Positions 1-64,000 of a stretch of DNA of 64,000 bases are shown in pieces. The stretch comes from Bacteroidota bacterium (GTDB lineage: Bacteria > Bacteroidota > Bacteroidia > Chitinophagales > CAIODY01): NCBI GenBank assembly GCA_046051225.1, contig JBJOOR010000007.1:87894-151893 (forward strand). The letters are read 5' to 3'. The position numbers and the translations under genes were made by a program. The notes below the pieces were generated by a model, which saw only the letters and a program-made list of their open reading frames with translations, searched no databases and was not told the origin of the DNA. Numbering within the stretch: the stretch's first letter is position 1; each line of letters begins with the position of its first letter.

Positions 1-344
1 AAAAATCGAGTTCATTATTTTTCATTGGAGTGCTGAATGGCTTGCTACCATGCGGTTTGGTGTATATAGCTGCTGCTGGTTCAATTGCAACCGGTAATAT
101 TTTTTCAGGCATATTGTTCATGATTTTTTTCGGATTAGGCACAGTGCCAGCTATGTGGTCGGTTGCATTTTTGGGCAGTTGGTTGAGTGTAAAATTTCGT
201 CAGCAAATCCGTAAATCATTTCCGATTGTGATGTTATTAATTGGTAGTTTATTGCTGGTAAGAGGCTTGGGCATTGGTATTCCGTATTTGAGTCCGAAAA
301 TGAATGTGCAGCATCACACTTTAGATTGTTGTCATCGTCATTAA
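1..344 (+). CDS. Sulfite exporter TauE/SafE (DsbD_2) family membrane protein, 5'-truncated by window edge
   Basis: NGLLPCGLVY motif, FGLGTVP, hydrophobic helices, C-terminal CCH. Confidence 0.8.
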   Translation, partial: KSSSLFFIGVLNGLLPCGLVYIAAAGSIATGNIFSGILFMIFFGLGTVPAMWSVAFLGSWLSVKFRQQIRKSFPIVMLLIGSLLLVRGLGIGIPYLSPKMNVQHHTLDCCHRH

Positions 345-418
345 AAAATTCAATTTCATAATCAAAAAATTTCGTTCGCAAAATGCTTACTTTTAGCAAC
401 AAATATTCTGAAGAAAAA

Positions 419-1594
419 ATGGAAGAAATTGAAGCGCTATTTAAATATGCTAACGAAGGAATTTTGGTAGTAAATGAAAAAGGAAAAATTGTTAGAGCAA
501 ATCCAAGCATCGAAAAATTGTTTGGTTATGATGCGGATGAATTATTGGGCGAACCTGTTGAAATACTGATTCCTACTGAATTAGCGGCGAAACATAAAAA
601 GCATGTAAAAGGATTTAATGAAAATCCCCATGCTCGTTCGATGGGCAGCAACATGCAATTGGCTGCTCGAAAAAAAGATGGTTCTTCATTTCCTGTTGAG
701 GTAAGTTTGAGTCCATATTCAACATCAAATGGAAAATTTATCATCGCTTTTATCATTGATATTTCTGTAAGAAAAATTGCCGAAGACAAGGCGAAAAATT
801 ATTCCAACGAATTAGAAAATCAGGTGAAGAAACGCACCATGATTTTGGAAGAAGCCATCAATGAATTGGAGAAAACAAAAATTGAATTGCACAATGCTTT
901 GGAAAAAGAAAGAGTGTTGAATGAAATGAAATCGAGGTTTGTGTCGATGGCTTCACATGAGTTCCGAACACCTTTGGCGACAATACTTTCATCACTTTCG
1001 TTGGTGAAAAAATATGGCGAATTGAAAGAGGATGAAAAGCAAGCAACGCACATCAACAAGATAAAATTGTCCATCAATAATCTCACGGATATTTTGAATG
1101 ATGTGTTGTCGGTAAGTAAATTGGATGAAGGAAAAATTTCGTATTCGCCCGAAGAATTTGAGTTGGAAGAATTCGTGAAAGAGACGGTGACAGATTTGCA
1201 AGGCTTAACAAAAAGCGAACAAAAAATTATTTACCAGCACAAAGGAAAATCGTTGGTGTGGTTAGATAAAAAAGTGTTGCGTCATGTGTTGTTTAATTTA
1301 GTTTCAAACGCAATTAAATTTTCAGAAGAAAATAAAAAGATTTCGGTTTCCACTTCATTGCAAAATAAAAATTTGGAATTGCTTGTAAGTGATGAAGGAA
1401 TGGGCATTCCGAAGGCTGACCAGGAACATTTGTTTGAAAGATTTTTTCGTGGAAGAAATGTTACAAATATTCAGGGAACAGGTTTGGGATTGAATATTGT
1501 TGGAAAATATACCGAGTTGATGAATGGAACAATTGATTTTAAAAGCGTTGAAAATAAAGGCACTACATTTATTTTGAAATTTAAATTGCAATAG
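419..1594 (+). CDS. PAS-domain sensor histidine kinase (FixL-like)
   Basis: PAS domain, H-box SHEFRTPL, N-box NLVSNAIKFS, G-boxes DEGMGI and GTGLGL; alternative start 383. Confidence 0.9.
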   Translation: MEEIEALFKYANEGILVVNEKGKIVRANPSIEKLFGYDADELLGEPVEILIPTELAAKHKKHVKGFNENPHARSMGSNMQLAARKKDGSSFPVEVSLSPYSTSNGKFIIAFIIDISVRKIAEDKAKNYSNELENQVKKRTMILEEAINELEKTKIELHNALEKERVLNEMKSRFVSMASHEFRTPLATILSSLSLVKKYGELKEDEKQATHINKIKLSINNLTDILNDVLSVSKLDEGKISYSPEEFELEEFVKETVTDLQGLTKSEQKIIYQHKGKSLVWLDKKVLRHVLFNLVSNAIKFSEENKKISVSTSLQNKNLELLVSDEGMGIPKADQEHLFERFFRGRNVTNIQGTGLGLNIVGKYTELMNGTIDFKSVENKGTTFILKFKLQ

Positions 1595-1697
1595 CACACG
1601 GATTGAACGGATGTAAAAGATTTTCACTGATTTTAATATCTTTTTTAATCATAAAAATCAGCGTCATCAGCGTTCTATTAATTCGTGTATTCGTGGC
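1590..1697. repeat. Intergenic ~9-bp-periodic imperfect inverted repeat plus ATTCGTGTATTCGTGGC motif
   Basis: AATAGCACACGGATTGAACGGAT...ATCAGCGTCATCAGCGTTCTATT; the 17-mer at 1681-1697 recurs at 47134 and 49277. Confidence 0.6.
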
Positions 1698-1713
1698 TTA
1701 AAAAAATAAGAAA

Positions 1714-2772
1714 ATGAAAAAAATACTTTTGATTGAAGACAACAAAGACATGAGAGAAAATACTTCGGAAATTCTGGAGCTCTCGAATTATAAGGTGTTT
1801 ACAGCTGCCAACGGAAAAGAAGGTGTGGCTTTGGCGCAAAAAGAAAAACCAGATTTAATTATTTGCGACATTATGATGCCTGTGTTGGATGGTTATGGTG
1901 TGTTGCATTTGCTCTCGAAAAATGAAGCAACGGCGGATATTCCATTTATTTTTTTAACCGCAAAAGCGGAAAGAAGTGAGTTGCGAAAAGGCATGGAAAT
2001 GGGCGCAGATGACTATGTTACCAAGCCTTTCGACGATATTGAATTGTTGAATGCAATTGAAAGTAGATTGAAAAAAGTGGAGTTGATAAAGAAGAAATTT
2101 TCAAACAATTTAGAAGAGGTGAATGAATTTATCAGCAGTGTAAATAGTTTGGATGATTTGAAAAAAATCACGTTGAACGATGATGTGAGAGAGTACAACA
2201 AGAAGGAAATTATTTACAAAGAAGGTGCTTATCCTCGTGGGATTTTTTATGTGAAAAAAGGGAAAATAAAAACTTTTAAAAAGCATGAAATTGGGAAAGA
2301 ATTTATCACGGGTTTGTATAGCGAAGGTGATTTTTTAGGTTATATCGCATTGATGGAAGAGAGCAAATACACTGATACTGCGGAGGCTTTGGACAATTGC
2401 GAAATTTGTTTTTTGCCGCAAGAAATCTTCTTCGATTTGTTGTATAAAAATTCGGCAATTGCGAAAAAATTCATTCAAATGTTATCAGGGAATTTGACTG
2501 AAAAAGAAACGCAGTTAATGAACTTAGCTTACAATTCTGTTCGCAAACGTGTGGCTGATTCGTTGGTGAATTTATACAACCACTATAAAAAAGAAAATGA
2601 AAAAGTTTTCACAATAAATCTTTCTCGTGAAGATTTGGCAAACTTGGCTGGCACTGCAACAGAGACGACTATCCGCACTTTGAGCGATTTTAAATCGGAA
2701 CATTTGTTGGAAATAAAAGGCAGCAACATCACCATTTTGAATATTGAAAAGTTGATGCAAATGCGGAATTAA
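1714..2772 (+). CDS. Response regulator fused to cNMP-binding and Crp/Fnr HTH domains
   Basis: REC domain (LLIED, DIMMP, KPF), cNMP-like barrel, HTH SREDLANLAGTATETTIRTLS. Confidence 0.9.
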   Translation: MKKILLIEDNKDMRENTSEILELSNYKVFTAANGKEGVALAQKEKPDLIICDIMMPVLDGYGVLHLLSKNEATADIPFIFLTAKAERSELRKGMEMGADDYVTKPFDDIELLNAIESRLKKVELIKKKFSNNLEEVNEFISSVNSLDDLKKITLNDDVREYNKKEIIYKEGAYPRGIFYVKKGKIKTFKKHEIGKEFITGLYSEGDFLGYIALMEESKYTDTAEALDNCEICFLPQEIFFDLLYKNSAIAKKFIQMLSGNLTEKETQLMNLAYNSVRKRVADSLVNLYNHYKKENEKVFTINLSREDLANLAGTATETTIRTLSDFKSEHLLEIKGSNITILNIEKLMQMRN

Positions 2773-2782
2773 TGCGACTTTT

Positions 2783-2848
2783 TTGATGTGAATCAATTTG
2801 TTTTATGACGGTTATCATTTTTAACCAATTTCATGTCTTCTATTTTTG
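2783..2848 (+). promoter_or_regulatory. Tandem FNR-like boxes and -7 promoter element
   Basis: TTGAT-GTGA-ATCAA (2783-2796), ATGAC-GGTT-ATCAT (2805-2818), TATTTTTG (2841-2848). Confidence 0.65.
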
Positions 2849-2873
2849 TTGAACAGAAATCAGCAGATTTAAA

Positions 2874-3254
2874 ATGAAAATTGTCATCAACGATAGCCGA
2901 AAAATTTATGCGATTCAAAAAGAATTTAGCAATGAATTTCCATTTTTAAAAATCCAGTTTTTTGCAAAATCGAATACAAAAACTGGTAAATCTTCTGCCA
3001 AAACAATCAAACACTCTTCTAAAGAATTAGCTCAATGCCGCACCCAGCATACTATTGGCGAAATTGAAATCGTGCCTGAAATGTCAGTGAATAGTTTGGA
3101 ACAAAACTTTCAGGATATTTTTGGATTGCATGTAGAAGTGCTTCGCAAATCGGGCAAAGCTTGGTTAGAAACTTCTGTAACTGGCAATTGGTCGTTGATG
3201 GAACAAAACGCCGAAGGAATGGCGTTGGAACAAAACGAATATGAGGAATCCTAA
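2874..3254 (+). CDS. Hypothetical protein
   Basis: Clean 126-aa ORF with its own promoter elements; FPFLKIQFF and RKSGKAWLET motifs. Confidence 0.75.
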   Translation: MKIVINDSRKIYAIQKEFSNEFPFLKIQFFAKSNTKTGKSSAKTIKHSSKELAQCRTQHTIGEIEIVPEMSVNSLEQNFQDIFGLHVEVLRKSGKAWLETSVTGNWSLMEQNAEGMALEQNEYEES

Positions 3255-3385
3255 CTATTCATGTTAAATTCCATAAAATTCTTTTACCCTCTACTATTAA
3301 CTACAAAGAAAAATTTAGAAACCAAAACAGTAATCATTCCAACTTTTTTTGCATTTTTGTAGCACTTTATTAATAATAAGTTTAA

Positions 3386-4396
3386 ATGGCAAAAGTTACA
3401 ATTGACGGACATTTAATGGAAGTTCCAGATGGAACAACAATTTTGAATGCAGCAAGAATGATGGGCGAACAGCATCCTGAAACGATGCAAAATGTGCCGC
3501 CTGCAATGTGTTATTATAGCAAGCTGAAAGAGAGTGGTGGTAAGTGCCGCACTTGTTTGGTGCAAGTAACCAAAGGTAGCGAAAAAGACCCAAGACCAAT
3601 GCCCAAGCTGGTTGCAAGTTGCCGCACAACTGTAATGGATGGCATGGAAGTGCAAAATAAATTATCGGCGCAAGTGCAAGAAGCCAGAAAAGGTGTGGTG
3701 GAAATGTTACTGATTAATCATCCATTGGATTGCCCTGTTTGCGACCAAGCTGGCGAATGTCATTTGCAAGATTTGGGCTACGAACATGGCGCACAAAAAA
3801 CTCGATACGAATTTGACCGCCGAACATTTGAAATGGAAAACATTGGCGACAAAATAAAGTTGCACATGAATCGCTGTATCCTTTGCTACCGATGCGTTTT
3901 CACGGCTGATGAAATTACAGATGGCAGAGTTCATGGTGTTGTAAATAGAGGCGACCATGCTGAAATTTCAACTTTTATTCACAATGTAATTGACAATGAT
4001 TTTAGTGGCAATGTGATTGATGTTTGCCCTGTTGGCGCATTAACCGACAAAACTTTTCGCTTTAAAAGTAGAGTTTGGAATACAAAACCTTACAATGCTC
4101 ATCGTGATTGCAAACATGAAAAATGCAATGGTAATGTGGCTTTGTGGATGGCTGGCAATGATATTTTAAGAGTAACTGCTCGAAAAGATAAATGGGGCGA
4201 AGTAGAAAATTTTATTTGCAACGAATGCCGTTTTGATAAAAAAGAATTAAAAGATTGGATAATTGAAGGACCAAGAGAAATGGACAGACATTCGGTAAAT
4301 TCAAACACACAATACATGGATTTATCAAAACAAAAAGTGTTGGCAGCATCAGAAACATTTGCCGTATTGCATCCTTACAATGGTGACGATAAATAA
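3386..4396 (+). CDS. nuoG: NADH-quinone oxidoreductase subunit G, short Bacteroidota type
   Basis: 2Fe-2S motifs (AMCY, GKCRTCLV, ASC), HPLDCPVCDQAGEC, RCILCYRC, DVCPVGAL. Confidence 0.88.
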   Translation: MAKVTIDGHLMEVPDGTTILNAARMMGEQHPETMQNVPPAMCYYSKLKESGGKCRTCLVQVTKGSEKDPRPMPKLVASCRTTVMDGMEVQNKLSAQVQEARKGVVEMLLINHPLDCPVCDQAGECHLQDLGYEHGAQKTRYEFDRRTFEMENIGDKIKLHMNRCILCYRCVFTADEITDGRVHGVVNRGDHAEISTFIHNVIDNDFSGNVIDVCPVGALTDKTFRFKSRVWNTKPYNAHRDCKHEKCNGNVALWMAGNDILRVTARKDKWGEVENFICNECRFDKKELKDWIIEGPREMDRHSVNSNTQYMDLSKQKVLAASETFAVLHPYNGDDK

Positions 4397-4408
4397 AATA
4401 TCAACTTT

Positions 4409-4445
4409 AAAAAGCCGCTTCGAAAATTTTGAGGCGGCTTTTTTT
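4409..4445 (+). terminator. Rho-independent terminator
   Basis: AAAGCCGCTTC...GAGGCGGCTT followed by a T-run. Confidence 0.75.
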
Positions 4446-4459
4446 ATAAAATAAAATAA

Positions 4460-5434
4460 ATGGAATTTTCTACATCCGTTAAGCCCTACTCCTACCCTTT
4501 CAGCATTCATCATCAGGATAAAATTTTTACAATTGGTTCGTGTTTTTCTGAAAATATTGGAAAAAAATTTTCAGAAAATAAATTCAATATTCAAATTAAT
4601 CCATTTGGGCAGCAATACAATCCAGCCTCTATTGCGCAAGGTATTGATAGAATTATTCATTCAAAATATTTTACTGATGATGATATCATTTATAGAGATG
4701 AATTATATCATTGTTGGCAACATCATTCCGATTTTTCAAAACCCAATAAAGAAGAATTATTAGCTGAAATAAATAATTCATTGAAACAAAATTTAGAGCA
4801 TTTAAAACAAGCAGATTATTTATTTATTACATTCGGTACAAGCCATGTATTTCATTGGAAAGCAGATGGTAGAATAGTTTCTAATTGTCATAAAATTTCA
4901 GGCTCCGAATTTGATTTTAGATTTTTAAGCAGCGATGAAATAGTTGAACAAATTAGTAATTGCTTGAATGCTATAAAAGCGATAAATGATAAAGTGAAAA
5001 TTATTTTAACCATTAGCCCTGTTCGTTATTTGGCTTTTGGTTTTTTTGAAAATAATGTAAGCAAAGCCAATTTATTTGTGGCTATTGATAAATTAATGAA
5101 AGATAGAAATGATTGTTTTTATTTTCCAGCTTATGAAATTGTGATGGATGAACTTCGTGATTATCGTTTTTTTGCTGAAGATATGCTACATCCTAATCAT
5201 CAGGCTTCGCAATATGTTTGGGAAAAAATGTGTAGTATGATGATGCAAAAAGAAACCATTGATTTGATGCACGAAATTTATAAAATAAATGCGGCTGTAA
5301 ATCATAAACCACGAAACCCAAATTCCGAGGCACAAAAAAAATTCATTCAATCCACTATTCAAAAAATGAAATTAGTAAAGGAAAAAAGCGGAATTATGGA
5401 CTGGGGAGAAGAAATGAAGAAGTTAAGCTTTTAA
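4460..5434 (+). CDS. GSCFA domain protein (SGNH-like)
   Basis: GSCFSE, NPFG..YNP, TISPVR, YFPAYEIVMDELRDYRF, DMLHP. Confidence 0.9.
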   Translation: MEFSTSVKPYSYPFSIHHQDKIFTIGSCFSENIGKKFSENKFNIQINPFGQQYNPASIAQGIDRIIHSKYFTDDDIIYRDELYHCWQHHSDFSKPNKEELLAEINNSLKQNLEHLKQADYLFITFGTSHVFHWKADGRIVSNCHKISGSEFDFRFLSSDEIVEQISNCLNAIKAINDKVKIILTISPVRYLAFGFFENNVSKANLFVAIDKLMKDRNDCFYFPAYEIVMDELRDYRFFAEDMLHPNHQASQYVWEKMCSMMMQKETIDLMHEIYKINAAVNHKPRNPNSEAQKKFIQSTIQKMKLVKEKSGIMDWGEEMKKLSF

Positions 5435-5563
5435 CTTAAAATATGTAGATAAATTAAAAATATCTTCTTTATGTAAGAATTATTAAAAGTAGTTTATTTT
5501 TTTATCTTTGCAATCCTTTAAAAAAATCAACAATTTAAATTAACCAATAATTTCAACTAACAA

Positions 5564-8500
5564 ATGCAACTGAAAGGACTTGTACGCTTTGTAGCCATTG
5601 CACTAATTGTGCTTTGTATTTTTCAATTATCGTTTACGTGGGTGGCTCATCACACCGAATCTAAAGCTCAACAAATGGCTGAAAAGCTTGTTGGCAAAGG
5701 TAATGCAAGCGCTACTGCTGATGAATTAAAAGAACAAACCAGAAAAGCAAAGAATCATATTTTAGATTCGATGAATACTGAAACTGTGTATAATTTGGGT
5801 TTGGTAAAATACACTTATCAAGAATGTAAAGAACAAGAATTGGGCATGGGCTTAGATTTACAAGGTGGTATGAGTGTAGTTTTACAAGTAAGTGAAGAAG
5901 ATGTGGTAAATGCTTTGGCACAAAACAGCACCGATGCCAACTACAAAAAAGCATTTGAATTAGCCAAACAAAAAATGACAAGCAGTAATGAAGATTTTGT
6001 TGCCTTGTTTAGTCAATCTTATAATGAAGTAGCGCCAAATGGAAAATTGGCTTCTATCTTTAATGGTGCGCAATTAAAAGATAAAATCAATTTTAATTCA
6101 TCCAATTCAGATGTAATTTCAGCAGTTACTAAAGAAGTAAAAGATGCAGTAAAACGTACTTACAATATCATTTCGGCTCGTATTGATAAATTTGGTGTAA
6201 CCCAAGCCAATATTTCTTTGGAAGAACGTTCGGGTAGAATTTTAGTTGAATTACCAGGCGTTGATAATCCTGAACGTGTTCGTAAATTATTGCAAGCTAC
6301 AGCTAAGTTAGAATTTTGGGAAATGTTTGACAATGCCGAAATTGCTAAAAATATTTTAGATGCCAACAAAGTATTAAGTGCAAAATTAAAAGCTCAAAAA
6401 GGTGATAATAGTGCCGATACTACTGCATCTTTATTAAATTCGGCTGCTAGCGATTCATCTAAAAAAGAAACTACATTAACACCAGTTTCGGGTAATAAAA
6501 TGGCAGCTAATGTAAAAGCCGATGTAAAAAAATCTACCGTTTCAGCAATTAAAAAAGATACATCAAAATCTGCATTAATTGAAAAAGAAAGAGCAGATAA
6601 TGCATTATTCACAGTTTGGCAACCCATGCTTGACCAAAAAGGCACATTTGTTCAAAATACTATTATTGGCTATGTATCAGGAAAAGATACAAATAAATTA
6701 AACTCATACTTATCTTATCCTGAAGTAAAAGCTGCATTTCCTAAAAATGCTTTGATATTGTATTCTGCTAAACCAATTGATCCTGAAAAAAGATTTGGAA
6801 TAAAAAATGCAACTGCTGCTCAAAAGAATTTGTATGAAATTTATGCTATTAAAAAAAGAATGAGTGATGATAATGCTCCTTTAGATGGTAGCTATGTTAC
6901 TAATGCATCACGAGATGTAACACAACAGGGAGGTAATGAAATAGTAATGCAAATGAGTAGCGAAGGTGCTACAATTTGGCAACATTTAACAGCCAAAAAT
7001 GTTAAAAAACCGATAGCTATTGTACTAGATAATAAAGTTTATTCAGCTCCTACGGTTCAAGCTGAAATTTCGGGTGGTCGCTCATCTATCACTGGAGATT
7101 TTTCAGCAAAAGAAGCAATTGACATGAGTAATATTTTACAAACAGGTAAACTTCCTGCTCCGGCTCGTATCATTCAAGAAGATATCGTTGGTGCTACATT
7201 AGGTGATGCATCTATCAATGCAGGTTTTTGGTCGTTTATGGTTGCTTTTTTAGTGATTGTAGCTTTAATGTATTTATACTATAGTATTGGCGGTTTAATA
7301 TCAAATGTGGCATTAGTGCTAAATTTATTTTTTACCATTGGTGTACTTACAGGTTTTGGTTTTTCATTAAGTATGAGTGCTATTGCAGGTTTAGTAGTTA
7401 CAATTGGTATGGCAGTAGATACTAACGTAATTATATTTGAACGTATTAAAGAAGAAATATTACGAGGCAAAAGCAAACAAAAAATTGTTGAAGATGGCTA
7501 TAAGTCAAGCTATGCACCAATTATTGATGCGCATATCACTACTTTACTAACAGGTGGTATATTATTCTATTTTGGATTAGGTCCTGTAAAAGGTTTTGCT
7601 ACTACACTTATTGTAGGTTTAATAATTAATTTATTCTGTGGTATTTTAATTACACGTTGGATTACTGATTGGATGCTTAGTCGTAATAAAAATATTGAAT
7701 ATATTACTAGCCTATCTCGTAATATGTTTAAGCATTTCAACTTTGATTTTGTAGGCAAAAGAAAATATGCTTTTATGATTTCTGGTGCATTATCATTAAT
7801 TGGAATTGCTTCCATTTTCACCCGTGGATTTGATAAGGGTGTAGATTTTTTGGGTGGTAGAACTTATACCATTCAATTTGAAAAACCATTAACAACAAAT
7901 GAAGTACGTGAAAAACTTACTGTTGTTTTTGATAAATCTGCCCCTATTGTAAAAACGGTTGGTTCGAATAATCAAATGCGAATTACTACTTCATTTAAAA
8001 TCAATGAATCTGATCCAAAAACAGACAGCATTGTTGAACAAAAATTATACATTGGCTTAAAAGATTATTTTGGCGATGGCGATATTAAAGCTTTTCAAAA
8101 ACATGTATTAAGTTCACAAAAAGTAGGTCCTACAATTGCCGATGATATTAAAATGTCATCTATATGGGCAACTTTAGTATCGCTATTAGTTATTTTTATT
8201 TATATTGTAATTCGATTCCGCAAATGGCAATATGGATTGGGTACTATTATTTCGTTATTCCATGATGTTACTATGGTGTTAGGCTTGTTTAGTATTTTCC
8301 ATGGCATTTTACCATTCTCATTAGAAATCGATCAAACATTTATTGCAGCTATATTAACCATTATTGGCTATTCGATGAATGATACTGTAATTGTATTTGA
8401 TAGAATTAGAGAATACGTACGTGAACAAAAAGGCAGAGATTTAAAAGATGTAATCAACGATGCGATTAATCATACGATGAGTCGTACTATCATGACTTCA

Positions 8501-8686
8501 TTAACCGTATTCTTGGTAGTGTTAATACTATTTATATTTGGTGGAGAAGTAACAAGAGGCTTTGCATTTGCCATGTTGATAGGGGTAATTACAGGTACTT
8601 ACTCATCTATATTTGTAGCCATGCCAGTATTATACGATCTTCGTGATAAGAAAGAAGACGAAATAGCTGCTGCAATAAAAAAATAA
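5564..8686 (+). CDS. secDF: Protein translocase subunit SecDF (fused)
   Basis: GLDLQGG, GMAVDTNVIIFERIKEE, GYSMNDTVIVFDRIRE. Confidence 0.97.
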   Translation: MQLKGLVRFVAIALIVLCIFQLSFTWVAHHTESKAQQMAEKLVGKGNASATADELKEQTRKAKNHILDSMNTETVYNLGLVKYTYQECKEQELGMGLDLQGGMSVVLQVSEEDVVNALAQNSTDANYKKAFELAKQKMTSSNEDFVALFSQSYNEVAPNGKLASIFNGAQLKDKINFNSSNSDVISAVTKEVKDAVKRTYNIISARIDKFGVTQANISLEERSGRILVELPGVDNPERVRKLLQATAKLEFWEMFDNAEIAKNILDANKVLSAKLKAQKGDNSADTTASLLNSAASDSSKKETTLTPVSGNKMAANVKADVKKSTVSAIKKDTSKSALIEKERADNALFTVWQPMLDQKGTFVQNTIIGYVSGKDTNKLNSYLSYPEVKAAFPKNALILYSAKPIDPEKRFGIKNATAAQKNLYEIYAIKKRMSDDNAPLDGSYVTNASRDVTQQGGNEIVMQMSSEGATIWQHLTAKNVKKPIAIVLDNKVYSAPTVQAEISGGRSSITGDFSAKEAIDMSNILQTGKLPAPARIIQEDIVGATLGDASINAGFWSFMVAFLVIVALMYLYYSIGGLISNVALVLNLFFTIGVLTGFGFSLSMSAIAGLVVTIGMAVDTNVIIFERIKEEILRGKSKQKIVEDGYKSSYAPIIDAHITTLLTGGILFYFGLGPVKGFATTLIVGLIINLFCGILITRWITDWMLSRNKNIEYITSLSRNMFKHFNFDFVGKRKYAFMISGALSLIGIASIFTRGFDKGVDFLGGRTYTIQFEKPLTTNEVREKLTVVFDKSAPIVKTVGSNNQMRITTSFKINESDPKTDSIVEQKLYIGLKDYFGDGDIKAFQKHVLSSQKVGPTIADDIKMSSIWATLVSLLVIFIYIVIRFRKWQYGLGTIISLFHDVTMVLGLFSIFHGILPFSLEIDQTFIAAILTIIGYSMNDTVIVFDRIREYVREQKGRDLKDVINDAINHTMSRTIMTSLTVFLVVLILFIFGGEVTRGFAFAMLIGVITGTYSSIFVAMPVLYDLRDKKEDEIAAAIKK

Positions 8687-8709
8687 TATTCGGATATTAA
8701 ATAAAACTT

Positions 8710-8744
8710 AAAGTCTGCTACTCAAAAAGTAGCAGACTTTTTTT
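8710..8744 (+). terminator. Rho-independent terminator
   Basis: AAAGTCTGCTACT-CAAAA-AGTAGCAGACTTT followed by a T-run. Confidence 0.85.
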
Positions 8745-8871
8745 ATGAATTTACTTTCGAGAAAGATATTGGATAATTAAATTAATTGTTTTTTATTTAC
8801 GTTCAATAAATTTCAATTCAGATTCGTTAACTTGCTTGATAACTTTTTACTCAACTAACAAAATAATACAA

Positions 8872-9321
8872 ATGGAAAACCTTTTTCAAAAATCAACTTT
8901 GGATAATGTAATGCAACGATTACAAAAAATAAACGCTACTACCCAACGCCAATGGGGTACAATGACGGCAGCTCAAATGCTTGCGCATACTAGCTCTCCA
9001 TTAGAATTTGCCATGGGTGATAAAACAGGCAAACAATCGTTTATTGGTAAAATATTTGCACCATTTGCAAAAAAGGCTTTTTTCGACGACAAACCATACA
9101 AACAAAATTTGCCTACAGCCCCCGAATTCAAAACCATTGATGAAAAAGATTTTAATACAGAAAAACAACGCTTAATAAATTTATTGAACCGATTTAATGC
9201 AGATGGAAATAAAGTAGCAGGAAAAAATGCTCATCTGTTTTTAGGTACAATTACAGCTGATGAATGGGCAAGAACTATGTATAAGCATATTGATCACCAT
9301 TTTCGCCAATTTGGTGTATAA
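8872..9321 (+). CDS. DUF1569 / DinB-like protein
   Basis: WGTMTAAQMLAH, KHIDHHFRQFGV. Confidence 0.85.
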   Translation: MENLFQKSTLDNVMQRLQKINATTQRQWGTMTAAQMLAHTSSPLEFAMGDKTGKQSFIGKIFAPFAKKAFFDDKPYKQNLPTAPEFKTIDEKDFNTEKQRLINLLNRFNADGNKVAGKNAHLFLGTITADEWARTMYKHIDHHFRQFGV

Positions 9322-9353
9322 GCTTATTTCTTACTTTATAAATTTATCCAACC

Positions 9354-10691
9354 ATGCAAAGAAGAAGTTTTATAAAAAAAACAGCATTAGCCACCGCAAG
9401 TGTATTGATAGCTCCGTACATTTTACCAAGTGGTAGATTATTTGCTGCTACAGGTAGCCGCATAGCCAATCATGTGGTGTATGTATTATTTGCAGGCGGA
9501 ATAAGAAATCAGGAAAGCGTTCACAAATCATATTTATCAGCCCAAACTGGGTTTTCGGCATCGGGCAATTTAATGGAAAATATGATTACAGGCACACCGC
9601 CAAATGGTAGTTTATTATATAATAGATGGTCGCCAATTCTAACCTCTCCCCTATCTCAACAAGGCGTTTTATTTCCTGAAATGGAATATAAAACTGGCCC
9701 AACAGGGCATTTCAATGGACATACAGTAGCTATCACTGGCAATTATACCAACACAGGATTAAATTTAAGTATTAATCCTGATATGCCTACCATTTTCGAA
9801 TATTATAGAAAACACAGTACACCTTTAAAAAGTGCTTTAAATAGTTGGTGGATTAGCGAAGGCTTAGGCCCATATCCATCTTTAAACTATAGCCGTCATG
9901 CCGATTACGGAGCAATGTATGGCGCTAACTATCTAAATCCATCTACAATTTTTCAAAATTATGGGCAACAATATTTAGCTGCGGCAAAAAATTATCAACC
10001 CGATGATGTAAACCGAATGGAAGCCATGAAATCATTTTTGAATAATAGCTTTCATCAATCAGCCAATGCTTTACCAGGCATTAAAAATGATTTTGCTGAT
10101 AAGCAGCAAATAAAAAGTTTTATCTCAAATTTAATTTCAAAAACACAAAATAATCAAATGCAATGGCCTTTGCCTGCATCGGCTACCACCAACGATTTAT
10201 CGGGCGATTTAACCAATTTAGCTTATGGCTGGGAAGTAATGAATACATTTAAACCCGAGCTAATGGTTATAAATACTTTTAATTTAGATGTTTGCCACAG
10301 CGACTTTACAGGCTATTTGCAATTTTTACATAAGGCTGATTATGGCATAGGTTGGTTATGGAATAAAATACAATCAACACCAGGATTGATGAATGATACA
10401 GTGTTAATCTGTATGCCCGAACATGGCAGGAACTTACAACCCAATGCCATTTATGATGCTAATGGATTAAGAGCCTTTGATCATACTAGCGACCAAAACA
10501 GTAGAAGAATGTTTGGGCTAATGGTAGGTCCCAATGGTAAAGTAAAACAAAATTCAATCTTTGGTTCGCAATCTACACCTGTAGGCGAAAGCATTGATAT
10601 GGTACCAACAATTGCACATATTTTAGGATTTGACAATGATATTCCTTCTGGTTTATTACCAGGCAGAGTACTTACCGAAGCTTTTATTTGA
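9354..10691 (+). CDS. Tat-exported alkaline-phosphatase/sulfatase-fold protein (DUF1501-like)
   Basis: MQRRSFIKK Tat signal; FAGG, D.CH, PEHGR, D..PTIA.ILG motifs. Confidence 0.6.
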   Translation: MQRRSFIKKTALATASVLIAPYILPSGRLFAATGSRIANHVVYVLFAGGIRNQESVHKSYLSAQTGFSASGNLMENMITGTPPNGSLLYNRWSPILTSPLSQQGVLFPEMEYKTGPTGHFNGHTVAITGNYTNTGLNLSINPDMPTIFEYYRKHSTPLKSALNSWWISEGLGPYPSLNYSRHADYGAMYGANYLNPSTIFQNYGQQYLAAAKNYQPDDVNRMEAMKSFLNNSFHQSANALPGIKNDFADKQQIKSFISNLISKTQNNQMQWPLPASATTNDLSGDLTNLAYGWEVMNTFKPELMVINTFNLDVCHSDFTGYLQFLHKADYGIGWLWNKIQSTPGLMNDTVLICMPEHGRNLQPNAIYDANGLRAFDHTSDQNSRRMFGLMVGPNGKVKQNSIFGSQSTPVGESIDMVPTIAHILGFDNDIPSGLLPGRVLTEAFI

Positions 10692-10734
10692 TAGCTGCTT
10701 ATCTTTCCTTTATTTTTTACTTGTTTACAAAAAT

Positions 10735-10771
10735 AAAAAAGCCATATTCAATTAATTGAATATGGCTTTTT
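10735..10771. terminator. Bidirectional terminator between convergent genes
   Basis: A6-GCCATATTCAAT/ATTGAATATGGC-T5. Confidence 0.8.
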
Positions 10772-10790
10772 ATGAATATATAATTTTTCA

Positions 10791-12368
10791 TTACTTAAAC
10801 CCCTTCAATGCCTCTTTGGCTTGTGCATCTTCAGGATCTAAAACCAATATTTTTTCAATAAAACTTTTTGCTGTTGTATTATCATTTTGTTGAATAGCGG
10901 CATACGAAGCCAAATACCTATAAGCATTTATTATTTGACCTTTATTTTTTACATCATCCATTTTTACAGTTTCCAAATATTTTTCATAAAAAGGTTTAGC
11001 CAATCCCAATGCACTTTCAGGATCTAATCGAATACAACATTGAGCCCTACCCAACCAACCACTTGGCGATGAAGGCAAAATTTCTGTAATTTTTTTATTT
11101 ACCGAATCTGCCATTTTCCAATTTTCATTATAATAATAACTTCTTGAAGCATAAAAATAAGTATTTGCATTGCCTTTATATCCACTGTTCATAGCTGCTT
11201 CGTAATCAGCAATTACTTGGCTATATTTTTTTTGTTTAAAATTAATAGCCAAAATATCGTTTGTAAAATCAGCATTTTTATCTACTTCCATTGCCTTTTT
11301 CATAGTAATGATTGCAATAGAATCTTTACCAGTTTTGGTTAATGCTTTTACATAATTTGTATAATCGGTGGCCAACATTTTATCAACTGGTACTAATCTA
11401 AAATAATTAGCAAAAGCAGATTCGGCTTCGGGCATTTTATCTTGCTTTACCAATGAGTAAGCTAAATAGCGATACAATTTATAATTGTTCGGTTGGCTCA
11501 AAAGTTCAGTATTTGCAGCTTTTATTACATCGTCATATCTTTCGGTTTTATACAAATTAATTACATTTCTTACTCTTGTTTCAGGTGTTTGATCTGCATA
11601 TTTTAAATAAGTATCATATTCTGTTTTTGCTTTTTCAAATTTGCCCGAGAAAAAATATAAATCAGATAATTCACGATGAGCTGGCGGAAATGCTTCATCT
11701 ATCTCAATTGCTTTATTAAAATCTTTTGCTGCTTCATCTAAATTTTTTGCTCTTACATATATCATTCCCATTTTAACCAATGCAGATGCACGTTTTGGGT
11801 CGTTAGCAACCGCAGCTTCATAATTTGTCATGGCATTACCCCCATCATTTTTAAATAAATAAGCATCGCCTAAAGCCTCATAAGCACCTGCACTTTTATC
11901 ATTCATTTCAATTTTCTTTTTCATTAATTCGATGGCTAAATCAGGCATCCCATTTTTTTCATCGCATATATATCCTTTGGCCACTAATACCGCAGTAGGA
12001 ATATCTTTGCCACTAACCATATCAATTACTTTATTGAAATTTTTTAGTACATCGTCTTTTTTGCCTTCTACTAAAAAACATTTTCCTAAGCCTACATAAT
12101 TAGCAGGAAAACGTGGATTAGCAGCTATTCCACCTTGATAAATAATTTTAGCCGAATCAAATTGTTCGTTTTTAAAATAGGCTTCGCCCAAATTAAACCA
12201 CTTATCAGCATCCGTAGAATTTGCTTTTAATATTGGTATATAAATACTTTTTGCAGTTGAAAAATTTTCATACAACATTGCCTTTGCACCATCGGCTTCG
12301 GTTTGGGCATTTACATTTTTAGAGAAGATAAATAAGCTGGATGCAGCCACTATAAATATTTTTTTCAT
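10791..12368 (-). CDS. Secreted tetratricopeptide repeat protein
   Basis: Signal peptide MKKIFIV...NA-Q; many TPR-like helical repeats. Confidence 0.85.
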   Translation of the reverse strand: MKKIFIVAASSLFIFSKNVNAQTEADGAKAMLYENFSTAKSIYIPILKANSTDADKWFNLGEAYFKNEQFDSAKIIYQGGIAANPRFPANYVGLGKCFLVEGKKDDVLKNFNKVIDMVSGKDIPTAVLVAKGYICDEKNGMPDLAIELMKKKIEMNDKSAGAYEALGDAYLFKNDGGNAMTNYEAAVANDPKRASALVKMGMIYVRAKNLDEAAKDFNKAIEIDEAFPPAHRELSDLYFFSGKFEKAKTEYDTYLKYADQTPETRVRNVINLYKTERYDDVIKAANTELLSQPNNYKLYRYLAYSLVKQDKMPEAESAFANYFRLVPVDKMLATDYTNYVKALTKTGKDSIAIITMKKAMEVDKNADFTNDILAINFKQKKYSQVIADYEAAMNSGYKGNANTYFYASRSYYYNENWKMADSVNKKITEILPSSPSGWLGRAQCCIRLDPESALGLAKPFYEKYLETVKMDDVKNKGQIINAYRYLASYAAIQQNDNTTAKSFIEKILVLDPEDAQAKEALKGFK

Positions 12369-12406
12369 TGCTATGTTTTTCAATACTTGATGATTAACGA
12401 TTTTGA

Positions 12407-13366
12407 TTAAATTTTATTTTTTAAATGAATAATTCTGATAGGCATAGTAGATGGCACCAAGCCACGTTTAGAAATTATGCGCTGACCTTTGTCGCTTGCT
12501 AAGAAAGATACAAAGCCAGTGCCAAGCCCTGCTCGGGCTTCACGACTTACTGAATAAATATGTCGAGTAAGTGGATAAAAGCCGCTATAAATATAGCTTT
12601 GTAAAGGTTGAGGATAATCTACTTCAACCCTTTTAATTGGATTAATACCTACTACTTTTACTTTGCCGGTAAATCCTAATGGGTCTTTAGCCTCAATGTC
12701 TTTACACCAATTTACACCAATAATTCCAATTGCATTTTCATTTTTATTTACATAATCAATTACTTCTTCATTGGTTTTTGTAGCAAAAATATTTTTGGGT
12801 AATTCGTTGCCCCGAATGATAGAATCCTTAATATATCGTAATGTGCTACTAGTAGGATTATCAAATACAATTTGAATATTGCTTAATGTAGAATTCGAAC
12901 TTATATTTTTCCAAGTCGAAATTTTGCCTGTAAGTATTTGTGTAAGTTGGATATAATTCAATACTGTATCCTTATTGTTATTATTTACTACAAATGCAAT
13001 GGCATCTTTAGCAATATTGGTTTCAATAGGAAAATATTTTTGTTCGTTTAAATTTTTCTGTTCATCCACGTTTAATTTTCGAGCTACAATAATTACTTTA
13101 GAAGTATCAGTAATTAAATCTTTAAAACATTCCAATTCACTTTCATATCGCACGTTTACATGAGCATTTTTATACAAAGCATGAAATACTGTAATCTCTG
13201 AATCGATGATTGGCTTTAGTGTTTCATCAACGCTTATAGTTACATTGCCCGAAGTTGGTGTATCATCATATTTTGATTCTGATGTTGAATTGCAGCTAAA
13301 TTGAAATGCAATCAGCAAAATAAAAACAATACTTTTTATCCAGTTTGTTTTACAAATCATAATCAT
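12407..13366 (-). CDS. PstS-like substrate-binding lipoprotein
   Basis: Lipobox FSC; DTPTSG...SVDET, IAKDAIA, AIGIIGVNW, YPL. Confidence 0.85.
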   Translation of the reverse strand: MIMICKTNWIKSIVFILLIAFQFSCNSTSESKYDDTPTSGNVTISVDETLKPIIDSEITVFHALYKNAHVNVRYESELECFKDLITDTSKVIIVARKLNVDEQKNLNEQKYFPIETNIAKDAIAFVVNNNNKDTVLNYIQLTQILTGKISTWKNISSNSTLSNIQIVFDNPTSSTLRYIKDSIIRGNELPKNIFATKTNEEVIDYVNKNENAIGIIGVNWCKDIEAKDPLGFTGKVKVVGINPIKRVEVDYPQPLQSYIYSGFYPLTRHIYSVSREARAGLGTGFVSFLASDKGQRIISKRGLVPSTMPIRIIHLKNKI

Positions 13367-13554
13367 TGTTGTTTTGTTTTAAAAGCTCTCCATAATCTAA
13401 ACAAACCATAGGCAAGCATAAAAAATGCTAAGCCATATACTTTAGTAGTTCCAAAAGTTGGCTTTAAATACGTATCGAAAAATGCTAAAAAAACAGCAAT
13501 AAAAATATACATAAATCCTGCTGCAATATTTACGTAGTACAATGCTTTTGACAT
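13363..13554 (-). CDS. Small membrane protein
   Basis: Two TM segments, YGLFRLWR; overlaps the next gene start. Confidence 0.7.
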   Translation of the reverse strand: MSKALYYVNIAAGFMYIFIAVFLAFFDTYLKPTFGTTKVYGLAFFMLAYGLFRLWRAFKTKQQ

Positions 13555-13565
13555 ATTAATTCTAA

Positions 13566-14282
13566 TTATTTTGAAATCTTAAATTCAAACGGGATGGTTA
13601 CAAAACTATCAACCCATTTATTATTTATGTAAGCAGGCATCCACTTTTTTGGCATCAAATTAAAAACTCGTAAAGCCTCTGCATCAAGCAACTTACTTAC
13701 CGAAGTAATAATTTCTGGATTACTAATCATTCCATCTTTTGATACAAAAGCTTTAATAATGCATGTGCCTTCTATCATTTTCTTTTTAGCTTTTTCAGGA
13801 TAAGAAATATTATTTTTAATAAATAATTTCATCGATTCTTCGCCGCCAGGAAATTGAGGTTTGTCGGGTTGTAAATTATCTGTTTCAGTTTCTAAATTAA
13901 ATACGATAGGAAAAACCATTTTCACATTTACTATTTTCCCATTCTGCATGCCAGGTTTCCAATCGGGCGATAGTTTTAACACTCTAATTGCCTCTTCGCC
14001 ACAGCCGCCGCCAATATCTCTTAATACTTTTAAATCGGTTAGCTTTCCCTCGGTTGTTACCACAAATGAAACCATTACTCTGCCTTCAATATTTTCATTT
14101 TTTGCACTTTCAGGATATTTGATATTTACTGAAATAAATTTCATCAATGCAGCTTCGCCGCCAATAAATTCGGGCATTTGCTGAACATAAGAAAATACTT
14201 CTAAATTATTTTGCTGGGCAAAAATATTTTTTTGCAAAAACAAAAAACTGATTACTAAAACAATTGAAATTTTTTTGTACAT
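13566..14282 (-). CDS. Energy transducer TonB family protein with two TonB C-terminal domains
   Basis: MPEFIGG..IKYP..A..IEG.V and PQFPGG..ISYP repeats. Confidence 0.85.
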   Translation of the reverse strand: MYKKISIVLVISFLFLQKNIFAQQNNLEVFSYVQQMPEFIGGEAALMKFISVNIKYPESAKNENIEGRVMVSFVVTTEGKLTDLKVLRDIGGGCGEEAIRVLKLSPDWKPGMQNGKIVNVKMVFPIVFNLETETDNLQPDKPQFPGGEESMKLFIKNNISYPEKAKKKMIEGTCIIKAFVSKDGMISNPEIITSVSKLLDAEALRVFNLMPKKWMPAYINNKWVDSFVTIPFEFKISK

Positions 14283-14306
14283 ATTTTAATATTAGATGCT
14301 TAAAAA

Positions 14307-15521
14307 TTAATTTTCCATAACGGTTTTCTTTTCAATAGCAGCTACGCCAGGCAATTCCTTTCCTTCAAAAAATTCTAACAATGCGCCGCCACCTGTACTT
14401 ACATAACTTACACCTGAAGCTAAATTAAATTGGTTAATTGCCGCAGCACTATCGCCACCGCCGATTAGCGAAAATGCTCCATTTGATGTAGCATCAACAA
14501 TGGCTTCGGCTATTTTTTTTGTTCCGTTTTCAAATGCTTTCATTTCAAAAACACCCATTGGTCCATTCCATAAAATGGTTTTCGAATTTTTAATTTGAGT
14601 TGAAAAAAGTTCAATTGCTTTTTCGCCAATATCCAATCCCATCCACTCGGCAGGAATGTTTTCATTATCTACTGTTGATATTGAAGCATCAGCCGCAAAT
14701 TTATCTGCAATTACAGAATCTAAAGCCAACAACAATTTTACATTTTTTGATTTTGCTTTTTCAATTAATTCTTTTGCTGTTTCTACTTTATCATCTTCGC
14801 AAAGCGATTTGCCAATTGATTTGCCTTGAGCTTTCATAAATGTATACGTCATGCCGCCACCAATTATCAAAGCATCTACGGTGTCCATCAATTTTTCAAT
14901 AATCATTATTTTATCCGATACTTTTGCGCCGCCAATGATAGCAGTAAAAGGCTTTTCGGGGTGTAAAATAACTTTTCGAGCATTAGCTACTTCGGCAGCC
15001 ATTAAATAGCCAAACATTTTTTTATCATCTGCAAAATGATTGGCAATAATAGTTGTAGAGGCATGCGCCCTGTGTGCTGTACCAAATGCATCATTCACAT
15101 ATACATCGGCATACGATGCTAATTTTTTCGCAAAATCATCATTCCCTTTTTCTTCTTCTTTATAAAATCTTAAGTTTTCGAGCAATAAAACTTCGCCGCT
15201 TTTTAATGCTGCCGATTTTTCAATTGCCTCATCGCCTGCGCAATCATTAGCAAACTGAATAGGCAAATTATTGAGTAATGCTGATAAATGACTCACTACA
15301 TGTTTTAACGAATATTTTTCAGTTGGCCCTTCTTTTGGTCGACCTAAATGACTCATTAGAATTACACTTCCACCATCATTCAATATTTTATTAATAGTGG
15401 GCAAAGCCGCTTTTATTCGGCTATCATCAGTAATTTTAAATTCGGCATTTAATGGCACATTAAAATCTACACGAATAATAGCTCGGTGGTTATTAAAATT
15501 AAAACTTTCAACTGTTTTCAT
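14307..15521 (-). CDS. pgk: Phosphoglycerate kinase
   Basis: [29 protein letters not shown]. Confidence 0.98.
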
Positions 15522-15588
15522 TTGATGAATAATTTATTTTTAAAATGGATTGCAAAAATATAAACGAAATGCTTTAGAATTTTATTTT

Positions 15589-16221
15589 TTAGTTACTTCT
15601 TTTCAAATTCATTTTTTCGGATAACCAATACACAATGCAGGTAAGTTCTACTCCTATTATCATTCCAAAATAAGTATCACAAACAAAATGAGCTGCTAAA
15701 TAAACTCTTGAAATGCCTACTGCCAAAGCAATAAATGCAAACGCGATTGACCAATATTTATTTTTTACCAATAGTGCTAACAAACAAAAAATACTAAAAG
15801 CGGATGTAGTATGACCCGATGGAAAGCTAGACCAATGAAGTATTTCGGCACCAGTTGGAAAATTAATGGCAATATGTTGCTGCGAAAAATACTCAACAGG
15901 TCGGGGAATATTATCTAAAAAATATTTGATTAATTGAGCCACCAAACTGGTAAGTGCAAAGCATATAATAGCTATCATTCCTTTCCATTTATCTACCATT
16001 AATAATGCTACACAAACGGCTGCATAAGTATAACCGCTGCCTAAAAATGTGAAAATTTTGAATAAAAAATTTGAATAGCTATTTACAAATAAGTTGATAA
16101 ATAAAAACAATTCTTGTTGCGAATAATTTATTTGCAATATGCCAAAACTAACTACCAATAAACCATACAGCCAAAAAAAATATTTAATTTCAGGTTTATT
16201 AGAATAATACAATGAATACAT
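15589..16221 (-). CDS. PAP2 family phosphatase
   Basis: K...RP, SFPSGH, SRVYLAAH..D. Confidence 0.9.
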   Translation of the reverse strand: MYSLYYSNKPEIKYFFWLYGLLVVSFGILQINYSQQELFLFINLFVNSYSNFLFKIFTFLGSGYTYAAVCVALLMVDKWKGMIAIICFALTSLVAQLIKYFLDNIPRPVEYFSQQHIAINFPTGAEILHWSSFPSGHTTSAFSIFCLLALLVKNKYWSIAFAFIALAVGISRVYLAAHFVCDTYFGMIIGVELTCIVYWLSEKMNLKRSN

Positions 16222-16236
16222 TTTGTGAACAGAAGT

Positions 16237-17688
16237 TTATTGATAATTTTTAAAAATAAATTTCGGTTTCAAAAATTTCGGAATCCATTTCATGGTGTAG
16301 AATTTATGGATAATAGAATCACGAGATAAGAATATCAAGGCATCTTGTCGGGCTTTATTTACCACCCACAATGCCACAGGAAACAACACAATTAATGGCA
16401 ACCAACACCCCAACCATACTGGCATTTTCATGCCTTCGGCAAATTTTTGTCCTGTCATATTTGCTACATGAAACACTACAAAAAATACAACAGCCACCAC
16501 CAAAGGCATACCCAAGCCGCCTTTACGAATAATAGCACCCAATGCACCACCCATAATAATTAAAAGTAAACAAGCCAACGAGTATGAAAATTTATGATGA
16601 ATTTCAATATCAAATCGAGCTACATTTTCTTTTGAATAGCCTACATCTCTACTAGTTGAACTAATATTTGAACGTACATCTTGTGCTATACTGAAAGCCT
16701 TTTCGGCTATTCTTGTTCTGTTTTTTTTAGGCAAGGATGCAAAAAAATCGGCAACAGGTTTTGATGATTTTACAACCTGTAAATTAGAATCGGGCAGATA
16801 ATTAAAATTATAAAATCTACTGATGTAATTATTCAAATAAGAATAGTACTGCATGCGTTGCTTAAAAATAGTATCTACTTGGCTATTCAGTTGTTTAATA
16901 TTCATCATTTGATAATGATTCTTAAACAAATTTTCATTAGTACGTTCAAATCTAAAACCCGATAAATCAAAATACTTTTTATACTCTTTAAAATCGCTAC
17001 GTACAAACTCGGCCGACTGGGTATTTTTTGGTGGCATATCTTGATAATGCGACCCATCTTTTAAAGTAATAATTAAAAATCGCTTATCGGCTGTAGTTAC
17101 CAATTCGCCTTGCTTTGCTACAATAATATTATCATTGCCTCTGCCACTTGTATGGTCATAAATCATTACATCGTGTATCGTTTTTCCATCTGCATCTTTC
17201 TTCGAAATTTTGATTGAATAGCCTTCAATTCCATTATTAAATTTTCCTTCTTTTATGCTTAATGATGGTTTACTATTTTGAATATCATATAATAAAGTAC
17301 CCGATTTTAAATTGGCAACTGGAATAATATAATTATTAAAAATAAATGCAAACAGCGATAATGATAAACCTGCAAAAACTATAGAACGCATAAATCTGAA
17401 CAATGAAATACCCGACGATTTGAATGCTGTAAGTTCTTGAAATTCGGCAAGGTTTCCCATCGTCATGATAGAAGCCAAAAGACATGCAAGCGGCAATGAA
17501 AGCGGAACAAGACTAGCAGATGTAAAAAATAAAAGTTTGGCAATTACCAATCCATCTAAATCTTTACCTGCTAAATCATCAATATACTTCCACACAAATT
17601 GCATTAAAAACACAAAAAGTGTAATAAAAAAAGTAGCAATAAAGGGTGGTATAAACGACCGTAAAATCAGCCAGTCTATTTTTTTCAT
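16237..17688 (-). CDS. LptF/LptG family LPS export permease
   Basis: KYIDDLAGK, ELTAFKSSGISL, RKGGLG; 3+3 TM layout. Confidence 0.9.
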   Translation of the reverse strand: MKKIDWLILRSFIPPFIATFFITLFVFLMQFVWKYIDDLAGKDLDGLVIAKLLFFTSASLVPLSLPLACLLASIMTMGNLAEFQELTAFKSSGISLFRFMRSIVFAGLSLSLFAFIFNNYIIPVANLKSGTLLYDIQNSKPSLSIKEGKFNNGIEGYSIKISKKDADGKTIHDVMIYDHTSGRGNDNIIVAKQGELVTTADKRFLIITLKDGSHYQDMPPKNTQSAEFVRSDFKEYKKYFDLSGFRFERTNENLFKNHYQMMNIKQLNSQVDTIFKQRMQYYSYLNNYISRFYNFNYLPDSNLQVVKSSKPVADFFASLPKKNRTRIAEKAFSIAQDVRSNISSTSRDVGYSKENVARFDIEIHHKFSYSLACLLLIIMGGALGAIIRKGGLGMPLVVAVVFFVVFHVANMTGQKFAEGMKMPVWLGCWLPLIVLFPVALWVVNKARQDALIFLSRDSIIHKFYTMKWIPKFLKPKFIFKNYQ

Positions 17689-17791
17689 GCTGAAAATTTA
17701 GTGCTGAAAGATACTACACAATCGCCAAACTTAAAATGATTATAAAATTGAAATTGATAATAAAGTATGAATAATATTTTATCGTTTTACA

Positions 17792-17845
17792 TTCGCAATC
17801 GGAGATTGCTGTCAGCCAAAGCGTAGTCGGAAACATACGCTTGTC
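17792..17845 (+). repeat. REP copy 1 (double hairpin, second stem degenerate)
   Basis: TTCGCAATC-GGA-GATTGCTGTCAGCCAAAGCGTAGTC-GGA-AACATACGCTTGTC. Confidence 0.9.
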
Positions 17846-17871
17846 AAATACACGTTTTTATACTATGTTTG
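17841..17871 (+). promoter_or_regulatory. Bacteroidota housekeeping-type promoter at REP1 end
   Basis: TTG-N20-TATGTTTG. Confidence 0.6.
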
Positions 17872-17875
17872 TTAA

Positions 17876-18355
17876 GTGATATTAAATAAACAAACTATAG
17901 TTTCTAAATCAATTCCTGTATTGGTACTATTAAACTTAGGAATACTAATACTTATTCTATTAAAAAAACTATTTTATAGTCCATCAATTAACATTCTCGA
18001 TTTACTTCTTTACATTATTTTTAATGTAATATTTTTTTATGGTATATATTTAAATTTAATATGGGTTTTAAAAAATAAAAAGGAAAAGAAATCTATAATT
18101 TTTAATTTATGCTATTTTGGATTTCAGATTTTTACAATTAAAATTTTTGGTATAATTTACTACATTGATACAACAATTAATTTGGGAATATTCCTAATTG
18201 AGAATAATAAAATTTGTGATTTTGGATATAATGTTAGGCTAATAAACTTTGCATATAGTTTTTATTTTACTAATGATACTAATAGTCTTTTAGGGATTAA
18301 TTTTTCGGCGTTAATTTTATTTGTAATCTTAAAATGGAATTTTAATAAAAAATGA
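17876..18355 (+). CDS. Orphan multi-TM membrane protein (cargo); start uncertain (GTG)
   Basis: 159-aa hydrophobic, very AT-rich ORF; stop 1 bp before REP2. Confidence 0.6.
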   Translation: MILNKQTIVSKSIPVLVLLNLGILILILLKKLFYSPSINILDLLLYIIFNVIFFYGIYLNLIWVLKNKKEKKSIIFNLCYFGFQIFTIKIFGIIYYIDTTINLGIFLIENNKICDFGYNVRLINFAYSFYFTNDTNSLLGINFSALILFVILKWNFNKK

Positions 18356-18356
18356 A

Positions 18357-18410
18357 CCCCGACAAGCGTAGTCTCCGACTACGCTTCTGCTGAAAGCAAT
18401 CTCCGATTGC
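18357..18410 (-). repeat. REP copy 2 (inverted)
   Basis: Reverse complement GCAATCGGAGATTGCTTTCAGCAGAAGCGTAGTCGGAGACTACGCTTGTCGGGG. Confidence 0.92.
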
Positions 18411-18419
18411 TATATTTAT

Positions 18420-18965
18420 TTACACAAAATCAATTTCAATCAAACTTTCTTCGCCTGCATAATTTGAAGCACTGCTGTATAAATAATGTTCGGGCTTTGA
18501 TACAATTCCAGCTCTTACAGGATTTTGATGAATGTAATTCAGCTTTTGCTGAATAAATTCATGCGAATACAATTCTTCAGCATGATTTTCATGAGTCCAG
18601 AATTGATAATTAGAATTTCTTACATGCTTAGCAGCATTAAATTTCATGCGATGCAATAGCCAATCTCGTCTGCTTTCAACGCCACTATTTTCAATTTCCA
18701 AAATAATATTTTTGGCTGTCCATTTTTTAAAATCACGAATCAAATCTGAAAGTTTTCCGTTTTTGCTTCGCATCATCACATGAATATGATTGCTCATAAT
18801 TACATAAGCAAACAGCTCCATTCCTTTTTCTTTTCGGCAATACTTAAAGCAATCTAATACAATATCTCGGTATGATTTTCTTGAAAATGCATCTACCCAA
18901 TCTACCACTGTAAACGTCATATAATATGCTGCATCTTGGTTATTAATTTGATACGCTGCCGACAT
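18420..18965 (-). CDS. REP-associated tyrosine transposase (RAYT/TnpA-REP, Y1 HUH)
   Basis: YMTFTVVDW, HUH motif YVIMSNHIH, QFW, catalytic-Tyr motif NYIHQNPVRAG, YSSA. Confidence 0.93.
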   Translation of the reverse strand: MSAAYQINNQDAAYYMTFTVVDWVDAFSRKSYRDIVLDCFKYCRKEKGMELFAYVIMSNHIHVMMRSKNGKLSDLIRDFKKWTAKNIILEIENSGVESRRDWLLHRMKFNAAKHVRNSNYQFWTHENHAEELYSHEFIQQKLNYIHQNPVRAGIVSKPEHYLYSSASNYAGEESLIEIDFV

Positions 18966-19045
18966 AATTTTTTTTGCTAAAATAATTATCTTAGCAAAAA
19001 TCAGTTTGTGTTTTTGCTAAATAATTTTAAAGTGATGTTTTTGTT

Positions 19046-19099
19046 TTCGCAATCGGAGATTGCTGTCAGCCAAAGCGTAGTCGGAGACTACGCTTGTCG
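19046..19099 (+). repeat. REP copy 3
   Basis: TTCGCAATCGGAGATTGCTGTCAGCCAAAGCGTAGTCGGAGACTACGCTTGTCG; both stems perfect. Confidence 0.92.
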
Positions 19100-19166
19100 A
19101 ATACACTTTTATATACTACGTTTGTCGGGGTTTGTCAAATACATTTTTTATACTACGTTTGTCGGG
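19094..19166 (+). promoter_or_regulatory. Two tandem ~37-bp REP-end-derived promoter units
   Basis: TTG-N20-TACGTTTG (19094-19124) and TTTG-N19-TACGTTTG (19131-19161). Confidence 0.65.
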
Positions 19167-19210
19167 AAAGGAATTAACATCACCAAAAGATTACAAACTT
19201 CAAAAACGAA

Positions 19211-19807
19211 ATGAAAATTTTATTCATTTGCTTACTTGTATCAATAAATAATATTTGTTGTTTTGCAAATACACATTCTAAAAGCAAGAATGAATTTACA
19301 AAAAGAATAGCTAAAAGTGTTGATACATTTATGATTGATGGATATTCCCCTTACTTATTGGTAAATGTATATGATTTTGAAAAGAAAGTTTCAACAGGAA
19401 CTATAATAGTTAATGGATCAAAAGTTTTCATATTTATTATGAAAAATTATTTCGATTCTATTGGAGTAAAATTTACAACAAGAAAATTTCGAAAAACATT
19501 CAAGAAAATCATTAACAATGACATGGCGTTGAATGTACACTCTTGGCAAATAAGAGATTTGTGTTTGTATGCCAGAGCAGGTTCATTAAATGATTTACCG
19601 TTGAATTGTGGGAATATTTCTGATTCATTTTATTGTCAGTTAAAACAATCAAGCACTGCTGAAATTAGGAAGAAATATTTTAATCAAAATAAAAGGTATA
19701 CTGGAAAGCTTAGGAACGAGGATTTTAACGCCCTTGTCAAATTCTTTTTTGATAATTTTATTTTGATTAATTATTTTGAAGAACTTGGATATGACGAATT
19801 GGAATGA
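19211..19807 (+). CDS. Orphan exported protein (cargo)
   Basis: 198-aa ORF with signal-like N-terminus MKILFICLLVS. Confidence 0.65.
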   Translation: MKILFICLLVSINNICCFANTHSKSKNEFTKRIAKSVDTFMIDGYSPYLLVNVYDFEKKVSTGTIIVNGSKVFIFIMKNYFDSIGVKFTTRKFRKTFKKIINNDMALNVHSWQIRDLCLYARAGSLNDLPLNCGNISDSFYCQLKQSSTAEIRKKYFNQNKRYTGKLRNEDFNALVKFFFDNFILINYFEELGYDELE

Positions 19808-19966
19808 TTTGTGTATTGACGAGAATACATGATATGAGTAGAAGCTCAGCTGAATCTGTCGTTTCATAGCTAAAACATTACAGAAGGAATTGAATTTCGA
19901 TGATTTGAGCTTTGAAATTAGATACTAAAATTTATTTGCTTTTTATCAAAGAATGTTTTTGTAAGA

Positions 19967-20305
19967 ATAACTCCAAAACCAATTGTTTCAAAACTTTTTT
20001 CGATTGAAATAGGTTCTAAACTAATTAATTCAAACTTTAAACTTGTTGAAAAAAGTTTGAAACTTTAAGAAATAACTTTTAAATCAATTATTCTGAAATC
20101 AAAACTAATAAGTTTTAAAATAAAACTTATTGGTTTAAGAGTTATTTCTAATGAAATTAAGTTTAAAGCTTAAAGAAAAACTTTTAAAATAATAAAAATA
20201 AAAGTTGTAGCTATTGTTCCAAAACTTTTTTCAATAGAAACAAAACTTAAACCTATTGAAACAGCTTTGAAAATTATAGTTTTACTAGCAGTGGCTTTTG
20301 TTTAA
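19967..20305. repeat. Degenerate 21-bp-period tandem repeat tract
   Basis: Near-identical 28-mers at 19982 and 20213 (231 = 11x21 bp apart); heptad pattern in translation with internal stops. Confidence 0.55.
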
Positions 20306-20385
20306 CTCTTAAATTCAAATCCCATAAGCATGCAAATTATAGATTCAGAATGGTGATCAACAATCACAGGTTCACTGCTACGGGG

Positions 20386-21117
20386 TTAATTTTTTAAATA
20401 AAATTCATAATTCAGAGTATCGCACTTCTCGAAATTATATTTGGTTGAGGATAATTTCCCAATTAGAGTTAAAATATTTAATCCACGTTTTTTTGTATTT
20501 AATAGTGTTGAATGCATATTTCTACAACCAAGGTCTTTGTAAGTAAATGAATACAAGTAGTCATCATTCAAATAAGCATCAAAATCAACTGAAAACCCAA
20601 ATGGATTAGCAAATGCAATTGAAAAGGGTTTAGGCAAATCTTTTCTTTCTATTGTGTTAGAATCAAATTCTGTAATCAAATAAAAAAACTTACCGAAGCA
20701 AGATATAGACCCATTTTTGTTGTCAATGTCAAAAATAACATGCCCGTGTTTATCCTTAAAATTATACTTTTTTAAAAAACCAATACTATCAAAACTATAG
20801 TAACTGTCAATTGGTAAATCATTGTTTATAGTATTAACTGCTTCTAATTTACCATTTAAATTAAAAAAGAAAATATAGCCATTATCTTTTCCAAGATCAT
20901 TACGAGATACAATATATTCAATTGAGCTGTCATTATGATAGGCAATATGTTTTTTGCATTTTAATAAGCTACTATCTCCAAATTTTTCTATCTCCCACTT
21001 GCACAAACTATTTTCCATCGAATCATATATCTTATTACACGAACTATTTTCGTTACCATGCTTTAGCTTACATGATGCGACAATAATTAAAGGTATAAAT
21101 AAAATTAAATAACGCAT
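20386..21117 (-). CDS. Orphan lipoprotein with MORN/YwqK-like segment (cargo)
   Basis: MRYLILFIPLIIVASC lipobox; NGYIFFFNLNGKLE..SYYSFDSIG repeat-like segment. Confidence 0.65.
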   Translation of the reverse strand: MRYLILFIPLIIVASCKLKHGNENSSCNKIYDSMENSLCKWEIEKFGDSSLLKCKKHIAYHNDSSIEYIVSRNDLGKDNGYIFFFNLNGKLEAVNTINNDLPIDSYYSFDSIGFLKKYNFKDKHGHVIFDIDNKNGSISCFGKFFYLITEFDSNTIERKDLPKPFSIAFANPFGFSVDFDAYLNDDYLYSFTYKDLGCRNMHSTLLNTKKRGLNILTLIGKLSSTKYNFEKCDTLNYEFYLKN

Positions 21118-21316
21118 ATTAGTATTGAAATTTTGTCGGTTCACTAAATCCACATTTTCTATATTAGTATTACAGCAAATTATTGATGAAATTAGTATTA
21201 AGGTTAGTACTAAAATTCATTTTTTATACTCAATGCCTGTCTTTATTATGATCAATAATTCCCTTAAACCCTCCTGATTTGTGTGTATGCTTTCCACCAC
21301 CACTTGTCTTATGATT

Positions 21317-21373
21317 CCCCGACAAGCATAGTCTCCGACTACGCTTTAGCTGAAAGCAATCTCTGATTGCGAA
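21317..21373 (-). repeat. REP copy 4 (inverted)
   Basis: CCCCGACAAGCATAGTCTCCGACTACGCTTTAGCTGAAAGCAATCTCTGATTGCGAA, 1 bp from the helicase stop codon. Confidence 0.9.
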
Positions 21374-21374
21374 C

Positions 21375-24300
21375 TTATCCTATCACCACCACTTCATCCG
21401 TTTTTTCTGGTGCACGGTTCACTCTATTTGTTTTCACAAAATTACACCATTGGCATTTTTCATCATTACAACCTTGTGCAAATTCATGGTTCATTATTTT
21501 GGTGTACGAATCTTTTATTTGCGTTCTAACAATTTTCACATCATCAGGGGTAATAATAACTTTATGCCTTACAAAGGCTTTTGTTTCTTCATTTTTTTCA
21601 ATAAAATCAAATATCCCTTCTACCATTTTCCAGGTATTGAATGGATAATTATCAATCAATAATTTATAAAAAATCATTTGTCGCCAATAGTCGCCGCCAT
21701 TAGGTTGTTTATCAGTAGGTGGCGTTAAACTATCTTTAATGCTGTGTTTGGCATTGCCCGTTTTATAATCAATCACGGTGCAATTGTTTCCATCAAATTC
21801 TATTTTATCAATTTTTCCTTTTAGTGGCACACCATCAATTTCAATATTCGGAATCATTTTTTCAATGCTCACCATTTTATTAAATGTGTTGATGTAATGA
21901 TTATAATATTCGGTTAATGATTTTCTGCCCAATTCCATTCTTCTTGGAAATTGTTTTTCGGTAAAAGCTTCTTCTTGCTTATGCATACTTTTTTCAAAAT
22001 TCTTAATCACTTGTTCTAAAGGCGCAAACTCTTTTTTATCATTTATTTGCATATCCTTAAACAACATTTCTAAAGCATAATGCACCGCATTACCAAATGC
22101 CAAACTATCATTGGGTGCCGATGGCACTTGCAAAATTGTTTCATAATAAAATGCCACAGGGCAACGCAAATATTTATTTAAAGCCGATGCACTTAACGAG
22201 AAATTTTTTAATCGTTGTTCTAAAAATTCTTTCTTCAATACTTCAATATTTACGGGTGGGTTGGCTTCAAACGACCATCTAATTTGTTCCATCACCGTAG
22301 CTTCATCTACACTTGTTTTTTCGAACACACATTTATCCATTATTTCAGCAATAAATAAAGTTGCTGTTTTCCCTTTTTCTTTTGCATCCTTTACTGGATA
22401 AGAAATTTGCAAATATTTTTTAGCCCGTGTTATTGCCACATAAAATAATCTTCGGCTCGATTCTTCTGCATTTGTTTCATCATCGCCCACTAATGATTCA
22501 GGCATTTTGTAATGACCATTTTGCCCACGTTTTTTCTCCCAAAAATCGTTGGTACAACCCATCAAAAAAACATACTCAAACTCTAATCCTTTTGACGAAT
22601 GTGCTGTTATAAAATTCACACCGTTTTCTTGCGCTACTATTTTATTGATAGGCAGTTCAATGCTTTCGCCATGCATTTCATCCAGCATTGTCAAAAATTC
22701 TTTCACATGCATTCGTGGTTTTTTAGCACATTCTTCTTTAATAAAATCGAAAAAAGAATTGAGCACTTGCATATCCCAAATTCGTGTTGGCGAATTCAAA
22801 ATATATTCAACAATACCACTATCGTAAATAATATTTTCGAACAACATGGGCAAAGTAAGTTGTTGCATTTCGGTTAACCATTTATTCAAACTATTGCCCA
22901 ATTGAATTATTTTATTTTGCGATGAAAGATTCAAAGTGCTTATTTCTAAAGCATTATCTAATACCAAGCGCCATTGTTTTTTTTCTGTTTTTGGTTTTTG
23001 CGCTACATGAAAACTAAGCAATGCAATATCAACAGGATTGATTTGCAAAGCAGGATAATGCATCAAATGAAATAAAATTTCTTCGCCGCTAAATGCTTTG
23101 CTGGTTTCCTTTTGCAGATATTCTAACACATTTACAAAATAATTTACCAACGGAATTTTTAATAAATCTTCTCGTTTTTTTACGTTGTATGGAATGCGTT
23201 TTTTTTCTAATAATTTAATGATGTTGGCTGCTTGTTTATGTTGCGAATACAACACTGCCACTTCCGATAAATTTTTTCCTTCGTTGTGCAATTTTTCTAA
23301 TTGCATTACAATATCAGCCTCTTCATGAAAACTATTGTAATATTCTACAATCTTTGGTGCTGGCGATTCTTCGGCTATTATTTTAGGATGAGATGCTACC
23401 AAATTTTTGTCCAACACTAATCCTTCTTTTTTTATAAGATGAATTAATCGTTGTTTATTTTTATCAATAGTTGCTTTGGATGCATCTAATATTTTTTGTG
23501 TGCTGCGGTAATTATTGGTAAGTACAATGGCTTGAATATTATCTTCAAAACCTTCATAAAAACTTACAATATTATCTAATCGTGCACCTTGAAATTCGTA
23601 GATGCTTTGGTCGTCATCGCCTACAATAAATACGTTTGCATCTTGCCCCCAATAACTAATTAGCAATTCTAAAATTTCTTTCTGTGAGCCGCTTGTATCC
23701 TGAAATTCATCTACTAACACATACTGAAATCGTTCTTGATATTCCAACAACAACAATTCATTTTCTTTAAATGCTTTTATCACCCACAATATCATATCAT
23801 CGTAATCATATCTTGCTCGGGCAACCATTTTAGCATCAAACTTTTCAAACAATGCAGCCGCATCTTTTAGCAAATTTAATTTATCAACTTCTACCTGAAT
23901 TTTATCCGTTCTTACATCACCTTTTTTAAATTCGCCAGTAGCACGTTTGCAAATGTATTCATCCTTCAAAGGCAATTCGGCAATGTGTTTGTCAATGGCT
24001 TCTATAATTTTTTCAGCTGTCCAATCTTCTTTTTTCATCATCGAAAAAAGATTTTTTAATCGTTTAGCTTCATAATAAATATCACCTTTTAATTTGCGTA
24101 AGCTATGTCCTTCGGGCAATTCATCTAATAATTGATGATAAATTTCAGCCGTTTCTAAATCGCTTACAGGTTCGCTTTCTCGTTTCAAAAAAAACTGTGG
24201 ATGATTTTGAATCACATCATTACAAAACGCATGAAAAGTATGAATATTCACTTTGTGTGCCACAGGCCCAATGAAATCCATCAAGCGTTTACGCATGGCA

Positions 24301-24548
24301 ATTGCGCCTGCATCGGTATAAGTCAAACACAAAATATTATGCGGTTTTGCATCCACACCGCTTGCTAAAATATTGGCAATTCGAGCAGCAATAATTTGTG
24401 TTTTACCAGTGCCGGGCCCAGCTACAACCAGCACTGGACCTTCGATGGTATCAACGGCTAATTTTTGTTCTGTATTTAATTGTTGATACGATTGTTGAAA
24501 TTTATTATCGTATTCGGATTTTATTTTTTTTATATCAGATGAGTTCAT
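21375..24548 (-). CDS. UvrD/PcrA-family helicase with C-terminal PD-(D/E)XK nuclease
   Basis: AGPGTGKT, VDEFQD, NNYRS, HSSKGLEF, RLFYVAITRA; GKIDKI..IDYKTG; Cys RCP...C..CQWC. Confidence 0.92.
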   Translation of the reverse strand: MNSSDIKKIKSEYDNKFQQSYQQLNTEQKLAVDTIEGPVLVVAGPGTGKTQIIAARIANILASGVDAKPHNILCLTYTDAGAIAMRKRLMDFIGPVAHKVNIHTFHAFCNDVIQNHPQFFLKRESEPVSDLETAEIYHQLLDELPEGHSLRKLKGDIYYEAKRLKNLFSMMKKEDWTAEKIIEAIDKHIAELPLKDEYICKRATGEFKKGDVRTDKIQVEVDKLNLLKDAAALFEKFDAKMVARARYDYDDMILWVIKAFKENELLLLEYQERFQYVLVDEFQDTSGSQKEILELLISYWGQDANVFIVGDDDQSIYEFQGARLDNIVSFYEGFEDNIQAIVLTNNYRSTQKILDASKATIDKNKQRLIHLIKKEGLVLDKNLVASHPKIIAEESPAPKIVEYYNSFHEEADIVMQLEKLHNEGKNLSEVAVLYSQHKQAANIIKLLEKKRIPYNVKKREDLLKIPLVNYFVNVLEYLQKETSKAFSGEEILFHLMHYPALQINPVDIALLSFHVAQKPKTEKKQWRLVLDNALEISTLNLSSQNKIIQLGNSLNKWLTEMQQLTLPMLFENIIYDSGIVEYILNSPTRIWDMQVLNSFFDFIKEECAKKPRMHVKEFLTMLDEMHGESIELPINKIVAQENGVNFITAHSSKGLEFEYVFLMGCTNDFWEKKRGQNGHYKMPESLVGDDETNAEESSRRLFYVAITRAKKYLQISYPVKDAKEKGKTATLFIAEIMDKCVFEKTSVDEATVMEQIRWSFEANPPVNIEVLKKEFLEQRLKNFSLSASALNKYLRCPVAFYYETILQVPSAPNDSLAFGNAVHYALEMLFKDMQINDKKEFAPLEQVIKNFEKSMHKQEEAFTEKQFPRRMELGRKSLTEYYNHYINTFNKMVSIEKMIPNIEIDGVPLKGKIDKIEFDGNNCTVIDYKTGNAKHSIKDSLTPPTDKQPNGGDYWRQMIFYKLLIDNYPFNTWKMVEGIFDFIEKNEETKAFVRHKVIITPDDVKIVRTQIKDSYTKIMNHEFAQGCNDEKCQWCNFVKTNRVNRAPEKTDEVVVIG

Positions 24549-24728
24549 GGATTTTTTATAGAGGGATTAAATTTTACGCCAGAAAGTAAAAATACAAATG
24601 TGTAATGTATTTATGTAACGAACAAATAAAAATAAAGGGCTGCTCCATAAGATGCTTGCTATAGATACCACAACTATTTTATTATTCATCACTTTTTAAC
24701 TAAAATTAATTTAGCATATCTTCAACCA

Positions 24729-27700
24729 ATGAAAAAAATAATTACAGCCGTAATGCTTATTTTTTGGGCATTTACACTAACTGCTCAACCGCAACGATTG
24801 AAAGAATTTTCCAACGATTCTACCATTCCACAATGGGTGAAAATGATGTATGCACAAAAGCCCAATATTGGCGATGTAGTTGCATCTCACGATGCTTATT
24901 ACAAAACGCATCCGTTCAAAAAAACGGGTTATACGCAATACTACAAACATTTTTTGCAACGCATTTCTCGTGATTACAACGGTACAGTTTTCGGTGAACC
25001 GATGACAGACGAAATGAAAAAAAATCAAGAAGATTATTTGCAGAAAATAAAACAAAATAAAATTGGGGTGAGTTCAAAAAGTAAATCAGCCACATCCAAT
25101 TGGCGTTGTTTAGGTCCATTTGATTTTGATAAAGAAAGTGCCAGTGCCAGCTACGCAGCAGGCGCAGCGCATGTTTACACGGTTGAGCAATCGATGAGCA
25201 ACACCAATATTTTATATGCAGGAACTGCCAATGCAGGGCTTTGGAAAACAACAGATAAAGGCGCACATTGGACAGGCTGCACCATCAACGATATGATTGC
25301 CGAAGTGTATGCTTTAGAAATTGATTTCAGCAATAGCAACACAGTTTATTTCAGCGATGGACAAAAAATTTATAAAACAACTAATGGAGGACAAACTTTC
25401 AATGCCACAGGCAGCACAGCTTTTCAGAATGCAGCACATTATACTCGTGATTTAAAAATGAATCCGCAAAACAATCAAGTGCTGTTAGCTGCTTGCGATA
25501 ATGGTTTGTTCAGAACTGATGATGCAGGGCAAAATTGGAATTTAATTCAAAGCGGTGCATGGCAAGAATTGGAAGTGAAAACTAACGACACTTTAATTTG
25601 GTACGCAGTGTTGCAAACTGGCTCTGTTACACAGTTTTACAAATCAACAGATGGTGGCAGAACTTTTTCAATCAGAACAAATGGTTGGCCTTTACCAACT
25701 GGAAGTGATGAAAATAAAAGAGCAGAAATTGCTGTAACGCCTGCAGCGCCTAATATTGTGTATGCTTATGCAACTGGTGCTGCAAATGGAGGAAGTGGTT
25801 TGTATGGTATTTATGTCAGTCATGATGCAGGTGAATCATGGACTTTTAAATGCTGCGGAGGCAGCCCTGGCGGCGTTCCTAACGCTTCAACCAATATCAA
25901 TATTTGCGCTTGGGCAAAAGATGGCAGTGATGATGGCGGACAATATTATTATGATTTAGCATTAGCAGTTTCGCCGATTGATAGCAATGAAGTGCATTGC
26001 GGCGCAGTGAATCATTGGGGGAGTAAAGATGGCGGCAACACTTTTACTTGTCCATCTAATTGGAGTGAATCGCATAATGTAAATTATGTGCATGCCGATA
26101 ATCATGATTTTAATTTTTATGGAAATGATTTTTGGATGGCATGCGATGGTGGAATTTTTTATTCAAAAACTTTTGGCGACACGATTGACAGAAGAATGTA
26201 TGGCATTGCAGGCTCCGACTTTTGGGGCTTTGGAATGGGCTACTGGAACGGCTCGGATGTGTTTGTTGGCGGTGCTTATCACAATGGAACTTTGATTAAA
26301 GACAATAATGTTTACAACAATGGTTGGGTGAGTGCAATGGGTGGCGACAATATTTTAGGCAATGTAAATTATGGCAATGAGCGACAAATATTTTGTGATT
26401 ATGGGAAATTCAAATTGAGTGGAAACCGCAGCATTGGCTACTTTCAATTGCCTAACGGAATGCAACCTTCTTCATCGTATGTGGTGGGTGAAGATGCTGA
26501 AATGGAATACGACCCAGCTTGTTACAACACAATTTTTATGGGCAATGATAGCAGTATTTGGAAATCGAATGATGGTGGCGCAAACTTTACAGCATTACAT
26601 AAATTTACTGATGGCACAGTTGCTTCCATCGAAATTGCATCGGATAGAAAAACAATTTATGCTTGCACTTTTTCAAGTTGGTGGAGCAACAAACATCTCT
26701 ACAAATCAATAGATACGGGCATTACATGGGTGAACATCACACCATCCAACGCTTTACTCAACAATACTTTTTATGCGCCATTTGATATTGCTGTTGGCGA
26801 TAGTGCTAATCAAGTTTGGATTGCACGAACGATTATGAGTTCGACTTATCCGAACTTAAATGGTTACAAAGTTTATAAATCGAATGATGGCGGAAACACT
26901 TGGACGAACTACACCACACCAACTTTGAATGGTGAATATCCAACCAATATTATTTATCAAAAAGGTAGTAATGGTGGTGTTTATTTGGGCACACGAAGAG
27001 CAGTTTATTATCGTAATAACACGATGAATGATTGGCAATTGTTTAATGATAGTTTGCCTGCTGTAACTTTTTCAACGCAATTAATTATCAATTACAAAAA
27101 TCAAAAAGTGTATGAAGGAACGAACAGAAGTGTGTATGGTTGCGACTTGTACGAAAGTGGCTTTGTGCCCGTTGCTCAAATTTCTGTTGATAAACAAACA
27201 TCCGAATGTCTTCGTGATACATTTTATTTTGTTGACCATTCTTCATTAAGCAATCAAAATCCAACTTGGAATTGGAGCTTTCCAGGCGGCACTCCATCGT
27301 CATCAAATTTGCGTTCGCCGAAAGTTGTTTATCACAATCCAGGCAAATACAATGTGAATTTAACAGTGAGTGATGTGAATGGAACGAATGCACAAACCAT
27401 CAATAATTTTATCAGCATCAGCGATAATTGTTCGGTAGATAGTATTCCGGGTAATGCCTTACAACTCAATGGTAATGATGCTTCGGCGGCTATCGAGCCA
27501 TTTAATTTTTCAACCAACACTTTAACTTTAACAGCTTGGGTGAAACCAAATGCAACGCAACATGATTATGAAGGATTGGTTTTTATGAGAGGAAAAAACA
27601 CGGCAGATGGATTGAGTTTGATGCACGATTTAGAATTGCGTTATCATTGGCAAAACAATAATTGGTGGTGGAGCAGTGGATTATATTTAACCGCCAATCA

Positions 27701-28793
27701 ATGGAATCATATTGCATTGGTGATTACACCAACAGCCGCAACGCTTTATCTGAACGGCATTGCAGCTACTAATACCACTTCACATCCAATGGAAGCTTTG
27801 AATGATGCATTCATGTTAGGCGTTGATGGCAGCAATGGAACAAACAGAAATTTTAATGGCTTGATGGATGAAGTTTGTATTTATAATCGTTCGCTTTCGC
27901 AAAATGAAATTCGTGAACAAATGCATTTAACAAAACCTGCCAACACCAATGGTTTGATTGCGTATTATCAATTCAACGAACCAAGTGGTTTGATTTTAGA
28001 TAAGGTTGGAATCAATCATGCTTCGCCTGCTACTTCGGCTGTGAGAATATCTTCCACAGCACCTTTGGGCGGTGGCAACAGTAGTAGATTAAATATCACT
28101 TCATCAGGAAATATTTTGTTTGGCAATACAGGTTGTTCAATTAATTTTTCAAATTCTAATCCGAATGGCGAAGTGGTTGTGAGCAGAATTAATTTACATC
28201 CTGACCAATTACCTAATAGCAGCAATGCTTCCCGTTGTTATTGGATAATTGATAATTATGGCAGCAACAATTCTTTTGCAAATTTGAATGGAATGGATTT
28301 GAATAAAGTGGGTAGAATAAATGCGAACGATGCAGCACATCCTAATCAGTTTAATTTGTTCAGTAGAAATTGGAATGCAGATGGAAATACTTGGAGCAAT
28401 ACTATTGATTCTGCAACTTCGGCAATTGCTTCAACAGATGGAAGTTTGAGTTTTGCGAATGTTGTTCCTGTTTCACAATCTTCACAAATTGTTGTTACAA
28501 GCCGCAGCGGTGGCTCATTTGTTGGTGAAAATAATTTAACAACATCTTCTACTTCATTTATAAAATTATATCCATCACCTGTGATGAGCGGCGGAAATAT
28601 TTATTTAGAAAATGAAAACAAAAATGAAAAATCTGAATGCACTATTTATAATGTCGATGGAAAAAAACTACAACACTTTATTTTTGAAGGCGTTGGAATG
28701 ATTAACACATCAGGCTTTGCGGCTGGTGATTATTTTTATCAAATCAAAACCGAAACAAAAATTCAGAATGGAATTTTTGTGGTGGTGAAATAG
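24729..28793 (+). CDS. T9SS-secreted BNR/VPS10 beta-propeller protein with PKD and LamG domains
   Basis: Repeated (S/T)xDGGxxW/F Asp-boxes, WSFPGG PKD, LamG (WNHIAL, DEVCIYNRSL), LYPSP...G.YF C-terminal domain. Confidence 0.85.
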   Translation: MKKIITAVMLIFWAFTLTAQPQRLKEFSNDSTIPQWVKMMYAQKPNIGDVVASHDAYYKTHPFKKTGYTQYYKHFLQRISRDYNGTVFGEPMTDEMKKNQEDYLQKIKQNKIGVSSKSKSATSNWRCLGPFDFDKESASASYAAGAAHVYTVEQSMSNTNILYAGTANAGLWKTTDKGAHWTGCTINDMIAEVYALEIDFSNSNTVYFSDGQKIYKTTNGGQTFNATGSTAFQNAAHYTRDLKMNPQNNQVLLAACDNGLFRTDDAGQNWNLIQSGAWQELEVKTNDTLIWYAVLQTGSVTQFYKSTDGGRTFSIRTNGWPLPTGSDENKRAEIAVTPAAPNIVYAYATGAANGGSGLYGIYVSHDAGESWTFKCCGGSPGGVPNASTNINICAWAKDGSDDGGQYYYDLALAVSPIDSNEVHCGAVNHWGSKDGGNTFTCPSNWSESHNVNYVHADNHDFNFYGNDFWMACDGGIFYSKTFGDTIDRRMYGIAGSDFWGFGMGYWNGSDVFVGGAYHNGTLIKDNNVYNNGWVSAMGGDNILGNVNYGNERQIFCDYGKFKLSGNRSIGYFQLPNGMQPSSSYVVGEDAEMEYDPACYNTIFMGNDSSIWKSNDGGANFTALHKFTDGTVASIEIASDRKTIYACTFSSWWSNKHLYKSIDTGITWVNITPSNALLNNTFYAPFDIAVGDSANQVWIARTIMSSTYPNLNGYKVYKSNDGGNTWTNYTTPTLNGEYPTNIIYQKGSNGGVYLGTRRAVYYRNNTMNDWQLFNDSLPAVTFSTQLIINYKNQKVYEGTNRSVYGCDLYESGFVPVAQISVDKQTSECLRDTFYFVDHSSLSNQNPTWNWSFPGGTPSSSNLRSPKVVYHNPGKYNVNLTVSDVNGTNAQTINNFISISDNCSVDSIPGNALQLNGNDASAAIEPFNFSTNTLTLTAWVKPNATQHDYEGLVFMRGKNTADGLSLMHDLELRYHWQNNNWWWSSGLYLTANQWNHIALVITPTAATLYLNGIAATNTTSHPMEALNDAFMLGVDGSNGTNRNFNGLMDEVCIYNRSLSQNEIREQMHLTKPANTNGLIAYYQFNEPSGLILDKVGINHASPATSAVRISSTAPLGGGNSSRLNITSSGNILFGNTGCSINFSNSNPNGEVVVSRINLHPDQLPNSSNASRCYWIIDNYGSNNSFANLNGMDLNKVGRINANDAAHPNQFNLFSRNWNADGNTWSNTIDSATSAIASTDGSLSFANVVPVSQSSQIVVTSRSGGSFVGENNLTTSSTSFIKLYPSPVMSGGNIYLENENKNEKSECTIYNVDGKKLQHFIFEGVGMINTSGFAAGDYFYQIKTETKIQNGIFVVVK

Positions 28794-28912
28794 ATAGGCA
28801 TTCGATTATTTATATTTTTTGAAAATAAATTTAAACAATTTCATTTTCAAAAAATAACACTTTAGTAATCTGAATGAATTATTTTTACGCTTTCAGAAAT
28901 TAAAATATCAAA

Positions 28913-30133
28913 ATGAATTTTAAGCATATTTTTCTTTTAACAATACTAGTTGCTAGCTTTAGTAGTTGCGATTTTTTATTAGGGAAAAAGAAAGACGACC
29001 AAGTAAATAAAATATTTGAACAAGGTAGAATAGACCCTAAATTGTATCCTACTAATATTGGTTATGTACCCGTACAACCTTTCTGGACAGGGTTTTCGAA
29101 TCCTAAAGACGTATTTGTAGGCTTTGATGAAATGGTATATGTAATTGATGATAATGGCGTTCATATATTAGATTTAAAAGGTGAAGAACATTTTAAAATC
29201 AGTATTCCTGGCGCTACAGATATTATTCAAGACAGAAGACAACATACTTATGTTTGCGGTAGAATCTACAAGGATATTGACAATAACGGCACATTGGAAA
29301 ATCTTCCAGCCATATATCATTTCTATAATGCATCTTCGGCATCAGGACCTATTTTTGTGGATACATTAATTCACCCGTTTTGCGATGCAACTCGTAATAC
29401 CGAAGGTTTTAGGGGGGTAGGTGATGAACAAGTTGAATTTACAGGTGTTGCCACATTGTCTGATAATAGAATTTATGTAAGCCGAAAAGGACCGAAAAAC
29501 TTAATTACTACAGTTGCTATTCCTGATAATTCAGTTTTAATTTTCGATAAAAATGGTAGTAATGTTGGTTATTGCAATGGATTAAATCCAACCAATAGTA
29601 ATTTAAAATCTACTTTAGATGTAGCTTCCATAGCCACTTCGCAAGTACCACCGCAACAATATGTTGATGCACCAAATTGGTTTTATTTAGTACAACAATC
29701 TGCATCTGCTGAATATAAAGTTTTGCAAATAAAGGAATTTAACGATGTAGATGCTGGAATTAGTTATGGTGAAAATCAAGCACTATTAAATTTTGATTAT
29801 TCAAAAGCCAACAGATTTTTGTATGAATCGTTTCGATTTAAAAAACCAAGCGATGTTTATGTAGCACCCGATGCCACAGGCTATGTATTTGTGGTTGATG
29901 AAGCAACAGATTCTTTGTACCAATTTACACCCAAAGGTTTCGAAGGGGTTAATCCTGCCGCAAACAGTGGTATTACAAAACAAATAATAGCTTCATTTGG
30001 CGGACATGGAAATGGACCATTTCAATTTAATCAACCAAGTGGAGTTTGTTATTTTAAGCATATAGTTTATGTAGCGGATAAGGGAAATAATAGAATTTGC
30101 AGATTCAAATTAAGCAGCGATTTAGAGCAATAA
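28913..30133 (+). CDS. Lipoprotein with NHL-type beta-propeller
   Basis: Lipobox FSSC; GQFNQPSG-like segment, VYVADKGNNRI. Confidence 0.75.
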   Translation: MNFKHIFLLTILVASFSSCDFLLGKKKDDQVNKIFEQGRIDPKLYPTNIGYVPVQPFWTGFSNPKDVFVGFDEMVYVIDDNGVHILDLKGEEHFKISIPGATDIIQDRRQHTYVCGRIYKDIDNNGTLENLPAIYHFYNASSASGPIFVDTLIHPFCDATRNTEGFRGVGDEQVEFTGVATLSDNRIYVSRKGPKNLITTVAIPDNSVLIFDKNGSNVGYCNGLNPTNSNLKSTLDVASIATSQVPPQQYVDAPNWFYLVQQSASAEYKVLQIKEFNDVDAGISYGENQALLNFDYSKANRFLYESFRFKKPSDVYVAPDATGYVFVVDEATDSLYQFTPKGFEGVNPAANSGITKQIIASFGGHGNGPFQFNQPSGVCYFKHIVYVADKGNNRICRFKLSSDLEQ

Positions 30134-30134
30134 A

Positions 30135-30569
30135 ATGATAAAAAAAATTTGCATTATTAACGGCCCAAATCTAAATCTGTTAGGAAACAGACAAACCAAT
30201 ATTTATGGGAATTCTAGTTTAGAAGAGATTAATTTGAATTTAAAAAATAAGTTTTCTGAAATTGAATTTTCATTTTTTCAATCTAATAACGAAGATAAAT
30301 TAATTGATGCCATTCAAGATGCTGGTAAAAACTGCGATGCTTTAATAATCAATGCTGGTGCATATTCGCATACATCAATTGCAATGGCAGATGCTGTTTC
30401 AGCTATTAACATCTCAACTATTTCAGTGCATATAAGCAATATTTATAAACGTGAAGAATACAGGCACATAGATTTAATTTCAGAAAAGTGTGATGGAGCA
30501 ATAATAGGATTAGGAATAATCGGCTACGAATTAGCTATAGAATGTATAATTGAAAAAAATAAAAAATGA
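30135..30569 (+). CDS. aroQ: Type II 3-dehydroquinate dehydratase
   Basis: INGPNLNLLG.R...YG, NAGAYSHTS, VHISN. Confidence 0.95.
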   Translation: MIKKICIINGPNLNLLGNRQTNIYGNSSLEEINLNLKNKFSEIEFSFFQSNNEDKLIDAIQDAGKNCDALIINAGAYSHTSIAMADAVSAINISTISVHISNIYKREEYRHIDLISEKCDGAIIGLGIIGYELAIECIIEKNKK

Positions 30570-30922
30570 CTATAAAAGAAAAGAAAGAACAGATTCAGAT
30601 AATTATAAAAGATTTATTTTTTTTAAGTGAATCTGATTATCCATGGCTAGTTTCAGAGCAATTTTCGTTGGATGATGTTATTACCGAACAACAAATTGAT
30701 ACAGAGGTTTTTTTTGAGAAATTAACTCACCCCATTGATATGGTAGATGATTTTATGCGAACTCAATCTGAAAAATATCAAGAGTTATATGATTTTTTAA
30801 ACGAAAATTTTACTACTATTTTTATAACTAAACATGGTAGAATAAAGCGTCCTGTTATTATTGAACTAAAAGATGATACTAACGGTAAATTATACTTAAC
30901 CACATTTAGCATTGAAACATAG
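30566..30922 (+). CDS. Nuclease A inhibitor (NuiA) family protein
   Basis: L.FLSESDYPW, FF..L, C-terminal T.SIET. Confidence 0.7.
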   Translation: MTIKEKKEQIQIIIKDLFFLSESDYPWLVSEQFSLDDVITEQQIDTEVFFEKLTHPIDMVDDFMRTQSEKYQELYDFLNENFTTIFITKHGRIKRPVIIELKDDTNGKLYLTTFSIET

Positions 30923-30956
30923 TTGAAAATGTTTGTTAAAAGTCAATAATCATAGG

Positions 30957-31036
30957 AAAAGCCTTATATCAATTTGATGAGGCTTTTTTCGCTAAAAATA
31001 CGGGCAAAAAAAAAGCATCCTAATTGGATGCTTTTT
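30957..31036. terminator. Two terminator hairpins between convergent genes
   Basis: AAAAGCC...GGCTTTTTT and AAAAGCATCC-TAATT-GGATGCTTTTT. Confidence 0.65.
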
Positions 31037-31055
31037 AGTCTTTTGTCGCAAAGAA

Positions 31056-31247
31056 TTATTTTTTCTTTGGAGCAGCTTTTTTCGCTGGAGCAGCTTTTTT
31101 TGCTGGAGCAGCCTTTTTTGCTGGAGCAGCCTTTTTTGCTGGAGCAGCTTTTTTTGCTGGAGCAGCCTTTTTTGCTGGAGCAGCTTTTTTTGCTGGAGCA
31201 GCCTTTTTAGCGGCAGCTTTTTTTGGAGCAGCTTTTTTAGTAGCCAT
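31056..31247 (-). CDS. Histone H1-like Lys/Ala/Pro-rich protein
   Basis: (AKKAAP)n encoded by an 18-bp tandem repeat with synonymous variation. Confidence 0.8.
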   Translation of the reverse strand: MATKKAAPKKAAAKKAAPAKKAAPAKKAAPAKKAAPAKKAAPAKKAAPAKKAAPAKKAAPKKK

Positions 31248-31348
31248 GATCTTTGGTTTTTTGTTTTGGTTAAAAAATGGTTATTTGAAACTTTGCTCTA
31301 ATATCACATCGGAGCAGAGGGGCTTCCTAAACAATGGTTAAAAAGAAC

Positions 31349-31606
31349 TTAAGCTTGTTCTAAAATACTAACAAATGATTTATCATTTGCCTTACGTTTA
31401 AATTGTACCACACCAGCCTTTAATGCAAATAATGTGTGGTCTCTACCTATTCCTACATTATCACCAGGACAATGTACTGTACCTCTTTGGCGTACAATTA
31501 TATTACCAGCGATTGCTTTTTGACCGCCGAATATTTTCACTCCTAATCTTTTGCTATGCGATTCACGTCCGTTCTTCGAACTACCTTCACCTTTCTTATG
31601 AGCCAT
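31349..31606 (-). CDS. rpmA: 50S ribosomal protein L27
   Basis: [23 protein letters not shown]. Confidence 0.98.
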
Positions 31607-31634
31607 TTTATTTTACTATTTATTTTATTAAAAA

Positions 31635-31943
31635 TTATGCAATTGATTCAATCATTATTTTTGTATACTGCTGACGGTGGTTATTATACTTTTGATAACC
31701 CTTTCTACGTTTTTTCTTAAACACAGCAACTTTTTCGCCTTGCATATGCTCTAAGATTTTTGCAGTTACTTTTGAATCTTTAACTAAAGGCATACCTACC
31801 GTAATTTTACCATTGTTATCAAGTAACATGACATCGGAAAAATTAACTACATCACCTACGTTACCTTCCAATCTATGGATACTAACTTCTTTGCCTGCTT
31901 CTACTCGAAACTGTTGACCTAAAATTTTAACTATAGCGTTCAT
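31635..31943 (-). CDS. rplU: 50S ribosomal protein L21
   Basis: AIVKI.GQQFRV, FKKKRRKGY, HRQ. Confidence 0.97.
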   Translation of the reverse strand: MNAIVKILGQQFRVEAGKEVSIHRLEGNVGDVVNFSDVMLLDNNGKITVGMPLVKDSKVTAKILEHMQGEKVAVFKKKRRKGYQKYNNHRQQYTKIMIESIA

Positions 31944-32202
31944 TTCTTTTTTTGAATATTGACCGCAAAAATAATTCGATTTTTTAGATAAACAAACTTT
32001 TGTTAATTCTTTTTTGATAAAACATTCATCTATTTTTTCAAACTCGAAATACAGTTTTGGTGAAAAATGATTTTAAAATTCCTAACTCAAATATACTATT
32101 ATTTTTTTTGTTTAAAAAATTGAAATAAAAAAAATACTAAAAAATTTGTGTAATTGAAATTTGTGTTGAATTTTTACACCACAAACAATAAAAAATTATT
32201 GT

Positions 32203-32436
32203 ATGGCAACTAAAAAAACAGCAATACCATCAAAGAAAGCAGCAAAGCCTACTAAGGCAGCTAGCAAAGCATCCGTACCTTCAAAAAAGGCAACGGCTAA
32301 AGCACCTAAGAAAAAAGGTAAATCGGATGAAGACGAAGAGTTTTTAAACATTGAAGATGACGAATTCAAAGTTGATGATGATTCTGACATGAATATGTTC
32401 AGTGATCATTACGATGATGATGACGATGATTTTTAA
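32203..32436 (+). CDS. Small protein with basic N-half and acidic C-half
   Basis: MATKK..KKAAK N-terminus; D/E-rich tail. Confidence 0.7.
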   Translation: MATKKTAIPSKKAAKPTKAASKASVPSKKATAKAPKKKGKSDEDEEFLNIEDDEFKVDDDSDMNMFSDHYDDDDDDF

Positions 32437-32537
32437 TTAATCCTTTATTTACTATTAAAGTATTCGATAAAAATAATTTACCTTTTTTATCAAAAGAAAA
32501 TGCCCTTCAATGGGCATTTTCTTTTGATGTATGCTGC

Positions 32538-33731
32538 ATGTTAGATAATAATGGTTACGCAAATTATCCATTTCAAAAAAATGAATTTATTATTGCAGCT
32601 GGGGTAAAAAAAGAAATACGAATTGCAAATGATGGCGACGCTTTTCATCAATTTGAAAAATTTAAAAATGAAAATAAAAACGAATTTATTTTTGGATTTT
32701 TTACTTACGATTTAAAAAATGAAATAGAAAAGCTAAGCTCTATAAACCCCGACTACATTGATTTTCCTGCTTTATACTTTTTTATACCGCAGCATATTGT
32801 CAAAATAAATTCGGCTTCAATTGAAATTAAAAGTGATACTGTAAATGAAATTTTAGATGCTATAAAAAATTGTAATTCAGATTTAATTTCAAACCAAAAA
32901 AAATCTATTCAATTTAATCAACGCACATCAAAAGCGCAATATATAAGCGATGTAAATGCTTTAAAAGAGCATATTAGAAACGGAACTATTTATGAAATAA
33001 ATTATTGCCAAGAGTTTTTTGCTGAAGATGTTGTAATAAATCCGATTGAAATTTTCCGAAAATTGAATACCAAAAATGGTGGCTCATTTTCATCTTATTT
33101 TAAATTGAATAAACTTCATGCTTTATGCACAAGCCCCGAAAGATTTATTTGCAAACAAGGTGAAAAAATAATTTCGCAGCCTATAAAAGGAACAAAAAAA
33201 ATTGGTGCAACTGAAGAAGAAAATTTAGTATTAAAACAAGAACTTTTTAATGATGAAAAAGAACGGGCAGAAAATGTGATGATAGTAGATTTGGTAAGAA
33301 ATGATTTAGCAAAAAGTGCTATTATAGGTAGTGTAAACGTGGATGAATTGTTTGGCATTTATTCTTATAAAACTGTTCATCAAATGATTTCAACAATTTC
33401 GGCAATAAAAAAAGAAAACATTAATGAAGTTGAAATAATTAAAAATGCGTTTCCGATGGGAAGTATGACTGGTGCACCAAAATATACAACCATGCAATTA
33501 ATTGAAAAGTATGAAAAAATAAAACGTGGACTGTATAGCGGCAGCATTGGCTATTTTGAACCCAATGGCGATTTTGATTTTAATGTAGTAATAAGAACTT
33601 TACTATATAATGAAGCAAAAAAATATTTATCTTACTCAACAGGAAGTGCTATAACTTTAGATGCTGAAGCCGAAAAAGAATATGAAGAATGCTTGCTTAA
33701 AGCAACATCATTATTCGAAATTTTTAATTAA
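32538..33731 (+). CDS. pabB: Aminodeoxychorismate synthase component I (anthranilate synthase I family); true start may be upstream
   Basis: SPERF, PIKGT, ENVMIVDLVRNDL, FPMGSMTGAPK, RGLYSG. Confidence 0.85.
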   Translation: MLDNNGYANYPFQKNEFIIAAGVKKEIRIANDGDAFHQFEKFKNENKNEFIFGFFTYDLKNEIEKLSSINPDYIDFPALYFFIPQHIVKINSASIEIKSDTVNEILDAIKNCNSDLISNQKKSIQFNQRTSKAQYISDVNALKEHIRNGTIYEINYCQEFFAEDVVINPIEIFRKLNTKNGGSFSSYFKLNKLHALCTSPERFICKQGEKIISQPIKGTKKIGATEEENLVLKQELFNDEKERAENVMIVDLVRNDLAKSAIIGSVNVDELFGIYSYKTVHQMISTISAIKKENINEVEIIKNAFPMGSMTGAPKYTTMQLIEKYEKIKRGLYSGSIGYFEPNGDFDFNVVIRTLLYNEAKKYLSYSTGSAITLDAEAEKEYEECLLKATSLFEIFN

Positions 33732-33749
33732 AAACGATTACAATAATAT

Positions 33750-34994
33750 ATGCAAAACTCAATTATATGCCCAAGTTGTCAACACGAATTTAGTGTTGAA
33801 AAAGTGATTGAAACCCAAGTGAGAGAAGGCATTCAGAAACAAGTATTGGAGCAGCAAAAAAAATTGCAACAACAATTTGAAGCCAAGCAAAACGAATTAT
33901 TAGAAAAAGAAAAAAAGTTTGAATTAGCAAAGCAGAATGAAAATGAAATTTTTCAAAAAAAATTAGTTGAACGTGAAGCCATCATAAAAAAACAAATAGA
34001 AGAGAAATCTACCAATGATTTTCATGAAAAAATGAAATTATTAGAAGATGAAAATAGAAAAAAAGAAGAGCAATTAAAAGTAGCAAGAATGCTTGAATTA
34101 GAGTTTAGAAAAAAAACACAGGAATTAGTAGAGAAGCAGGAAACGATGGAATTGGAAGTGCAACGAAAAATGGATGCTGAAAGAAAATTGATTGAAGAAT
34201 CGGCAAGAAAAAAAGAAGCCGAAAGCCAGTTTATGAAACTGAATGAAAAAGATTTATTGATTCAAACTTTGCAAAAAAACTTGGATGAAATGAATCGAAA
34301 AGTAGAACAAGGAAGTATGCAATCGCAAGGCGAAACACAAGAAATTGCATTAGAAAATTTATTACAAACTGCATTTCCATTTGATAAAATTGAAGAAGTA
34401 GGCAAAGGCGTAAGAGGTGCAGATTGTATTCAATTAATCAGAAATAATACAGGCAAAGAATGTGGCAAAATAATTTATGAAAGCAAGCGTACAAAAGATT
34501 TTAAACAAGAATGGATTGATAAATTAAAAGCGGATATGCGCAATGCAAAAGCTGATGTGGCAGTAATTGTAACCGAAACAATGCCAAAAGATTTAGAACA
34601 ATTTGGATTAAAAGATGATGTGTGGATTTGTAATTTTAATGAAGTAAGAGCATTGGCAACGGTATTAAGAAATGGAGTTATAAAAATTGAACAAGCAAAA
34701 GCATCGCAAGAAAACAAAGGCGATAAAATGCATACTTTGTATGATTATTTAATTGGCAATGAATTTTACAATCATATTTCGGCCGTTGTGCAAGGATTTA
34801 CAGCCATGAAAGCTGCTTTAGAAAAAGAAAAAGCTGCTATGAATAAACTTTGGAAAGAACGAGAAAAACAAATTGAATTGGTATCGTTAAACACCACATC
34901 AATGTATGGTTCAATACAAGGTATTGCTGGCAATTCGGTAAAAGAAATTGAACAATTAGAATTAGGAAATTCATCGCAAAATTTAATTGAATAA
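33750..34994 (+). CDS. DUF2130 coiled-coil protein
   Basis: CPSC N-terminus, QGSMQSQGE, GADC, YESKRTK. Confidence 0.85.
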   Translation: MQNSIICPSCQHEFSVEKVIETQVREGIQKQVLEQQKKLQQQFEAKQNELLEKEKKFELAKQNENEIFQKKLVEREAIIKKQIEEKSTNDFHEKMKLLEDENRKKEEQLKVARMLELEFRKKTQELVEKQETMELEVQRKMDAERKLIEESARKKEAESQFMKLNEKDLLIQTLQKNLDEMNRKVEQGSMQSQGETQEIALENLLQTAFPFDKIEEVGKGVRGADCIQLIRNNTGKECGKIIYESKRTKDFKQEWIDKLKADMRNAKADVAVIVTETMPKDLEQFGLKDDVWICNFNEVRALATVLRNGVIKIEQAKASQENKGDKMHTLYDYLIGNEFYNHISAVVQGFTAMKAALEKEKAAMNKLWKEREKQIELVSLNTTSMYGSIQGIAGNSVKEIEQLELGNSSQNLIE

Positions 34995-34999
34995 AATAT

Positions 35000-35015
35000 A
35001 GTTGTATATACAACT
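35000..35015. promoter_or_regulatory. Putative MarR operator
   Basis: Perfect palindrome AGTTGTATATACAACT; second copy at 35519-35534. Confidence 0.6.
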
Positions 35016-35053
35016 GATTGTATTATCTTTGCATTATCATTACAAAAACTGAT

Positions 35054-35503
35054 ATGAAATTTTCGGAAGAAATAAAATCTACAAAGTTTGAAAGCGAAGC
35101 TCAAAAAGCCGTTTTAAACGCCATGTTTACGGGTAGTTATTACTCGGCAAATGGTGGAAAATTTTTCAAAAATCATGATTTATCTACAGAACAATATAAC
35201 GTATTAAGAATTTTAAGAGGGAGCAATCCTAGTAAATTATGCTTAAAAGATATTACTTCACGAATGTTAGATAAAAATTCAAACACATCAAGAATTGTAA
35301 AAAAATTAGAAACAAAAAAATTAATTGATATTGCTGGACATGAAACCGACAAACGATTTTATCAAATTGGTATCAGCAAAAAAGGTTTAGATTTATTAGC
35401 TAAAATAGATATTGAATTTAAAAATAATCCGCCACACAAAGCATTTTTAACAGAAAGCGAAGCCAAAAAATTAAACGATTTATTAGATAAAATGAGAGGT
35501 TAA
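35054..35503 (+). CDS. MarR family transcriptional regulator
   Basis: QYNVLRILRG, SNTSRIV.KL..K.LI, DKR. Confidence 0.9.
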   Translation: MKFSEEIKSTKFESEAQKAVLNAMFTGSYYSANGGKFFKNHDLSTEQYNVLRILRGSNPSKLCLKDITSRMLDKNSNTSRIVKKLETKKLIDIAGHETDKRFYQIGISKKGLDLLAKIDIEFKNNPPHKAFLTESEAKKLNDLLDKMRG

Positions 35504-35518
35504 TTTTTTTGAATAAAT

Positions 35519-35534
35519 AGTTGTACATACAATC
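35519..35534. promoter_or_regulatory. Putative MarR operator, copy 2
   Basis: AGTTGTACATACAATC upstream of the YceI gene. Confidence 0.55.
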
Positions 35535-35560
35535 AAATTTAAAAACAAACAATAAATATT

Positions 35561-36097
35561 ATGACAAAAATTAAATGGGCATTAGACCCAACACACAGCG
35601 AAATCAATTTTAAAATCAAGCATTTGATGATTACAAATGTATCGGGTAGTTTTTCAAAATTTGATGCATCAGTAGAATCTGATGATGATAATTTTACCAA
35701 TGCAGCAGTTAGTTTCAGCGCTGATGTTAATTCTATCAACACTAATAATGAACAACGTGATGGACATTTAAAATCGGGCGATTTTTTTAATGCTGAAACC
35801 TACCCTACTATTAAATTTGAATCAACAAAATTTGAAAAATCAAATGATGGAAATTTTTCGGTAACAGGAGATTTAACTATTAAAGATGTTACAAAATCTG
35901 TAACACTTGATGTTGAATTAGGAGGAATAACCAAAGACCCTTGGGGCAATACAAAAGCAGGTTTTACCATTACAGGCAAAATAAACAGAACGCATTGGAA
36001 TTTATCATGGAATGCGGCATTAGAAACTGGCGGCGTAATGGTTTCGGAAGAAGTAAAGATTAATGCTGAAGTTCAGTTTGTAAAACAAGCTCAATAA
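35561..36097 (+). CDS. YceI family protein
   Basis: W.LDPTHSEI.F.IKH, RDGHLKS.DFF, GDLTIKDVT, DPWG. Confidence 0.95.
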   Translation: MTKIKWALDPTHSEINFKIKHLMITNVSGSFSKFDASVESDDDNFTNAAVSFSADVNSINTNNEQRDGHLKSGDFFNAETYPTIKFESTKFEKSNDGNFSVTGDLTIKDVTKSVTLDVELGGITKDPWGNTKAGFTITGKINRTHWNLSWNAALETGGVMVSEEVKINAEVQFVKQAQ

Positions 36098-36114
36098 TTT
36101 TATCACATATTTTT

Positions 36115-36154
36115 AAAAATGCAATTGTTGAAATTCAGCAATTGCATTTTTTTT
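36115..36154 (+). terminator. Rho-independent terminator
   Basis: AAAAATGCAATTGTTG...CAGCAATTGCATTTTTTTT. Confidence 0.75.
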
Positions 36155-36181
36155 ATGCAATTAAAATTGCATTTTTGCAGT

Positions 36182-37375
36182 ATGCCAAAAATATCACACC
36201 GAGGCGAAATAATGCCCTCATCCCCTATTCGTAAATTAGTGCCTTATGCCGAAGCGGCAAAACAAAGAGGAACTAAAGTATATCATTTAAATATTGGTCA
36301 GCCCGATATTGAAACGCCAAAAGCGGTGTTGGATGCCGTACGCCACAGCGATTTTAAAGTATTAGAATATAGCCACAGCGCAGGCAACGAAAGTTATAGA
36401 AAAAAATTAGTAAGCTATTATAAACGCTTTGATATTGATTTAGATTATTCTGAAATCATGATTACCACAGGTGGTAGCGAAGCTATTTTATTTGGTATGA
36501 TGGCTTGTTTAGATGCTGGCGATGAAGTAATTATTCCCGAACCATTTTATGCTAACTATAATGGGTTTGCAACGGCTGCCGATGTAGTAATAAAGCCTAT
36601 TACATCAACTATTGATACAAAATTTGCATTGCCACCTATTGAAGAATTTGAAAAATTAATTACTTCAAAAACTAAAGCCATTGTTATTTGCAATCCAAAT
36701 AATCCAACAGGTTATTTGTATTCGCAACAAGAAATGGAATCGTTGGCGGCATTGGTAAAAAAACATAATTTATTTTTATTTAGTGATGAAGCTTACAGAG
36801 AATTTTGCTACGATGGAGCTACACCATTTTCGGCTTTGCAATTAAAAGGTATTGATGATAATGTGGTGGTGATGGATACTATCAGCAAGCGTTATAGTGC
36901 TTGTGGTGGCAGAATTGGAGCATTTGTAACCAGAAACAAAGAACTATTTAATGCTACCATGAAATTTGCACAAGCAAGATTAAGTCCGCCATCTTTTGCA
37001 CAAATTGCAGGCGAAGCGGCTATTGATTTACCATTAAATTATTTTGATGAAATAAAAAATGAATACACCCAACGCCGAAATTTATTAGTAAAAAGATTGA
37101 ATGAAATGGATGGTGTTTATTGCCCAAATCCAGGTGGTGCATTTTATGCTATTGCAAAATTACCAATTGATGATGCTGATAAATTTTGCCAATGGTTATT
37201 AGAAAGTTTTTCGTTCGAAAATCAAACTGTAATGTTAGCGCCAGCCACAGGATTCTATGCCACAGCAGGTTTGGGCAAAAATGAAGTTCGTTTAGCTTAT
37301 GTATTAAACAAAGAAGATTTAGGCAAAGCAATGGATTGTTTGCAACAAGCATTGATAGCATACAACAAAAAATAA
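36182..37375 (+). CDS. PLP-dependent class I/II aminotransferase
   Basis: LNIGQPD, NPNNPTG, DEAY, ISKRYSACGGRIG. Confidence 0.92.
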   Translation: MPKISHRGEIMPSSPIRKLVPYAEAAKQRGTKVYHLNIGQPDIETPKAVLDAVRHSDFKVLEYSHSAGNESYRKKLVSYYKRFDIDLDYSEIMITTGGSEAILFGMMACLDAGDEVIIPEPFYANYNGFATAADVVIKPITSTIDTKFALPPIEEFEKLITSKTKAIVICNPNNPTGYLYSQQEMESLAALVKKHNLFLFSDEAYREFCYDGATPFSALQLKGIDDNVVVMDTISKRYSACGGRIGAFVTRNKELFNATMKFAQARLSPPSFAQIAGEAAIDLPLNYFDEIKNEYTQRRNLLVKRLNEMDGVYCPNPGGAFYAIAKLPIDDADKFCQWLLESFSFENQTVMLAPATGFYATAGLGKNEVRLAYVLNKEDLGKAMDCLQQALIAYNKK

Positions 37376-37399
37376 ATTTTATCTTATAAAAAAAATGAC

Positions 37400-38695
37400 A
37401 TGAAATATTTACCAATAGACTCGACATTATTTATTGAAAACAGAAAAAGATTTGTTTCGAATTTGAAACCAAATTCGATGGCAATTTTTAATGCCAATGA
37501 TATGATGCCACGTAATGCTGATGCACAGCACTTTTGGCGTCAGAACAGTGATTTGTTTTATTTAACAGGAATTGACCAAGAAGAAACTGTATTGATACTT
37601 TTTCCTGATTGTACAATTGATAACCGCAAAGAAATTTTATTTATAAAACGTACCAGCGAAGAAATTGCAACGTGGGAAGGACATAAATATACAATTGATG
37701 AAGCTAAGGCGGCAAGCGGCATACAACACGTTTTTTGGTTAGATACTATGCCTGCTATTTTAAATTTGTTGATGCGTCATGCCGAAAATGTGTATTTGAA
37801 TACCAATGAAAATGATAGATATGTGCATGAAGTTGCCTATCGTGATTTGCGTTTTATAAATGATTTAAAATCTCAATATCCAATTCATCATTACCAACGC
37901 AGTGCACCATTGATGGCTAAGTTGAGAGAAATTAAATCGGCAACAGAAATTGCATTAACAAGTACGGCTGTTGAAATTGCTAAAAAAGCTTTTTTTAGAA
38001 TGGCAAAAAAAGCGAAACCAGGTGTTTGGGAATTTGAATTAGAAGCCGAAATGATTCATGAATATTTAATCAACAGAGCTACTGGTCATGCATTTGAGCC
38101 TATTATTGCCAGTGGAAAAAATAGTTGCATTTTGCATTACAATAAAAACAATCAACAGTTGCAAGATGGTGATGTAATACTATTAGATTTTGGTGCTGAA
38201 TATGGCATGTATAATTCAGATATTACAAGAGTATTACCTGTGAATGGTAAGTTTACACAACGCCAGAAAGATGTGTACAATGCTGTTTTAACGATTCAAA
38301 AAGAAGCAAAAAAAATGTTGGTAGTAGGAACCGAACGCCAACCTTATGAAAAAGAAGTTGGCAAAATTGCTACCGAACAATTAATAAAATTGGGATTGTT
38401 AAAAGCAGAAGATGTAGCCAAACAAAGCGCTGATGCACCATTGTATAAAAAATATTTTATGCATGGCACTTCGCATTTTTTAGGATTAGATGTACATGAT
38501 ATAGGAAATTATTATGGAAATAAATTTGCCGCAGGCATGATTTTAACTTGTGAGCCAGGCATTTATATTAAAGAAGAAGGCATTGGCATTCGCTTAGAAA
38601 ATGATATTTTAATTACCGAAACGGGTAATATTGATTTGATGGAACAAGCTGGTGTGCCTATTGAAGCGGATGATATTGAAGCTTTGATGAAATAG
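37400..38695 (+). CDS. pepP: Xaa-Pro aminopeptidase (M24B)
   Basis: D.GAEY..Y.SDITR, HGTSHFLGLDVHD, EPGIY, GIRLEND. Confidence 0.9.
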   Translation: MKYLPIDSTLFIENRKRFVSNLKPNSMAIFNANDMMPRNADAQHFWRQNSDLFYLTGIDQEETVLILFPDCTIDNRKEILFIKRTSEEIATWEGHKYTIDEAKAASGIQHVFWLDTMPAILNLLMRHAENVYLNTNENDRYVHEVAYRDLRFINDLKSQYPIHHYQRSAPLMAKLREIKSATEIALTSTAVEIAKKAFFRMAKKAKPGVWEFELEAEMIHEYLINRATGHAFEPIIASGKNSCILHYNKNNQQLQDGDVILLDFGAEYGMYNSDITRVLPVNGKFTQRQKDVYNAVLTIQKEAKKMLVVGTERQPYEKEVGKIATEQLIKLGLLKAEDVAKQSADAPLYKKYFMHGTSHFLGLDVHDIGNYYGNKFAAGMILTCEPGIYIKEEGIGIRLENDILITETGNIDLMEQAGVPIEADDIEALMK

Positions 38696-38994
38696 CTAAA
38701 TATTAAATCTTGAACAACTGAAAAGTGAAGCGGCTGTATTTTGCCATGCACAATAATTTATTGATGTATCAACATTACAATAGTATGTGTTTTATCAAAG
38801 CAATTGATAAAGATATTATATGATGAAAGGCTTATTTATAATTCTGATACAAAAAAGCGCTAACAAATCAATGTTTGACTAAATTTTAAATTTCAACAAA
38901 CATTTATAGCTTAATTCAGTTAAACATTATTGATAGTATTGCTACAATTTTCATTTTCTTATTTTTACATTTGAAATCTGAAAATATATTATCA

Positions 38995-41766
38995 ATGAAA
39001 AACAAATTACACTTACTTATTTTAGTTTTAATGATGGCGACAGGTTTTTATGGTTATTATCATTCAAAACAAAAAACATCTATTCAATTGCCTTTTGCAT
39101 CCAACGAAGCAGGCGAACGTGAAGAAATAAAAGAATGGGAAGATGCCATGCTTGCCGACCCTACAACGGGCGAAATACCAAAAGGTATTCATGCTATTGA
39201 ACAAAATTTTGCTCAACATTTTATTCATGATGCTATATCAAAAACTAAAAGCAGTAAGCAATTAGAACAATGGAAACTTAGAGGACCTTGGAATGTAGGC
39301 GGTAGAACAAGAGCCTTTGCTATTGATATTACAAACGATTCTGTATTATTTGCTGGTGGTGTTTCGGGTGGTTTGTGGCGCAGCGCCGATAGAGGAAATA
39401 GTTGGACAAGAGTAACCAATAAACATCATAACCCCGATGTGGTATCAATAGCGCAAGATACAAGAGCTGGACATACAAAAACCTGGTATTATAGCACAGG
39501 CGAAGCCTTAGGCACTTCGGCAAGCGGCGGCGGTTCATTTTATTTGGGCGATGGTATTTTTAAATCTGTTGATGGTGGTTTTACTTGGGATTCATTACCA
39601 GCTACCACAAGCGGAAATCCTCAAGGACCTTATAATGCATTTCAAATAAGTTATAATTTAATTTTTAATGCTGCCAATAAAACCCAAGATGAAATAATGC
39701 TTGCCTCGTTATATTATGGTATACAGCGTAGCATCGATGGTGGCGCTACGTTTACACAAGTATTAGGTTCGGCACAAAATTGTGGGTATGAATCGGATAT
39801 AGCTGTTGATACCAATGGTGTTTATTATGCTACATCTAGCTCGGATGCAAGCTCGGTTAAAGGTATTTTTAGAAGTACCAATGGAACAACTTGGACAAAT
39901 ATTACACCCACAAACTTTCATACCACTTATGGTTTAACAAAAATTGGCATTAACCCATCTAACCAAAATGAAGTTTATTTTTTAGTTGCCGATGCTGATA
40001 CATTAGGTTTAAAAACTAGTAATGTTTGGGGCGATATTGAATACACAGGCTTATGGAAATATACTTATGTTAGCGGTAATGGCAGTGGCGCAGGTGGTAC
40101 ATGGGTAAATTTATCCAAAAACTTACCACAAGGTTTATTAAACTTTGATGGCTTTCATGCCCAAGGCGGATATGACCTTTTAGTAAAAGTACATCCTACA
40201 CAACCCAACACTGTTTTTATTTGCGGTACAAATATTTACCGTTCTACAAATGGTTTTACAACCAATACACAAACCAAGCAAATAGGTGGCTATGCCATAG
40301 GCACACAATTAATCGGATTTCAATTATACGCCAATCATCACCCCGACCAACACGATTTTTGGTTTTTACCATCTAACCCAAATATAGCTTTTAGTGCCTG
40401 CGATGGCGGTGTATATCAAACCACAAATTGTATGGCAAGTACCGTTGCCTGGACTAAATTAGACAGAGGATATTATACCACACAATTTTATACAGCCCAA
40501 TTACACCCCGACTATACCAACGATATTTTATTAGGTGGATTGCAGGATAATGGAATTTTTTGGACCAACTCATCATCTGTAACCACACCTTGGAAAATGC
40601 CTTTTAATGGCGATGGTGCTTGGCTTGATATGAGTAATGATGGCAATACTTATTACTTATCTATTCAAGAAGGCAAAGTACTTAAGGCATCCGTTGATAA
40701 TACAGGAACGATAACTCAATTTGCACGAATAGACCCCAAGTATGCATCACGAAGCGATTACCAGTTTATCAATCAATTTGTAGTAGACAAAGCTGATGAT
40801 AAAATAATGTATATGCCTGCTGGCAGAAAATTGTTTAGAAACGATAATTTATATGGAATTCCGTTTTCAGGCAATCACGATTCCATTGCTACCAATTGGA
40901 TTCAATTTCCCGATACATTAGTTGGCACTAATCAATTTACTGCTATTGCTTGTTCAAAAACAGGGCATACACTTTATGTAGGCACAAAAGCTCGAAAAGT
41001 TTATCGCATTGATAACGCAAACACTGGAACGCCAAATATGAATGATATTACAGGATCGTTTCCAAATGGATTTGTAAATTGTATAGCCGTTGACCCAACA
41101 GATGCCAACAAAGTAGTAGTAGTATATTCAAACTATAATACCTACAGTATTTTTTATTCAACCGATGGTGGAAACGATTGGATACGCTGCTCGGGTAATT
41201 TAGAAACATCGGTAAGTGGCGCAGGAAGTGGCCCATCTGTTAGATGGATTACCATGATGCCTTATCAAGGCCACATGAAATATTTTGCAGGTACAAGCAT
41301 TGGTTTATTCAGTGCCGATTCGCTTACTATGCATGATGTATCAAACCCAGGTACACAATGGACAATGGAAGGCGTAAACGAAATTGGAAACACAATTGTA
41401 CCTTATATTCAAATTAGAGAAGCCGATAATATGGTGGCTGTAGCTACGCATGGTAGCGGTGTTTTCACCATTCATTATGGTTGGAATGTAGGCGTAGGCG
41501 AAATTGAAAATACAGCCAACGATATAATTGTGTATCCTAATCCAACTAATGATTTTGTAAAATTAAATTGGAATAGTAATGTGGCAGCTGAAATAAAAAT
41601 GCAATTGTTTGATATTTCGGGCAAGCAAATTTTTGTAAAATCAATTCATTCATCAATAGGGAAAAATACTGAAACTATTGATGTAAAAGGTTTTATAGCT
41701 GGTACATATTTTTTAAACATGAATGATGGAAAAAATAATTTCAACAAAAAAATAATTATTCAATAA
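38995..41766 (+). CDS. T9SS-secreted BNR-repeat beta-propeller protein
   Basis: RGPWNVGGRTRA, Asp-boxes SxDGGxxW, VYPNPT C-terminal domain. Confidence 0.85.
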   Translation: MKNKLHLLILVLMMATGFYGYYHSKQKTSIQLPFASNEAGEREEIKEWEDAMLADPTTGEIPKGIHAIEQNFAQHFIHDAISKTKSSKQLEQWKLRGPWNVGGRTRAFAIDITNDSVLFAGGVSGGLWRSADRGNSWTRVTNKHHNPDVVSIAQDTRAGHTKTWYYSTGEALGTSASGGGSFYLGDGIFKSVDGGFTWDSLPATTSGNPQGPYNAFQISYNLIFNAANKTQDEIMLASLYYGIQRSIDGGATFTQVLGSAQNCGYESDIAVDTNGVYYATSSSDASSVKGIFRSTNGTTWTNITPTNFHTTYGLTKIGINPSNQNEVYFLVADADTLGLKTSNVWGDIEYTGLWKYTYVSGNGSGAGGTWVNLSKNLPQGLLNFDGFHAQGGYDLLVKVHPTQPNTVFICGTNIYRSTNGFTTNTQTKQIGGYAIGTQLIGFQLYANHHPDQHDFWFLPSNPNIAFSACDGGVYQTTNCMASTVAWTKLDRGYYTTQFYTAQLHPDYTNDILLGGLQDNGIFWTNSSSVTTPWKMPFNGDGAWLDMSNDGNTYYLSIQEGKVLKASVDNTGTITQFARIDPKYASRSDYQFINQFVVDKADDKIMYMPAGRKLFRNDNLYGIPFSGNHDSIATNWIQFPDTLVGTNQFTAIACSKTGHTLYVGTKARKVYRIDNANTGTPNMNDITGSFPNGFVNCIAVDPTDANKVVVVYSNYNTYSIFYSTDGGNDWIRCSGNLETSVSGAGSGPSVRWITMMPYQGHMKYFAGTSIGLFSADSLTMHDVSNPGTQWTMEGVNEIGNTIVPYIQIREADNMVAVATHGSGVFTIHYGWNVGVGEIENTANDIIVYPNPTNDFVKLNWNSNVAAEIKMQLFDISGKQIFVKSIHSSIGKNTETIDVKGFIAGTYFLNMNDGKNNFNKKIIIQ

Positions 41767-42116
41767 TGAAAAAAGTAATTTTAATTGGTGTAGGAATAAT
41801 TGCAACATTTTCGTGCAGAAAAATATTTCCTATCAAAAACAAAAACAAAGTATCTGTAGTAAATACTGCCAATTACGGTTGTACAGCCAATATTAGATTG
41901 GATGGTGGTGATGAAGTTTTGATTGAACGTGATGGTTCATATACATTTGAAAATGTAACAACAGCAAGCCATACAGTAACTTTAAAAGCTGTTTCACCAT
42001 GTATAAATTATAGTTCAGGCAATAGTTGTACATTCGAATTTAAAGGCGGACCACAAACTAAAACTATTACTATAACCAATACATCAGGAGCTCAAGTAAA
42101 TTTTAATTGTAACTAA
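41766..42116 (+). CDS. Small lipoprotein
   Basis: Lipobox TFSC; start overlaps the upstream stop. Confidence 0.7.
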
Positions 42117-42123
42117 AAATAAA

Positions 42124-42780
42124 ATGGCATTAGATAAATTTCAAATAGCAAAACGCATAGCACAAGAATTACAAGATGGATATTATGTAAATCTTGGCAT
42201 CGGTATTCCAACCTTGGTAAGTAATTATATTCCTGATGGGATAAGTGTAATGTTTCAAAGTGAAAATGGTATTTTAGGAATGGGGCCTTACCCTACCGAA
42301 GATGCTGTGGATGCAGATTTGATAAATGCAGGAAAAGAAACAGTAACCGTTGTAGCAGGTGGTGCATTTTTCGATTCGGCTGAAAGCTTTGGTATGATAC
42401 GGGCTGGAAAGGTTGATTTAACAGTGCTTGGCGCAATGGAAGTAAGCGAACATGGCGATATTGCCAATTGGAAAATACCCGGTAAAATGGTAAAAGGAAT
42501 GGGCGGCGCAATGGATTTAGTAGCATCGGCCAAAAATATTATTGTGGCAATGATGCACACCAATCCAAAAGGCGAAAGCAAAGTTTTACCAGCATGTACA
42601 TTGCCATTAACGGGTGTAAAATGTGTGAAAAGAATTGTATCAGATTTATGTGTGATGGATGTAACACCAAATGGTTTTAAATTGATAGAACGTGCACCAG
42701 GTGTAAGTGTTGAAGAAATAAAATCGAAAACATTAGGCAAATTAATTGTAGATGGCGAAATACCAGAAATGAAATTATAA
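42124..42780 (+). CDS. scoB: 3-oxoacid CoA-transferase subunit B
   Basis: [29 protein letters not shown]. Confidence 0.92.
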
Positions 42781-43404
42781 TTGGCATTTAACCACATACA
42801 TATTGAACATTTAAGCGATGCCGAATTAGTATTGCAATACAAACAAAGTGGCGATGATGCCTTCTTTGTTGAGTTGTATCAACGCTATACGCATTTGGTT
42901 TTAGGCACTTGCATTAAGTATTTAAAAAGCGAAGCCGCTGGCAAAGATGCGGTAATGGATATTTTCGAAAAACTATTAACCGATTTAAAACGGCATGATG
43001 TACAACATTTTAAATCGTGGTTGTATATGGTTTCAAAAAATCATTGCTTGATGCAATTAAGAAAGAAAGGCGATAATTTTGTGCCGATTGATTTAATCAA
43101 AACTTCATCAGATAGTTTTGTGGAAACTGCCGAGCAACAGCATCTGAATTTGCACACAAAAGATGCAGAAGAAAAAAAACTACATGAAGCTATTTTGCAA
43201 TTAAATGAGGAACAAAAAGTTTGTGTAGAAATGTTTTACTTAAATAATAAATGCTATCAGGAAATAGCCGATACAACTGGGTTTACATTAAATCAAGTAA
43301 AAAGTTATATTCAAAATGGCAAACGAAATTTGAAAATATATTTAGAAAAAAATGCAGTTAAATCTTCGGGTTTATTGCTTTTGATGATTGAATTATTAAA
43401 ATAA
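42781..43404 (+). CDS. ECF sigma-70 factor
   Basis: Region 2 (FKSWLY..SKNHC) and region 4 (YQEIA...VKSYIQNGKR). Confidence 0.9.
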   Translation: MAFNHIHIEHLSDAELVLQYKQSGDDAFFVELYQRYTHLVLGTCIKYLKSEAAGKDAVMDIFEKLLTDLKRHDVQHFKSWLYMVSKNHCLMQLRKKGDNFVPIDLIKTSSDSFVETAEQQHLNLHTKDAEEKKLHEAILQLNEEQKVCVEMFYLNNKCYQEIADTTGFTLNQVKSYIQNGKRNLKIYLEKNAVKSSGLLLLMIELLK

Positions 43405-44574
43405 ATGGGAGAACAATACAAACATATTTTTTCTTCAAATGATGATGTGCAGTGCATTAGCGCCGAGCAAATGAAATTGTATGTTCAAAATTTATTATCG
43501 CCAATTGAAAAACGAAATGTTGAAAATCATTTATTAGAATGTGAATTTTGCAACGATGCTGTGGAAGGTTTAAAGCAAAGCAATTTTCAAGAATACAACA
43601 AAGCACTTACTACTTTAAATAAAGAATTTAGAAGACGAAAACGAAACACCAGCCGTTTGAAAATTTTATACAGCCCTTGGAAAGTAACGGCCGTAGCAGC
43701 TTCTGTTTGTTTTTTATTAATAGGTACTGGTATTTATTTCGATTTGTTTTTAAATATTAGATTTCAAAAAGTTGCCCAAAACATTGAAAGCTTAAGTTCG
43801 CAAATTGGGCAATTAGCTAACTTGAATAAAAGTGAAAAGAAAGATACTGTAACTATCTTTAAAGAAACTGTAACGGAAAATAATAGCCTAAGCCAACCAA
43901 CCGCAACCGATGATTTAACACCACCAATTGTAAATGAAGAAGCCGAAAAATTAGATTCGATTGAAAAATCAGTAGCGGCAGCCGAAGATGTTACCAAAGA
44001 TTTATCAATTGAAAATAAACCTGCCGAAACCATCGCTATGGTTGATGCCGAAGATGATGGAGCAGCAAAAATGATAAGTAAAAAGCCGATGGTAGAAAAA
44101 AAAGCAAAAGCCGAAGCAAACCTAAATAAAGAAGCTATTTCAAAAACTGGAGCAACACAAACATTTGCAACAGCACCAGCTACTATTTCAAATATTAGCG
44201 TTTCGAATTTTGATAAAAATGCATCTTCATCAGAAAAAGCCGAAGGAATTAATTTGCTAAAAAATAAAAATTATATAAAAGCAATTTCAATTTTAAATGC
44301 AGCAGCGGTTAAAGAACAACAAAATTTTGAAGTAAAATATTATTTAGGATTGAGCTATTACTTATCGGGCAATTATATTGAAGCCATTAAACAATTTGAT
44401 TTTATTATGCTTAGCAATAATCAGCAATGGTACGAAATAGCCCGATACCAAAAGGCTTTGGCTCATTTAAAAATAAATGATGTGGCAACTGCTAAAAATA
44501 TTTTCGAACAAATTATTTCAGAAAATGGCAAATATTCTCCCAATGCCGAAAAACAATTAAATGAATTAAAATAA
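43405..44574 (+). CDS. Zinc-finger (HxxxCxxC) anti-sigma-like membrane protein with C-terminal TPR
   Basis: HLLECEFC, one TM helix, TPR; abuts the ECF gene. Confidence 0.8.
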   Translation: MGEQYKHIFSSNDDVQCISAEQMKLYVQNLLSPIEKRNVENHLLECEFCNDAVEGLKQSNFQEYNKALTTLNKEFRRRKRNTSRLKILYSPWKVTAVAASVCFLLIGTGIYFDLFLNIRFQKVAQNIESLSSQIGQLANLNKSEKKDTVTIFKETVTENNSLSQPTATDDLTPPIVNEEAEKLDSIEKSVAAAEDVTKDLSIENKPAETIAMVDAEDDGAAKMISKKPMVEKKAKAEANLNKEAISKTGATQTFATAPATISNISVSNFDKNASSSEKAEGINLLKNKNYIKAISILNAAAVKEQQNFEVKYYLGLSYYLSGNYIEAIKQFDFIMLSNNQQWYEIARYQKALAHLKINDVATAKNIFEQIISENGKYSPNAEKQLNELK

Positions 44575-44708
44575 TTTGATGTGGTTGAAATTTAATTCCA
44601 ATCCAATTTAATTTCCTTTAAGTATTACAATTATACTGTTTGATATTTTGAAACCATAAATTCATACTAAACTTGTACATTTGCGGCTTATTCAAAAACA
44701 ATTAATCA

Positions 44709-45851
44709 ATGAAATTTTCAACCAAAGCCATTCACAACGGACAAAAGCCAGATGCTACTTCGGGTGCAATTATTCCACCAATTTATATGACCTCTACTTA
44801 TGTGCAAGAAAGCCCAGGCAACACCAAAGGCTACGATTACACAAGAGCTGGAAACCCTAATTTTACTAACTTGGAAGAGGCTTTGGCATCATTGGAGGAA
44901 GGAAAATACGCTACCATTTTTTCATCGGGTTTGGGAGCAATTACTGCATTGATTTCAACTTTGAAAAGTGGCGACAAAGTGCTTGCCACAAACGATTTGT
45001 ATGGTGGCACTTATCGAATTTTTACAAGAGTTTTTTCGCAATTCAATATTCAATTTGAAACTATCAACACACAAGATTTGGCAGAGGTTGAAATGAAAAT
45101 GAGTGAAAAACCAAAATTCATTTTGATTGAATCGCCCACCAATCCGTTGTTGAATATTTCCGACATCGCAGCCATTTCTACCATCGCAAAAAAACATGGT
45201 GTAATGGTAGTGGTTGATAATACTTTTGCTTCTTCTTATTTTCAAAATCCATTGGCATTAGGTGCTGATGTGGTGATGCATTCGACCACAAAATATATTG
45301 GCGGACACAGCGATACTATTGGTGGTTTGCTGGTTACAAACGATTTGGAATTGAAACAAAAATTTGATTTTGGTAGAATGGCAATTGGCTTAAATCCAAG
45401 TCCATTCGATGCTTGGTTAACATCACGAAGCATCAAAACTTTGGGTGTAAGAATGGAACGTCATGCCGAAAATGCAATGAAAGTAGCCGAGTTTTTTGAA
45501 CAGCATCCAAAGGTGAAAAAAGTATATTATCCGGGTTTGAAATCTCATCCAAATCATGCCATTGCGATGAAACAAATGAGAGGATTTAGCGGCATTGTTT
45601 CAGTTGAATTTAATTGCGATTTAGAAACTACGAAGAAATTAATTTCATCACTTCATATTTTTAGTTTGGCTGAAAGCCTTGGTGGTGTTGAATCTTTGGT
45701 TGACCATCCAGCATCAATGACACATGCATCCATCCCAAAAGCTGAACGTGAAAAAATTGGATTAGCTGATGGCTTGGTTCGCTTTTCGGTGGGTATTGAA
45801 AATATTGAAGATATTATGGCTGATTTAGAAAATGCTTTAGCGACAGTTTAA
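44709..45851 (+). CDS. Cystathionine gamma-lyase/synthase
   Basis: YTRAGNP, ESPTNP, DNTF, HSTTKYIGGHSD, AESLGGVESL. Confidence 0.9.
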   Translation: MKFSTKAIHNGQKPDATSGAIIPPIYMTSTYVQESPGNTKGYDYTRAGNPNFTNLEEALASLEEGKYATIFSSGLGAITALISTLKSGDKVLATNDLYGGTYRIFTRVFSQFNIQFETINTQDLAEVEMKMSEKPKFILIESPTNPLLNISDIAAISTIAKKHGVMVVVDNTFASSYFQNPLALGADVVMHSTTKYIGGHSDTIGGLLVTNDLELKQKFDFGRMAIGLNPSPFDAWLTSRSIKTLGVRMERHAENAMKVAEFFEQHPKVKKVYYPGLKSHPNHAIAMKQMRGFSGIVSVEFNCDLETTKKLISSLHIFSLAESLGGVESLVDHPASMTHASIPKAEREKIGLADGLVRFSVGIENIEDIMADLENALATV

Positions 45852-45867
45852 TGATAATTTTTAATCG

Positions 45868-45903
45868 AAAAAAGGCAAATACAAAAACGTATTTGCCTTT
45901 TTT
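45868..45903 (+). terminator. Rho-independent terminator
   Basis: AAAAAAGGCAAATAC...GTATTTGCCTTTTTT. Confidence 0.8.
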
Positions 45904-45935
45904 ATTTACTTAAATTTGCGAATTAAAATTCCATC

Positions 45936-47126
45936 ATGAATAAATCATTACACATCGAAAGTGTTTGCGTACAAGCCGACAAATACCCCAACCATAGCCA
46001 CATTCTGCCTATTTATCCTACATCAACTTATACATTTGATACGGCTGAAGAAGGTGCAGCAATTTTGCAAGGAAAAGAAAAAGGCTATATTTATAGTAGG
46101 TTCGAAAACCCAACATCCGACCCTGTTTGTGAAAAAATTGCAGCCTTAGAATCGTTTGGATTAAACATGAAATTGCAAGCATTTCTTACTGCATCGGGCA
46201 TGGGTGCAATTAGCTCTGTGATGATGGCTTGTGTGAAACAAGGCGAAAAAGTTTTAACGCATTATTCGTTGTATGGTGGCACCGAAGAATGGATGATGCG
46301 ATTGATGCCAAACATGGGCGTAGAGCCGATTGTAATTGATTTTGATAATTTGAATAATGTAGAAACGGTTTTAAAAAATGATAAAACAATTTCATTAATT
46401 TATATCGAAACGCCTGCCAATCCTACGTTGCAGTGTGTGGATATAAAAGCGATTTGCGATTTAGCAAAAAAATATTCGGTTCGTGTTTGTTGCGATAACA
46501 CTTTTGCAACGCCCATTTTACAACAACCTTTTGCACACGGAGTTGATTTTGTAATTCATTCGGTTACTAAATATTTGAATGGGCATGGTACTACAATTGG
46601 TGGTGTGGTATTGGGAAATGATTTAGAATTTATGAATACCATTTACAAAAAAACATATCGTTTGTTGGGTGCAAATTCAAATCCGTTCGATTCGTGGTTG
46701 GTGATGAATGGCTTGAAAACACTGCCTTTGCGGATGGAACGACATTGCAGCAATGCAATGAAAGTAGCTGAATATTTACAAACAAATAATGCCATTTCGC
46801 AAGTGCATTATTTAGGAATTAAAAATCATCCGTATCATCAATTAGCAAAAAAGCAGATGAAAGATTTTGGCGGCATGATTTGTTTTGAATTAAAAAATGG
46901 ATTAAGTGGCGGACAAAAATTCATCAACAATTTAAATCTTTGTGTGAAGGCAGTTTCGTTAGGAACGGTTGATACGTTGGTATCGCATCCAGCATCAATG
47001 ACGCATACCAACATACCCAAAGAAGAACGCTTGAAATATGGTATTACAGATGGCTTAATCCGCATGAGTGTTGGCTTAGAGCATGTGGATGATATAATTG
47101 CAGATATTGAAAATGCGTTGAAATAA
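45936..47126 (+). CDS. Methionine gamma-lyase-like PLP enzyme
   Basis: YIYSR..NP, ETPANP, HSVTKYLNGHG, AVSLG, HPASMTH. Confidence 0.8.
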   Translation: MNKSLHIESVCVQADKYPNHSHILPIYPTSTYTFDTAEEGAAILQGKEKGYIYSRFENPTSDPVCEKIAALESFGLNMKLQAFLTASGMGAISSVMMACVKQGEKVLTHYSLYGGTEEWMMRLMPNMGVEPIVIDFDNLNNVETVLKNDKTISLIYIETPANPTLQCVDIKAICDLAKKYSVRVCCDNTFATPILQQPFAHGVDFVIHSVTKYLNGHGTTIGGVVLGNDLEFMNTIYKKTYRLLGANSNPFDSWLVMNGLKTLPLRMERHCSNAMKVAEYLQTNNAISQVHYLGIKNHPYHQLAKKQMKDFGGMICFELKNGLSGGQKFINNLNLCVKAVSLGTVDTLVSHPASMTHTNIPKEERLKYGITDGLIRMSVGLEHVDDIIADIENALK

Positions 47127-47133
47127 AAAATAA

Positions 47134-47150
47134 ATTCGTGCATTCGTGGC
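47134..47150 (+). repeat. ATTCGTGCATTCGTGGC dispersed motif, copy 2
   Basis: Identical to 49277-49293; one mismatch to 1681-1697. Confidence 0.7.
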
Positions 47151-47170
47151 GATAAAATAAAAATCAAAAA

Positions 47171-48676
47171 ATGAAAACTATCAAAAAAATATTAGTTGCT
47201 AATCGTGGCGAAATTGCCATTCGTGTAATGCGAACTGCAAAAGAAATGGGCATTAAAACTGTGGCTGTTTTTTCCGAAGCCGATAGAAATGCGTTGCATG
47301 TAAGATACGCTGATGAAGCCGTTTGCATCGGTGCTCCACCCAGCAATCAATCCTATTTATTGGGTGATAAAATTATTGCAGTTGCAAAAAGTTTGAATGT
47401 AGATGCCATTCATCCTGGTTATGGTTTTTTGAGTGAAAATGCTGGATTTTCAAAAGCAGTGAAAGATGCAGGAATGATTTTTATTGGACCAAGTGAAGCA
47501 TCTATACTTTCAATGGGAAGTAAAATTGCTGCGAAAGAAACCGCAAAAAAATACAATGTGCCTTTAGTGCCAGGCACTGAAAATGCTGTATTGACAAGTG
47601 CTGATGCTTTGAAAATTGCAACCGAAATTGGTTTTCCTGTTTTAATAAAAGCTAGTGCAGGTGGTGGTGGTAAAGGGATGAGAGCTGTTTATAAAACCGA
47701 AGAATTAGTAGAACAATATGAAATGGCGAAGAGTGAAGCCAAAAATTCTTTTGGCGATGATGCGGTGATGATTGAAAAATATGTAACCGCCCCTCGACAT
47801 ATTGAAATTCAGGTTTTATGTGATAATCATGGTAATGGCGTTTATCTTTTTGAAAGAGAATGCAGCATACAACGCCGACATCAAAAGTTGGTGGAGGAAG
47901 CACCATCGGCTTGTTTAACGCCCGAAATCAGAAAGGCGATGGGCGAATGTTCTATCCGATTGGCATTGGCTTGTAACTACAGCGGAGCAGGCACTGTAGA
48001 GTTTTTGGTAGATGATAAACTGAATTTTTATTTCTTAGAAATGAATACCCGTTTGCAAGTGGAGCATCCTGTTTCTGAAATTATTTGTGGCAAAGATTTG
48101 GTTGCCGAACAAATAAAAGTGGCGATGGATTTACCACTTTCATTCACACAAGATGATTTGAAAATTAATGGGCATAGCATAGAACTTCGTGTTTGTGCCG
48201 AAGACCCAATGAATAATTTCTTACCTGATATTGGAAAGTTAATTCGCTATGAAAAGCCCAACGGCACAGGCGTAAGAGTAGATGATGCGTATGAACAAGG
48301 CATGGATATTCCGATTTATTACGACCCGATGATTGCAAAATTAATTGTGCATGCACCTACTCGTGATGAAGCCATTGATAGGCTTTGCAGAGCGATTGAT
48401 GAATATAAAATCACGGGCATTCAAACCACTTTGCAGTTTGGAAAATGGGTGGTGCAACATGAAGATTTTAGAACAGGAAATTTAACTACACACTTTATTG
48501 ATAAAAATTTCAAACCCGAATATTTAAAAACTGAAACCGCCGAAGAAGCCAACATAGCGGCTTTAGTGGCGGCACATTTTTTTGAAACAAAATCTTCATC
48601 GGTGAAAAGTGGCTCTGTTAATGTTGTAGAAAGTGTTTCAAAAAATGAGTGGAGAAAGAGAAGGGATATGAGATAG
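47171..48676 (+). CDS. accC: Acetyl/propionyl-CoA carboxylase biotin carboxylase subunit
   Basis: ANRGEIA, HPGYGFLSEN, GGGGKGMR, ECSIQRRHQK, EMNTRLQVEH. Confidence 0.9.
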   Translation: MKTIKKILVANRGEIAIRVMRTAKEMGIKTVAVFSEADRNALHVRYADEAVCIGAPPSNQSYLLGDKIIAVAKSLNVDAIHPGYGFLSENAGFSKAVKDAGMIFIGPSEASILSMGSKIAAKETAKKYNVPLVPGTENAVLTSADALKIATEIGFPVLIKASAGGGGKGMRAVYKTEELVEQYEMAKSEAKNSFGDDAVMIEKYVTAPRHIEIQVLCDNHGNGVYLFERECSIQRRHQKLVEEAPSACLTPEIRKAMGECSIRLALACNYSGAGTVEFLVDDKLNFYFLEMNTRLQVEHPVSEIICGKDLVAEQIKVAMDLPLSFTQDDLKINGHSIELRVCAEDPMNNFLPDIGKLIRYEKPNGTGVRVDDAYEQGMDIPIYYDPMIAKLIVHAPTRDEAIDRLCRAIDEYKITGIQTTLQFGKWVVQHEDFRTGNLTTHFIDKNFKPEYLKTETAEEANIAALVAAHFFETKSSSVKSGSVNVVESVSKNEWRKRRDMR

Positions 48677-48738
48677 ATTTTGATTTCAAAAGACATTTTT
48701 TTTAGAACCTAATTTATTAACCTCTTCTTAGCCTTACT

Positions 48739-49236
48739 ATGGAAGCAAATAATGTAGTCAAATTTTATTATCATTCAATTCTGGTTCCATTAAGTTCTTG
48801 CATTCCATTAATTTGGCTATCATCTATTTTTTTTGCTCCTTTTAATTCTGTATTCCCATTTATAATATTGGGAATAGTTCTTTTTGCTTTTATGACAAAA
48901 CCATTATATAGCTTAATAAAATCTAAACCTTCGTTAATGTTAAGTAAAGAGAGTCTGTATATTGATGCCTCTGATTCAAATATTTTCTGGACTGATATTG
49001 AAGAAATAAAATTAATAAAGCAAAGAGGGGCTTCAATTTCAATTAAACTAAAAGATAAGGAAAAATATATTTTCAAGAATAGAAACCCTGTAAACAGAGC
49101 ATTTCATCGAATTTCATCTTCAATTTTTCATGGCACTTTTCAAATTCCGTTAACTTTTATTAAAGGTAAAAATGAAGATATATTCGCCGCAATCAATAAT
49201 ACTTTTATTAAAGCAACGGCAATAGAGGGCTTTTAA
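48739..49236 (+). CDS. Hypothetical membrane protein (STM3941-like)
   Basis: Two TM helices, then P.L.L...IFW.DIEEI. Confidence 0.55.
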   Translation: MEANNVVKFYYHSILVPLSSCIPLIWLSSIFFAPFNSVFPFIILGIVLFAFMTKPLYSLIKSKPSLMLSKESLYIDASDSNIFWTDIEEIKLIKQRGASISIKLKDKEKYIFKNRNPVNRAFHRISSSIFHGTFQIPLTFIKGKNEDIFAAINNTFIKATAIEGF

Positions 49237-49276
49237 ATTTCTACTGACCAATATTCCTAACGGAACAAAAAAAATA

Positions 49277-49293
49277 ATTCGTGCATTCGTGGC
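49277..49293 (+). repeat. ATTCGTGCATTCGTGGC dispersed motif, copy 3
   Basis: Identical to 47134-47150. Confidence 0.7.
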
Positions 49294-49310
49294 AAAAAAG
49301 ATAAAAATCG

Positions 49311-49383
49311 TGAGCCGAATAAAATTTCTATTCGGCTCAAAAAATGCGTATATTTGAGCCGAATAATTTTACTAATCGGCTCA
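49311..49383. promoter_or_regulatory. Twin 29-bp palindromic operators around the fic promoter
   Basis: TGAGCCGAAT-N9-ATTCGGCTCA (49311-49339), TGAGCCGAAT-N9-AATCGGCTCA (49355-49383); TATATTTG at 49349. Confidence 0.7.
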
Positions 49384-50492
49384 TGAAACCTTACAATTGG
49401 CAACATAAAGATTGGACACATTTCACTTACAACATAGTTGGTTGTGATGATTTGCTATTGGCTATCAACAAGGCAGAAGCCAAATTTGGCGGCGTTGTTA
49501 GCACTTTGCCCAAAGGCATCAATGCTGAAACTGTGGTGGATATGATGGTAAAGGAAGCATTAAAAACATCAGCCATCGAGGGCGAAGTTTTTAGCCGAAA
49601 AGATGTGCTTTCATCTATCAAAAAAAACTTGGGATTAGCTCCAAAATCAGAAAAAATTCAGAATAAAAATGCCGAAGGCATTTGCAAACTGATGATAAAA
49701 ATGAGAGCCACATTTGATAAACCACTCACACAAAAAATGTTGTTTGAATGGCATCAGCTTTTATTTGAGCAAGAAAAAAATATGCAAGTGGGCAAATGGC
49801 GAACCCACAAAGAGCCGATGCAAGTGGTTTCGGGGGCTTATGGAAAACAAAAAGTACATTTTGAAGCACCGCCATCTGCTGCGGTTGCAAAAGAAATGAA
49901 GCAATTTATTGAGTGGTATAATCGCACTGCACCCAATGGAAAAAAGCCAATTTCGAACAGCACTGTGAGAGCCGCAGTGGCGCATTTATATTTTGAAAGT
50001 ATTCATCCATTTGAAGATGGAAATGGCAGAATAGGCAGAGTATTAGCTGAAAAAATATTGGCGCAAGGTTTTGGAAAACCACTGCTCATCAGCATTTCAT
50101 CGGCAATTGAAAAAAACATAAAGTTGTATTATACCAATTTGCAAAAGGCATCGTTGAGTAATGAAGTTTCAAATTGGGTAAAATATTTTATTGGCTTGAT
50201 AAAACAAGCAATGGATGAAACTGATTTGCAATTAAAATTTACAATTGCGAAATATCATTTCTTTGAAAATTGGAAAAGCAAATTAAATGCTCGGCAATTA
50301 AAAGCTATTAAACGGATATTGGATGAAGGCGTTGATGGCTTTGAAGGCGGCATGAATGCTGCAAAATATGGCAGCCTCAACAAAGTGTCGAAAGCCACAG
50401 CCACCAGAGATTTGCAGGAATTGCTGCAATTGAAAATTTTAAAATCATCGGGCGGCGGACGAAGTACCAGTTATAGTTTAGTGGGATTTTGA
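49383..50492 (+). CDS. Fic family protein (DUF4172-Fic-wHTH)
   Basis: YNWQ..DW..F, inhibitory TSAIEG, HPFEDGNGRIGR, SKATATRDL..L...GGGRSTSY. Confidence 0.92.
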   Translation: MKPYNWQHKDWTHFTYNIVGCDDLLLAINKAEAKFGGVVSTLPKGINAETVVDMMVKEALKTSAIEGEVFSRKDVLSSIKKNLGLAPKSEKIQNKNAEGICKLMIKMRATFDKPLTQKMLFEWHQLLFEQEKNMQVGKWRTHKEPMQVVSGAYGKQKVHFEAPPSAAVAKEMKQFIEWYNRTAPNGKKPISNSTVRAAVAHLYFESIHPFEDGNGRIGRVLAEKILAQGFGKPLLISISSAIEKNIKLYYTNLQKASLSNEVSNWVKYFIGLIKQAMDETDLQLKFTIAKYHFFENWKSKLNARQLKAIKRILDEGVDGFEGGMNAAKYGSLNKVSKATATRDLQELLQLKILKSSGGGRSTSYSLVGF

Positions 50493-50683
50493 ATAAAGAT
50501 AGCACTTAACCAGTAGCACTTTCTTTAAAAACTAGATAAATTTAGCACCCTCAACGGTTTACCAAACTTGAGCATACAACACATCTTGATGTTGTTATTG
50601 GCTTTAACAACCACGTTCACCAGCAATGTTATTGAAATTATTTTCACTCATATCACCTATTCATTTTTCCATTTTTTTACTTT

Positions 50684-50749
50684 CTGATAAATCTCATCTG
50701 TTAAACTAATCCAAATCATTAGTGAAAATATATTGGTACTGCACTTTTG
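50684..50749 (+). promoter_or_regulatory. Tandem degenerate FNR-like boxes and -7-like element
   Basis: CTGAT-AAAT-CTCAT, CTAAT-CCAA-ATCAT, CACTTTTG; same spacing as 2783-2848. Confidence 0.45.
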
Positions 50750-50768
50750 CTGTAATAAAAAAATACAT

Positions 50769-51110
50769 ATGAATACTAACACAATAACAGACAAACAGTT
50801 TTTTACAAACATTACATCAGAAGAGTTTATGGAGAAAATGAAACACCCGGGTTATATGGTATTGGATGTAAGAACACCTAATGAGTGGCATCAATTTGGG
50901 TATATTTATGATTCAAGAAAAATTGATATTTATCATCCTGAATTTGAAAATGAAATTGAAAAATTTGATAAAAAACATGATTACTTAGTTTACTGCTTGA
51001 AAGGTCAACGAAGTATTGAGGCTTGTAAGATTATGGCCAAACATGGTTTTACAAAATTGTATAATTTAGAAGGAGGCTTAGAAAAATGGCAAGGTCCTTT
51101 AGCTAAATAA
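50769..51110 (+). CDS. Rhodanese-like domain protein
   Basis: LDVRTP.EW, VYCLKGQRS, YNLEGG. Confidence 0.9.
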   Translation: MNTNTITDKQFFTNITSEEFMEKMKHPGYMVLDVRTPNEWHQFGYIYDSRKIDIYHPEFENEIEKFDKKHDYLVYCLKGQRSIEACKIMAKHGFTKLYNLEGGLEKWQGPLAK

Positions 51111-51154
51111 CTTCTTGATTTAAAAAAATACGATTGATTAGTTTTAGAATCATT

Positions 51155-51718
51155 TTACTTTCGCCAACAACTATCCAAATGATCATCCACCATGCCAACG
51201 GCTTGCATAAAAGCATAGCAGATAGTTGAACCACGAAATTTAAAACCAAGCTTACCTAATTCTTTGCTCATCAAATCTGATATTTCGGTAGTAGGTTTTA
51301 TATCACTTAATGTTTTTGGATGATTTACAATTGGTTTATGGTTGGTAAATTTCCAAATAAAATTAGCAAACGAGCCGTATTGTTTTTGAAGTTCTAAAAA
51401 TAATGTAGCATTATTTATAGCAGCTTCTATTTTTAATTTATTTCTGATAATACCAGCATCAGCCATTAATCTATCAATATCGGTTTGTGTAAATTTAGAT
51501 ACTTTTTTAGCATCAAATTGTTTAAAAGCTAACCTAAAATTTTCACGTTTTTTTAAAACCGTATGCCAACTTAAGCCAGCCTGAAACGATTCAAGAATTA
51601 AAAATTCGAATAAAAGGGTATCATCTTTTACAGGCTTGCCCCATTCTTCATCATGATATTTTTTATACAAATCATCTTTCAAACACCAACCACATCTTAC
51701 TTTTTCTTTACTCATCAT
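51155..51718 (-). CDS. tag: DNA-3-methyladenine glycosylase I
   Basis: RCGW, YHDEEWG, ESFQAGLSW, IIRNKLKI, DHLDSC. Confidence 0.95.
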   Translation of the reverse strand: MMSKEKVRCGWCLKDDLYKKYHDEEWGKPVKDDTLLFEFLILESFQAGLSWHTVLKKRENFRLAFKQFDAKKVSKFTQTDIDRLMADAGIIRNKLKIEAAINNATLFLELQKQYGSFANFIWKFTNHKPIVNHPKTLSDIKPTTEISDLMSKELGKLGFKFRGSTICYAFMQAVGMVDDHLDSCWRK

Positions 51719-51720
51719 AT

Positions 51721-52221
51721 TTAATTTAAAGGAGTCATTCCAAATTCAACCCATTCATGTTTTGCTGGGCCATACATACCAGGCACTTTCATACCCATTT
51801 GTCGCATGGCTAAAGTAAGCTGCCCACGATGGTGTGTTTGATGTTTAATTAATATATCTAATGTGGTGCCTCGTTTCCAATTTTCACCATACATATTATC
51901 TTCCATTTCTAAATCACTTTCTGTCCATGTTTTTATTTGTTCTAAAAGCTTTTCAGTATTGGCTTTATATAGGGCTATAATTTCCTGAACAGTTGTTTTT
52001 TCATCCCATTTATCATTATGTGTATGATTAAAATTAATTCCAATTTGCCCAATCATTTCGGGTAATGTTTCGGCAATATGCCAAGTAAGCTGTCCAAGCG
52101 TTCTTCCACCTTCAAATAAGGGTTTCAACATTGCATCATTATCAATTTGGTTAAATAATTTAATAGTAGATGCTGATTCGTAGCCCCAATCTGCAATAAA
52201 ATCTGTTATTTTGTGATACAT
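51721..52221 (-). CDS. DinB (damage-inducible four-helix) family protein
   Basis: RTLGQL.WH, HQTHHRGQL, VPGMYGP. Confidence 0.88.
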   Translation of the reverse strand: MYHKITDFIADWGYESASTIKLFNQIDNDAMLKPLFEGGRTLGQLTWHIAETLPEMIGQIGINFNHTHNDKWDEKTTVQEIIALYKANTEKLLEQIKTWTESDLEMEDNMYGENWKRGTTLDILIKHQTHHRGQLTLAMRQMGMKVPGMYGPAKHEWVEFGMTPLN

Positions 52222-52362
52222 ATTTAGTTGAAAAAATTTTATAAATTAGGCGGCAATATAAGATGAGAATATTAAATAAAAACAATTTGTATAATTCAAT
52301 TTATAGTTTTACATTTGCACCTCAAAATAAGAATAACAAAAAAAGCAAAAGCTTTAAATACG

Positions 52363-52632
52363 ATGCAATTAACTAAAGAATCAAAAAAAGAAACAATTAA
52401 AAAGTACGGTGGTAGCGAAAAAAATACAGGTGCTACTGAAGCTCAAATAGCTTTATATACTGAAAGAATCAGCCATATCACATCGCACATGAAAATTCAG
52501 CCGAAAGATTTTGGCAGCAACCGTGGTTTAATTAACATGGTAGGAAAGCGCAAAAAATTGTTACAATATTTGCACGATAATAATTTAACAGGCTATCGTA
52601 AACTAATTGCAGAATTAGGATTAAGAAAATAA
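52363..52632 (+). CDS. rpsO: 30S ribosomal protein S15
   Basis: NTG.TEAQIAL.T.RI, RGL..MVGKRK.LL.YL, LGLRK. Confidence 0.97.
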   Translation: MQLTKESKKETIKKYGGSEKNTGATEAQIALYTERISHITSHMKIQPKDFGSNRGLINMVGKRKKLLQYLHDNNLTGYRKLIAELGLRK

Positions 52633-52647
52633 TCTGTAAAAAAATAA

Positions 52648-52681
52648 AAATTGCCCTTGGTTATATAACTAAGGGCAATTT
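52648..52681 (+). terminator. Terminator after rpsO
   Basis: AAATTGCCCTTGGTTA/TAACTAAGGGCAATTT. Confidence 0.7.
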
Positions 52682-52852
52682 ACTTTTATAACGAATCGGA
52701 TTTTATTCGTTTAATAAATTAAAGAAATCGAAAATTATATAAATTAACGCCGGGAAATAGTTGAATATACTACGTTTTATCTCTGAAAAATATTCCTCGA
52801 TGAAACAACTATTTACGATGAACCTTGGCAACAAAAACAAAACAAAAATTTT

Positions 52853-55003
52853 ATGAGTCAAAAAGGAATTGTAAAAACCTTTCAAATGCCCGATGGCACC
52901 TCTATTTCTATCGAAACAGGTCGTTTGGCAAAACAAGCTGATGGCAGCGTAGTAATTCGCCAAGGCGATTGTATGTTGTTAGCTACTGTAGTAAGTGGTA
53001 CTACATTAAAACCTGGTCAAGATTTTTTTCCATTATCGGTTGATTATGTTGAGAAATTTTATTCTACAGGTCGTATTCCTGGCAGCTTTCCACGTAGAGA
53101 AACAAGATTAAGCGATTATGAAGTTATTATCAGCCGTTTGGTTGATAGAACTTTACGTCCATTATTTCCTGAAGATTATTTATTTGAAACACAAGTAAAT
53201 ATTTGGATGATAAGTGGCGATAAAGAAGTAATGCCCGATACATTAGCAGGCTTTGCAGCCAGTGCAGCTTTGGCTGTAAGCGATATTCCATTTGTTGGTG
53301 GCCCTATAAGCGAAGTTCGTGTAGCTCGTATTGATGGTGTGTTTAAAGTAAACCCAATGCGTAGCGAATTAGCAAAAGCTGATTTGAATATTATCATTGG
53401 TGCATCGGCTGATAACATTGTGATGATTGAAGGCGAAATGAAAGAAGTAAGCGAAGATGAATTAATTGAAGCCATTGCATTAGGTCATGCAGCTATTAAA
53501 TTGCAATGTAAAGCGCAATTAGAATTACGTGAAATGGTGGGCAAAACATCATTCCGTGAATATGAAAAACCAATTGAAAACGAAGAATTAAGAGAGCAAA
53601 TTAAAGTAGCTTGTTCGGATAAAATTTTAGCCATAGCAAAAGGTAAATTAGATAAAACTGCTCGTGGCGATGGTTTCAAATCTATTCGTAAAGAATTTGA
53701 AGCATCATTAGGCGAAGGTTTAACAGATGAAATTAAACCATTGGTTAAAAAATATTTTGGCGATTTAGAATATTATGTAGTTCGTGATATGGTTTTAAAC
53801 GACCGTCAGCGTTTGGATGGACGTGCATTAGATGAAATTCGTCCGTTATGGATGGAAGTAAATGCATTGCCTTCACCACATGGTTCAGCCATTTTTACAA
53901 GAGGCGAAACACAAGCTTTAGCTACTGTAACTTTAGGAGGAACAGATGACGAACAAATGTTGGATATGGCGCATGAATTAGAATATTCTAAATTCTTATT
54001 GCACTATAATTTTCCTGCATTTTCAACTGGCGAAGTAAAACCAAATCGTGGCCCTGGTCGTCGTGAAATTGGTCATGGTAATTTGGCTAAACGTTCGTTA
54101 GAAGTTGTAATGCCTGATGAATGCCCTTACACTATTCGTATTGTAAGTGAAGTATTAGAAAGCAATGGTTCATCATCAATGGCTACTACCTGCGCAGGTT
54201 CATTAGCATTAATGGATGCAGGTGTAAAGATAAGTGGTGGTGTAAGCGGTATTGCAATGGGAATGATTACCAGCAAAGATGGCAGCAAATACGCTATCTT
54301 AAGCGATATTTTGGGCGATGAAGATCATTTAGGTGATATGGATTTTAAAGTAACTGGTACTGCAAAAGGTATTTGCGGAACGCAGATGGATATTAAAGTA
54401 AACGGATTAAGTTTTGAAGTATTGAAAGAAGCTTTAGAGCAATCAAGAAAAGGACGTTTGCATATTTTAAATGAAATGAATAAAGTAATGAGCCAAGCAA
54501 ACGCTGATTACAAAGCACATGCACCACGTATTGAAAAAGTGTATATCGATAAAGAATTTATTGGTGCAATTATAGGACCTGGTGGCAAAAATATTCAAGA
54601 ATTACAAAAAACTACGAAAACAAAAATCAGCATTGAAGAAGTGATGAAAGATGGTGTTGAAGTAGGCGAAATTCATGTATTAGCTACTGAAAAAGAAGGA
54701 ATGGATGCAGCATTGCAACATATTAAAAATGTAACTTTTGTACCACAAGTAGGCGATGAATTTGAAGCTACAGTTAAGAATGTGGTTGAGTTTGGCGCAT
54801 TTGTAGAATTTATGCCAGGCAAAGAAGGTTTATTGCATATTTCCGAAATTTCGCATTCGAGATTAAATACAATGGAAGGTGTATTAAAAACAGGTGAAAA
54901 AGTAAGAATTAAAATAATTGGTACTGATCCAAAAACAGGAAAATGGAGATTAAGCCGCAAGGTTTTATTACCAAAACCCGAAGCAGCACCAAAAGATAAT
55001 TAA
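52853..55003 (+). CDS. pnp: Polyribonucleotide nucleotidyltransferase
   Basis: ETGRLAKQADG, RREIGHG, ESNGSSSMA, DHLGDMDFKV, KH and S1 domains. Confidence 0.98.
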   Translation: MSQKGIVKTFQMPDGTSISIETGRLAKQADGSVVIRQGDCMLLATVVSGTTLKPGQDFFPLSVDYVEKFYSTGRIPGSFPRRETRLSDYEVIISRLVDRTLRPLFPEDYLFETQVNIWMISGDKEVMPDTLAGFAASAALAVSDIPFVGGPISEVRVARIDGVFKVNPMRSELAKADLNIIIGASADNIVMIEGEMKEVSEDELIEAIALGHAAIKLQCKAQLELREMVGKTSFREYEKPIENEELREQIKVACSDKILAIAKGKLDKTARGDGFKSIRKEFEASLGEGLTDEIKPLVKKYFGDLEYYVVRDMVLNDRQRLDGRALDEIRPLWMEVNALPSPHGSAIFTRGETQALATVTLGGTDDEQMLDMAHELEYSKFLLHYNFPAFSTGEVKPNRGPGRREIGHGNLAKRSLEVVMPDECPYTIRIVSEVLESNGSSSMATTCAGSLALMDAGVKISGGVSGIAMGMITSKDGSKYAILSDILGDEDHLGDMDFKVTGTAKGICGTQMDIKVNGLSFEVLKEALEQSRKGRLHILNEMNKVMSQANADYKAHAPRIEKVYIDKEFIGAIIGPGGKNIQELQKTTKTKISIEEVMKDGVEVGEIHVLATEKEGMDAALQHIKNVTFVPQVGDEFEATVKNVVEFGAFVEFMPGKEGLLHISEISHSRLNTMEGVLKTGEKVRIKIIGTDPKTGKWRLSRKVLLPKPEAAPKDN

Positions 55004-55020
55004 TATTAGAATTATTTACA

Positions 55021-55053
55021 AAAAAAGCCGATTCAATTGAATCGGCTTTTTTT
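55021..55053. terminator. Bidirectional terminator (pnp / dnaE2)
   Basis: A6-GCCGATTCAATTGAATCGGC-T7. Confidence 0.85.
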
Positions 55054-55126
55054 GTATAATGAAATAAATAATTATTTCTTCTACAATGATGTTTCTGCAA
55101 ATACCTTTATGTATTTAATTGGAATG

Positions 55127-58084
55127 CTAAATATTGAATAATATGTCTTCTCTATTTTTTGTTGCCAATCTTTCCATCTTATTTACTTCTACATAAAGAA
55201 AATCAAACTCAACAACAACTTTTCCTTCTAACAAATAACAACCCGAACCACTGAATGGATAAGCCTTTGCGGCTGGTGGAAAGTGAACGGTATCTATCCA
55301 ATTGCCATCCAAATCAATAAAAGTTCCGAAAAACATTTTGTCGCCTTTGTGGGTTTGAGTTCGTTTGGTTGCCACCAAATAGCCTACAATGCTCACTTTT
55401 TTACCGATGTTGTTTTTTAAATCGTTTACTTTTAAAGTAGATGGCAATTTATTTTTCACTAAAAAAAATGGCGAACACAATGCAAAACCCAACAATTCAA
55501 TTTCATCAAAAGCATCATCAAGCCTTGTGTGATGCAGCTTTGGCAGTTGATATTTCTTTGGTTTGGTATCAAACAATTCTTTTGTTGCCGATTTTTTTTG
55601 TGGATTAATTTGCATGTACGCTTGCCACAATAATTCTTTTTTGTTGGTGCCTGTAAATGAAAATGCACCCACTCGAATCAACAAAATAATTTGCTCTAAT
55701 GAAATAGCTGTTCGTTTAATGAAGTCATGTAAGTCAATATAATAGCCACTTGCAGCTCGTTCGTTTAAAACAGATTGAATCGTTTGGGCTTCCAATTCAT
55801 TAATCATTTGCAAGCCGAGATAAATTGTTTTGTCTTCGATTGTGCAAATCACATCGCTATGATTAATGCAGGGTGCAACGATTTTTGCGCCGTGCATTCG
55901 AGCTTCATGCACATACAATTCGGTGCGATAAAATCCGCCACCATTATTCAAAACAGCCACCATATATTCCAGCGAAAAATAGGCTTTTAAGTACAATGCT
56001 TGAAAACTTTCCACTGCATAACTTGCCGAATGAGCCTTTGAAAAGGCATAATTGGCAAAGCTTTCAATCTGTGTCCAAATATTTTGAATTGTTTTTTCGG
56101 GATGATTTTTCTTTCTGCAATTCTCGAAAAACTTTTCTTTTACCACATGAAATTCATTGCGCTGTTTAAATTTCCAATTCATGCCACGGCGTAAATAATC
56201 GGCTTCGGCTAATGATAAATCGGCAAAATAATGCGCCACTTTTATCACATCTTCTTGATACACCATCACCCCATATGTTTCTTTCAAAATTTCGTACAAT
56301 TCTGGAATAGCTTGCTGGGCTTCATTTCTGCGATTTTCATTGCGATAGCGCAAAATATATTCGTTCATCATTCCGCTTTTGCTTACGCCTGGACGAATGA
56401 TAGAACTGGCTGCTACCAATCGCAAATAATCATCGGCTTGCAATTTTGAAAGTAGCATTCGCATGGCTGGAGATTCAATGTAGAAGCAGCCTATACACTT
56501 TCCTTCGCTCAATAATTGTTTTACTTTTTCATCAGTTTTAAATTTATTGATGTCGTGAATATCCACTTCAACACCTTGATTTTGCTGAATAATTTGAATA
56601 GCATCTTTTATTTTTCCTAAACCACGTTGACTTAAAATATCGAATTTTGCCAAGCCAATATCTTCGGCTTCCACCATACTAAATTGTGTAGTTGGATAAC
56701 CTTTGGGCGGCATAAACGTAGCGGTGTAGCTGGTTATAGATTCATCGGCAATAATAATTCCGCTGGCATGAATGCTTAAATGGCTCGGCAATCCTGCAAT
56801 TAATTTACTGTATTGCAACACTAATTTTCCCATCGAATCAGCCTCATTAAAGTGTTGCAGTTGTTGCAATTTATCAATTTCATGTGGCGGCAAACCAAAT
56901 ACTTTTCCCAATTCTCGAATCACTGCATCGTGCTGAAACGTAGCGTAGGTAGCCAATAGCGCAGTTCGTTTTGTTCCAAATCGCTCGAAAATATATCGGG
57001 TTATATCATCTCTATCCGTCCACGAAAAATCAATATCAAAATCGGGTGGATTGCTTCGGTAAGGATTAATAAATCGCTCGAAATATAAATCTAAATCAAT
57101 CGGGTCAACATCTGTAATTCGCAGCAAATAAGCCACCATGCTGTTTGCGCCACTTCCTCTGCCCACATAAAAATAGTTTTTGCGCTGTGCATAATTAATG
57201 ATGTCCCAATTAATCAAGAAGTAAGAAGTGAAATTCATTTGCTCAATAATTTTCAATTCTTTTTCAATTCGCTCCATCACAATTGTGTTAGGATTTTTGT
57301 AGCGATAGGATAATCCTTTCATGCACTCATGGCGCAATAACGCTACATCTTCTGCTAAACTATTGGTGTAAAATTTTAAATTTTTGTTGCTCAATTTTCC
57401 AAATTCAAATTCAACATGGCAAATATTCAACAGCATTTCAGTGTTTTGAATAATGAAATCAAAATTTTTGAAAACTGTGTACAAAGCGGATTTTGAAGGC
57501 ATCATATCTTCGGGCGATGCTTGTTCATCTTTTGATAATTTACTCAACAAAACATTTTCATCAATGGCTCGAAGCAAACGATGTGCATTAAAATCTTGTT
57601 TGGAATTAAATGTTACCGACTGCAAAACCACCAATTTGTTTTTCGGAAAATTATTTTTTTGAAATGAAAATTGTAACACTTCCTTTGGTGAAATGCCGAT
57701 AAATTCATTTTCTTGTAATGCCCATCCTGTGTAGGCTTTAAGCGGATAAACGACAAATACATTTTCTAATTGGGGAGCAATTTTACTGAAAGATTTATTT
57801 TGATGAAGATGAAATGAAAGATGTTCATTCAATGTTTTAAAGCCTGCATTATTTTTTGCAATGCCAATGTATTGTTGTTGAATTCCATTTCTGAAATCAA
57901 CGCCCACCTTCACTTTCATGCCTTGTTCTTTTCCCAATCGCAACGATTCTAAAACGGCTGAAGTGCTATTAATATCAGTAACTACATAGCTTTCAAATCC
58001 ATTTTGTTGAGCTAACAACAGTAGATTTTCGGGATGAAAAAGTCCATAACCAACACTAAAATTTGTATGACAATTGAGCAACAT
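55127..58084 (-). CDS. Accessory DNA polymerase III alpha subunit (DnaE2-like, likely error-prone)
   Basis: GRGSGANS, PDFDIDF, FDILSQRGL, YAFSKAHS; degenerate PHP domain; downstream of dinB. Confidence 0.88.
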   Translation of the reverse strand: MLLNCHTNFSVGYGLFHPENLLLLAQQNGFESYVVTDINSTSAVLESLRLGKEQGMKVKVGVDFRNGIQQQYIGIAKNNAGFKTLNEHLSFHLHQNKSFSKIAPQLENVFVVYPLKAYTGWALQENEFIGISPKEVLQFSFQKNNFPKNKLVVLQSVTFNSKQDFNAHRLLRAIDENVLLSKLSKDEQASPEDMMPSKSALYTVFKNFDFIIQNTEMLLNICHVEFEFGKLSNKNLKFYTNSLAEDVALLRHECMKGLSYRYKNPNTIVMERIEKELKIIEQMNFTSYFLINWDIINYAQRKNYFYVGRGSGANSMVAYLLRITDVDPIDLDLYFERFINPYRSNPPDFDIDFSWTDRDDITRYIFERFGTKRTALLATYATFQHDAVIRELGKVFGLPPHEIDKLQQLQHFNEADSMGKLVLQYSKLIAGLPSHLSIHASGIIIADESITSYTATFMPPKGYPTTQFSMVEAEDIGLAKFDILSQRGLGKIKDAIQIIQQNQGVEVDIHDINKFKTDEKVKQLLSEGKCIGCFYIESPAMRMLLSKLQADDYLRLVAASSIIRPGVSKSGMMNEYILRYRNENRRNEAQQAIPELYEILKETYGVMVYQEDVIKVAHYFADLSLAEADYLRRGMNWKFKQRNEFHVVKEKFFENCRKKNHPEKTIQNIWTQIESFANYAFSKAHSASYAVESFQALYLKAYFSLEYMVAVLNNGGGFYRTELYVHEARMHGAKIVAPCINHSDVICTIEDKTIYLGLQMINELEAQTIQSVLNERAASGYYIDLHDFIKRTAISLEQIILLIRVGAFSFTGTNKKELLWQAYMQINPQKKSATKELFDTKPKKYQLPKLHHTRLDDAFDEIELLGFALCSPFFLVKNKLPSTLKVNDLKNNIGKKVSIVGYLVATKRTQTHKGDKMFFGTFIDLDGNWIDTVHFPPAAKAYPFSGSGCYLLEGKVVVEFDFLYVEVNKMERLATKNREDILFNI

Positions 58085-58110
58085 TTTTTTTCATTTTTCT
58101 AAAATAGGAT

Positions 58111-58147
58111 TCGGACAAATCAGGAATCTGATTCCTAATTTGTCCGA
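58111..58147. repeat. 37-bp near-perfect palindrome between dinB and dnaE2
   Basis: TCGGACAAATCAGGAATC-T-GATTCCTAATTTGTCCGA. Confidence 0.75.
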
Positions 58148-58157
58148 TAACCACATC

Positions 58158-59369
58158 CTACTTTTTAACCAAACCAGTAATAGTTTTTATGCCGTTAAAC
58201 GGATTTACGAACGAATGTTTTTTTATCTGCATCGCCGAAGCTCTTTGCACAGCATCAATGCCATAGCGGTTTCGCAGCTTATCCATCGCATCGTAGAGCA
58301 ATATTTTTTCGCCCATGTTGTCGAACAAATTGAATTGATAATTGCCTTGCACCAAATGACTAAATCGAATACCAATCAATCGAATCAACAATCTTTTTTG
58401 AAAAAGTTTGTCGAATAATTCTTTCACTTTATCAATCAGCAAATGGTCTAAAGCGGTATATGGAATGCGGCTTTGCATGGTGTACGTATTAAAATCGGAG
58501 TAACGAATTTTGATGGTAACACACGAAGTAAGTTTGTTTTCGCTACGTAATTGATACGCTAATTTTTCGGTGAGGCTAATCAAAATTTGTTTCAAAAAAG
58601 TAACGTCAATGGTGTCTTTATCAAAAGTAGTTTCGGTAGAAATTGATTTGCGTTCGTTGTATGGTTCAATCGGCGAAGTATCGATACCATTGGCTTTGCG
58701 CCAAATCATCAAACCATTTTCGCCCAACACTTGTTGCATTAATTCAACAGGCATTTCTTGAATTGTTTTGATTTTTTCGATGCCCATATTTCGCAACAAC
58801 TGATAAGTTTTTTCGCCTACCATCGGAATTTTTTTTATTGAAAGTGGTGCTAAAAAATTCTTTTCATCACCATGCACAATTTCAATTTGCCCATTTGGTT
58901 TTGCTTGACCTGTACCAATTTTCGCCACCGTTTTATTCGATGACATTGCCAGCGAAATAGGCAAAGCAGTTTCTTTAATTATCCGCTGACGCAGTTCTGT
59001 GGCGAATTTGAAGCACCCAAAAAATTTATCCATACCCGTTAAATCCATGTAAAATTCATCAATCGAAGTTTTTTCATACACAGGCACTTTGTCTTTTATT
59101 ATATCGGTAATGATGTTGGAATAATAACTGTATTGTTCGTGGTCGCCCTTTACCACAACGGCTTCAGAGCAAAGTTGTCGAGCCATTTTCATACTCATGC
59201 CCGAATGAATTCCAAAAGTTCGAGCCTCATAACTGCAAGATGCCACCACACCTCTATCGCCCGTACCACCCACCAATACTGGCTTTCCGTTTAATGCAGG
59301 ATTTATTTTCCGTTCCACCGAAACAAAAAAAGTATCCAAATCCATGTGTGTAATTGTTCTGTTTATCAT
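58158..59369 (-). CDS. dinB: DNA polymerase IV (Y-family)
   Basis: HMDLDTFFVSVE, CSYEAR.FG, SIDEFY, KPNG. Confidence 0.93.
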   Translation of the reverse strand: MINRTITHMDLDTFFVSVERKINPALNGKPVLVGGTGDRGVVASCSYEARTFGIHSGMSMKMARQLCSEAVVVKGDHEQYSYYSNIITDIIKDKVPVYEKTSIDEFYMDLTGMDKFFGCFKFATELRQRIIKETALPISLAMSSNKTVAKIGTGQAKPNGQIEIVHGDEKNFLAPLSIKKIPMVGEKTYQLLRNMGIEKIKTIQEMPVELMQQVLGENGLMIWRKANGIDTSPIEPYNERKSISTETTFDKDTIDVTFLKQILISLTEKLAYQLRSENKLTSCVTIKIRYSDFNTYTMQSRIPYTALDHLLIDKVKELFDKLFQKRLLIRLIGIRFSHLVQGNYQFNLFDNMGEKILLYDAMDKLRNRYGIDAVQRASAMQIKKHSFVNPFNGIKTITGLVKK

Positions 59370-59398
59370 TTTGTGATTTCAAAAATTGATCTATCTTC

Positions 59399-59436
59399 GA
59401 TACTTAAAGTATCATAAAATAGTTACGTAAAGTATC
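59399..59436. promoter_or_regulatory. Twin 15-bp operator-like sites in the divergent dinB promoter region
   Basis: GATACTTAAAGTATC (palindrome) and GTTACGTAAAGTATC, 23 bp apart. Confidence 0.6.
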
Positions 59437-59443
59437 AATAAAA

Positions 59444-59482
59444 ATGAAACCACAAAAAATATTTTTAGGCAGCAACATTAAA
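59444..59482 (+). pseudogene. Possible N-terminal remnant of an XRE/S24 (LexA-like) repressor
   Basis: MKPQKIFLGSNIK resembles XRE-HTH starts, then the frame loses similarity; divergent to dinB. Confidence 0.35.
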
Positions 59483-59659
59483 AATTTTCATCAAAAACCC
59501 TCGAAAAGCTTATTCAGAAAAAAGTTTGGACGGAAAACAACAAATTTTGGGTTCGATATTCGTTCAGAATCTTATTTTTCCAGAAAAAAATTATCGAACC
59601 CCATTGTTAAATCCTACCATTGCCTTATATTGCAATCCCAATAAGGCTTTGAGGGAAAT

Positions 59660-59699
59660 AAAAAAGGGACTGCCCATCAAAAATGACGAACAGTCCCTT
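59660..59699 (-). terminator. Terminator downstream of tRNA-Leu
   Basis: Minus strand AGGGACTGTTCGTCA...TGATGGGCAGTCCCT followed by a T-run. Confidence 0.7.
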
Positions 59700-59703
59700 A
59701 AGG

Positions 59704-59785
59704 TGCAGGTGGAGGGACTCGAACCCACACACCTTACGGCATCAGATCCTAAGTCTGACGCGGCTGCCAATTTCGCCACACCTGC
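59704..59785 (-). tRNA. tRNA-Leu (anticodon TAG)
   Basis: GCAGGTG acceptor stem, TCAGA-CTTAGGA-TCTGA anticodon arm, long variable arm, GGTTCGAGTCC T-arm; CCA not encoded. Confidence 0.95.
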
Positions 59786-59834
59786 ATTTTTAGGATTGCA
59801 AAAGTAAAATATTTTTTGAAACAAAAAATAAAAA

Positions 59835-62054
59835 ATGAACGAAACAAAAAACACATCAGAAGATTTTGAAAAACAAAGGATAGTAAAAGAGTATAGAAAT
59901 CTTTTAAAATCGTTGAAAGGAAATTTGAATAAAGGCGACAAAAAGCAGATTAGGCTTGCATTTGATATGGCTGCCGAAGCCCATAAAGATATGAGGCGAA
60001 AAAGTGGTGAGCCATATATTTTACATCCATTGGCAGTAGCTCAAATTGTGGCTGGCGAAATTGGTTTAGGTTCTACAGCCGTTATATGTGCGCTATTGCA
60101 CGATGTAGTGGAAGACACGGAATTAACCCTTGAAGATATACAACGTGAATTTGGCAAACCTGTGGCTCAAATAATTGATGGGCTTACAAAAATAAAAGGT
60201 GTATTTGATGTAAGCACTGGTGCACAGGCCGAAAATTTTAGAAAGGTATTAATTGCAATGGCTGAAGATGTGAGAGTGATTTTAATAAAAATTGCTGATA
60301 GACTGCATAATATGCGAACGCTGGATAGCATGGCACGACCAAAGCAAATGAAAATAGCCAGCGAAACAAATTATTTGTATGCGCCAATTGCCCACAGGTT
60401 GGGGCTTTACAACATTAAAGGCGAATTAGAAGATTTAAGTTTGAAATTTTTGCAGCCCGACATTTACAGAGATATTGCAAAAAAATTAGCTGAATCAAAA
60501 AGTAAAAGAACTAAATACATCAACGAATTTATAAAGCCTATTAAAGAAGTGCTAAATGAAAGCGGAATGAATGTAGATGCCTATGGCAGGCCAAAATCCA
60601 TTTCATCCATCTATAATAAAATGGTGAAAAAAGGTGTAAAATTTGAAGAAGTGTATGATTTATTTGCTATCAGAATAATTACCGATTCGCCTATAGAAAC
60701 TGAAAAGCAAGATTGTTGGAAAATATATTCATTCATTACCGATTTTTATCAACCTAATCCTGATAGAATTAGAGATTGGATTTCAAATCCAAAAAGCACT
60801 GGCTATGAGGCTTTGCATACAACCGTGATGGGACCCGAAGGCAAATGGGTTGAGGTTCAAATACGAAGCAAACGAATGGATGAAATTGCTGAAAAAGGCT
60901 TTGCAGCGCATTGGAAGTACAAAGAAGGAAAAGAAAATGAAACCCATGTAGATGAATGGCTGAATAAAATACGAGATGTATTAAACAGCCCCAATGCAAA
61001 TGCATTAGATTTTATTAATGATTTTAAATTAAATTTATTTGCCGACGAAATATATGTATTTACACCCAAAGGCGAAGCTCGAATGATGCCATCAAAAGCA
61101 ACTGCTTTAGATTTTGCATTTGAAATTCATACCGCATTAGGCTTACAATGTATTGGGGCAAAAGTAAACCATAAATTAGTGCCATTAAGCCATACACTAA
61201 AAAATGGCGACCAAGTTGAAATTATTACCAGCACAAAACAAAGACCACATGAAGACTGGCTAAATTTTGTAGTAACAGCAAAAGCTAAAACTAAAATTAA
61301 AGATGCTTTTAAGGATGAGAAAAAAAGAATTTTGGAAGAAGGAAAATTAATGCTGGATAAAAAAATGAAGCATTTGGATATTTCACTAAACAATGAAAAT
61401 ACTACCGCTTTATTAAATTATTTTAAAACCAATACAGTATCTGATTTAAATTATCAAATTGGATTGAAACATATTGATTTAAATGAGTTAGATAAAATAA
61501 AAATTTTAGGCGGTAAAATGATTTTCGAAAGAGAAAAAAATCATTCTGCCTCATTTGTAGATTTTGAAAAAGAAGTGAAAACTATTTTATCTAAAAATGC
61601 TGAAATAACAATTTTTGGAAATGATAATTCAGCAAAAGTAGAATATACTTTAGCGAAATGTTGCAACCCAATTCCTGGCGATGATGTGTTTGGCTATATT
61701 ACAGCTACCGAAGGATTGAAAATCCACAGCACTAAATGTCCTAATGCCATCAAACTATTGGGCAATCAAGCACACAGAGTAATTGCAACTAAATGGAGCA
61801 AAAATCATGAAGTAGCATTTTTAACAAAATTAAAAATTACAGGTATTGACGAAGTAGGTGTAATGAGCAAAATTACAGATGTAATTTCAGGGCAAATGAG
61901 ATTAAATATTCGTTCTATTTCAATTGACACAATGGATGGAATTTTTGAAGGAATATTTATGATATATATAAATGATACCGAGCAATTAGAAAAAGTATCA
62001 CAAAAATTATTGCTACTAGGTGGTATTCAAAATGTTGAAAGAATTGAAAAATAA
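59835..62054 (+). CDS. relA: Bifunctional (p)ppGpp synthetase/hydrolase (RelA/SpoT)
   Basis: RKSGEPYI.HP, LHDVVED, ADRLHNMRT, GRPK, EVQIR, TGS and ACT domains. Confidence 0.95.
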   Translation: MNETKNTSEDFEKQRIVKEYRNLLKSLKGNLNKGDKKQIRLAFDMAAEAHKDMRRKSGEPYILHPLAVAQIVAGEIGLGSTAVICALLHDVVEDTELTLEDIQREFGKPVAQIIDGLTKIKGVFDVSTGAQAENFRKVLIAMAEDVRVILIKIADRLHNMRTLDSMARPKQMKIASETNYLYAPIAHRLGLYNIKGELEDLSLKFLQPDIYRDIAKKLAESKSKRTKYINEFIKPIKEVLNESGMNVDAYGRPKSISSIYNKMVKKGVKFEEVYDLFAIRIITDSPIETEKQDCWKIYSFITDFYQPNPDRIRDWISNPKSTGYEALHTTVMGPEGKWVEVQIRSKRMDEIAEKGFAAHWKYKEGKENETHVDEWLNKIRDVLNSPNANALDFINDFKLNLFADEIYVFTPKGEARMMPSKATALDFAFEIHTALGLQCIGAKVNHKLVPLSHTLKNGDQVEIITSTKQRPHEDWLNFVVTAKAKTKIKDAFKDEKKRILEEGKLMLDKKMKHLDISLNNENTTALLNYFKTNTVSDLNYQIGLKHIDLNELDKIKILGGKMIFEREKNHSASFVDFEKEVKTILSKNAEITIFGNDNSAKVEYTLAKCCNPIPGDDVFGYITATEGLKIHSTKCPNAIKLLGNQAHRVIATKWSKNHEVAFLTKLKITGIDEVGVMSKITDVISGQMRLNIRSISIDTMDGIFEGIFMIYINDTEQLEKVSQKLLLLGGIQNVERIEK

Positions 62055-62145
62055 AATATTTTTATTTACAGATTAAACTATTGTATATTTCATGCATCAT
62101 AGCTTTACAAACAAAATAAATTATTAACGATAAAAATTAATTATT

Positions 62146-63021
62146 ATGAATTACAAAAAAATTTTAATCGCAAGTTGTATGGGTGCTTTATTCATTGGAG
62201 CAATTACATTATCATCTTGCCGCAGAACAAAAATAACTGATGCCGAAGTAGAAGCAGTAGGCGATCAGGCAGATGCTGAAGGGTCATCAGCTGAAACTCA
62301 AACCATAGCCGACCAAGCTAATGCAGCTGGCAAAGGCAATGGAAGTATGCGTATGTCTAGTTCGTATAGTACATTAAGCGGTTGTGCTACCATAACTATT
62401 GATACTAGTAATAGCTCAAATGCCGATACTATTACCGTTGATTTTGGCTCATCTCCATGCCAATGCCGTGATGGACGTTTTCGTGAAGGAAAAATAATTA
62501 TTGTACATACAGGAAAATATCATACGCCTGGTGCCATCATTGATATTTATCATAATGGATATGGTGTAGGCAAAACAGCATCGGACATGAAAATGTTTAG
62601 CAACACAAGTACCAAGCATATTATAAACAATGGATACAATTCATCAGGCTTTATGAGTTGGAACGTAACATCAAATATCAGTTTTACAAAACCTAATGGT
62701 GGTGGTACTGTTACATTTTCAGAAACAAAAGTACGTACACAAATTGCAGGTTTAGCTACAGGGTATTCATCATCAAACAAATATTCAGTATCTGGTACAG
62801 CAAGTGGTACGGCGGCAAATGGCACCTCATTTACAGCCAATACAGTAAGCGGTAATGATTTAATTAGAGATATGAGTTGCCCTAAACACTTCACTCAAGG
62901 AGCTATTGATATTACACCTTCGGGCAAATCAACTATTACAATTGATTTTGGAAATGGAACATGTGATAATACTGCCACAGTAACAAGAAATGGTAAAACA
63001 AAAACAATTACCTTAAAATAA
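62146..63021 (+). CDS. Lipoprotein of unknown function
   Basis: Lipobox LSSC; DFG...C.DGR.R.G and DFGNGTCDN motifs. Confidence 0.75.
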   Translation: MNYKKILIASCMGALFIGAITLSSCRRTKITDAEVEAVGDQADAEGSSAETQTIADQANAAGKGNGSMRMSSSYSTLSGCATITIDTSNSSNADTITVDFGSSPCQCRDGRFREGKIIIVHTGKYHTPGAIIDIYHNGYGVGKTASDMKMFSNTSTKHIINNGYNSSGFMSWNVTSNISFTKPNGGGTVTFSETKVRTQIAGLATGYSSSNKYSVSGTASGTAANGTSFTANTVSGNDLIRDMSCPKHFTQGAIDITPSGKSTITIDFGNGTCDNTATVTRNGKTKTITLK

Positions 63022-63040
63022 ACTTTGTAAATAAATTTCT

Positions 63041-63074
63041 AAAAGCCGATTCTACCCAAATTGAATCGGCTTTT
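63041..63074 (+). terminator. Terminator
   Basis: AAAAGCCGATTC...GAATCGGCTTTT. Confidence 0.7.
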
Positions 63075-63181
63075 GTATTTTTAATCGTTGTTAAAGCCTT
63101 GTTAAGCAGTTTTATATTTTTAAAATCCTTATACTTTTGCATCAACCAAAATTTTTATTACTTAAATAATTTTAAAATATT

Positions 63182-64000
63182 ATGAATTTCAAAAATCTTA
63201 AACACGTATTATTATTTATTATTCTTACCGCAATTGCAAATTCAATATCAGCAAAAGACGAAGGCTATAAGATTACACTAAAACTAAATGGATACAAAGA
63301 CAAGGTGTGTTATTTAGCAAATTATTATGGCGATAAACAATATATACAAGATACGGTAATGCTTAAGAATATTGGTGATGCTATTGTATTTGAAGGAAAA
63401 GAAAAATTACATCAAGGTATCTATATGGTGGTTATTCCATCGCATAAATATTTTGAATTAATGATTGGAGAAGACCAAATTTTTGATGTGGAAACTGATA
63501 CAACAGATTTTGTAGGACACCTAAAAATAAAAGGTTCTATCGACAATGAATTGTTTTTAGATTATTTAAAATTTACTACAAAAATGGGTATAGAAATGGA
63601 GCTAGCAAATTCGAAATATAGAACCGCAAAAACTAAAACAGACAGTTTGTCGGCAGCAAAATCAATGGCTGATGCAGATTCAATTGTAAACGATTTTAGA
63701 AAAAAATTTGTAGCCAAAAACCCTAAATTATTGCTTTCTAGTATTTTTAAAGCCATGCCCGAGCCAGTTGTTCCTAAGGAAATAGAACAGAAAAAAGATA
63801 ATGCTACTGCTTTCAATTATTTTAAAACGCATTATTTTGACAACTTTGATTTTAGCGATGAAAGACTTTTATACACTCCAATATTTCATGGCAAAGTAAG
63901 TAAATACTTAAACCAATTAACGGCTCAACATCCAGACTCAATCAATAAATCGGCTGATTTTTTAGTAGAAAAATCAAGAGCAAATAAAGAAATGTTTAAA
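63182..64000 (+). CDS. Exported DUF5106/redoxin-type protein, 3'-truncated by window edge
   Basis: Not in the ORF track; ATG 63182 reads MNFKNLKH...LANYYGDKQY...HYFDNFDFSDERLLYTP to the window end. Confidence 0.7.
   Translation, partial: MNFKNLKHVLLFIILTAIANSISAKDEGYKITLKLNGYKDKVCYLANYYGDKQYIQDTVMLKNIGDAIVFEGKEKLHQGIYMVVIPSHKYFELMIGEDQIFDVETDTTDFVGHLKIKGSIDNELFLDYLKFTTKMGIEMELANSKYRTAKTKTDSLSAAKSMADADSIVNDFRKKFVAKNPKLLLSSIFKAMPEPVVPKEIEQKKDNATAFNYFKTHYFDNFDFSDERLLYTPIFHGKVSKYLNQLTAQHPDSINKSADFLVEKSRANKEMFK

Follow-up and report, generated by a model that had tools for sequence, protein, structure and literature searches.

A REPtron in an accessory-gene slot of a Bacteroidota genome, with REPs that may delimit DNA of changing content

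The stretch of DNA analysed here (64,000 nucleotides, hereafter the window) carries, between an LptF/LptG permease gene and a helicase gene, one gene for a RAYT (TnpAREP), a domesticated transposase of single-stranded DNA, four REPs and three AT-rich orphan genes, one for a small membrane protein, one for a putative exported protein and one for a putative lipoprotein (Table 1). We tentatively read this locus as a REPtron in an accessory-gene slot between lptFG and the helicase gene, where REPs delimit slots whose content turns over (probability about 0.45). This reading is drawn from the orientation of the REPs, since in the readable copies the hairpin-1 side faces conserved backbone and the TTGTC(GGGG) side faces DNA that is absent there from the nearest relative. 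It is plausible that the REP end takes part in gene turnover, and the RAYT may have a catalytic role in it.

The layout proposed from the sequence alone, with REPs, RAYT and ORFs arranged as two inward-facing REP pairs, was recovered with every element at its place. The repeat search returned REP1 and REP2 as one inverted pair (17795-17834 and 18371-18410, 536 nt apart) and REP3 and REP4 as the other (19046-19099 and 21320-21373, 2220 nt apart), with 90-93% complementarity. As direct repeats, REP1 and REP3 match at 92%, and REP2 and REP4 at 93%. The enclosed DNA, first described as about 0.5 and 2.2 kb of AT-rich orphan sequence, does have these lengths, and its GC content is 22-28% versus 31-36% in the flanks; in the whole genome, 2.1% of the 800-nt windows are under 27% GC. 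The distance of 1 nt between REP4 and the helicase stop was also confirmed, with 21373 as the last position of REP4 and 21375 as the first of the helicase ORF, counting its stop.

Table 1. Features of the locus, in window coordinates.
Feature	Position	Strand	Description	Evidence
LptF/LptG permease gene	16237..17688	-	Left backbone flank	Pfam LptF_LptG, E 9.4e-76
REP1	17792..17876	+	Long form: hairpin 1, hairpin 2 (degraded loop), TTGTC, tail	nhmmer E 4e-18
ORF A	17876..18355	+	159 aa, GTG start, no internal Met, very hydrophobic, orphan	Translation
REP2	18357..18410	-	Short form; outer end CCCCGAC toward ORF A, hairpin 1 toward RAYT	Repeat and motif search, nhmmer, fold
RAYT / TnpAREP	18420..18965	-	181 aa, intact	Pfam Y1_Tnp and NCBIfam NF047646
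REP3	19046..19166	+	Long form: core 19046-19099 plus tail	Repeat and motif search, nhmmer, TRF, fold
ORF B	19211..19807	+	198 aa, hydrophobic N-terminus, putative exported protein, orphan	Translation
AT-rich non-coding tract	19810..20385	.	Imperfect inverted repeats	Inverted repeats I5, I6, I12, I24
ORF C	20386..21118	-	About 244 aa from ATG at 21118, N-terminus ending in Cys, putative lipoprotein, orphan	Translation
REP4	21317..21373	-	Short form; outer end facing ORF C, 1 nt between hairpin-1 end and helicase stop	Repeat and motif search, nhmmer, fold
UvrD-type helicase gene with PD-(D/E)XK nuclease domain	21375..24548	-	Right backbone flank	Profile match (Pfam)

Each REP has a core of about 55 nt that, as single-stranded DNA, gives two hairpins of 6-7 and 9-10 bp with loops of 3-5 nt. 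The hairpin-1 motif is present four times in the 64-kb window versus 0.05 expected, a number reached in 0 of 100 shuffles, and the hairpin-2 motif at three sites (five strand-wise matches) versus 0.00 expected, the REP1 copy having more than three mismatches. Fold z-scores were -5.7 for REP2, -2.9 for REP4, -2.5 for REP3 with its tail and -1.0, which is not significant, for REP1. The REP3 tail contains a 37-nt unit in tandem (1.9 copies), and in REP tails the hairpin-2 arm is repeated in tandem together with the end motif; such repeats may have been left by cycles of cutting and joining or produced by replication slippage. The GT[AG]G tetranucleotide was absent from the 5' foot of the hairpin, GTAG being located within the hairpin-2 stem; REPs of subclass 2.6 are also described without this consensus foot in PMC6006769.

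Regarding the enzyme, its identification as a RAYT was supported by scores above the curated cut-offs for NCBIfam NF047646 REP_Tyr_transpos (97.8 bits, cut-off 80) and Pfam Y1_Tnp (28.7 bits, cut-off 23), and the NCBIfam IS200 model stayed under its cut-off (20.4 bits, 55 needed). On the translation, NHIH is found at residues 59-62 and YIHQNP from Y144, with a spacing of 84 between HUH and Tyr; the criteria given for subclass 2.6 in PMC6006769 are NH[LIV]H, YIH[QN]NP and a spacing of about 82 residues. For the W motif, which reads WQ in that subclass, the candidate tryptophans of this protein and of its homologue from genome G010 read WT. This gene is the sole copy of its clade in the genome, and the two other Y1_Tnp matches are IS200-like and located elsewhere. 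From its sequence, the RAYT is a genuine TnpAREP with the REPs as its cognate family, which it may cleave. The core formed by REP2, RAYT and REP3, with the two REPs inverted around the gene, is an ordinary REPtron of the Bacteroidota type (subclass 2.6 of Quentin et al. 2018).

The search of the whole genome (3.3 Mb, nhmmer) gave 13 REP copies at E below 1e-11 plus two degenerate ones. Four of the 13 are in the 3.6 kb of the RAYT locus itself and the other nine are spread over six other contigs; 12 lie outside ORFs of at least 80 aa in a crude ORF map, and the copy on contig C15 overlaps a 118-aa ORF that is possibly spurious. The family is therefore short of the high copy number usual for REPs or REPINs, and low-copy flanking 16-mers (12-14 occurrences) have been described for RAYT Groups 1 and 4 (Bertels et al. 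2017). Elsewhere in the genome, matches to the locus are of REP length only, with no second copy of the whole unit. On contig C12, two REPs form a doublet with a 25-nt spacer that folds as one long hairpin (z -7.6). The repeated unit of the family appears to be a doublet opposite to the inward-facing pairs, in which the hairpin-1 ends adjoin each other and the TTGTC ends point outward, the cargo lying between units; the RAYT itself is nested in a doublet of this kind (REP2/REP3). The two sides of a REP differ weakly in GC: the TTGTC side is the lower one for 9 of the 15 copies (Wilcoxon p 0.035) and, among singletons alone, for 6 of 11 (p 0.12).

Concerning the cargo, ORF A has a GC content of 22%, and only 1 nt separates its stop codon from the REP2 outer end. 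By our own arithmetic from composition, DNA so rich in AT would very rarely hold an open frame of 160 codons by chance. No match to Pfam, NCBIfam, PADLOC or PHROGs was obtained for ORF A, nor any family match in these databases for ORF B. ORF B and ORF C were each found in 0 of 80 relatives, and the protein search (5.8 billion proteins for ORF B) returned the self match alone for both. In the Atlas, ORF C gave a lead only, to hypothetical proteins of Bacteroidota, some with MORN_2 (score 0.91). The signal peptide and lipobox of ORF B and ORF C were assigned by eye on the translations. Since no cargo homologue appeared in anything searched, capture from a donor is untraceable. The so-called repeat tract between ORF B and ORF C stood in part: it does hold imperfect inverted repeats and folds with z-scores of -5.2 and -4.7, but TRF detected no tandem array, and it is a non-coding stretch of 576 nt with no second place in the genome and no Rfam family at E below 0.89. 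Two unrelated orphan ORFs, ORF A and ORF191 next to the C12 doublet, stop exactly 1 nt before a CCCCGAC end.

The nearest relative, G004, a MAG of about 300 contigs and 87% completeness, has DNA about 92% identical to that of the genome under study (G000). Its LptF/LptG and helicase genes are both 97% identical to those of G000, and it keeps REP4 at the same place, at the helicase stop. Both genomes part directly after the TTGTC of REP4, where G004 continues with a REP-family tail and three different ORFs, up to a partial REP oriented toward the REP4 equivalent. The second REP common to both genomes shows the same break, so that at both common REPs homology stops within a few nt of TTGTC. This agrees with the proposal that REPs stand at the edges of lineage-specific DNA. 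The comparison of the locus in relatives thus gave a retained REP with different cargo, at one comparable site, REP4. On the left side, homology between both genomes stops at 17713, 79 nt short of REP1.

The same polarity was found in 10 of the 10 readable REPs, all read by hand: collinear homology is present within 0-255 nt on the hairpin-1 side and is lost on the TTGTC side. These are, in G000, REP1, REP4, C1:312402 (degenerate), C2:261740, C10:30582 (degenerate, with the G004 comparison covering the hairpin-1 side only), C15:64256, C6:20647 and C1:223732 and, in G004, L067:2346 and L068:1927. The count leaves aside C18 (ambiguous), C6a and C6b1 (inside islets present only in G000), the C12 pair (a doublet) and REP2/REP3, which flank the RAYT. 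Random orientation would give about 0.002 (two-sided) for 10 of 10, with a rule set post hoc and several readings that rest on distances, such as 255 nt versus 1131 nt for C15. ORF191 and the C12 doublet make up 810 nt in G000 versus 95 unrelated nt in the collinear G004 contig, a case of one gene and its neighbouring REPs being acquired or lost as a whole, and two blocks, A and B, are joined directly in G004 and have a REP at each of both edges in G000. The A/B REPs are at least 290 kb apart in G000, which indicates rearrangement and not insertion. Synteny also breaks where there is no REP; on G004:C153 the C15/C18 junction is one example, and the region upstream of lptFG in G004 is another. 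G004 has the REPs, but no cognate RAYT was found in it, the best match being 49% identical. Finally, one contig of run X4 joins 19045 to 17792, crossing within 40 nt common to REP1 and REP3 and not at TTGTC; it is the only possible excision or duplication junction and may be an assembly path through the repeat.

It had been argued that REP pairs enclosing only short spacers elsewhere would speak against gene capture, and at the RAYT homologues examined elsewhere the REPs do surround short spacers only. In G010, the RAYT homologue (71% identical) has its own two-hairpin repeats around it, the nearest on either side sharing orientation, and in L096 the homologue (49% identical) has inverted REP arms of 54 nt; neither locus has genes in between. 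Inward-facing pairs that enclose accessory genes over 0.5-4 kb were found in two genomes besides G000. One is G004, where such REPs on contig C233 enclose 3.8 kb with DUF6527, ThiF, Multi_ubiq, XRE-type HTH and Peptidase_M78. The other is G081, with four successive doublets separated by 4.0, 0.58 and 0.67 kb; as the repeated unit there is a doublet with a 45-nt spacer (fold z -9.2), it fits ordinary REPIN insertion between resident genes.

A putative promoter was also considered in the long-form tails, which bear a perfect TAnnTTTG facing the cargo; this is the sigma-A -7 box described for Bacteroidota in PMC9723704. The REP1 tail includes TATGTTTG at 17864, and REP3 contains TTTG-N20-TACGTTTG at 19131-19161. 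The box precedes the start codon by 4 nt in ORF A (GTG), by 49 nt in ORF B (ATG) and by about 27 nt in the first cargo ORF of G004 (likely ATG). Its sequence hints at a promoter role of the REP tail. The box occurs at 0.8 per kb per strand, the full promoter pattern has 15 matches in the window versus 9.8 expected, which is no enrichment, and a second REP subfamily lacks the box. An outward promoter would also read two of the orphan ORFs in antisense, since these run into the outer end of a REP.

Among known systems, the closest is the REPtron of subclass 2.6 (Quentin et al. 2018; Group 5 of Bertels et al. 2017), with its single-copy Y1 HUH gene of about 180 aa bearing NH[LIV]H and YIH[QN]NP, its inverted hairpin repeats that flank the gene and recur elsewhere in the genome without a GT[AG]G foot, and its Bacteroidota host. 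In the relevant part of PMC6006769, a REPtron is a gene with REPs at its borders and no further gene between them, whereas here extra REPs enclose entire genes (over 0.5 and 2.2 kb), the family is very small (13 copies) and the readable copies hold a constant polarity to lineage-specific DNA. IS200/IS605 elements (IS608, ISDra2) share the Y1 HUH enzyme, subterminal hairpins and ssDNA cleavage at short sites adjoining them, and REP1 and REP3 are direct on one strand like LE and RE; unlike them, this unit has no second copy and its gene is single-copy and of RAYT type. ISCR/IS91 and Helitron also tie an HUH enzyme to the acquisition of DNA adjoining one element end, through large rolling-circle Rep-like transposases. 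In contrast, the present enzyme is a RAYT of 181 aa and no rolling-circle end structure was seen.

Integrons (IntI, attI, attC), compared through the attC core-site consensus, are alike in placing folded single-strand palindromes between small, variable, often orphan genes and in the different content of a fixed site in close relatives (one comparison, the REP4 slot of G000 and G004). They differ from this locus, which has an HUH Y1 nuclease and not a tyrosine recombinase, two sites per segment, no attI/Pc module and cargo of mixed orientation (ORF C is on the minus strand, the other two ORFs on the plus strand). No integrase or tyrosine recombinase was detected in the eight ORFs scanned between 14307 and 24548. 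For TnpAREP-procA of marine picocyanobacteria (bioRxiv 10.1101/2020.03.09.984088), RAYT-driven diversification of small genes was likewise proposed from genome structure alone, with integrons named as the analogy. That RAYT is of subclass 2.1 without REPs, and the case involves one gene family, not unrelated orphans, and in a later note its authors state that there is no strong evidence either way on causality.

Several explanations were weighed against the slot reading. An ordinary REPtron with decaying REPINs could simply sit in fast-evolving islets, the REPs having no causal part and the polarity being a small-sample artefact of a fragmented MAG. We consider this rather unlikely: the common REP-free breaks, the doublet as repeated unit in G081, the weak GC asymmetry and the homologous REPtrons without cargo agree with it, but the uniform polarity, the loss of homology at TTGTC in both common REPs and the two ORFs that end 1 nt before CCCCGAC do not. 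It is improbable that the segments from a plus-strand to a minus-strand REP are non-autonomous transposons, with REPs as terminal inverted repeats, hairpin 1 at the tips and the RAYT acting in trans. The polarity would then follow directly, the inward-facing pairs in three genomes and the direct A/B joint in G004 would be accommodated, and the resemblance of REP1 to REP3 and of REP2 to REP4 would be that of matched left and right ends. However, no second copy of a bracketed segment was found in G000, ORF B and ORF C lack homologues in anything searched, Multi_ubiq from the G004 cargo is found in only one other of 61 genomes (65% identity) with no REP nearby, homology at REP1 ends outside the element and not at its tip, the A/B case is a rearrangement, and a conserved spacer between the G081 units is unexpected for independent insertions.

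The sequence-only reading, that of an integron-like platform where foreign DNA is placed between REP ends by the RAYT and expressed from the REPs, has very little probability. The divergence of the REP4 slot from the REP end, the boxes facing the cargo and the repeats in the tails would suit it. Nevertheless, the repeated unit appears to be the opposite doublet, the related REPtrons are free of cargo, each segment has two REPs instead of one site per cassette, cargo orientation is mixed, the searches gave neither a donor nor a homologue for the cargo genes, and the promoter box is common, unenriched as a full pattern, missing from the other subfamily and antisense to two ORFs if outward. A cargo circle without a hairpin would also not be a known Y1 substrate, judging from IS200/IS605 chemistry as treated in PMC8266576. 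The locus is not an integron-like ordered capture system, and gene capture by the RAYT in the manner of an integron has no support here.

In the slot reading, the single-copy RAYT sits in the REP2/REP3 doublet, REP1 and REP4 mark the slot edges and the three lineage-specific orphan genes occupy the space between REP units. The likeliest mechanism would be breakage and joining at or beside the TTGTC end, either by RAYT cleavage and strand transfer on single-stranded DNA or by homologous exchange with REPs as portable homology, and the DNA on the TTGTC side would be replaced, deleted or rearranged as a result.

The REPtron core is already known; the gene-bearing REP brackets, the small family and the polarity to lineage-specific DNA are unusual. 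It is doubtful that the TTGTC(GGGG) ends are active RAYT recombination sites that exchange DNA between facing ends, with the long-form tail as an outward sigma-A promoter. If this were true, the REPtron and its satellite REPs would be an HUH-driven cassette platform for accessory genes in Chitinophagales, a functional analogue of the integron built from single-strand hairpin sites.

The source genome (G000; 3.3 Mb, 33% GC, 24 contigs) carries four copies of one repeat between the lptFG and helicase genes (table). They form two inverted pairs, in which REP1/REP2 enclose 536 nt and REP3/REP4 enclose 2220 nt, and REP hairpin motifs are far more frequent in the window than expected by chance. Each copy is built of a hairpin 1 (6-7 bp), a spacer of ~9 nt, a hairpin 2 (9-10 bp) and then TTGTC, the outer end; REP1 on its own does not fold significantly (z = -1.0). 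In the short form (REP2, REP4 and the copy C12a), GGGG lies directly 3' of TTGTC, and in the long form (REP1, REP3 and most other copies) a ~30-nt tail, in which the right arm of hairpin 2 recurs, stands between the two. In the REP3 tail (19094-19166), a 37-nt unit is repeated in tandem, with 1.9 copies. At the RAYT locus of a more distant genome, G010, a 15-nt unit made of the hairpin-2 right arm and the end motif is found about four times in tandem (L005:2279-2340). Such tandem tails may be scars left by several rounds of cutting and joining, or by slippage during replication. An attC reading of the REP ends of G010 and of another distant genome, G081 (GTTAAGC...GCTTAAC), was rejected: the letters are like those of the attC core-site consensus, the order is inverse, and the ends in the source genome differ.

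Features of the islet in the window (C7:87894-151893) and REP copies used for comparison; positions without a contig name are those of the window, and L-numbers denote individual loci
Feature	Position	Strand	Remarks
lptFG gene	16237-17688	minus	left flank of REP islet
REP1	17792	plus	92% alike to REP3
REP2	18357	minus	93% alike to REP4
RAYT	18420-18965	minus	181 aa
REP3	19046	plus	92% alike to REP1
REP4	21317	minus	93% alike to REP2
UvrD/PD-(D/E)XK helicase gene	21375-24548	minus	right flank of REP islet
REP doublet, source genome	C12:93456-93589		25-nt spacer; fold z -7.6
Four REP doublets, ~145 nt, G081	C86, L042:1894-7768		45-nt spacers, themselves conserved; fold z -9.2
Polarity-readable REPs, source genome (8)	REP1, REP4, C1:312402, C2:261740, C10:30582, C15:64256, C6:20647, C1:223732		
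Polarity-readable REPs, nearest relative (2)	L067:2346, L068:1927		

The sequence-only reading had identified the gene between REP2 and REP3 as a RAYT, and this is borne out by the NCBIfam equivalog model for REP-associated tyrosine transposases, which the protein passes with 97.8 bits (cut-off 80), and by the motifs NHIH and YIHQNP, 84 residues apart. The IS200 model is failed (20.4 bits, cut-off 55). Motifs, length, spacing and host phylum agree with TnpAY1 subclass 2.6 as described by Quentin et al. 2018 (PMC6006769). Two other Y1 genes of the genome are IS200-like and located elsewhere. Of 41 genomes searched, 30 have a homologue of the RAYT, the source genome being one of them; genomes of the same genus hold none above 49% identity, and the nearest one (71%) belongs to G010, which is another genus. 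A PDB sequence search with the protein gave 0 matches at E up to 1, scans of the islet for Rfam families and tRNAs gave no match, and in a plasmid search the RAYT alone had a match, a weak one to genes named 'transposase' on two plasmids of Bernardetia.

Concerning the pairing of the repeats, REP1 with REP2 and REP3 with REP4 had been proposed as units with TTGTC facing inward. The pairs are present as proposed, and the tight doublets of the family have the opposite sense, with the hairpin-1 ends adjacent and the TTGTC ends outward. The doublets of C12 and G081 each fold as one long hairpin. Moreover, REP2-RAYT-REP3 is itself an outward-TTGTC doublet with a gene inside, that is, a classical REPtron, and this identity of the locus is well supported. 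The 71%-identical RAYT of G010 has its own two-hairpin repeats on both sides and no other gene inside; the nearest REPs on the two sides are oriented alike, and the unit as a whole fills a 1.7-kb intergenic space. A 49%-identical RAYT on the metagenome contig L096 is likewise flanked by 54-nt inverted two-hairpin repeats of its own. The cargo thus lies between REP units and not inside one. REPs at the RAYT loci elsewhere (G010 and L096) surround short spacers only, an outcome that the sequence-only reading had itself named as speaking against its model.

The REP family is very small. A profile built from the copies found 13 in the source genome at E <1e-11 and two degenerate ones: four at the locus, two in the C12 doublet, two direct repeats on C6 (1.5 kb apart, with a 309-aa ORF between them) and five singletons. 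Low-copy flanking repeats are known for RAYT Groups 1 and 4, as reported by Bertels et al. 2017 (PMC5581495). Another family of short hairpin repeats, unrelated to the REPs, was seen beside REP remnants in the nearest relative, the metagenome-assembled genome G004 (L017:776-902), with copies in the source genome at C6:17066-17165, C6:99608-99702 and C6:57784-57829.

The lptFG and helicase proteins of G004 are 97% identical to those of the source genome (DNA ~92-94%), and the two genes lie on separate contigs in all 16 relatives searched. Upstream of lptFG, G004 has ordinary genes found on other contigs of the source genome, and no REP. Directly after the helicase stop, a REP4 equivalent holds the same position, and the alignment ends right after TTGTC. 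There, G004 continues with a long-form tail and three unrelated ORFs (115, 250 and 180 aa), and the slot closes with a partial REP whose outer end is turned back toward them. Hence, this is the same slot with like bounds and different genes. Part of the pattern expected under the sequence-only reading, a conserved REP with variable cargo and a junction at the REP end, is seen at the REP4 slot, in one comparison (G000 versus G004). At a second REP common to both genomes, after a conserved gene at C1:312440, homology breaks off in the same way at the TTGTC end.

Furthermore, all ten REPs with readable polarity (table) had collinear homology that came to 0-255 nt from the hairpin-1 side but was lost on the TTGTC side. 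The rule was set after the first cases had been seen, some readings compare distances, and at C10 the search in G004 covered the hairpin-1 side. In most of the ten, the TTGTC side adjoins DNA unmatched in the other genome. The polarity at C18 is ambiguous, and C6a and C6b1 sit inside islets found only in the source genome. On C12, an 810-nt block with a 191-aa orphan ORF (hydrophobic N-terminus) and the REP doublet (C12:92850-93659; L052:7351-8159) lies between two conserved genes, and the collinear G004 contig has 95 unrelated nt instead. G004 is 87% complete in ~300 contigs, and many alignments stop at contig ends. The GC content was lower on the outer than on the inner side in 9 of 15 REP copies (p 0.035); among the 11 singletons this held for 6 (p 0.12). 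The signal is weak.

REPs also bracket genes in other places. In G004, an inward-facing pair surrounds a G004-only block of 3.8 kb (C233:6491-10393; L031:1499-3033, L067:1-2393), encoding DUF6527, ThiF, Multi_ubiq, an XRE-type HTH regulator and Peptidase_M78. Gene sets of this kind are known from ubiquitin-like anti-phage systems. The Multi_ubiq gene of the block was found in only one other genome among 61. In G081, successive doublets are separated by 4.0, 0.58 and 0.67 kb with small genes, the two short gaps holding one small minus-strand ORF each (88 or 95 aa), and the contig ends within the last doublet; the relatives of G081 are too divergent for a synteny comparison. At the level of titles and abstracts, literature searches on RAYT/REPIN, on TnpAREP/REPtron and on REPs at strain-specific breakpoints turned up no paper on gene-bracketing REPs; REPs of a similar kind may already be among the subclass 2.6 REPs tabulated with PMC6006769.

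The cargo of the locus consists of three ORFs. ORF A (159 aa) is hydrophobic, ORF B (198 aa) starts with a hydrophobic N-terminus, and in ORF C (~244 aa) the N-terminus ends in a Cys. Nothing credible was found for them in Pfam, NCBIfam, PADLOC or PHROGs, and the Atlas gave no more than a lead for ORF C (score 0.91). A RasGAP assignment of ORF B was rejected, the match being below threshold (17.6 bits versus 28.3). For ORF B and ORF C, a search of 80 relatives yielded no homologue, and one of 5.8 billion proteins yielded only the ORFs themselves. The cargo has 22-28% GC versus 31-36% in the flanks; chance would rarely leave frames of this length open in DNA so rich in AT, and the ORFs are therefore taken as real orphan genes. 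Between ORF B and ORF C lies a unique, AT-rich, non-coding tract of 576 nt (19810-20385) with many imperfect inverted repeats, which folds far better than shuffled sequences on both strands (z -5.2 and -4.7) and has no Rfam match.

Regarding expression from the REP tails, REP1, REP3 and the G004 REP4 have perfect TAnnTTTG boxes in their long-form tails, pointing at the cargo (17864, 19117 and 19154 in the window). TAnnTTTG is described as the sigma-A -7 box of Bacteroidota (PMC9723704). In REP3, the full TTTG-N20-TAnnTTTG pattern is found 49 nt upstream of ORF B (TTTG-N20-TACGTTTG, 19131-19161), and 4 nt separate the end of the 17864 box from the GTG of ORF A, whose transcript would thus be leaderless. 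The box turns up 0.8 times in each kb of each strand as background, the window shows no enrichment of the full pattern (15 occurrences versus 9.8 expected), and the other REP subfamily has no such box. In ORF A and in the unrelated orphan ORF191 of C12, the stop lies precisely 1 nt ahead of the CCCCGAC end, and for an ORF running into a REP end a promoter there would be antisense.

In the metagenomes, contigs from runs X1 and X3, which may come from the source sample, break inside each REP, as expected of repeats. In X4 (another sample and study), a 766-nt contig of depth 36.6 joins 19045 to 17792 with no mismatch, passing through the 40 nt common to REP3 and REP1, so that the crossover lies before 17832 and not at TTGTC. 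This is a lead only: the joint could be a circle or tandem of REP1-ORF A-REP2-RAYT or, equally, an assembly path through the repeat. A low-depth X3 joint from 17310 to 22749 (side 20) was set aside, as were the X4 stretches without cover. A scan anchored on the helicase C-terminus (35 metagenome loci) found no REP of this family, and its best match is only 57% identical, so it gives no strain-level comparison. In three of these loci, from at least two organisms (L096:4691-5389, L095, L120:1274-1744), a distant orthologue of the helicase (35-48% identity) is followed 0.35-3.3 kb downstream by a RAYT homologue, a proximity that may be chance. In G010 (C413, L026:74-4450), the helicase gene directly adjoins a phosphoglycerate kinase gene; in the source genome, a PAP2 gene, lptFG and the islet separate the two. 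Across the family, the gene order next to this helicase is unstable.

The reading ranked first, with a probability of roughly 0.45, is that the cargo would turn over as DNA is broken and joined at the TTGTC end or next to it, the agent being either the RAYT or homologous exchange between REPs. The Escherichia coli enzyme is reported to cleave and rejoin REP ssDNA in vitro, with cleavage sites beside the hairpin (PMC6006769; PMC8266576), which makes turnover at the TTGTC end chemically reasonable. The next in rank, a coincidence in a fast-evolving islet, is rather unlikely. In its favour, synteny between the two genomes breaks at REP-free places too; against it, the polarity was the same in each of the ten readable copies.

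That the REPs bound non-autonomous transposons is improbable and comes third. In two cases (blocks A/B on C10 and C2; blocks P/R on C1), the facing REPs are at least 90 kb apart in the source genome, and these are rearrangements and not insertions. Integron-like capture and expression, the model of the sequence-only reading, ranks fourth and is the least probable. In its favour, the slot at REP4 has different genes in the two genomes and promoter-like boxes point at the cargo; against it, a cargo circle that lacks a hairpin has no known way back in.

The function that RAYTs serve in their hosts is called an open question in two reports (PMC6006769, PMC8266576). A role in diversifying neighbour genes was proposed once, for prochlorosin genes, and the same authors later stated that they had found strong evidence neither for the idea nor against it (10.1101/2020.03.09.984088). 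If REP ends both delimit and renew slots for accessory genes, a domesticated HUH transposase would gain a host-level role in gene turnover, and cassette-like variability would have a second route, unrelated in its chemistry to the first. The modest reading still predicts that complete genomes will show low-copy REPs with a fixed polarity toward lineage-specific DNA; if that polarity fails there, the locus would be an ordinary Bacteroidota REPtron in a variable islet.

Follow-up and report, generated by a model that had tools for sequence, protein, structure and literature searches.

REPs and RAYTs (REP-associated tyrosine transposases, Y1/HUH) are usually discussed as terminators, stabilisers of mRNA, and selfish or domesticated repeats. 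In integrons, the Pc promoter lies beside the recombinase gene and points away from it, towards small gene cassettes of unknown function, and the insertion sequences of Bacteroides carry promoters. The closest described relatives of the locus analyzed here are the REPtrons, in which REPs or REPINs accompany a RAYT (TnpA-REP) gene; in excerpts of the reports on them (PMC3116915, PMC3337134, PMC3733652), as in this locus, inverted hairpin repeats stand on either side of a Y1/HUH gene, further copies of them are spread through intergenic DNA, for the most part beside gene 3′ ends, and a GTAG word occurs in the repeat. The Bacteroidetes appear in the excerpts of PMC3733652 only with CGTC repeats that have no transposase. 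Small repeats with a promoter at one end are described in excerpts of PMC2649163, on the Correia repeat-enclosed elements of Neisseria, and excerpts of PMC6382973 describe promoters that face outward from MITEs and insertion sequences. A literature search returned no paper that gives RAYT-associated REPs a function as promoters or that describes two-hairpin REPs in Bacteroidota; the words promoter and Bacteroidetes are absent from the main text of a RAYT survey, and supplementary figures on RAYT taxonomy (bioRxiv 10.1101/119735) might list Bacteroidota RAYTs.

Here we analyze a stretch of 64,000 nt (the window) from a Bacteroidota genome of 3.3 Mb and 33% GC, designated G000; the TAnnTTTG promoter box of this genome and the T9SS tail domains of its relatives are Bacteroidota traits. 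Judged by its anatomy, the locus belongs to the REP/RAYT kind, with unusual features. Unlike the repeats of REPtrons, as these are presented in the excerpts cited above, the REP of the window is made of two hairpins and is low-copy (about 13), its GTAG lies inside a stem and not in an unpaired 5′ tag, and its family has variable 3′ tail modules, including a promoter-like unit. Our main reading, to which we assign a probability of about 0.55, is that this unit is a REP tail module acting as an outward promoter.

The transposase gene of the locus matches Pfam Y1_Tnp (E 1.6e-6) and NCBIfam REP_Tyr_transpos (97.8 bits, cut-off 80), and the HIH motif is visible in its translation; these matches place it in the RAYT subclass of Y1/HUH transposases. 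A search of PDB sequences with the protein gave no match. Two further Y1 transposase genes in the genome are both of the ordinary IS200 kind. The RAYT gene is bracketed by the inverted two-hairpin repeats REP2 and REP3, with their heads towards the gene, and the anatomy of the REP comprises hairpin 1 (GCAATCnGAGATTGC), hairpin 2 (AAGCGTAGTCGGAGACTACGCTT) and a tail, GTCGGGG. The outer ends of the resulting block (18357-19166) read CCCCGAC...GTCGGG, and a simpler reading of the layout is that it consists of this block, the RAYT gene with its two inverted REPs, and of two solo REPs nearby (Table 1). The REP copies of the genome are dispersed extragenically on 7 contigs, and their number is low for a REP family. 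RAYT homologues 54-62% identical to the protein were kept from 80 Bacteroidota loci, and 22 of the 83 RAYT loci examined, the window's own locus counted, have CGTAGTC..GACTACG hairpins. On its own (-) strand, the region upstream of the RAYT gene (18966-19048) holds no exact TAnnTTTG; the gene may be poorly expressed or may use a degenerate box. Hairpin 1 of REP2 followed by ATATTTATTT (18395-18411, +) constitutes the sole terminator-like site in 17500-21500 and lies directly downstream of ORF159.

Table 1. Positions in the window of the RAYT gene, the REPs, the unit copies and the open reading frames between the REPs
Feature	Position	Strand	Remarks
REP1 core	17795-17845	+	Hairpin 1 GCAATCGGAGATTGC at 17795-17809, linker, degenerate hairpin 2 at 17819-17842; ssDNA fold
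Unit copy after REP1	17841-17872	+	TTG 17841-17843, N20, TATGTTTG 17864-17871; member of the unit family
ORF159	17876-18355	+	Hydrophobic ORFan, 18% GC, no in-frame ATG
REP2, short-tail form (..GCTTGTCGGGG)	18357-18410	-	Flanks the 3′ end of the RAYT gene; fold z-score -5.4
RAYT gene (REP-associated tyrosine transposase, Y1/HUH)	18420-18965	-	Pfam, NCBIfam, HIH motif
REP3 core	19049-19099	+	Hairpin 1 at 19049-19063, perfect 10-bp hairpin 2 at 19073-19095; flanks the 5′ end of the RAYT gene
Unit A after REP3	19094-19130	+	TTG 19094-19096, N20, TACGTTTG 19117-19124
Unit B after REP3	19131-19166	+	TTTG from 19131, TTG 19132-19134, N19, TACGTTTG 19154-19161
ORF198	19211-19807	+	ORFan downstream of the tandem units
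ORF255	20386-21153	-	ORFan; a separate gene caller gives a 210-aa form; faced by unit-less REP4
REP4, short-tail form	21320-21373	-	Adjoins the 3′ end of an AddA/UvrD-like helicase gene

The unit, 35-37 bp long, is present on both forward REPs of the window, in a single copy after REP1 and in two copies after REP3, and on neither of the reverse REPs (REP2, REP4). Tandem Repeats Finder reports the pair after REP3 (19094-19166) with period 37, 1.9 copies and 91% matches, and the box of unit B ends 49 nt before the ATG of ORF198. The unit coordinates and spacings given in the preliminary description proved exact when re-found by direct reading and by script, and the C>T difference that it had noted between the REP tail (GACTACGCTTGTCGGGG) and the unit tail (TACTACGTTTGTCGGGG), which completes TAnnTTTG and so creates the -7 box, is seen in the sequences. 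When the strand is folded as single-stranded DNA, stable structure is confined to the two REP hairpins, and the unit is unstructured.

Six other REP copies in the genome end in GCTTGTCAAATACAAACTACGATGGTCTGGGG, a tail that differs from the unit in missing an 8-nt T-rich insert and in having ATGG where the unit has TTTG. Because this shorter tail is homologous to it, the unit is a variant of the existing REP tail, as the preliminary description had proposed, and not an appended promoter cassette. Following an AT-rich spacer, the 3′ half of the unit is a second copy of the 3′ arm of hairpin 2 and its tail (ACTACGYTTGTCGGGG). Of 326 hairpin readings, 20 have a half-copy of this kind (3′ arm plus tail, full hairpins being left out) after hairpin 2, against 1/326 in reversed and 2/326 in shuffled controls; these half-copies come from 14 of the 86 loci covered (80 RAYT loci of other Bacteroidota and six from relatives). 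Under a stricter test, in which the 7-mer had to be exact and the 9-bp hairpin perfect, the signal was weak, with half-copies in 6 of 138 hairpin readings downstream versus 10 upstream, most of them whole second hairpins. The kind of half-site duplication that would lie behind the unit is seen cleanly in a related genus of the same family (G010, contig C271), where one REP (L101 2268-2360) carries four tandem 15-bp copies of GACTACGCTTAACGA and another (L101 2102-2150) two head-to-tail copies of the same 3′ arm and tail. Among REP copies, variation of the tail begins right after GCTTGTC. The REP4 of the window (21320-21373) and its orthologue in the closest relative, G004 (~90% identity; contig C146, L094 2596-2680), which carries a unit and likewise adjoins the helicase gene, have their sequence in common up to this word and are wholly divergent thereafter. 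We infer that the point at which the RAYT cuts or joins would lie right after GCTTGTC.

The unit is proposed to have arisen as a tail module of the low-copy REP family that belongs to the RAYT gene (18420-18965): a putative duplication would have repeated the 3′ arm and tail of the REP itself (ACTACGYTTGTCGGGG) beyond an AT-rich spacer of ~20 nt and put one tail TTG ~28 nt upstream of the second tail. A C>T change in the second tail would then yield TAnnTTTG, and the outcome would be a consensus Bacteroidota sigma-A promoter (-33 TTG, N17-22, -7 TAnnTTTG) pointing away from the REP. In Flavobacterium psychrophilum the -7 box occupies positions -12 to -5, according to excerpts of PMC9723704; on that basis, outward firing would be predicted to start near 17876, 19129 and 19166. 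Some copies would apparently have been retained as promoters after loss of the hairpins. We infer both transcription from the unit and the route of its duplication from the arrangement of the sequence; the anatomy, the homology to the REP tail, the match to the motif, the pattern of conservation and the positional bias are direct observations.

With TAnnTTTG and a TTG at about 19-21 nt, the unit has the form of a sigma-A promoter, and the Bacteroidota promoter match put forward in the preliminary description agrees with a grammar in use by the unit's own genome. Over 2573 ORF-based genes, TAnnTTTG peaks 20-29 nt upstream of the ATG (195 sense vs 24 antisense), and the spacer to TTG has its peaks at N20 (7.2%) and N19 (5.8%). 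The full motif (N18-21) is found close upstream of co-oriented genes in 165 cases, versus 18 in which it faces convergent genes, so that intergenic sites of that kind can be said usually to act as promoters. The unit family comprises 11 copies across two genomes, in all of which TA..TTTG is preserved and preceded by a TTG at a spacing of 17-22 nt (N20 in 7 of them). Eight of the nine promoter-critical (-33/-7) columns are invariant, against 8/24 of the others between the boxes (one-sided Fisher p=0.006, the Fisher tests being overstated here by the fact that the unit copies are related and were found via similarity). Apart from those of the units, no exact -7 box precedes ORF159 or ORF198 on the strand of these genes. 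In G000, a co-oriented start follows within 70 nt at three of the four unit loci (four of four if the MFS transporter gene starts at a conserved in-frame TTG), versus none of the 11 unit-less REPs (p=0.009); for orientation alone, co-orientation is seen in 4/4 unit loci versus 4/11 unit-less REPs (p=0.051). In the genome-wide comparison of REPs that the preliminary description had suggested, the units of G000 lie at the 5′ ends of genes and the unit-less REPs do not; REP4 faces a sense ORF and has no unit.

Other observations point away from a promoter. Within the window, TTG-N19/20-TAnnTTTG occurs 7 times, which is the chance level (6.66 ± 2.64 in 200 first-order Markov simulations); what exceeds chance is the finding of three of the seven occurrences inside one repeated unit, not the bare count of the motif. 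The 60 nt around the boxes of the three window units have position-weight log-odds of -0.9, -5.4 and -5.4, corresponding to percentiles 13, 5 and 5 in the distribution for promoter-proximal boxes and close to the median of intragenic ones. The boxes of these units have G at the second n, a base seen in 6% of real boxes, and their flanks are G+C-rich; the A/T-rich flanks and preferred degenerate bases of a typical extended sigma-A context are not those of the window units. The conserved TA..TTTG overlaps the arm/tail motif of the REP, and its invariance may therefore serve the transposase and not sigma-A. The 5′ flanks of 47 other RAYT loci show no excess of -7 boxes that point outward (7 vs 21 towards the RAYT), so that any promoter role would be specific to this lineage. 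As a separate observation, the whole window contains 89 TAnnTTTG on both strands versus 120.9 ± 10.4 in dinucleotide shuffles, a modest depletion that would fit selection against stray -7 boxes. A scan for sigma-70-type promoters was at chance level (30 vs 24.9 ± 5.5).

The orientation of neighboring genes in the closest relative bears on the same question. Occurrence of the unit irrespective of the orientation of the downstream gene had been set down in the preliminary description as grounds for rejecting the promoter, and such occurrence is seen in part: three G004 copies, at two loci, face convergent 3′ ends. One of these copies, on contig C14, lies between convergent GDP-mannose dehydratase and T9SS-tail genes; the other two (C146:725 and C146:907) point at the 3′ end of a 180-aa gene. 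Taking both genomes together, ~6/8 independent unit loci are co-oriented with the gene downstream, which is not significant versus 0.5.

Of 11 family genomes put to a strict pattern search, two, G000 and G004, had the unit, three times each, and the reversed-pattern control gave nothing. A profile search of G000 added two solo copies without hairpins (contig C5 27646-27681 and contig C11 16259-16298), and a sequence-only model run over seven genomes of the genus returned, at E<1e-6, the 11 copies of the family, five in G000 and six in G004. Weaker matches to this model, in G003, G005 and G001 and two in G004, fall inside ORFs and were dropped as chance. A pattern scan of metagenomes gave at least 119 stretches; among the matches listed none was REP-linked, 105 belonged to a single unrelated 27-nt sequence that comes in two variants (77 + 28) and the rest were chance-like. 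Four copies in all are hairpin-less and solo (C5 and C11 in G000, C99 and C145 in G004), and such copies lie 24-60 nt upstream of genes. The one before the MFS transporter gene common to both genomes is nearly identical in the two, although its flanks barely align; the orthologues of this gene in four more distant genomes of the genus (G001, G003, G005, G006) have no unit upstream and no exact -7 box within 200 nt. The other solo units lie upstream of a membrane-protein gene and of a G004 gene. Other repeats were noted in the vicinity of unit copies. On contig C5 of G000 (27542-27600; L230 242-300) there is a terminator-like hairpin with a T-run (AAAAAAGCCTCATCCGAATGGATGAGGCTTTTTTT), itself a dispersed repeat with similar copies in at least six other places in G000 and several in G004, on both strands, and on contig C146 of G004 (L094 780-900) three short hairpins of another repeat type (e.g. 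TGTCGATTTCAAATCGACA) stand between two unit-bearing REP remnants.

The three open reading frames between the REPs (ORF159, ORF198 and ORF255) are low-GC and matched only themselves among 5.8 billion proteins; searches of the inter-REP ORFs against Pfam, NCBIfam and PADLOC gave nothing above noise. ORF159 opens after a TAA (17873-17875) and ends 1 nt before REP2, thus filling exactly the gap between the REP1 unit and REP2. The start predicted for that unit, ~17876, coincides with the GTG of ORF159 and would make a leaderless GUG mRNA; an in-frame TTG ~45 nt downstream is an alternative start for the ORF. Beyond the orthologous REP4, G004 has three different unknown genes with inward-facing units on both sides, whatever the orientation of the genes. 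The lptFG side is not syntenic, G004 having unrelated genes there, and the boundaries of an island are consequently not definable by comparison. The REPs on this evidence mark a variable spot bounded at the REP tail, with no sign of REP-bounded movement.

The account that competes most directly with a promoter role takes the unit for a structural by-product of the REP/RAYT system, a duplicated 3′ half-site and tail, perhaps at the point of cleavage or joining after TTGTC, with a promoter match that is fortuitous in AT-rich DNA and involves no meaningful transcription. Half-site and tail duplications do recur in G+C-richer relatives, where they are unlike promoters, and both the variation of tails and the difference between the REP4s of G000 and G004 start right after GCTTGTC. 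The poor promoter-context scores of the window units, the chance-level motif count of the window and the three G004 copies pointing at gene ends speak for the same account. It is opposed by the ~9-fold excess of intergenic perfect -7 boxes at the preferred spacing upstream of co-oriented genes (165 vs 18), by the conservation pattern, in which the promoter-critical columns are the most conserved, and by the positional contrast with unit-less REPs. The shorter tail, moreover, has neither the spacing nor the box, so that two separate changes point towards the promoter consensus, and solo units without hairpins have persisted at distances of 24-60 nt ahead of genes. We consider this by-product account a possibility, though a doubtful one. 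A further explanation, which we rank as the least probable of those considered, sees in the unit an independent miniature repeat of ~28-35 bp with TTGYYR direct repeats, inserting at TTGTC-like sites of which REP tails are merely the commonest. The four solo copies without hairpins and the TTGTCR-like words that bound every copy on both sides in the alignments agree with it, but the 3′ half of the unit is the REP arm and tail itself, the shorter homologous tail is integral to six REP copies, an element so small has no known means of moving, and tandem duplication yields direct repeats anyway. No pair of empty and filled sites was found for the unit.

A more ambitious model, advanced in the preliminary description, holds that pairs of REPs capture promoterless cargo genes, for which the element supplies integron-like Pc promoters, with the number of tandem copies tuning expression. 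Low-GC ORFans do lie between REPs with inward-pointing tails, in the window and in G004, ORF159 fills the gap between REP1 and REP2 to within 1-4 nt, and the genes that adjoin the orthologous REP4 differ between G000 and G004. None of the ORFs has a homologue elsewhere, and no cassette is thus seen in two contexts; with such homologues lacking for all three inter-REP ORFs among 5.8 billion proteins, the mobility or capture of these ORFs, and with it the notion of captured, otherwise promoterless cargo, is left unsupported. Also against the model are the units on both inward-facing tails of G004 whatever the gene orientation, the sense ORF that REP4 faces with no unit, the absence of an integrase and of an attC-like system, the loss of synteny on the lptFG side, which is simply broken in G004, and the service of solo units to ordinary chromosomal genes. 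We therefore judge the model very unlikely. An integron-like cassette system was considered as a candidate and rejected: the sole recombinase at the locus is the HUH/Y1 RAYT, and the inter-REP ORFs are without homologues in other contexts. Improbable too is a wider synthesis in which the REP tail of a RAYT/REP system would have evolved into a portable sigma-A promoter, pairs of REPs with inward tails would bracket and express newly acquired ORFans, and hairpin-less units would be domesticated promoters of core genes, giving an HUH counterpart of the integron layout of Pc plus cassettes.

If the unit fires, as in our main reading of a REP tail module acting as an outward promoter, one duplication and a single C>T change would have turned a transposase recognition tail into a promoter, and the resulting promoter module would have been reused upstream of ordinary genes. 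This would constitute, in a phylum whose promoters are unusual, a concrete case of the regulatory exaptation of a REP. A silent unit would be an ordinary variant of the REP tail.

Set beside the integron, the locus bears a likeness of layout only, in that a promoter-like unit beside the RAYT gene points away from it towards small unknown ORFs; unlike an integron, the locus lacks an IntI integrase as well as attI and attC, and nothing marks the ORFs as cassettes. The resemblance to the Correia elements, MITEs and insertion sequences, as these are presented in the excerpts cited above, would lie in a small mobile repeat carrying or creating a terminal promoter directed into the neighboring gene; in the window, the promoter motif lies at the REP end, and TTGYYR words bound the unit. 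In contrast to those elements, the putative promoter is here the tail of a REP, with -33 and -7 boxes of the Bacteroidota sigma-A type, and its box would stem from the duplication of the repeat's own arm and tail.
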